NCBI GenBank assembly: GCA_964604845.1
Contig: CAZSBH010000047.1
Span: 1-31,716, forward strand
Source of the DNA: an uncultured Spirochaetaceae bacterium
Lineage (GTDB): Bacteria > Spirochaetota > Spirochaetia > SZUA-6 > DRHE01
DNA length: 31,716 nucleotides
Direction: 5' to 3'
The notes under the pieces are model-generated. The model searched no databases. It was given only the letters and a program-made list of their open reading frames with translations, and was not told the DNA's origin. The stretch's first letter is position 1. Each line of letters starts with the position of its first letter. Shown in pieces: positions 1 to 31,716 of this stretch. The translations under genes were made by a program, and so were the position numbers.

Positions 1-802
1 TCACGGGCGTACCGCAGGCCATGGATTCGATAACGGACAGACCGAAAGGCTCATCGAACTGTATTGGGTGCAATAGCGCGCAGGCTTTGCCGAGCAGCCG
101 GTTGCGCTCAACTGGTCCGACGCTGCCGGCATAAATCACCTTGTCGTTGTCTATGTGAGGGGCGACATATTGGTCATAGTAAGCCTGGTCCTGGATAATG
201 CCCGCCAAAATCAGTTTTTTATTGCAGGCCCTGGCGATTTCAATGGCTTGTCGGGCACCCTTGTCATTGTGAATGCGCCCGAAAAAAAGCAGGGTATCAT
301 TCAGCTGGGACTGGAAATCAAATTGCTTGATATCAATACCGTGATGAATGGTTTTGATATAATCAAGATCCGGCGACCGGTCGGCATCGCTGATGGAAAC
401 ATAGAATACTTTGTTGTTGTATTTTTTGTAAACTGGTAGGATCCCGGGCGATGAAAAACCGTGAATGGTGGTCACCACCGGTGTGGCGGTAAGGCCTGTA
501 TAGGTCAGCGGCAGATAGTCAAAGTGGTTATGGATCAAGTCATATACATCGGCATTCTCAAAAAGTTCTGAAATGTGAAGGCACTCCCATACTTTTGGTA
601 TCAGAGAGCGATCTTCCTCATAGCCCTGCGGGCAAATCGCATGCAGAGTGCCGCTGGTTTGCGAATCCGCGGTTGCGAACAAGGTTACATCATGACCGCA
701 CGATACCAGCCCCTCGGTTAAAAGTGAGGCCACGTTTTCCCAGGGTCCATAATGTCGCGGCGGTGTGCGCCAGGCAATGGGCGAGAGCATGGCAATGTGC
801 AT
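1..802 (-). CDS. Glycosyltransferase family 4 (GT-B, group 1), partial: the C-terminus runs off the left edge
   Basis: Absent from the ORF track because there is no stop in the window. Reverse translation from the ATG at 802-800 gives MHIAMLSPIAWRTPPRHYGPW. The frame stays open to position 1 and ends ...VIESMACGTPV, a typical GT4 C-terminal region. Confidence 0.8.
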   Translation of the reverse strand, partial: MHIAMLSPIAWRTPPRHYGPWENVASLLTEGLVSCGHDVTLFATADSQTSGTLHAICPQGYEEDRSLIPKVWECLHISELFENADVYDLIHNHFDYLPLTYTGLTATPVVTTIHGFSSPGILPVYKKYNNKVFYVSISDADRSPDLDYIKTIHHGIDIKQFDFQSQLNDTLLFFGRIHNDKGARQAIEIARACNKKLILAGIIQDQAYYDQYVAPHIDNDKVIYAGSVGPVERNRLLGKACALLHPIQFDEPFGLSVIESMACGTPV

Positions 803-816
803 GACTGATCCTTTTG

Positions 817-1227
817 TTAATCGGTTTTCTGTGACAACGGCTGGTTTAAAATCTCGTCGGCATAAAGCTTTTGCAATGTCATCAGCGAAAGCAGCCAGGC
901 AAGGGACGATTCGGCGCCTTGATTCTGGTTGATGCCGTCCGCCATCAACCCATCTCGGCAACCGCCGGTCTTGGGATCATAGAGCGGCATATTCAGCTCA
1001 TTGTGTCCGAGAAACCAATTAAAGCACATGACCGCATTCTCAAACCATGTTTTCTCCTGAGTAACATTAAAAGCTTCGACACAGGCTTCAACCATGGTTT
1101 TGGCTTTGACGGGCTGCTGTTCGACACCGCCGGGCAGAGGCTTTAACTCAGCCACCCTCCTGCCGGATGCTCCTCTGGAATCTGTCGTTTCTATGATTCC
1201 CATGGCGGGGATATGGTTTGTCCTCAT
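817..1227 (-). CDS. 136-aa protein resembling only the C-terminal part of an (alpha/alpha)6 glycosidase-like domain; possible gene remnant
   Basis: ORF track. The motif region GGCRDGLMADGINQNQGAESSLAWLL resembles the end of six-hairpin glycosidase-like domains that often accompany GT4 enzymes. It is far too short for a full domain. Its ATG overlaps the deoC stop (ATGA at 1227-1224). Confidence 0.45.
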   Translation of the reverse strand: MRTNHIPAMGIIETTDSRGASGRRVAELKPLPGGVEQQPVKAKTMVEACVEAFNVTQEKTWFENAVMCFNWFLGHNELNMPLYDPKTGGCRDGLMADGINQNQGAESSLAWLLSLMTLQKLYADEILNQPLSQKTD

Positions 1228-1928
1228 TCGGATTTCTTTGGCCAGTGAAGCTTCTCCAGCTGTTCCACGAGGAAGTGACGCATAGCCACTATATTGGCTC
1301 CAGCCTTCATGAAAGCCGCCCCGTCCTCGATAGCAGCCACCCCTCCGGAAGCCTTGATGCCGGGCTGTTCGCCGATGGTTTCTCTGATGAGGGCGATATC
1401 GTGTATCGTAGCCCGGCCAGGCCCGAAGCCGGTGCAGGTCTTGATAAAATCGGCACCGCTGTCTTTTACCAGTTCAGCCGCCGTGACCTTCTCCTCATCG
1501 GTAAGCGCCCCGATTTCTATGATCACTTTGAAGGGCACTCCAAAGGGTTGGGCGACCTTCATCACTGAAGCGATATCTTCGGATACCTTTCGATGATCGC
1601 CTTGCTTGAAAGCAGCGATGTTCATCACCATATCCAGGTCGGTGGCTCCCCTTTTTAGACCCTCCTCCGCCTCTGTACACTTCACCAGTGTGGTTACCCC
1701 GCCGCAGGGAAAGCCCACGGGGATCTGAGCCCGTACGCCCGAGCCGGCGAGCTCGTCTACCAGGATCCCCAAAAACTGTGGGAAAGCGACCACTGCGCGA
1801 AACCCATATCGCCGGGCAATACTACAGGCTTCCCGGACCTCGGCTTCGGAAGCCGTGATATTCAAAACATCCGAATAGTCGATGGCAGAAACGAGATTGG
1901 CGATTTCTTCACTTGAGATCCTATGCAT
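1224..1928 (-). CDS. deoC: Deoxyribose-phosphate aldolase (DeoC/LacD-type class I aldolase)
   Basis: 234 aa. DeoC-like motifs: LDMVMNI, ADFIKTCTGFG (Schiff-base Lys region) and IKASGGV. Confidence 0.85.
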   Translation of the reverse strand: MHRISSEEIANLVSAIDYSDVLNITASEAEVREACSIARRYGFRAVVAFPQFLGILVDELAGSGVRAQIPVGFPCGGVTTLVKCTEAEEGLKRGATDLDMVMNIAAFKQGDHRKVSEDIASVMKVAQPFGVPFKVIIEIGALTDEEKVTAAELVKDSGADFIKTCTGFGPGRATIHDIALIRETIGEQPGIKASGGVAAIEDGAAFMKAGANIVAMRHFLVEQLEKLHWPKKSE

Positions 1929-2522
1929 CCCATACTCCTTGCTTGGTGGATTTCTTACAGATTCCAGAATAAAGCCTAAAAAGACAGAAAGGCAAGGGAA
2001 TTCATCGGGCAGGATTGGGATGGGAGAAAGTTATGCTGACCTCATCTTTGTGTTTAATGATGATTGGATTCGCCTCAATCTGGCAGATATTCTCCAGGGT
2101 AGCTCATCGAGGCTAGAGTACGGGATAGCCATATATGCTGAAACTGAATCTGTTTACTTCGAATCAACGAGACAACCAGATCGGCCGACACTTCTCGTTC
2201 AACCCGGAAAGTAAAAGGAAGCGGATCTGGTCGAACACACCGCAGAGGGCTTGGGATAGATAGCGACCTCTATCTCTGATTATCCCCGCCGCCACAACAT
2301 AACAGATTCCCCATGAAACGGGAGCAATAAGGTCAATAAAAATCCAAAGAAGAAAATACCGAGGATGCCGAAAATAGTATTCACTCCAACAAGTAAAAGC
2401 GCAATAGCTGGCAGTGCGTAAATAGACTATTGTAAAGAGATATTCTCGGATGGGGTGGTGTCTGATTACTCGGTGGAAATCGAATTAGCAACGTTGATCT
2501 GACGATCAGGAGAACACCGATC

Positions 2523-2843
2523 CTAGACCAATCCTCTTGCTTGTGATACCGATCTGTAGTAGTGATCCCTCAAGGTTCCATCAACGAACAAGCCCCCACT
2601 CTCCTCCAGCATCTTTTTGTATTCGGGATCGGACAAAAGCTTTCCAAACAGCTGTTCAACCTCGCCCACCGATTCCCCACGAGCGACCCAATGCAATTCG
2701 GTTTGGACTCCGGTGACATTCATCAATACCTCAACTTTGGAGTCGTATTTTTTGGTGATGTAATCCGCCACTTTTAAAGCCCACCCAATAGCCTCTTGTG
2801 TTTTACCGCCAACAAACCTGTCGGAACGAACAAAGTAAACCAT
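2523..2843 (-). CDS. Hypothetical small alpha+beta protein (106 aa)
   Basis: The ORF 2523..2882 is trimmed to the internal ATG at 2843, which is preceded by AAAGAGGAGGAG (strong SD). The product starts MVYFVRSDRF. The function was not recognised. Confidence 0.55.
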   Translation of the reverse strand: MVYFVRSDRFVGGKTQEAIGWALKVADYITKKYDSKVEVLMNVTGVQTELHWVARGESVGEVEQLFGKLLSDPEYKKMLEESGGLFVDGTLRDHYYRSVSQARGLV

Positions 2844-3097
2844 ATTTCTCCTCCTCTTTTCACTAGTATAGTTGTTGGTCATCTGAATTACAAATCTTTT
2901 GCGATCATCAATATAGAAAATAAGAAAGGAACGCTATCGCCATCCACTGCTTCAGTGCCAAACGAAACAGGACGGAAACAGCATCTTTCCTATACCCGAA
3001 CCACATCATGTTTCTCTTCAGAACGCAATGAACAGCTGTAGAGTCGCCTTGTGGGAAAGGGTGCTCAATAAGAACGATGTCTGAGTGAGCTCTTGTA

Positions 3098-3562
3098 TTA
3101 CTGTGAATTATTGTTTCGATGCTCCTGCAGGCGAGTCATAACTCTGTCGAAGGACTCTTTTTCGAACGAAGCTACCAGCAGGTGCTGATAGGCCGATTCC
3201 ATGACAATCCGCCACTCTTTCTCAACGTGCTGAGAAACCGGGTTCACCTGCAGACCGTATCGCTTCATGATCGTTATAGCCTGGGGATCCGCCTGTTCCA
3301 CCTCTTTTTCCACTTGATTGGCAATCTTACCGGCTGCCGCCAAAAGGTCTGCCTTCAAGCTGTCGGGAATCCTGTTCCAGGCTTTTTTGGATATCATTAC
3401 CGCGCCGAAAAGCGGAGCGAGTTTAAGGTCGCACATATGGGATGCCAGGCCAAACCACTGATACGAAGCCGCCGTCAACGGGCTCACGGTCAGGGCATCA
3501 ATTACCTTGAGCGGTCGACTCCCAGGCGGGGGCAGCACCGAATGATCGGGCAGCGGGAGCAT
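3098..3562 (-). pseudogene. TRAP-type (DctP-family) solute-binding protein, C-terminal half only
   Basis: 154 aa. The stretch ...FGAVMISKKAWNRIPDSLKADLLAAAGKIANQVEKE... looks like the C-terminal lobe of DctP-like binding proteins (normally about 330 aa). There is no signal peptide and no SD. The upstream in-frame sequence hits a stop at 3617-3619 and runs into the neighbouring gene. No dctQ/dctM is present. Confidence 0.5.
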
Positions 3563-3593
3563 TTGGGGCTGATAGGAGTGCAGAGGGGACAGG

Positions 3594-4169
3594 CTACCAT
3601 TGCCCCTCTTCTTCGATTAAAGAAGCTTTCAGGTCTTCAAACAGTTTCAGAACCTCCGGCTTATAACTACTCATCAACTCCTCGTTGTCTATGAAACGGT
3701 CCTTCTGTCTATACTGATCCTCTTCGCTATTCATCCTACCGCCCCACCATTTTTCGGTGCCCAAGGGCATCTGATATCTTTTCCGGTACACGTAGTATGC
3801 GTCCTCTGCCGTAGCGCGGGCCATCCCATCCTTGACTTCAACGGTGAGCATGAAGCGTGTTGGGCAAGTACCAAAAAAACGATATATAACCTTGATCTCG
3901 ATTTTGCCCATGATTCTCCCGGCTTCCTTATCCTCGTGATCAATAGCCGCTTCCGAATCAAACCACGAGAAAGTAGATACCGCCGCCCCCGAGTTCTCGA
4001 CGGCCTTTACCATCCACACCATTGACAACTCGTAAAGCTCGTCCTTGGTTTTGTCCGCTTCGAAGACTCCCTCGATAATGCGCCCTTCCGGTGGTATTGG
4101 GGGTGAGGTAACACACGTAACAAAAGTAACTGCAATAACCACCACTCCTACAAGCAGTGGTTTTTTCAT
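3594..4169 (-). CDS. Lipoprotein, possibly DUF4468-like
   Basis: The ORF is trimmed to MKKPLLVGVVVIAVTFVTC (signal peptide plus lipobox Cys). The segment KTKDELYELSMVWMVKAV resembles DUF4468 lipoproteins. That family assignment is tentative. Confidence 0.65.
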   Translation of the reverse strand: MKKPLLVGVVVIAVTFVTCVTSPPIPPEGRIIEGVFEADKTKDELYELSMVWMVKAVENSGAAVSTFSWFDSEAAIDHEDKEAGRIMGKIEIKVIYRFFGTCPTRFMLTVEVKDGMARATAEDAYYVYRKRYQMPLGTEKWWGGRMNSEEDQYRQKDRFIDNEELMSSYKPEVLKLFEDLKASLIEEEGQW

Positions 4170-4278
4170 GTTTCCTTCATACACTCCGATCCGACTGTAT
4201 TTTCAAAAACTGATTCACAACTTCTGGATTTGGTGGGCACTACCATTCCGGGCGCGGAACATCAGTGCCTCCGTTCAT

Positions 4279-4890
4279 TCAATCCCTATCTGGTTTTCCT
4301 GTGATGAAAGTAGCCACCGGTGCCATGGAAAACATCAGTTCTGTTCCGTCCCGACCGGCTACCAGCTTGAAATTCGTAAAAATTCCCACCGATTCCATCG
4401 GAATGAAATAAGCCCCTGCTTGAAAAATCAACGCCTCAGAGATCGAATCGCTGCCGGCGCCCAGATACAGTTGTACGTACCGATTGAGGCGATTGTTCAT
4501 GGTCAATCCGCCATGATAAAAAAACAGATCATCCGGATGTCCGCCTACACCGCCCGTCAGCAGGCAGGAAAACTGTTTTGAGTCCGTGAAGATGTCGACT
4601 ACGTCAATTTTTGCGTCAACCGACGGGTATATATCTAGATTCAGGGTGTGACCCGCAATGCCGAATTCCAACCAATCCAATGGAGCATAGCTGAAATATC
4701 CGAAGAGCGAATCGCCTACGTATTCATTGTCTTCTGTCAATTCGAACTCTACACCTGCTACCACTGTAACGGTTGATTTGTCTATATCTTTCATGAGATG
4801 GGTTCGCGTAACCGTGGAGGTGGGCAGGGTTAAACAGGATGTGATGAACAATGAAAGCCCGAATAAAACGAGGTTATGGATTTTTTTCAT
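4279..4890 (-). CDS. Lipoprotein of unknown function
   Basis: MKKIHNLVLFGLSLFITSC signal/lipobox. The rest is rich in alternating beta-strand-like segments. SD GGAGGAGAAAG lies upstream. Confidence 0.65.
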   Translation of the reverse strand: MKKIHNLVLFGLSLFITSCLTLPTSTVTRTHLMKDIDKSTVTVVAGVEFELTEDNEYVGDSLFGYFSYAPLDWLEFGIAGHTLNLDIYPSVDAKIDVVDIFTDSKQFSCLLTGGVGGHPDDLFFYHGGLTMNNRLNRYVQLYLGAGSDSISEALIFQAGAYFIPMESVGIFTNFKLVAGRDGTELMFSMAPVATFITGKPDRD

Positions 4891-5148
4891 CTTTCTCCTC
4901 CATTTCTTTCATCGGATCTCGACATCTCGTGCTATTGGCTGCTGCTGTCATATTCATTATATCCGATCCTGATGGCGCTGCAACCAGGCTGGATGTGTGA
5001 GCCGGCGACCATACGGTATTGTGGCTGTCGCCGGGTCGATCATTCGAATCCGTTTCGCCTTTATTTCGAGGTCGGGATCAACAGCAGTACTAGAGTGCCG
5101 ACGACACCCGAGGCCAAGAAGATCGTGCCCAGAGCGATCAATGCGAAT

Positions 5149-5604
5149 CTACCCGGATAGTTCAGATACCCTCCGTTGGAAGTGCTCCGTATGCCATTTG
5201 AGGTGGCGGTAGTAGTCGTTGACCAGCCATTCCAGCGTGCGGGCATTGCCTCCAACGGACCAGGTGTTGGCAAGGCAACTTTCTGGTATATGTCCGGCCA
5301 GCCAGAGAATCAGGCGGTTGTAGTTCAGCCACAGCTCTTTCAGCAAACTCCAGCTCATCTGATTGTAGCGTTGTATCCGTATCCACCTTTCTCCGTCGTA
5401 GGCGGGAAATTCTTCCAGGTGCCCTTCTTGAAGTCGCACGAATCGTTGATGATTGTTGGAGGCCGAATCGATCAGATGCCCGACGATCTCTTTGAGAGAC
5501 CAGGCATCGGCGGAGAGCTGAATCCCCGCTACAGCCTCATCGGTCTGCTCTAAAAGTGAGTGTAGGTGATCGACTGCGGATCGAAATCCTTCAAGATCAA
5601 ACAT
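5149..5604 (-). CDS. DinB-family (DinB_2) four-helix-bundle metalloprotein
   Basis: 151 aa. WSLKEIVGHLIDSASNNHQRF ... YYRHLKWHTEH shows the His-triad pattern typical of the DinB superfamily. The start overlaps the rhaA stop by 8 nt. Confidence 0.8.
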   Translation of the reverse strand: MFDLEGFRSAVDHLHSLLEQTDEAVAGIQLSADAWSLKEIVGHLIDSASNNHQRFVRLQEGHLEEFPAYDGERWIRIQRYNQMSWSLLKELWLNYNRLILWLAGHIPESCLANTWSVGGNARTLEWLVNDYYRHLKWHTEHFQRRVSELSG

Positions 5605-6868
5605 GAGCAGGGCGCCGCTTGCCGGTTACTTCCCGCTCATAGCGGTGTACCCTCTCAATGATTTCCTGATCCAGGGGTACGTCCAGCCGCCGGCAGTGCT
5701 CGTCCCAGACGGCCCCGAAGGGCAGGCTCTTCATCTCCTCTATCAATGCCAGCCGGGCGAAGAAATCCCCCTCCTCCTCGTAACGTTTCAGCCGCTCGTG
5801 GGGCAGGAGCAGAGCGAGCAGAAATGCCTTCAAGGCCGCCCGGCCGCCGAGGAGGTAGGCGCCGATGCGGTTCAGGGTTCCATCGAAAAAATCCAAACCG
5901 ACGAAGGATCGGTCCAACTTTTCGGAGCGAACCAGCTCGGCGCAGAGCTCTTTCAGATCGTCGTTTAAGATGACCACATGGTCGCTGTCCCAGCGCATCG
6001 GCCTGCTGACATGGAAGACCAGCTCCTCCACGAACTGGAACAGTGCGGATACCTTGTCGGCAATCGATTCTGTGGGGTGGAAGTGCCCGGTGTCCAGACA
6101 GATCAGCTTGCCCCGGCTCAGGGCATAGCCCATGTAGAACTCGTGGGAGCCTACGACGAAGGCTTCGCTGCCGATGCCGAACAGCTTGGACTCCAGGGAG
6201 TCCTTGAGATGTCCAGGATCGTAGTCCTGGCTGTAGATCTCATCCAAACTCTCCACCAGCAGACGGCGGTAACCGAAACGGTCCACGGTGAGGTCCTTGG
6301 CCCCGTCGGGGATCCATAGGTTGTGGATGCAGGGACCACCCTGTTTTTTCCCCAGAAAGGCACTGATCTTCCGGCAGGCCTGGGCGTGGCGGATCCAGAA
6401 TCTGCGTGTTTCATCGTCTTTGCTGCTCAGGGTGAATCCGCTGTCCGCCAGCGGATGGGAGAAAAAGGTTGAGTTGAAGTCCAGTCCGACGCCCAGTGAT
6501 CCGGCCCAGTCCGCCCAACCGTCAAAGTGCTCCGGCGCGACCTGATCCCGATCCACCTTCTTGCCCGCGAAATCTCCGTAGCTGGCGTGCAGGGCCAGGC
6601 GATGATTGCCGGGCAGCAGGGAAAAGACGGTCTGCAGATCAGCCCGGATTTCCTCTATGGTTCGGGCTTTGCCAGGGTAGTTGCCCGTGACCTGGATGCC
6701 TCCCCCGGAGAGCTCGGCATCAGGGGTCTCGAAGCCGCCGACATCGTCGGCCTGCCAGCAGTGAATCGAAAGGGGCAGGGCGGCAAGCCGCTTCAGGGCT
6801 CTTTGAACGTCTACGCCCAACTCCTGGTAGCGTTCTTCGGCATTGTTGAATACTTGTTGATCGTTCAT
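5597..6868 (-). CDS. rhaA: L-rhamnose isomerase
   Basis: 423 aa, collinear with E. coli RhaA as I recall it: LPLSIHCWQADDVGGFE, GGIQVTGNYPGKAR, NLWIPDG.KD, ESKLFGIGSE, CLDTGHFHPTE, SRP.RWDSDHVV. Confidence 0.95.
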   Translation of the reverse strand: MNDQQVFNNAEERYQELGVDVQRALKRLAALPLSIHCWQADDVGGFETPDAELSGGGIQVTGNYPGKARTIEEIRADLQTVFSLLPGNHRLALHASYGDFAGKKVDRDQVAPEHFDGWADWAGSLGVGLDFNSTFFSHPLADSGFTLSSKDDETRRFWIRHAQACRKISAFLGKKQGGPCIHNLWIPDGAKDLTVDRFGYRRLLVESLDEIYSQDYDPGHLKDSLESKLFGIGSEAFVVGSHEFYMGYALSRGKLICLDTGHFHPTESIADKVSALFQFVEELVFHVSRPMRWDSDHVVILNDDLKELCAELVRSEKLDRSFVGLDFFDGTLNRIGAYLLGGRAALKAFLLALLLPHERLKRYEEEGDFFARLALIEEMKSLPFGAVWDEHCRRLDVPLDQEIIERVHRYEREVTGKRRPAHV

Positions 6869-6958
6869 CCTGTATTCCTATCCTCCTCCATTCTCCGTTC
6901 CCGACGGGGCACCATGACAGTACCCCCAGGGGTATTGCGCACAAGATGTATTGGGGGA

Positions 6959-7654
6959 CTATTCCTCCCGGCAGCTTTTCACAATTTTGGCGATATGGAT
7001 TGCGGTTGTATCTATGTAGTGCGGGCTGATATCTTCGGGCTTCAGGAGCAGCGGCAGCTCCGTACAGCCCAGGATCACCGCCTCGACGTTCTGATCCGCC
7101 GCGATCCTGTCAATAATCGAAACGAATCGATCTTTGGTGCCGTCCTTGATTATGCCGAACTCGATCTCCGAGAACAGCTTCTCCTGGATGTAGTCGATCT
7201 CCTCAAGCTTGGGCACGACCACGCGTATGCCTGCTTCATGGAAAGCTTTCGGGTAAAAATCGGATTCCATTGTGAACTTCGTGCCTAATAGGCACAGTGT
7301 TTTGACCCCGAGTTGAACCGCATGATCACGGGTTGCCTCGACGATGCTGAGCAGAGGCAAAGCTGTGTTTTGCTGTACCTGGCCGAACACCTTGTGGGGC
7401 GTGTTGGAGGCGATCGCTCCGAGTTCCGCTCCGCCCCGGCGAAGGATCTCGAATCGATTCGAAATCATTGACGCAATTTTGTCCCAGGCCCCCGCCTGAG
7501 CGTCTGCGATCATTGAATGGAGGTCTACGCTTTCGATTCCGATTTCCGGGTAGCCGAGCTGGTCATAGGTCGGCTTGAAAGCCTCGATGATCCCCCGGTA
7601 GTAATCGATCGTCGATTCGGGACCCAACCCACCGACAATACCTATCTTCTTCAT
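6959..7654 (-). CDS. Asp/Glu racemase-family protein (YgeA-like)
   Basis: The ORF is trimmed to MKKIGIVGGLGPESTIDYY. The second catalytic motif LGCTELPLL is present. The first motif reads IASNTPH, with Ser where classical racemases have Cys. Confidence 0.85.
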   Translation of the reverse strand: MKKIGIVGGLGPESTIDYYRGIIEAFKPTYDQLGYPEIGIESVDLHSMIADAQAGAWDKIASMISNRFEILRRGGAELGAIASNTPHKVFGQVQQNTALPLLSIVEATRDHAVQLGVKTLCLLGTKFTMESDFYPKAFHEAGIRVVVPKLEEIDYIQEKLFSEIEFGIIKDGTKDRFVSIIDRIAADQNVEAVILGCTELPLLLKPEDISPHYIDTTAIHIAKIVKSCREE

Positions 7655-7756
7655 CTTTTGCGATCCTTGAAGTGCAGCAGGGTTTGACAAGATACTACCC
7701 GAAGAAGAGGATTTTGTGAAATCCCAATAATAGTCGTGATGTGGATATTCGAAAGG

Positions 7757-8503
7757 TTATTCGGAGATCTCGATGAACTCGATATAGGAAACCGAGCTTT
7801 GTCCCGTATCGTCGGAATCGTTCATGATTGCCAGGCTGGCCGTAGTGGGAGGTTTCTCGCCGAAAGCCCGCTGGTAATCGGCGAGGATATTCAGATTCTC
7901 CTCGATCCACTGGCCCTTTCTTTCGCCACCCATCTGGAGAAAGATCATTTTAGAGCGATTGGAATACGGATTTGTCATGATTGCTTCGGTACTGATATTG
8001 CTGGCCCACACGTAGTTCAGAGCACTGTGCGGGGGGTATTCACCGTACCGACGCTTCGCCGCCCCGTAGGTGATTTTTTCCAGGGGGCCGGCCCGCTCGG
8101 GTTCAAACTTGAAGATGATGTAGACCCGGATGGGATAGTCATCCCCCTGTTTGCGATTCACCCTGTTCACATCCTCACCGCTGTAGACATTGTCCACCTT
8201 CCAGCGCCAGCGGATGTTGGGGTACTGGTAGACATCGAACTCGCTATTATAGATCAGACCCGAAGAGGAGGCATTGCTTTCCGCCTTGAGATAATGCCTT
8301 CCGCTTTCGGTTTCTGTCGTGTAGACCGTGTGCCGGGGGATCTTGGGGAACAACAGAGGTTTCCAGTTTTCCAGGTCGCTGAACTCCTCGCGAATCAGGA
8401 CTTTATGGTCCGTGGCCGAGGCCGTGAAGGGTGCAAGCAGGGCGGATGAAACCAATAAAATTGCGACTGCACCTGCCCGGGCAAATATTATCAATTTTCT
8501 CAT
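7757..8503 (-). CDS. Secreted DUF3047-domain protein
   Basis: 248 aa with a signal peptide. NIRWRWKV ... GDDYPIRVYIIF ... ALNYVWAS is the pattern I associate with DUF3047. Confidence 0.75.
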   Translation of the reverse strand: MRKLIIFARAGAVAILLVSSALLAPFTASATDHKVLIREEFSDLENWKPLLFPKIPRHTVYTTETESGRHYLKAESNASSSGLIYNSEFDVYQYPNIRWRWKVDNVYSGEDVNRVNRKQGDDYPIRVYIIFKFEPERAGPLEKITYGAAKRRYGEYPPHSALNYVWASNISTEAIMTNPYSNRSKMIFLQMGGERKGQWIEENLNILADYQRAFGEKPPTTASLAIMNDSDDTGQSSVSYIEFIEISE

Positions 8504-8598
8504 GTTCTTAATATACGCAGTGCAGCCTAAAACTCAAAACAGAAAAACAGTACGGAGTGATTGCATCTCGAAGCCCGCCTCAGTAGGATGAGGGAACC

Positions 8599-9555
8599 AT
8601 GATCGACCTGGACAAAATTGTTACCGCTCGCGACCGGATTGCTCCCTACGTTCACCGAACTCCTGTTCAAAGAAACCGCACCCTCAGTGAGATGCTGGGG
8701 ACCAACGTATATATCAAGCTGGAGCTGTTCCAGAAAACAGGTTCTTTCAAACCCCGCGGCGCTTTCAACAAGATGCTCACCCATCTCGATGAAGTTCGCG
8801 GTACCGGCGTCGTGGCCATGAGCGGCGGGAACTTCGCCCAGGGCGTTGCCTATGCAGGGAGTACCTTGGGAGTGCGGACCCGGATTATCATGCCTGAGTA
8901 CACCCCGCTGAACTATATCCAGGCTACCGAGTCATACGGCGGTGAGGTCGAGTTGGTCAAAGGCGTGGACGATGCTTTTCGGATCGCAGAGCAGTACGGC
9001 CGGAACGGGTGGAAGTACTTTCATCCTTTCGACGACCGCGAACTGATCACCGGCCACGGATCGATCGGGCTGGAGCTGATAGAGGATATCCCTGAGCTGA
9101 CGGATGTGTTTATCAGCGTTGGTGGCGGAGGTTTGATGGGCGGAATCACCCTGGCCGTCAAGCAGCTCAAACCCGAAGTCCGGGTGTGGAGCGTGGAAAC
9201 GGAGGGGTCCGACACGCTGGGGCAGGCGCTGAAGGCGGGCCGGCTGGTCCGGATCACCCCCCGGTCCCTGGCAAAAACCCTCGGTGCGCCCGTTGTTTCG
9301 GAGGACGCCCTGCTCATCGCTCAAGAGTTCGGTCACCGTCATGTGGTGGTTACGGACCAGGAAGCCTATCAGGCGCTGCGGCTGCTCATGGAGCGGGCCA
9401 AGGTGGTCACCGAGCTGGCCGCGTCCTGCACGCTGGCGGCGGCACGGAGTGTGTCCACCTCCTTTTCCCAACAGGACCACGTGGCTCTGGTGCTTTGCGG
9501 CGGGAATACATCCCTCGAGACCCTGGCGGAGTACCGCTCCCGATTTGAGGTTTGA
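8599..9555 (+). CDS. PLP-dependent threonine/serine ammonia-lyase (fold type II, short form)
   Basis: 318 aa. PLP-lysine motif ELFQKTGSFKPRGAFNKM, glycine loop VGGGGLMGG, SD GAGGGA 5 nt upstream. Confidence 0.9.
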   Translation: MIDLDKIVTARDRIAPYVHRTPVQRNRTLSEMLGTNVYIKLELFQKTGSFKPRGAFNKMLTHLDEVRGTGVVAMSGGNFAQGVAYAGSTLGVRTRIIMPEYTPLNYIQATESYGGEVELVKGVDDAFRIAEQYGRNGWKYFHPFDDRELITGHGSIGLELIEDIPELTDVFISVGGGGLMGGITLAVKQLKPEVRVWSVETEGSDTLGQALKAGRLVRITPRSLAKTLGAPVVSEDALLIAQEFGHRHVVVTDQEAYQALRLLMERAKVVTELAASCTLAAARSVSTSFSQQDHVALVLCGGNTSLETLAEYRSRFEV

Positions 9556-10028
9556 TCCGCGCCACCCCTCGATATCGTTAAAATGTGACCGGAAACAACA
9601 CCCCGAAGCCGACAACAAAGGCGCGGTCGGGGCGCACCATCAGGGAGTGTTCGGCTCGGTTCTATCACGGCTGTCTACCCATTCCCAGACGTCGACAGCC
9701 GGCTCGGTCCAGTCATCGTCGTGGCGGACCCCTGCTGGGTCCTGTAGAATGCCCCCGCTTTGAGGGTTTTGTGCAGGCGAAGGGAGGCGCCGGCGGTGAT
9801 TCCGCGATAGCGGAACTCGTGATTCGTACCTTCCTTCATTTTTGCCTCCATCTTCCGACCCCGAAGCCGGGAGATGATTGAATTGTAATTTTTATTAGTA
9901 TAAACCTAACTAAATTAATAAAGTATATCAAGTACAAAACCGGTTTTTGGTTTTTCCGAGGGTCACATCTACCATTTAAACCTTTTCTCGGTGGGAAATT
10001 ATGAAAATCTACCGATAAACTAAGTGTT

Positions 10029-11687
10029 ATGAGCATCCGGGTAAAAATTGTCTTGATCGTCCTTCCCCTGATCATTACTACACTGCTGCTGACAGGAGCA
10101 TCCTCCTTCTTTTCCGCCACCAATGCGATTACGGGAATCGCCAAGGAGTTCCTCGGGTTCAAGGCCGCCGAATTCCAGAAGTATGCGGAGAGCCAGTGGC
10201 TGCTGCTGGTAGAAAACAACATGACCGGGAGACCTTCGATGGTGGCAGCCACGCAGGCTGCCATCGAGAGTTACGCGGACAGCATCGTCCGCAGCACCAC
10301 GGAGGTCATCTTTGCCCTGGACAGCCAGCTTGAGGTGGCCATGCAGACCGGGGAGCTGACCGTCGAGGAAGGTGAGCGGGAGGCTCTCCGGCAGATCGTT
10401 GAATCCAGAACCAACGACCTGATCACCCCCCGGATATCCGGAGTTGAGCGGGTGGCCAAGGGTTTTTATTTCGAGCCCTTCGATTGGTACATTATGGTCT
10501 CCGAACAGAGGGACACCTTCTACAGCCAGGTCAATCAGATCACCCAGAGGACCGGAATCATTCTTGTAGTGGCGATCGTACTGGGTGTGATCATGGTCCT
10601 GGTCTTTGCCAACTACCTCACCAATCCGATGACCCGGGTTGCCCAGACGATGGAGAAGATCATTTCAACGAACGATCTGTCGAATAGGGTCCAAGTGGAG
10701 TACAATGACGAGACCGGGAGGCTGGCTCACACCTTCAACATCATGGTGGGCGCTCTAGAGACCGCCTACAAACAGATCAAACGTTACGCTTTCCGTGCCG
10801 TAGTAGCCCAGAAGAATGAGCACAAGATACGCACCATCTTTCAGAAGTATGTGCCCGCCGACGTCATCGACGAGTTCTTCGCGAATCCGGAGAAGATGCT
10901 AGTCGGGGAGAACCGGGTGATTTCCATCCTCTTCTCCGACATCCGCAGTTTCACCAGCATCTCCGAGCAGATGATGCCTGATGACCTGGTTAGCTCCTTA
11001 AACCGCTACTTCACGGTTATGGTTGACATCATCATGGCCCGGGGCGGTACCGTAGACAAGTACATCGGGGATGCCATCATGGCCTTCTTCGGAGCCCCGG
11101 CGCGCCACAAAGACGACGCCCTGCAGTCGGTTTTGGCGGGCATTGAGATGACTGAAGCCCTTGAGGAATTCAATGCCCAGCAGAGGAAACTCGGCAAACC
11201 GGAGTTCCGGATTGGGGTGGGCATCAACTACGGCGTGGTTACGGTCGGGAATATCGGTACGGACAAGAAGATGGACTACACGATCATCGGGGATATGGTC
11301 AACCTGGCCTCTCGTATGGAAGGCTTGACAAAGAAGTACCGCCAGGCTCTTCTAATCTCCGAGAGCCTGCAGCAGAAAGTCAAGGACGAGGTAGCCTTTC
11401 GTCTGATCGACACCGTTGCGGTCAAAGGAAAAACAAAAGGGGTAAAAATCTACACAGCTAGAATACGTCTCGGTGAAGAGGAGAACAGAGCCTGGACCCT
11501 GCATAACACCGCGATGGAGAGCTACTACCGGCGGGATTTCGATGAAGCGATCGGCTATTTTCAGAATGTGCAGAAGATCTTTCCCGATGACTACGCTTCC
11601 CGGCTGATGATTGACCGCTGCCGTCAGTTCAAGGCGGACCCACCTCCCGAGAATTGGGATGGTGTGGAGATCATGACGGAAAAGTAG
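10029..11687 (+). CDS. Membrane sensor nucleotidyl cyclase: TM - extracytoplasmic domain - TM - HAMP - class III adenylate/guanylate cyclase - TPR-like tail
   Basis: 552 aa. The HAMP segment is NRVQVEYNDETGRLAHTFNIMVGAL. Cyclase core motifs are ISILFSDIRSFTSISE, DKYIGDAIMAFFGAP and DYTIIGDMVNLASRMEG. Confidence 0.9.
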   Translation: MSIRVKIVLIVLPLIITTLLLTGASSFFSATNAITGIAKEFLGFKAAEFQKYAESQWLLLVENNMTGRPSMVAATQAAIESYADSIVRSTTEVIFALDSQLEVAMQTGELTVEEGEREALRQIVESRTNDLITPRISGVERVAKGFYFEPFDWYIMVSEQRDTFYSQVNQITQRTGIILVVAIVLGVIMVLVFANYLTNPMTRVAQTMEKIISTNDLSNRVQVEYNDETGRLAHTFNIMVGALETAYKQIKRYAFRAVVAQKNEHKIRTIFQKYVPADVIDEFFANPEKMLVGENRVISILFSDIRSFTSISEQMMPDDLVSSLNRYFTVMVDIIMARGGTVDKYIGDAIMAFFGAPARHKDDALQSVLAGIEMTEALEEFNAQQRKLGKPEFRIGVGINYGVVTVGNIGTDKKMDYTIIGDMVNLASRMEGLTKKYRQALLISESLQQKVKDEVAFRLIDTVAVKGKTKGVKIYTARIRLGEEENRAWTLHNTAMESYYRRDFDEAIGYFQNVQKIFPDDYASRLMIDRCRQFKADPPPENWDGVEIMTEK

Positions 11688-11739
11688 GTGTAGATATAAC
11701 AACCCCTAGTCGATCATAGAAACGGCGGGATAGAATGAC

Positions 11740-14250
11740 GTGAGCGGGTTATTTCAAAAAGCCCAAGAGATACGAAACCATACCCAAACAGGACCCGGAA
11801 GCGAAGACGAATTCTTACTGGGCGAGCAGTCCGGGATCTCCAAAGAGGATCAGCAGGAAATCGTCGAGGAGATCGAGAAGATTTCCGAGGAGAGTCGGAT
11901 CTCCATCACCCCTGAAACCATGGCCATCAAGGCCGTTAAGAGGGGATTCGTCTTCCCTCTTCTGGTGAACATCTTTGCTGTTTTATTACTGGCCGGTGGC
12001 GGGTTTACCCTCTACTGCCTCTTTCAGAGGGGAGAGACGGTCCTCATGGAGGAGGGCGGCGCGATCACTTCGGCACAGGGCAAGCTCATCGAAGAGCTGA
12101 AAAAGGAGTCCGAGGCCGCACTCCAGGCGAAGAACCGGGAGATCTCTCAGATCCAGTCCCAACTGGAGGACATCGACAAAAAGCGCCTTGAACTTCAGGT
12201 GAACATGAACGAGAAGGTTGCAGCCCGGGAGGCGGAACTGCGCGGTGCCCTGGCCGCCGAATTGGCCGCGGAACGGGAACGGCTCCGGCAGCAGGGGATC
12301 TCCGAGGCGGACATCACCAGCCGCCTGGATACACTGGAATCGGAGAAAACGGCTGCGTTCCAGCAAGAGGTTGATTCCTTCAAAAGGCAGGCCGAGGAGG
12401 AGCGCCTGGAGGCCGAGGAAAACCTGCGGGCTCTGCAGAATGAGTATCAGCAAAACCTCACGCAGGCCGAGACGGAACGGGAGCGCGTGCGGGAGGAAGC
12501 AGCAGTCCGGGAGGCGGAACTGCGTAGTCAGCTCGATGCCCGTACCGAGGAGTTGGAACAGGCGACCCTCGAGGCCAGGGAGGAGCTCAACAAATTAGCC
12601 TCCCAGCAGGAGAAGCAGACCTTTGCCACAGCTCAGCTCAACGGCTTCTACAGCCGGGTTAAGGAGGATATCCAGGAGGGAAACTTCGATCAGGCCCTCG
12701 ATGGCCTGGACTCGATCAAAGAATACCTCGACACACCCTTGGTGGCCACACTCCCCAATATGCTGCAGCGCCGGGAGATCGAGCTGTTCGTCGTGGATTC
12801 GATAAGCAGCCTGGTCCAAGGGGAGATGCAGAAAACCGAGGTAGACACCACCTCCCTGATCGCCTCCGCTGACCTGCTCAATGATATGAAGAATCGGGTC
12901 ATCGCGGGAGATGGACTGTTTCGACAGGGTGATATCGCGGCGGCGGAAGCCAAGTATCGGGAAGCCCTGAATATGATGCCTGAAATCAACAAGGCTCACT
13001 CCTATTTCTTGGCCCGGGGGGATGATGCGGAACAGGTTCGCCGGCAAACCCTGAGGGATTTTCTCCGGCGCGCCGAGGCGGCCTTCGGACGCGGAGAGTA
13101 TTCGGCGGCCCTCGACAACTACATAAAAGCTTTCGCCTATCTTCCTGAAGATGCGGCCACGGTGGAAAAGATGATCAGCCAGGTTCGCCGTTCCGGGTAT
13201 GAGCTGGGTATCGCCCAGCTGCGTCGCCGGGATACTTCAAATGCGGCGGGCCCTTTGGCTGCGGCGGAAGGGTTATACAATCAGGAGGACTACAACGGCG
13301 CGATTCTCGGGTATATCGACCTGATCGCCGGATATCCCAACAGCAGCCAGGTTACAGCCGCCCTCGAGGGGGTCAACAAATCGGTGGAGGCGCTGGAGAA
13401 GGAAGCCGAAGCTCGGGGAACCTTGGTCACCGAAGGAGCCGCCACGGAAGGAGCCGCCGCAGAAGGAGCAGCCGCAGACGCCCTGCGGAGCGATATAGCC
13501 GCATTGGAAAAAACCCTTGAGGATAGGAACAGCGAGATCCAAGACCTTCAGGCGCGTCTTGAAGCCCAGAGCGGGGATTCCAGCGCGTTGGAACAAAGTT
13601 TGGAGGAGAAGAATCGGGAAATCGCGGCCTTGAAAGGGGAAATCGAAAGGGCCAAGTCGGATGCCGGGCAGATGCAGAAAGAGCTGGAAGAGCGGGTCGG
13701 CAGCCTGACCGCGGAGCTCGAATCCAAAGTCGCCCTGGCCGAGACCCTGCAGGCGGAGAAACAGGCCCTGGAAGAGGAGATCGCCTCCCTGAACAGCCAG
13801 ATCGAGCAGATGCAGGCGGAGCAGACCGCCGCCCTGGCCAACCTGGACGAGGAGGTGGGGAAGAAGATCACCCGGTTGGAGAATGTCGAGCGCCGCTACA
13901 ACAAGTTGGTGGACAACTACCAGGAATATGCCAGGCAGGAGGATGCCTTGCTGAATGCCCGCGGAGAGGAAGCGCTGATTCAGAGCAAGCTCTACCTGAA
14001 CGCCTTTCTCACCGCCAGCGATGAGAGCTTTCCCGGTCTCTGGGACCGGGTCAAGCGTTACGATGAGGCCTTCGAGAAGGCCGGCCGGGCCAGCGCCGCG
14101 CAAGACCTGAGCGACATTCTCTTCGAGATTTCCGTCCGCAGCCGCCCCGAATCCCGCGAACTGTTCCTGGAGAGCGAAAAGGCCCGTTACCAGGACGTAC
14201 CGGAAATGGTCGACTTGATCGATGATCTGACAGATCTGGTAATGCAGTAG
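11740..14250 (+). CDS. Membrane-anchored coiled-coil / TPR-like protein, unknown function
   Basis: 836 aa from a GTG start. It has one TM segment (FVFPLLVNIFAVLLLAGGGFTLYCLF) and two long E/A/L/Q/R-rich coiled-coil regions flanking a TPR-like middle (GDIAAAEAKYREAL..., GEYSAALDNYIKAF..., EDYNGAILGYIDLI...). The start codon is uncertain. Confidence 0.7.
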   Translation: MSGLFQKAQEIRNHTQTGPGSEDEFLLGEQSGISKEDQQEIVEEIEKISEESRISITPETMAIKAVKRGFVFPLLVNIFAVLLLAGGGFTLYCLFQRGETVLMEEGGAITSAQGKLIEELKKESEAALQAKNREISQIQSQLEDIDKKRLELQVNMNEKVAAREAELRGALAAELAAERERLRQQGISEADITSRLDTLESEKTAAFQQEVDSFKRQAEEERLEAEENLRALQNEYQQNLTQAETERERVREEAAVREAELRSQLDARTEELEQATLEAREELNKLASQQEKQTFATAQLNGFYSRVKEDIQEGNFDQALDGLDSIKEYLDTPLVATLPNMLQRREIELFVVDSISSLVQGEMQKTEVDTTSLIASADLLNDMKNRVIAGDGLFRQGDIAAAEAKYREALNMMPEINKAHSYFLARGDDAEQVRRQTLRDFLRRAEAAFGRGEYSAALDNYIKAFAYLPEDAATVEKMISQVRRSGYELGIAQLRRRDTSNAAGPLAAAEGLYNQEDYNGAILGYIDLIAGYPNSSQVTAALEGVNKSVEALEKEAEARGTLVTEGAATEGAAAEGAAADALRSDIAALEKTLEDRNSEIQDLQARLEAQSGDSSALEQSLEEKNREIAALKGEIERAKSDAGQMQKELEERVGSLTAELESKVALAETLQAEKQALEEEIASLNSQIEQMQAEQTAALANLDEEVGKKITRLENVERRYNKLVDNYQEYARQEDALLNARGEEALIQSKLYLNAFLTASDESFPGLWDRVKRYDEAFEKAGRASAAQDLSDILFEISVRSRPESRELFLESEKARYQDVPEMVDLIDDLTDLVMQ

Positions 14251-14278
14251 AGCGCTTCGTCCGCAGTTGCGAACAGGA

Positions 14279-15457
14279 TTAGTGCAATTCTCTCAGCTTA
14301 TTCGTTGGGAGTGCATAAACCCGAAAGTACAGCTCTTCCCGATCCCATTCCTGCGACCATAACGGCATTGTGAAGAAAACCGCATGTTCACTGACGAGAA
14401 ACATCTCGAATGCAAAGTGGAGGCCCCCGAGGACGAAGTCCGAAACCTGCTCCCCCTCCGAGTTGTATATGTAGCAGCGATTGTTCTCGAAGCTCAATAG
14501 ATCACCGTTGGACAGCAATGCATCGATCCGCCTCTCCATCTTCACCATCGGTTTGATCAATCCGCTGTCGTGCCAGGAGTAGTTCTTGTACTTCCGTTCG
14601 ACCGCGGAGTAGGTGCTCACATAGCTTCGACCGCTCGCCGGATGATGATAATAAAAGGCATTTTCCAAGTCCGGGGGTAGCGTGAGAGGCATATTAGTTC
14701 TGGTTGGTATCGATGCTGCCCCACTAATCCCGCTGGACAGATCCGTGGTAGCTTCGATCTCGTCGTAGGTTCCGCTTCCATCTATTTTGCAGAGGAAGTA
14801 GTGATAATCAGCGGCGGGTGGCCAATCGGCAAATGGATAGATCGACGAACCCACGATCGTCGAACCGCTGATCGACAAAGCCACCGTCAGCTGTTGATCA
14901 TCCGCAACAGCGATGTAAGCTGTGTTTCTATCGTATTGTAGCAGAAGTAGACGGTTGTCCTGATAGTTGTTTGCGTTATAGCGGGTAAAACTAAGGTAAT
15001 AGTCGGCATCGATTGGGTAAGGTGGGCCGATTGCACCGGTACTTGAGCCCTTCAGGGTTTCCACCCGATAGTTCAGTTTGCGGAGGTTCTCGTTTATCAT
15101 GTCCATTCCCCACCACCAGCCGTAAACAGCGAATATATCCTCGTTGTCGACTGCGTCCTTGCCTTCGTAGCGGACATAGAGAAGGCGGATATCCCGCTCG
15201 TCCGCGCGTACGATGAACCCGCTCATGAAATCTTCCGGCCCGGAGCCGGTGCCTTTGTTGGGGAGGAAATAGTAATCTGACCCCTCGAACTCGTATCGGC
15301 CGATGGGCAGGGGACCGATCTGCCTGGTTTCAGCACCCAAATCCACCATCTTTTCTGCCGTGAGAATCGCCAGGGAGAGATCTTCATTATACGGGGGGAA
15401 GCCGCAGGTTAGGAGGAACAAAGGTAAAATCAGAAGCAGTGCTGTCCGTTTGATCAT
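14279..15457 (-). CDS. Lipoprotein of unknown function (module 2 lipoprotein)
   Basis: MIKRTALLLILPLFLLTCG lipobox. 392 aa, rich in Y/W/beta-strand segments. The ATG overlaps the upstream stop (ATGA 15457-15454). Confidence 0.7.
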   Translation of the reverse strand: MIKRTALLLILPLFLLTCGFPPYNEDLSLAILTAEKMVDLGAETRQIGPLPIGRYEFEGSDYYFLPNKGTGSGPEDFMSGFIVRADERDIRLLYVRYEGKDAVDNEDIFAVYGWWWGMDMINENLRKLNYRVETLKGSSTGAIGPPYPIDADYYLSFTRYNANNYQDNRLLLLQYDRNTAYIAVADDQQLTVALSISGSTIVGSSIYPFADWPPAADYHYFLCKIDGSGTYDEIEATTDLSSGISGAASIPTRTNMPLTLPPDLENAFYYHHPASGRSYVSTYSAVERKYKNYSWHDSGLIKPMVKMERRIDALLSNGDLLSFENNRCYIYNSEGEQVSDFVLGGLHFAFEMFLVSEHAVFFTMPLWSQEWDREELYFRVYALPTNKLRELH

Positions 15458-16698
15458 AGCAGCAATCGAACTCCGAATCGGAAGTTGGCCAGGTGGATTA
15501 GGATTTTTCCAATAGGAAGATAGCCGGAAGGCTCACGATCCGGTGGAAAGGACGCCAGCATTAAAAAGGTGTTCTCCCGGCTCCCGGTCCAGTATATGTA
15601 TGGGGAGTAATCGAAATAAACCTTGCGGTTGGGATTTCGTGAATATTCGAAGCCGAAGGTCGGCTGAGCTCCGAATGGTGCGATTGGTTCCAACCCCCAG
15701 TAACCGGATGCCGTAATAATTCGCCAAAACGCTCCTACGGAAAAATACGGTCGTATGTAACGGTCCGATGCGTTGAAATAGAATCCTAAACTGAGGTTGT
15801 AGTGGCTCAGTGTGTGGCTGACAAAAGCTCTTCCCTCGTAGCGCTCACCGTCATCGAGTACGATGCCGAGAAGGTAGGTCAGCATCCCAACCTTCCCGAA
15901 CACCGAATCTGGAACAAAGAAATAGATGAAGTCAAACCCTGGAAAGGTCAGATTGTTTAAATAGACATCAAAACCGAACCGTGCCCCCTGCTCTTGGGGA
16001 AGTGAAACGATCTTCTCGGTCTGATCCATGTAGATCTGGCCTTCGACCGGGAGGTAGCCGGGCTTGATCGCTCGGTAGGGTAGAGTGGCCGGTAAAGGCA
16101 CGTCCGCACTGGTCTGTCCATCTTTTGCTACTTTGAGACGTTTCCAGGCACTGCCTTGAATACGCGTTCCCGGAAGAGCCTCGAAGTACAGGGTTCCCCG
16201 GTTGATATCTTTGGACAGTGCGGTCAGGTAGTACTCGGCAATTGGATCTGTGAAATCTTCCCAGGTCTCACGCTGGAGATCCCGGGCACCCCTTCTGTAG
16301 GTTTTTTCCACGGTCTTGTCGAGAGCGATTTGTCCGGTAAGCATGTCCAGCAGCCTAACCGTAAGGGTACAAGATGCAAAATTCCCGGAAACCACGATGT
16401 GCAGCCACGAATCCGCTTCCATCTGCTCAGCTGTTTCGGTTTTCTCCGCGTCCGACGGCGGGATCGCTCCATCCCGGTAGTCTTTCGGTGCTACTCGGGG
16501 GCTGGCTTCAGCCAGCTTGATCAGCAGGGTCTCATAGAGCAGGACTTGTTCCTCTTCCGAAAAGTCCGAGCCCGGGAGGACTTCGTAGAAGAGCAACAGG
16601 CGGCGGGTCTCCTCTGTTTCTTCCGAAACTTGTGCGGACAAACAAACCGAGATTAACAGGGCGAGTAATAGAAGGATGAAGATCCGTTTGCCACCCAT
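15454..16698 (-). CDS. Secreted protein: LpoB/CsgG-like N-domain + PEGA-like region + putative beta-barrel (module 2)
   Basis: The ORF 15454..16833 is trimmed to MGGKRIFILLLLALLISVCLSAQ (signal peptide) at 16698, 1 nt after the upstream stop. The C-terminal 170 aa is alternating and aromatic-rich. Domain calls are by eye only. Confidence 0.6.
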   Translation of the reverse strand: MGGKRIFILLLLALLISVCLSAQVSEETEETRRLLLFYEVLPGSDFSEEEQVLLYETLLIKLAEASPRVAPKDYRDGAIPPSDAEKTETAEQMEADSWLHIVVSGNFASCTLTVRLLDMLTGQIALDKTVEKTYRRGARDLQRETWEDFTDPIAEYYLTALSKDINRGTLYFEALPGTRIQGSAWKRLKVAKDGQTSADVPLPATLPYRAIKPGYLPVEGQIYMDQTEKIVSLPQEQGARFGFDVYLNNLTFPGFDFIYFFVPDSVFGKVGMLTYLLGIVLDDGERYEGRAFVSHTLSHYNLSLGFYFNASDRYIRPYFSVGAFWRIITASGYWGLEPIAPFGAQPTFGFEYSRNPNRKVYFDYSPYIYWTGSRENTFLMLASFPPDREPSGYLPIGKILIHLANFRFGVRLLL

Positions 16699-16699
16699 A

Positions 16700-17707
16700 C
16701 TAGAATCCAGTATTCGCCTTGTACAGGCGGAAGTTGCCTTCGTCGAAAACGTAGTAATAATCGCCGTCGATATCGAAGTCCAAGGGTATTTCGTCTTCAG
16801 AGGAAATTTGGAATCGTTTCTTGATCTCACCATTGAGAGTCAGTAGATAGTATCTCCCGCGGGTACGCGTCTGCGCTACCACGCCCTTTCTGGTATAGAA
16901 GACTTCGCTGTCTCCGCGCACGCCGTCCACCCTAGGTTGGACGGGGTAATTGCTGAACACAGGACTCAATAGGGTTGTAGAATAATGACTGGCCGGGGTC
17001 CATACGATCTGGAGAAACCCTTCATCCTTGTCCTGTTCCCCGCCGTGTAAGAATAGATAAACGGGATTTCCGGGGACAGAAGTGTGTGGATCGAGGACTT
17101 GCGGGTCGTACCCGATTCCTTGAAGCCGCATCTCCGTGGGTGCGCCCAACGGTGTTGCCGGATAGCTGGGAGAGGTCCAGGTATTGCTGAATCGGATGTA
17201 ACTAATATCGGAGCCAGTAGTATTGAGCAGATAATTACTGCCCGCGACACCGAAGGCGTAATGATCCCAATTGTAGCCAATATTCGGGTAATAGGCTTGG
17301 GAAGTCAGGGGATCTCCGTAAAACCTGACATCCCCGACCACGAAGTCGTCGTTCGCGTCAACGAGACTGAGGTTGCTGTGAAAATCGATCTCTCCTTTTG
17401 TGATCAGCTCCAGCGATGTGTCGAATGCATATACCCGCTGGCCTCCAGGATCCCTGCGAATGATAAGAAACACATATTCCCGGCCGGTTGAATCATTCTT
17501 GAGCACATGAATGTCATTCTGCCAGAGTTCTCCGCCTGCTCCGATAAATTGCTCAATCTCACCGGTCAGATCCACCGATGCGACGGCCTGGGACAGATAA
17601 CCGGGAAATGGGGATAAAGTGAGTATAGTAACAACTAGATCACAACCGGACAGGCAGAGAAGCGTTGAGAGAATAATCAGGAGTAAAATCAACAATCGCT
17701 TTACCAT
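16700..17707 (-). CDS. Lipoprotein of unknown function (module 1 lipoprotein)
   Basis: The ORF 16700..17878 is trimmed to MVKRLLILLLIILSTLLCLSGC (lipobox LSGC) at 17707. It overlaps the upstream gene's stop by 7 nt (ATGGTAA). Confidence 0.7.
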   Translation of the reverse strand: MVKRLLILLLIILSTLLCLSGCDLVVTILTLSPFPGYLSQAVASVDLTGEIEQFIGAGGELWQNDIHVLKNDSTGREYVFLIIRRDPGGQRVYAFDTSLELITKGEIDFHSNLSLVDANDDFVVGDVRFYGDPLTSQAYYPNIGYNWDHYAFGVAGSNYLLNTTGSDISYIRFSNTWTSPSYPATPLGAPTEMRLQGIGYDPQVLDPHTSVPGNPVYLFLHGGEQDKDEGFLQIVWTPASHYSTTLLSPVFSNYPVQPRVDGVRGDSEVFYTRKGVVAQTRTRGRYYLLTLNGEIKKRFQISSEDEIPLDFDIDGDYYYVFDEGNFRLYKANTGF

Positions 17708-18936
17708 TTCCAAGCGAATCCCAAGGTGAAAGATGTGGGTCCCTCCCCGAATGCGCTGATCCATCCGCGTCCCAACAGATTTGCCGGTCCTACTCCCAGC
17801 GCAAATTTCTGCTCTGACCTGACAAACAGTACAGACTTCAGAAAGTTCAGCTCCAAGGCGGCATTGATCACATTCCAATAAAAATCGGCGTACATCGGTT
17901 GGTCGGCGAGTGCAAAATAAGTGGCGATCATTCCGAAGCCGGTAGAAAAATTGAACCGGGCTGCACGATCCGGGCCTGTGAACAGATAGCCTCCAAACAG
18001 GGCTCTCAGATCGTGGTGAAACACCGGTTTGCTGTCAGAAAGGTTGTGCTGAACATAGAAGTAATGTTCGGCGCTCAAATAGCTTAGATCCGGTCTCAGA
18101 TAGAACCGCTGGGCGAGTCCGAATCCGAGCAGTTGGCCCACCGTCCAGGTTAGCTCTGTGGCTGAGCGTGTCTGTTTACGGAGCGGTTGGAGCTTGATAA
18201 TCATTTCCGGCTCTTTTAGCTTCAGGGTCTCGCTGCCCGTGTGGTATCCTTCCTTTCGCTTTTCTACGGTGATTTTGGTACCGAGCGCGAAGGGAATCGG
18301 CGGCAACAGCAGTTTGCCCTCGGATATGCGGCCCACGAAGCCCTCATCCCCCAGATAAATCTCCGCATCTTCGTCAGCCGAAAGCAGGGCAATCTCTTCA
18401 ACTACCGGGGATTCTACGACCGGAGGAGGGCCGAGCAGGTGTATTCCCGGAATCAGTTCCGTAACCGCTTCGCCGATGGCATTGTAGATCGAAAGATTGA
18501 TCCGGGCAATCTTGAATACTCCGTTGATCATCGCCTTCTGGGTAACATCGTAGCATTTGATTTCGAGTACCATCTGCCGCTCCGCCACGCTGTAAAAACT
18601 GACTAGGGCTATCTCTGCTTCAACCTCCTCCGCAATTCCGAGGGCGACGTTTCCCTGATAGAGTTCACCGACTCGAACCCCGCGCCGTTCTCTCACTTTT
18701 TCCCACTCCTCCCGGGGGATGATATCGAAGCCGGCATTCTTGAGCTCGGAACGCAGCTGGTTGGAGATGATCGACTGGTACTCCTTGAACTCTTCGGAGG
18801 CGGACAGATCGACCGTGGGAAACAGGCAGGTTTTAAAGGGGATAGAGGAAGCAGATTCCTGGCTCCATACCAACCCTGTGGACAGAAAAAGAGTTACTAA
18901 AAGAGCGGCTGCGAGGCAAATACCCCTGTACTTCAC
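17701..18936 (-). CDS. Secreted protein: LpoB/CsgG-like N-domain + PEGA-like region + putative outer-membrane beta-barrel (module 1)
   Basis: 411 aa. Signal peptide MKYRGICLAAALLVTLFLSTGLVWSQ. The N-domain pattern is ...AEIALVSFYSVAERQMVLEIKCYDVTQKAMI. The C-terminus ...FTLGFAWKW ends on an aromatic residue, which is typical of OM barrels. Confidence 0.65.
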   Translation of the reverse strand: MKYRGICLAAALLVTLFLSTGLVWSQESASSIPFKTCLFPTVDLSASEEFKEYQSIISNQLRSELKNAGFDIIPREEWEKVRERRGVRVGELYQGNVALGIAEEVEAEIALVSFYSVAERQMVLEIKCYDVTQKAMINGVFKIARINLSIYNAIGEAVTELIPGIHLLGPPPVVESPVVEEIALLSADEDAEIYLGDEGFVGRISEGKLLLPPIPFALGTKITVEKRKEGYHTGSETLKLKEPEMIIKLQPLRKQTRSATELTWTVGQLLGFGLAQRFYLRPDLSYLSAEHYFYVQHNLSDSKPVFHHDLRALFGGYLFTGPDRAARFNFSTGFGMIATYFALADQPMYADFYWNVINAALELNFLKSVLFVRSEQKFALGVGPANLLGRGWISAFGEGPTSFTLGFAWKW

Positions 18937-19036
18937 GCTAAAAAGTATCCTACACTCACAAGTATCGAACGATCTGTGTAAAAAAGTAGCACAAAAGTGT
19001 CGAAAAACCCACGGGTTTTAGAGGAGCAAACCCTCC

Positions 19037-20176
19037 ATGGACAAATCGACAGTAGCCCTGGTTCGCTGTCTGACCTACGATGAGGATGAAGTATTCGCCG
19101 CCGTACGGAGTGGAATCGACCTTCTCGGAGGCCCCGATGCTTTTGCGGCGGCGAACGAGCAGATCCTGCTCAAGCCGAATGTGTTGGCCGGGGATCCCCC
19201 GGATCGCTGCGTCTGCACACATCCTGCGATCCTCAAAGCGGTCGGGCGTGTCTTGCAATCCGTCACTCCCTCCCTCTCCTACGGGGATTCCGCCGGTCAC
19301 GGAGATGCACTGCCCAACCTCACCACCTCCGGGCTCGCCTCTGCCGCCGAACAGATCGGTCTCGCGGCGGCGGATTTCGATCGGGGGCAGCAGGTGGATC
19401 TTCCGGACTCTCCCCTCACCAAACGATTCCTTATTGCAGACGGAGTCCTCGCCGCAGACGGGATTGTGAGCCTGTCCAAGTTGAAGACCCACATGGTGAC
19501 CCGGATGACCGGGGCGGTAAAGAACGTGTACGGATGTATCCCCGGACAGACCAAGCGCAGGTATCACTTCACATATCCCAACGCCTTCGCCTTCTCACAG
19601 ATGCTCGTGGCGTTGAACCTGCTGCTCAAACCGAAGGTGCGGCTGCATATCATGGACGGCGTAATGGCCATGGAGGGAAACGGGCCGCGCAACGGCGACC
19701 CCGTGCATATCGGGGTGCTGCTCTTCTCGACCGATCCGGTGGCCCTGGATGCGGTGATGTGCAATCTCATCGAACTGAATCCGGTGCGCGTGCCGACCAG
19801 CGGACCAGGGAGACGTTGGGGTCTTGGTACCTACAGGATGGAGGAGATCGATGTTGTCGGGGACTCGCCGTCCGCGGCACGACCGGGCGGCTTCAAGGTC
19901 AGTCGGGGACCGATCAGGGACCTGTCACCCCAAGGCATACTGTCGATCATAGACAATCTGATCGCCCAGAGACCCGTCCTGAATACTAGAAGATGCGTGC
20001 GCTGCGGCCAGTGCGTACAGGCCTGTCCGGTTCAGCCCAAGGCGCTTGACTGGCGCGATGGCAACACGAAGCAGCCGCCGACGTACACTTATAGCCGCTG
20101 CATCCGCTGTTACTGCTGTCAGGAGATCTGCCCCGAGGGGGCGATCTCGGTCAAGAATACCTTTTTGAAACTTTGA
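19037..20176 (+). CDS. DUF362-domain protein with C-terminal 2x[4Fe-4S] ferredoxin domain
   Basis: 379 aa. N-terminal VALVRC...ILLKPNVL pattern. The C-terminus carries CVRCGQCVQACP and CIRCYCCQEICP. Confidence 0.85.
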   Translation: MDKSTVALVRCLTYDEDEVFAAVRSGIDLLGGPDAFAAANEQILLKPNVLAGDPPDRCVCTHPAILKAVGRVLQSVTPSLSYGDSAGHGDALPNLTTSGLASAAEQIGLAAADFDRGQQVDLPDSPLTKRFLIADGVLAADGIVSLSKLKTHMVTRMTGAVKNVYGCIPGQTKRRYHFTYPNAFAFSQMLVALNLLLKPKVRLHIMDGVMAMEGNGPRNGDPVHIGVLLFSTDPVALDAVMCNLIELNPVRVPTSGPGRRWGLGTYRMEEIDVVGDSPSAARPGGFKVSRGPIRDLSPQGILSIIDNLIAQRPVLNTRRCVRCGQCVQACPVQPKALDWRDGNTKQPPTYTYSRCIRCYCCQEICPEGAISVKNTFLKL

Positions 20177-20195
20177 TTGTTCTTTCGCCGCTGCC

Positions 20196-21041
20196 TTAGA
20201 ACAACTTTCCGGTCTGATAGTCCAGAAAGGCTTGGCGGATCTCTTCTTCGCTGTTCATAACGAAGGGTCCTCCCCGAACGATGGGCTCGTTGTGGGGCAC
20301 GGCGCTGAAGAAAAGAAACCCGGAAGCATCCTCGAGGCCCCGAATGGATACCCGGGCTTCCTCCTCCAACAGGGCCAGCTCTCCGAAGGCTACCGCTTGA
20401 GATTGGCCGCCAGTATCCACAGTGACCGATCCCGTGTGTACGTACAGGAAGCTGCTATCCTGTGCTGATCGAGGCGCCTCGAACAGGCTGTCTTTCTCGA
20501 TCGAGACATCGAAGTAATTCACGGGAAACCGGGTCAAAGCCGGCCCGCTTTTCCCTTCGAAGCTTCCGGAGATGAGTTTTGCCGTGACACCATCTTTTCT
20601 GACCGTGGGGATGTCCTCCGGATTTAGATGCTGATAACGGGGCTCGATCGTCTTGTCCTTGGCGGCCAGGGTGAGCCAGAGCTGGTATCCCCACAGCTGG
20701 CCGTCCTGCATCTCCGGCATTTCGCTGTGAATGATCCCCTTGCCCGCGGTCATCCACTGCACGCACCCGGGCGCAAGGACTCCCCCCCCGCCTCGTGAAT
20801 CCTTGTGGCGGAACTTTCCGGCGATCATGTAGGTGATCGTCTCGATACCCCGATGGGGATGATCGGGGAAGCCGGCGATGTAGTCCTTTGGATTGTCGCT
20901 TTTGAACTCATCGAGCAGGACGAAGGGGTCTACCTGGTTGAGACGGGGCGAGCCGATGATCCGGTGCAGGCGAACACCTGCACCGTCGATCACCGATATT
21001 CCTCTAACGATCCTGGATATCCCGCTGTTTTCGCTGTTCAT
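20196..21041 (-). CDS. Pirin-family bicupin
   Basis: FPDHPHRGIETITYMIAG ... VQWMTAGKGIIHSEMP. The ORF 20196..21077 is trimmed to the third Met, which has GAGGAA 7 nt upstream. Alternative starts are at 21059 and 21077. Confidence 0.88.
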   Translation of the reverse strand: MNSENSGISRIVRGISVIDGAGVRLHRIIGSPRLNQVDPFVLLDEFKSDNPKDYIAGFPDHPHRGIETITYMIAGKFRHKDSRGGGGVLAPGCVQWMTAGKGIIHSEMPEMQDGQLWGYQLWLTLAAKDKTIEPRYQHLNPEDIPTVRKDGVTAKLISGSFEGKSGPALTRFPVNYFDVSIEKDSLFEAPRSAQDSSFLYVHTGSVTVDTGGQSQAVAFGELALLEEEARVSIRGLEDASGFLFFSAVPHNEPIVRGGPFVMNSEEEIRQAFLDYQTGKLF

Positions 21042-21117
21042 TATCAGTTTCCTCTGCATTGAAGAGTACGTATTCAACGCAGGATTGTCAAAGGAGCTTG
21101 GTCGAATCTACCCTCCA

Positions 21118-21468
21118 TCAGCCCTCTATCGGACAGCTTGCCAGGGCAGCTTGCCTCGTCTTGCGTACCGTTCGTCCCTTGAACAGATTCCGGGTCATGC
21201 AGACCATCCACTTCCAGTGCAGAACCAGATGCAGGAACACGCCCCCCGTCATTACGATCCCGCCCCAGTTGTGGAGGTCCTTCCACAGCAGGCGGCTGAC
21301 GCCCAGAACCTCCTGCGCGTAGCGGGGATTCCGCCCTCCCTGATAGCCGCCGGAGCCGGCGAAAAACAGGATCACTCCCGAAAGTGCGACCAGCACAAAG
21401 CTGATCCCGATGATCATATCCACGTAGTAGTTGATTCTTGCCTTGTTAGGCTTTTTTTTCTTCTCCAT
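21118..21468 (-). CDS. DUF4405-domain membrane protein
   Basis: 116 aa. N-terminal basic stretch, then TM helices with the HNWGGIVMTGGVFLHLVLHWKW pattern typical of DUF4405. SD GGAGG upstream. Confidence 0.75.
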   Translation of the reverse strand: MEKKKKPNKARINYYVDMIIGISFVLVALSGVILFFAGSGGYQGGRNPRYAQEVLGVSRLLWKDLHNWGGIVMTGGVFLHLVLHWKWMVCMTRNLFKGRTVRKTRQAALASCPIEG

Positions 21469-21505
21469 AATTATATTCCTCCAAATGATTTGAACATTGA
21501 TTGTG

Positions 21506-22285
21506 CTATTGCTTGTCCATCGCTCGGTCTACCGCTGCCTGAAGGGCTTCTTTCACGGTCGAGAACTCGATTCCGTTCTCGGTGCAGTAGTCCCGAACGG
21601 TGACCCCGGCTTTCCCAACCGGCAAGCCCAGGGCTTCCTCAATTTCCTCTTTGCCGACTCCCCACGATTGCAGTTCCCCGAAGGTGGTTTTCCCTTTGAC
21701 CTCGCCGGCCTCGCTCTCGGTGTGGGTGTCCGCCTGCTCAGCCGCTGCAGCTTCGGGGGCCGCCTCGTCCTTAGCCGTCTCTTCGTTTTCGACGGCCGCC
21801 GCCAGTCCGGCAAGGCTGACCGTCTTGGCCTTGACCTCCTCGAGCTCCGTTTCGCTCAGGCGCTCCTGCAAAACGGAGAGTGCGGTGGAGGGCAGCAGGG
21901 TATCCTCCTCAGGTGTGTACGGCAGGCCGGTATATAAGGCTACGAACCAGCGAACCGAATCCGTACCGATCTCGCCGTCGCCCACTTGGCCGTACATTTC
22001 TTCGAGGCTTTTGCAGAGAAACGCCGCCGGATTTTCCGAATCTTCGACCCCGAAGGCTTCAGCCAGGCCGGCAACGGGTACGGCGAAAGCTTCCTCGATA
22101 TCCCCGAAGCTGTAGGAGCCGCGGATATCCCCGGGATTGTACTCTCCCGCAAACTCCCCGGAAGTGTAGGCGGCCGGAACCTTGCTTGAAGTGGTCTGCC
22201 AGAGATTGAAGATGATGGTCCCGCCGATCCCGATGAGGAAAGCCGCCAGGACAATCGGTAGGATGTGCTTGCTTCTCAGAGTCAT
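21506..22285 (-). CDS. N-terminally membrane-anchored protein with an internally duplicated domain, unknown function
   Basis: The ORF 21506..22390 is trimmed to MTLRSKHILPIVLAAFLIGIGGTIIF at 22285. Its ATG overlaps the upstream stop (ATGA), with GGAGG upstream. It has an acidic/Ala-rich linker and two copies of G-[DE]-[IV]-[RK]-G-x-x-[ST]-F-G-[DE]-[IL]. Confidence 0.65.
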   Translation of the reverse strand: MTLRSKHILPIVLAAFLIGIGGTIIFNLWQTTSSKVPAAYTSGEFAGEYNPGDIRGSYSFGDIEEAFAVPVAGLAEAFGVEDSENPAAFLCKSLEEMYGQVGDGEIGTDSVRWFVALYTGLPYTPEEDTLLPSTALSVLQERLSETELEEVKAKTVSLAGLAAAVENEETAKDEAAPEAAAAEQADTHTESEAGEVKGKTTFGELQSWGVGKEEIEEALGLPVGKAGVTVRDYCTENGIEFSTVKEALQAAVDRAMDKQ

Positions 22286-23151
22286 GATACCGCCTCCTTG
22301 CTTAGAGTCTCCAGCTTGACCGTGGTCAGCTCCACGGTGTTCGCGACGGGGCAGACCTGCTCCGAGGTACATTTCAGACAGGTGATGCACTGATGATGCC
22401 GAACCGCGCCGCCGGTGCTGACGGGAATGTTCATCGGGCAGGTTCGGTCGCAGGCCTTGCAGTCGATGCAGGTGGAACGCTGGCGTCGGATCTTGAAGAT
22501 GCGGAACAGATTGAATACCCCGAGCACCGCACCGTAGGGGCAGGCGTACTTGCAGAAGGGCCGCTCCACGATCAGGGACAGCACAAGCACCACTGCAAGA
22601 ATGATCACCCCACCGATCGCCACCTCGGAGGTCCAGAAGTTGAACAGGGCAAAGTAGGGATCGATGTTAGAAAACACCAGCGTGCCGGTCACCGCGGTCA
22701 TGTACACGACCCAGCCCAGCATAAGGTAGCGTAGATAGCGCAGGACCCTGTCGACCTTGTACGGAATCAGACGGTTGAAGCGGCGCTTGAAGATCTTTTT
22801 ACCAAGCTTGCCGAACCACTCCTGGATGCTTCCCAGCGGGCAGACCCAACCGCAGAACACGGGTCCGAGAAACACGGTAAGTACGAACACGATCCACATC
22901 AGAATGAACGCTGCTGAATGGATCTTGCGGACATAGGTCCCCGATGTAATAAACTGATAGACCGAAACCACACCGCCGAATGGACAGACGGCGTGGAGAG
23001 AGGCGGAGGAAAGGATCGGAATCGCTTTCCCCGCCTCTTCCATGGTGTGGTTCACGGCAATCAGAGCGATCAGCGCGAAGAAGAAGATCTGAACGATCAG
23101 CCTGATATTCCCCACCTTCCGGGCGCTTATGGTTTTGCTCTTTTTTGCCAT
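22282..23151 (-). CDS. Polytopic membrane 4Fe-4S binding protein (NapH/MauN/YccM-like)
   Basis: 289 aa. Motifs CPFGG, CGWVCPLG and CKYACPYG within TM regions, plus CIDCKACDRTCP and CITCLKCTSEQVCP. SD AAGGAG upstream. Confidence 0.85.
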   Translation of the reverse strand: MAKKSKTISARKVGNIRLIVQIFFFALIALIAVNHTMEEAGKAIPILSSASLHAVCPFGGVVSVYQFITSGTYVRKIHSAAFILMWIVFVLTVFLGPVFCGWVCPLGSIQEWFGKLGKKIFKRRFNRLIPYKVDRVLRYLRYLMLGWVVYMTAVTGTLVFSNIDPYFALFNFWTSEVAIGGVIILAVVLVLSLIVERPFCKYACPYGAVLGVFNLFRIFKIRRQRSTCIDCKACDRTCPMNIPVSTGGAVRHHQCITCLKCTSEQVCPVANTVELTTVKLETLSKEAVS

Positions 23152-23162
23152 GAAGATGCTCC

Positions 23163-23675
23163 TTAATTGTAGCGGTTCAGGTTGTTGCGGAACGAACGCA
23201 GATGGTTCTCTGAGGCTTGCTGCAGCCGCTCGAACAGATCCCTGACGTCCTCCGGAAGATCCGTCTGCAGAAAGGACTCGTACATGGCGATGTTGTCGAT
23301 CTCCGCCTGGACCCCGGTTTCAAACGATGATTTTAGGTCTTTCGGCAGGACCACGTACATATGGGCGGTATCCGTCGGCACGGAGTAGCCGTAGGCGTCG
23401 AACAACTCGATTACCCACTCGATGTGCCGCTCCTCCGCGGCCATGATATTTGTGAAGGGCCGGATGCTCCCGTACTCTTCAATGATCAGCTCGTACTCTC
23501 CGCGGGCCAGGTACTCATCCTGGATCGCGTAGGTGAGCATCTGCTCGATGCTCAGGGCGGTTTTCCCCTCGGCTCCCTTGGCGCCGAAGTCCGCGGTATC
23601 CGCGAAGGAAACCAGGGCCGCAGCCAAACTCAGGGCAACGGCCAGAACCATAACTTTTGAATGCAATCGCTTCAT
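23163..23675 (-). CDS. Secreted ferritin-like DUF2202 protein
   Basis: 170 aa with a signal peptide. AIQDEYLARGEYE ... NIMAAEERHIEW ... ASENHLRSF is a four-helix ferritin-like E/H pattern as in DUF2202. Confidence 0.8.
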   Translation of the reverse strand: MKRLHSKVMVLAVALSLAAALVSFADTADFGAKGAEGKTALSIEQMLTYAIQDEYLARGEYELIIEEYGSIRPFTNIMAAEERHIEWVIELFDAYGYSVPTDTAHMYVVLPKDLKSSFETGVQAEIDNIAMYESFLQTDLPEDVRDLFERLQQASENHLRSFRNNLNRYN

Positions 23676-23751
23676 TTGAAAACCTCCTCGTGGTTTTTCT
23701 ATTCTTCAAGAGTAATAGTATAGGTGAAGTATAGAGCCGGTGTGGAGGGTA

Positions 23752-23769
23752 TGTGAAGATTTTGTGAAG
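23752..23769. promoter_or_regulatory. Direct repeat TGTGAAG-N4-TGTGAAG (11-bp register): candidate OmpR-family response-regulator box
   Basis: TGTGAAG occurs at 23752-23758 and 23763-23769, with a third GTGAAG at 23724-23729. All lie in the 142-bp divergent intergenic region, just upstream of a TTGTAC(23774)-N18-TACTAT(23798) promoter-like pair facing the regulator gene. Confidence 0.35.
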
Positions 23770-23817
23770 GAACTTGTACGGGGATTCCCAATATGAGTAC
23801 TATATTTGTACCTGATT

Positions 23818-24510
23818 ATGGCAAGGATATTCGTTGTTGAGGACAATGAGGCCCTGAGAGAGGCGGTATGCTCCTACCTGCGCTTGAACGATCATGAGAT
23901 CGTCGAGTTTTCCCGGATCGGGGGGGTGCTCGAAGCGGTGCAGACCAAGCCGCCGCATCTCATCGTCCTGGATGTCATGCTGCCCGACGGGGATGGATTC
24001 CTGCTGGCCAGGAAGATCCGTAAGTCGCAGGAAGTTCCGATCATTTTCCTGACCGCCAGGGCTACAGAATCCGACAGGATCACCGGTTTCGAGCTCGGTG
24101 CCGACGACTACGTGGTCAAACCCTTCTCTCCGAAAGAGCTCTCTCTCCGGGTCGAAGCGGTCCTGCGCAGAACCGGGAGTGGCGGGGCTAAGCCCGGCGC
24201 GGCGATGAGCTGGGTGCTGGGCAAGCAGGTTCTCGAGCTCGATGAAGCGGCCCATCGGGCATCTGTGGCGGGGAAGGAGCTTAATCTGACCGTGGCGGAG
24301 TGGAAGATCCTCTCCTATCTGGCGACCCACTCTGGAGTGGTGGTGGGACGGGAGCGGCTGCTGGGAGAGAGCCTGGACTACCTGGTGGCTGAAGGATCGG
24401 AGCGGACCGTTGACACCCACATCAAGAACCTGCGGGCCAAGCTGGGCGGCGCCGGGTGGATCGAAACGGTGCGGGGGTTCGGCTACCGTTTTTCAGGAAC
24501 CCCGCAGTGA
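23818..24510 (+). CDS. OmpR/PhoB-family response regulator
   Basis: MARIFVVEDNEALREAV..., phospho-acceptor context LIVLDVMLPDGDG, winged-helix end TVRGFGYRFSG. This uses the first ATG; the track ORF begins at a TTG at 23806. Confidence 0.9.
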   Translation: MARIFVVEDNEALREAVCSYLRLNDHEIVEFSRIGGVLEAVQTKPPHLIVLDVMLPDGDGFLLARKIRKSQEVPIIFLTARATESDRITGFELGADDYVVKPFSPKELSLRVEAVLRRTGSGGAKPGAAMSWVLGKQVLELDEAAHRASVAGKELNLTVAEWKILSYLATHSGVVVGRERLLGESLDYLVAEGSERTVDTHIKNLRAKLGGAGWIETVRGFGYRFSGTPQ

Positions 24511-25802
24511 AGCACCTATTCGTTCGTACCCTGATTACAGTGGTTTCCGCTTTGGTGATACTTGTGGCGGTAATGGCCGTGGTGTCGGCGGTAGGATTCA
24601 GGCGCTCCCTGGGTGAATGGACCCAAGCCAAAACACTCCAGCTGGAGGAGGTGGCGCGGGAGATCCTTCTTCGTTTCCCCGACCCGGTGACCACCCCGGT
24701 GCCTGAAGATGTACCCCTGTTTGTCTACAATGCCGAGGGGCAGCTGATCTTCTCGAATCGGGGTGAAGGCGGGCGGAGACGGAGCAGCTCGAGCGCCGCA
24801 GACCAGGGCGTTCAAGGTGATCGGGTGGCTCTCGAGGAAGGGGGAGATCTGCTCGGATACTACCATACTGGAAAGATGCAGTTTCAGAACGATGCGGCCA
24901 ATAACCGTTTTCTCAACTCCCTTCGCCTGACGATCTGGCTAGGCCTTGCCATGGCTCTGGTAATCGCTGTTCCTTTTGCCCTGCTTTTCTCCCTCAGTCT
25001 CAGCAGGCCGGCGGTTGTACTGTCCCGCGGTCTGGACCGGATCACCCACGGGGACCTTTCCATCCGGATACCCGAGCGGGGAGCCGAGGAAATCGTGTTG
25101 ATCGCTCGTTCGGCCAATCGACTGAGCGAACAGCTGCTTCGGGAGAGAGATATCCGCCGCCAGTGGGTGCAGGACATCGCCCACGATCTGCGCACACCGA
25201 TTGCGGCCATGAGGGCTCAGTTCGAAGGCATGCGGGACGGGGTCCTGGACATATCCGGCGACCGGATCGTCAAGAGTTTAAAGGAGGTCTCCCGGATCGA
25301 GACGCTGGTCGAGGACCTGGAAGAGCTGATGCGCCTGGAATCACCGGAGATGAGCGTATCCCTCGAGGAGGTCGATGTTCCCTCAATTATCGATGAGATC
25401 GCCGAGCGTTTTGCCGCGGCTCTGAGAAAAAAGCAGATCCGTTTCGAATCTCATCACGCGATCGATCGATTTCGGGCGGATCCGGTGCTGCTCCAGCGGG
25501 CAGTTACCAACTTCTTGGCCAACGCCCTCCGTCATACTCCGCTGAAAGGAACAATCGAACTGTCGGTCGAAGCCGCCGCTGAGGGAAAAACGTCGATCCT
25601 CCTGGCGAACACGGGAGATCCGATCCCGGCGGCGGATCTGGAGAAGGTCTTCGATCGCTTGTACCGGGGAGAGTACGCCCGCAGCTCCCCCGGCTCCGGT
25701 CTGGGCCTGACCATCGCCAAACGCATCGCCGAGCTTCACGGCGGAAGCCTGAGCATCCGCAATCGCGCCGAGGGCGGAGTGGTCGTGGAGATGATTCTCT
25801 AG
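24507..25802 (+). CDS. Sensor histidine kinase (2 TM, periplasmic loop of about 125 aa, HAMP, HisKA, HATPase_c)
   Basis: H-box DIAHDLRTPIAAM, plus LANTGDPIP and GSGLGLTIAKRIAELHGG. I prefer the GTG at 24507, which overlaps the regulator's stop (GTGA). The alternative ATG is at 24456. Confidence 0.85.
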   Translation: MKHLFVRTLITVVSALVILVAVMAVVSAVGFRRSLGEWTQAKTLQLEEVAREILLRFPDPVTTPVPEDVPLFVYNAEGQLIFSNRGEGGRRRSSSSAADQGVQGDRVALEEGGDLLGYYHTGKMQFQNDAANNRFLNSLRLTIWLGLAMALVIAVPFALLFSLSLSRPAVVLSRGLDRITHGDLSIRIPERGAEEIVLIARSANRLSEQLLRERDIRRQWVQDIAHDLRTPIAAMRAQFEGMRDGVLDISGDRIVKSLKEVSRIETLVEDLEELMRLESPEMSVSLEEVDVPSIIDEIAERFAAALRKKQIRFESHHAIDRFRADPVLLQRAVTNFLANALRHTPLKGTIELSVEAAAEGKTSILLANTGDPIPAADLEKVFDRLYRGEYARSSPGSGLGLTIAKRIAELHGGSLSIRNRAEGGVVVEMIL

Positions 25803-26089
25803 CAGCAGGATTTGTCGTTCCCGCCGCAGCCGCACCCCGGCTCTCCCCCCTTGATCAAGCCATTGATAACGGCCGCCGCGCAGCCCACCCCTGCGGTGAC
25901 CCGGATCGCGTTGAAAGAACAATTCATCATGCAGGCTCCGCACTCGATACATCGATCCCGATCCACGATTCTTACGGTTTTGCCGTTTTTCCCAAAGACT
26001 TCTCGGGGACAGACCTCGAGACAGCGGCCGCATCCGGTGCAGCGCTCGGGAATGAGCTCCAGCGTGACCACGTTTGTCAGATACTTCAT
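25799..26089 (-). CDS. hgcB: HgcB, 2x[4Fe-4S] ferredoxin of the mercury-methylation pair
   Basis: MKYLTNVVTLELIPERCTGCGRCLEVCP ... CIECGACMMNC ... GVGCAAAV ... ending ...KSCC. It has two ferredoxin motifs, the extra conserved Cys and the C-terminal Cys pair. Its ATG overlaps the hgcA stop (ATGA 26089-26086). The alternative start is at 26101. Confidence 0.85.
   Translation of the reverse strand: MKYLTNVVTLELIPERCTGCGRCLEVCPREVFGKNGKTVRIVDRDRCIECGACMMNCSFNAIRVTAGVGCAAAVINGLIKGGEPGCGCGGNDKSCC

Positions 26090-31716: not shown

Follow-up and report, generated by a model that had tools for sequence, protein, structure and literature searches.

A conserved spirochaete operon of predicted outer-membrane barrel proteins and lipoproteins

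What do four tightly packed envelope genes from an uncultured spirochaete build, and does their pairing reflect a duplicated module? The stretch of DNA analysed here (31,716 nucleotides, hereafter the window) carries four ORFs, read directly from the sequence, that fill positions 14279–18936 of the minus strand. The original prediction had described them as a tandem duplication of one module, a secreted barrel-like protein followed by a lipoprotein. Its gene sizes, strand and junctions agree with the sequence, and we refer to the genes in reading order as G1 to G4.

17701..18936, minus strand: G1, 411 aa, GTG start, predicted secreted outer-membrane (OM) protein with three domains
17701..17707, minus strand: G1/G2 junction, ATGGTAA, a 7-nt overlap of the G1 stop with the G2 start (KW-stop / MVK)
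16700..17707, minus strand: G2, 335 aa, predicted lipoprotein
15454..16698, minus strand: G3, 414 aa, remote G1 paralogue with the same collinear three-domain layout
15454..15457, minus strand: G3/G4 junction, ATGA, a 4-nt overlap of the G3 stop with the G4 start
14279..15457, minus strand: G4, 392 aa, predicted beta-propeller lipoprotein

Gene order and junctions

The remaining junction, G2/G3, is a 1-nt gap (TAG-t-ATG). Longer versions of G2 and G3 are present in the mechanical ORF list; we chose the shorter starts because family alignments favour them and the signal peptides are then N-terminal. Homologues number 75 for G1, 66 for G2, 55 for G3 and 186 (representatives) for G4, marking all four as real genes rather than chance ORFs.

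Synteny elsewhere had been anticipated and was found: gene order and overlaps are repeated in about 20 related spirochaete loci. The order G1–G2–G3–G4 is unchanged in every related locus with enough flanking DNA, even where G4 identity is only 26–30%. The G1/G2 junction reads ATGGT[AG]A in 18/18 loci, and an [AG]TGA overlap joins G3 to G4 in 20 of 22. Judged from the sequence, the G1/G2 start–stop overlap gives translational coupling, and conservation of the overlaps across the family argues for coupled, fixed-ratio expression of G1–G4. Most of these loci belong to a single narrow lineage of Spirochaetaceae that is syntenic across the whole genome; one (L034) additionally has pirin, DUF362, FecR and PALP neighbours in common with the window.

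Searches against Pfam, NCBIfam, PADLOC (zero matches to its defence models) and PDB sequences returned no match for any of the four proteins, as expected from the earlier view that no characterised family is represented. Neither peptidoglycan-binding domain sought (OmpA_C, LysM) was detected in G1–G4.

Predicted folds of the four proteins

The AlphaFold (AF2) model of G1 (pLDDT 82.4), together with Foldseek, reproduces the architecture proposed from sequence—a signal peptide, an LpoB/CsgG/FlgO-type domain, a PEGA-like segment and a small barrel. In the model the signal peptide leads into an alpha/beta domain like those of LpoB, PelC and TolB-N, followed by a PEGA-like beta-sandwich and finally an 8-stranded barrel of the OmpA/OmpX kind.

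18862..18936, minus strand: signal peptide, residues 1–25 (model helix 4–23, low-pLDDT linker 21–31)
18433..18834, minus strand: predicted alpha/beta periplasmic domain, residues 35–168 (model secondary structure and Foldseek)
18193..18396, minus strand: predicted PEGA-like beta-sandwich, residues 181–248 (seven short strands in the model)
17704..18168, minus strand: predicted C-terminal 8-stranded OM beta-barrel, residues 257–411 (eight long strands in the model)

The N terminus is hydrophobic in all G1 homologues, with cleavage likely after VWS. Both G1 and G3 signal peptides are of the signal-peptidase-I type and have no conserved Cys; the Cys within the G3 signal peptide is not conserved across its family. 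The low-confidence stretch ahead of the G1 alpha/beta domain is about 10 residues long.

Foldseek matches were placed on the G1 domains by match length and secondary-structure type. The best match to the alpha/beta domain is the LpoB C-terminal domain (4q6l, E 2.4e-6, TMt 0.66), with further LpoB-fold matches (4q6z, 2mii) and others to GNA1162 (4hrv), PelC (5t0z, 9h80), TolB (7mx5) and FlgT (3w1e). Pfam FlgO and DUF3280 match G1 family members faintly, FlgO in two homologues. The sandwich matches a carboxypeptidase regulatory-type domain (2nsm, Foldseek probability 0.99); Pfam PEGA (PF08308) appears faintly in one G1 homologue (E 0.091) and matches no window protein. The barrel matches the OmpA transmembrane domain, NspA, OmpX, PagL, OmpW and Ail, all with a Foldseek probability of 1.0. 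Its region contains amphipathic beta segments, and the model, with a signal peptide and eight long strands, fits the definition of an 8-stranded OM barrel (a cleavable signal peptide and a closed barrel of eight antiparallel amphipathic strands). The Pfam OMP_b-brl model (PF13505) is unmatched at its gathering score, the one G1 homologue hit reaching E 0.025.

As proposed, G1 and G3 are remote paralogues by sequence profile: alignment of the two families (hhalign) gives a probability of 96.5% and E 7e-10 over about 280 columns, against E 0.24 for a reversed control. All three domains are collinear, the PEGA-like sub-region aligning best (E 9e-4). The C termini are as originally described, GFAWKW for G1, whose terminal Trp, an aromatic residue as in a beta-signal, is invariant in the family, and RLLL for G3. 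The latter ends more fully in GVRLLL, with a terminal Leu or Ile across its family and hydrophobic residues alternating at −1, −3 and −5. An OMP_b-brl match to G3 (residues 289–368) is weak (E 0.36, 11.4 bits, cut-off 28.7). Homology to G1 and the amphipathic beta segments of G3 point indirectly to a C-terminal 8-stranded barrel here too.

G2 and G4 are predicted SPII-type lipoproteins, each with a lipobox and an invariant Cys. In G2 the lipobox is LSGC, with Cys22 invariant in 28/28 sequences and Asp at +2; in G4 it is LLTC, and Cys18 is invariant in 32/32. Conserved G2 motifs comprise YTRKG, DFDIDGxYYY and a C-terminal RLYKAxTGF-COOH; Pfam, NCBIfam and PDB sequence searches with G2 found no match. 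G4 is confidently modelled (AF2, pLDDT 89.4, pTM 0.87) as a beta-propeller of about 22 strands. Its Foldseek matches are propellers—a sialidase (8t26, E 1e-5), DDB1, YncE and GH43—with TM-scores of 0.38 or less to any solved propeller, and TolB is not among the top 50. A conserved helix, PPY[DN]E[DE]LSLA, follows Cys18 from about residue 25 (pLDDT >85), so G4 lacks a flexible tether behind its putatively lipidated Cys; the conserved C-terminal motif is VYsIPTxxL.

The lipoprotein half of the proposed duplication fared differently. BLASTP between G2 and G4 gives E 0.12, and the G2 HMM matches 0 of 150 G4-family proteins. Profile alignment reaches probabilities of 24–63% only with the signal peptides kept in; after removal of signal peptide and lipobox, E is 0.18, against 0.094 for the reversed control. 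The similar endings noted earlier amount to a short shared motif (LYKAxT versus VYsIPT) that carries no statistical support. At the sequence level G2/G4 homology is not detectable; the two may still share a fold. Duplication of the module is therefore supported for the barrel half only.

Neighbouring genes and possible roles

Two genes on the opposite strand recur beside the cluster.

11740..14250, plus strand: 836-aa predicted inner-membrane-anchored coiled-coil protein, convergent to the operon, with one TM segment at about residues 65–96
10029..11687, plus strand: 2-TM sensor–HAMP–class III nucleotidyl cyclase (Pfam HAMP and Guanylate_cyc), upstream of the coiled-coil gene

Most loci that extend far enough carry the coiled-coil gene along with the cluster, among them four rearranged ones (L011, L009, L020 and L026), where it and the cyclase gene stay close to the cluster; in L011 the cyclase gene shares the strand of G1 and lies immediately upstream of it. 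By association, the coiled-coil protein is a candidate partner of G1–G4 and the cyclase a recurrent neighbour. The narrow lineage and its genome-wide synteny mean that this association could reflect inherited gene order rather than a functional link. In the defence-model search the coiled-coil protein matched SMC-like coiled-coil models only. A Pycsar system was considered and rejected: the match of the cyclase to PycC reflects no more than the common cyclase fold, and the coiled-coil protein has no cNMP-binding domain.

We tentatively favour, at somewhat below an even chance, the reading that this translationally coupled operon encodes a single OM complex, in which barrel-anchored periplasmic adaptors and lipoproteins serve as a scaffold or tether. 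The four products would bind one another and assemble stoichiometrically. Behind each predicted barrel gene comes a lipoprotein gene, its start codon overlapping or directly adjoining the stop before it. The C-terminal barrels of G1 and G3 would act as membrane anchors rather than channels, keeping the LpoB/PelC/TolB-N-like domain and the PEGA-like sandwich on the periplasmic side, close beneath the OM. LpoB, PelC, FlgP and TolB-N domains are OM-proximal periplasmic adaptors or rings, and the complex would be a tether or scaffold put to the kind of use that other bacteria make of lipid-anchored LpoB, PelC or FlgP and of soluble TolB. G2 and G4 would presumably face the periplasm, and the assembly could serve there as a platform that connects the OM with the cell wall or the inner membrane; the coiled-coil neighbour may provide the link.

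Of the two functions first suggested, surface-lipoprotein export and envelope anchoring, we consider the second the better reading. Spirochaetes display many lipoproteins on their surface, and the strict barrel-then-lipoprotein pairing with coupled translation would suit Slam-like pairs in which each barrel protein translocates its downstream lipoprotein to, or holds it at, the cell surface. The G1 barrel, however, is modelled with eight strands and resembles OmpA, OmpX and NspA, too small for lipoprotein export; OmpA/OmpX-type barrels are not known to let polypeptides pass. The absence of a flexible tether in G4 also counts against export, as do the large periplasmic domains carried by G1 and G3, which resemble adaptor or ring domains rather than chaperone TPRs; we regard export as quite improbable. 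An oligomeric ring or funnel of the PelC/CsgG/FlgP–FlgT type, barrel-anchored under the OM and serving polymer secretion or periplasmic flagella, would explain the PelC and FlgT matches and the faint FlgO signals. It would also fit the most divergent locus (L002), which has flagellar rod/P-ring genes on one side and flaA genes on the other. Housekeeping genes are interspersed there, though, and neither the window nor about 30 other loci have pel, csg or flagellar genes beside the cluster; we consider this reading unlikely.

The rank of LpoB as top structural match to G1 raises the idea of activators reaching PBPs through the wall, the lipoproteins and the coiled-coil/TPR protein acting as TolB- or CpoB-like modulators; the G4 propeller (compare the TolB C-terminal domain) and faint TPR signals in the coiled-coil neighbour (compare CpoB) lend it something. 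Yet those TPR matches fall far below Pfam thresholds, no PBP gene lies near the cluster in the window, the long disordered linker and lipid anchor of LpoB are both absent from G1 and G3, and the fold is common to many functionally different proteins; we give this regulator little credence. Equally doubtful to us is that four independent envelope proteins merely share an operon and form no common complex. Lack of detectable G2/G4 homology would agree with this, as would the two most divergent loci, L002 and L011, which have no detectable G4 (L002 additionally being without the coiled-coil and cyclase genes), but the invariant gene order argues against it, and so do the start/stop overlaps, conserved throughout the family at every junction.

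Comparison with known envelope systems

Similar parts in one protein have been described for the 'OMP-TolB-like' proteins, proposed TolB ancestors in which an OM barrel, a Rossmann-like domain and a six-bladed propeller form one chain, the family barrel being described as FhaC-like (Mol Biol Evol 2025, PMC12204202). Likened by description only, G1 and G4 together offer the same parts—barrel, TolB-N-like alpha/beta domain and propeller—all expected on the periplasmic side of the OM, but the propeller is a separate lipoprotein here, and the barrel is 8-stranded rather than FhaC-like. Such a split architecture, combined with the coiled-coil/TPR-like protein and the sensor cyclase, could conceivably make a trans-envelope device, specific to spirochaetes, for tethering and signalling in the role of Tol-Pal/CpoB. 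We think this distinctly unlikely; if true, it would coordinate OM attachment with wall growth in a lineage whose OM tethering is poorly understood.

In TolB itself a single periplasmic chain contains both the N-domain and a six-bladed propeller, and its gene lies with tolQRA-pal. An assignment to TolB/Tol-Pal was rejected: the corresponding domains are divided between G1/G3 and G4, and the window has no tol or pal genes. Members of the PelC/CsgG class are lipoproteins forming 9- to 12-mer rings, encoded in pel or csg operons; the resemblance of G1 to this class is one of fold (5t0z, 9h80), with neither lipobox nor pel/csg neighbours, and that assignment was also set aside. Slam and its substrate lipoprotein share with this operon an OM barrel gene adjoining a lipoprotein gene. 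Slam combines periplasmic TPRs with a larger, 14-stranded DUF560 barrel, whereas G1 and G3 are predicted to combine LpoB-like and PEGA-like domains with an 8-stranded one, and Pfam finds no DUF560 in G1–G4. G4, as a predicted N-terminally lipidated all-beta propeller, resembles BamB/YncE-type propeller lipoproteins and periplasmic propellers; it differs in showing no PQQ/BamB repeat similarity, in having conserved motifs of its own and in always being encoded after G3.

LpoB, an OM lipoprotein of E. coli and Salmonella, binds and activates PBP1B through the UB2H domain of the latter. With LpoB, GNA1162, PelC, the TolB N-domain and FlgT/FlgP/FlgO, G1 shares a predicted alpha/beta fold that would likewise sit against the OM from the periplasmic side; sequence matches to the LpoB-group Pfam families stay below threshold, and gene context is also unlike. 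The anchor of G1 is a predicted integral C-terminal 8-stranded barrel rather than an N-terminal lipid. Both the lipobox and the long disordered linker of LpoB are missing from G1, which has a PEGA-like domain in addition. Its C-terminal 155 residues and terminal aromatic residue recall OmpA, OmpX, NspA, PagL and OmpW, from which G3 departs by ending in Leu; relative to OmpA the order is reversed, the barrel being C-terminal and the periplasmic domains N-terminal, with no OmpA_C. Overall, the operon would encode a conserved envelope complex built from known folds, with scaffolding or tethering its most likely function.

Gene organization and conserved junctions

The operon consists of four tightly packed minus-strand genes, encoding two barrel proteins (G1 and G3) and two lipoproteins (G2 and G4). 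The open reading frames lie exactly where the original prediction placed them, and the junction sizes it gave can be read directly from the window sequence.

17701-18936, minus strand: G1, barrel protein, 411 aa, GTG start
17701-17707, minus strand: G1/G2 junction, ATGGTAA, 7-nt overlap
16700-17707, minus strand: G2, lipoprotein, 335 aa
between G2 and G3, minus strand: G2/G3 junction, TAG-t-ATG, 1-nt gap
15454-16698, minus strand: G3, barrel protein, 414 aa
between G3 and G4, minus strand: G3/G4 junction, ATGA, 4-nt overlap
14279-15457, minus strand: G4, lipoprotein, 392 aa

Longer versions of G2 and G3 also occur in the mechanical ORF list; family alignments favour the shorter starts as the real ones, because the signal peptide is then N-terminal. 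G1 and G3 carry ordinary signal peptides, whereas G2 and G4 carry lipoboxes (LSGC and LLTC, respectively), with the cysteine invariant within each family. Most G2 family members have an aspartate directly after the lipidated cysteine (residue 23; CDL/CDI). Such an aspartate would be an inner-membrane retention signal in Escherichia coli; this rule is not known to apply to spirochaetes, so G2 may sit in either membrane. Scans of the window found no tRNA or Rfam features, and promoter and terminator consensus matches did not exceed shuffled expectation.

Protein look-up, together with scans of genomes and metagenomes, supplied 34 related loci (L001-L034), which we scored with family HMMs. The order G1-G2-G3-G4 recurs in nearly all loci whose flanking DNA extends far enough, even where G4 shares only 26-30% identity with that of the window. 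There are three exceptions: L011 has G1-G2-G3 without G4; L002, whose cluster diverges most (G1 is 33% identical), retains G1 and G3 with a fragment of G2 between them but no detectable G4; and L031 (1-2921) encodes the N terminus of a G4-like lipoprotein with no G1-G3 within 2.6 kb upstream. L031 is the one locus in which G4 was seen apart from the four-gene order, and its contig also carries a cyclase homologue. On the long ENA contigs L009, L033 and L002 the cluster appears as strings of frameshifted fragments, with many other genes also split; these look like error-prone long-read assemblies, not pseudogenes.

The motif ATGGT[AG]A is present at the G1/G2 junction in 18/18 loci, drawn from the window and L001-L032. 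Common bases (A-ATG-GT[AG]-A) therefore encode both the invariant C-terminal Lys-Trp-stop of G1 and the Met-Val-Lys/Arg with which G2 begins, so that the terminal aromatic residue of G1 would be under two constraints, one as a β-signal and one from the start codon that it overlaps. The G2/G3 junction follows two sub-clades of the G3 alignment, being a 0-2 nt gap in the window's clade and a second overlap, ATGGTGA, in the divergent one. Loci with this second overlap are L019, L028 and L032 (also L007 and L010), where G2 ends Gly-Trp-stop and G3 begins Met-Val-Arg. At the G3/G4 junction, 20 of 22 loci have [AG]TGA. Judged from sequence, these conserved junctions are the signature of translationally coupled subunits, predicted to be made in a fixed ratio.

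Paralogy and predicted folds

Pairwise BLASTP gave nothing significant for G1 versus G3 or for G2 versus G4. Profile-profile alignment of the G1 and G3 families (hhalign, signal peptides excluded) extends over ~280 collinear columns (Prob 96.5%, E 7e-10; reversed-sequence control E 0.24), and when the G1 domains are taken singly, each finds its collinear counterpart in G3, with E 0.012 for the N-domain, 9e-4 for the middle and 0.035 for the barrel. By this measure, G1 and G3 are remote paralogues. The lipoproteins behave differently. Untrimmed, G2 and G4 aligned with Prob 24%, and with 63% once the alignments were enlarged, but this score arose from the signal peptide and lipobox; trimmed at the cysteine, E was 0.18 (reversed control 0.094), and paralogy was rejected. 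The G2 HMM matched 0/150 G4-family proteins, so that at the profile level the two lipoproteins have no detectable homology. The proposal that a whole two-gene module had been duplicated is consequently supported for its barrel half alone.

An AlphaFold2 model of G1 (24-sequence alignment, pLDDT 82.4) is differentiated into four parts:

residues 4-23: signal helix
residues 35-168: α/β domain
residues 181-248: small β-sandwich
residues 257-411: eight long strands

Foldseek against the PDB matched the α/β part to the LpoB C-domain (4q6l, E 2.4e-6, TMt 0.66), GNA1162, PelC, TolB and FlgT, the all-β part to the OmpA transmembrane domain, NspA, OmpX, PagL, OmpW and Ail (prob 1.0), and the sandwich to a carboxypeptidase-regulatory-type domain (2nsm), the assignment of matches to domains being inferred from match lengths and secondary-structure type. 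Faint Pfam matches in some family members (FlgO, DUF3280, PEGA and OMP_b-brl) agree with these folds, and amphipathic β segments, averaged over each family, line up collinearly towards the C termini of G1 and G3. The architecture originally guessed for the barrel proteins, a periplasmic LpoB/CsgG/FlgO-type domain, a PEGA-like segment and a small barrel, is thereby supported. The G4 model (pLDDT 89.4, pTM 0.87) is an all-β propeller of ~22 strands, with a conserved helix directly after the lipidated cysteine; its Foldseek matches are sialidase, DDB1, YncE and GH43 propellers, at TM-scores ≤0.38.

Genomic neighbourhood and distribution

The operon is convergent with the genes for a coiled-coil protein and a HAMP cyclase, and is flanked on its other side by DUF362 and pirin genes:

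10029-11687, plus strand: HAMP cyclase
11740-14250, plus strand: 836-aa coiled-coil protein
19037-20176, plus strand: DUF362 + 4Fe-4S protein, divergent from G1
20196-21077, minus strand: pirin

The 836-aa protein has a single transmembrane segment at ~residues 65-96, whose charge distribution suggests an N-in orientation, together with extended coiled coils and faint signals of TPRs; the cyclase combines two transmembrane segments with HAMP and class III cyclase domains. Both genes again lie downstream of G4 in most loci reaching that far. They also stay close by in rearranged loci: a ~3-kb insertion separates them from G4 in L009 (where it is an ABC transporter), L020 and L026, and the cyclase of L011 immediately precedes G1, in the same orientation. 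Since close relatives share window-scale synteny beyond the operon (including pirin, DUF362, FecR and PALP), much of this association may be inherited gene order. The divergent DUF362 gene is found in the window, L001, L003-L007, L009, L010, L012, L019, L028 and L034, and a pirin gene comes next in three of these, namely L001, L034 and the window; the arrangement is probably lineage synteny, not a functional link. The rest of the window holds unrelated metabolism and signalling genes.

PADLOC matched the cyclase to PycC (Pycsar cyclase) models (E 2e-28) and the coiled-coil protein to LmuB, JetC and ZorA models. These matches look generic, reflecting cyclase-fold and coiled-coil similarity, and no cNMP-binding effector is present. 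At 12000-14000, over the coiled-coil gene, there are strong AT skew (+0.25) and GC skew (+0.1), and several antisense ORFs of some length occur, one of them 276 aa long (13273-14103); both are consistent with repetitive coding rich in Glu, Ala, Gln and Lys, and do not indicate real antisense genes. L009 encodes a small secreted PEGA-domain protein (4877-5155, minus strand) upstream of the cluster, in surroundings that include another copy of the cyclase and coiled-coil-like fragments; HMM scoring ruled it out as a relative of G1/G3. The L002 cluster (1-21230) is without the coiled-coil and cyclase genes, has two short ORFs (151 and 194 aa) after G3, and lies with flagellar rod, FlgA, FlgI and FlgJ-like genes on one side and two flaA genes on the other.

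Among 90%-identity clusters we found 75 homologues of G1, 66 of G2 and 55 of G3, with 186 for G4 among 50%-identity representatives; a genome-collection scan returned five close relatives and no more. The few homologue records that bear a name come without exception from Spirochaetaceae, Spirochaetales or Spirochaetes MAGs, and the four-gene operon has so far been seen only in a group of uncultured Spirochaetaceae-type spirochaetes. G1-G4 have no match at threshold in Pfam or NCBIfam (a Pfam scan of every member of the G1 and G2 alignments brought up faint matches alone) and give no defence signal in PADLOC; none of the four family profiles found anything meaningful among PDB sequences. The operon hence comprises four families absent from the database copies searched and without PDB sequence relatives, and literature searches found no description of it.

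A putative platform beneath the outer membrane

As to how the four products assemble, how they are oriented and what they do, we infer the following. An OmpA/OmpX-type eight-stranded barrel is an anchor, not a conduit, which is why we read G1 and G3 as proteins that would pin LpoB/PelC/TolB-N-like and PEGA-like domains at the periplasmic face of the outer membrane, the barrel taking the place of the lipid anchor of LpoB, PelC and FlgP. The translation of each would be coupled to that of a lipoprotein, and of the two lipoproteins at least one is predicted to be a propeller. The product would be a hetero-oligomeric periplasmic platform, scaffolding or tethering the envelope and possibly touching the inner-membrane-anchored coiled-coil neighbour. 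We favour this tentatively as the most likely reading.

A PelC/CsgG/FlgP-like ring for secretion or flagella would fit the fold similarity and the flagellar surroundings of L002, but the other loci are without such neighbours, making it unlikely. An LpoB-like regulator of penicillin-binding proteins, acting with TolB/CpoB-like partners, seems quite improbable; Slam-like lipoprotein export is very doubtful too, as so small a barrel would not suffice and G4 is without a tether. We give similarly little credence to unrelated proteins that are merely co-transcribed. The observation behind the original prediction is confirmed, and its interpretation, as a duplicated lipoprotein display/export pair or envelope-anchoring complex, is supported in part.

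To our knowledge, the attachment and organization of the fragile spirochaete outer membrane are poorly understood, and few of its integral proteins have a known role. Anchoring a normally lipid-anchored domain by a barrel is an unusual solution. If the platform is an outer-membrane tether or trans-envelope scaffold, the operon would offer a compact genetic handle on envelope architecture in free-living Spirochaetaceae and would be relevant to the proposal that TolB descends from barrel-anchored proteins; interest would be higher for a trans-envelope, Tol-Pal-like system, and local for a lineage-specific structural complex.

The closest published concept, compared by description, is the 'OMP-TolB-like' family, proposed TolB ancestors that combine a barrel, a Rossmann-like domain and a six-bladed propeller in one chain (PMC12204202). 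In the operon, like parts are instead distributed over separate proteins, an adaptor anchored by a barrel and a lipoprotein, and the predicted barrel is eight-stranded. In Treponema pallidum, TP0923 is a predicted outer-membrane protein described as 'PEGA domain-containing' (PMC10600179). Membership of LpoB, PelC/CsgG, TolB, Slam or Pfam OMP_b-brl fails in each case on at least one defining feature. Whereas LpoB, PelC and FlgP are anchored in the outer membrane by lipid, the like domain here is predicted to carry its own eight-stranded barrel, and occurs twice, the copies having diverged and each being coupled with its own lipoprotein. The operon is therefore one of known folds in a new arrangement: outer-membrane-proximal adaptor domains and propeller lipoproteins in what would be an uncharacterized four-gene complex.
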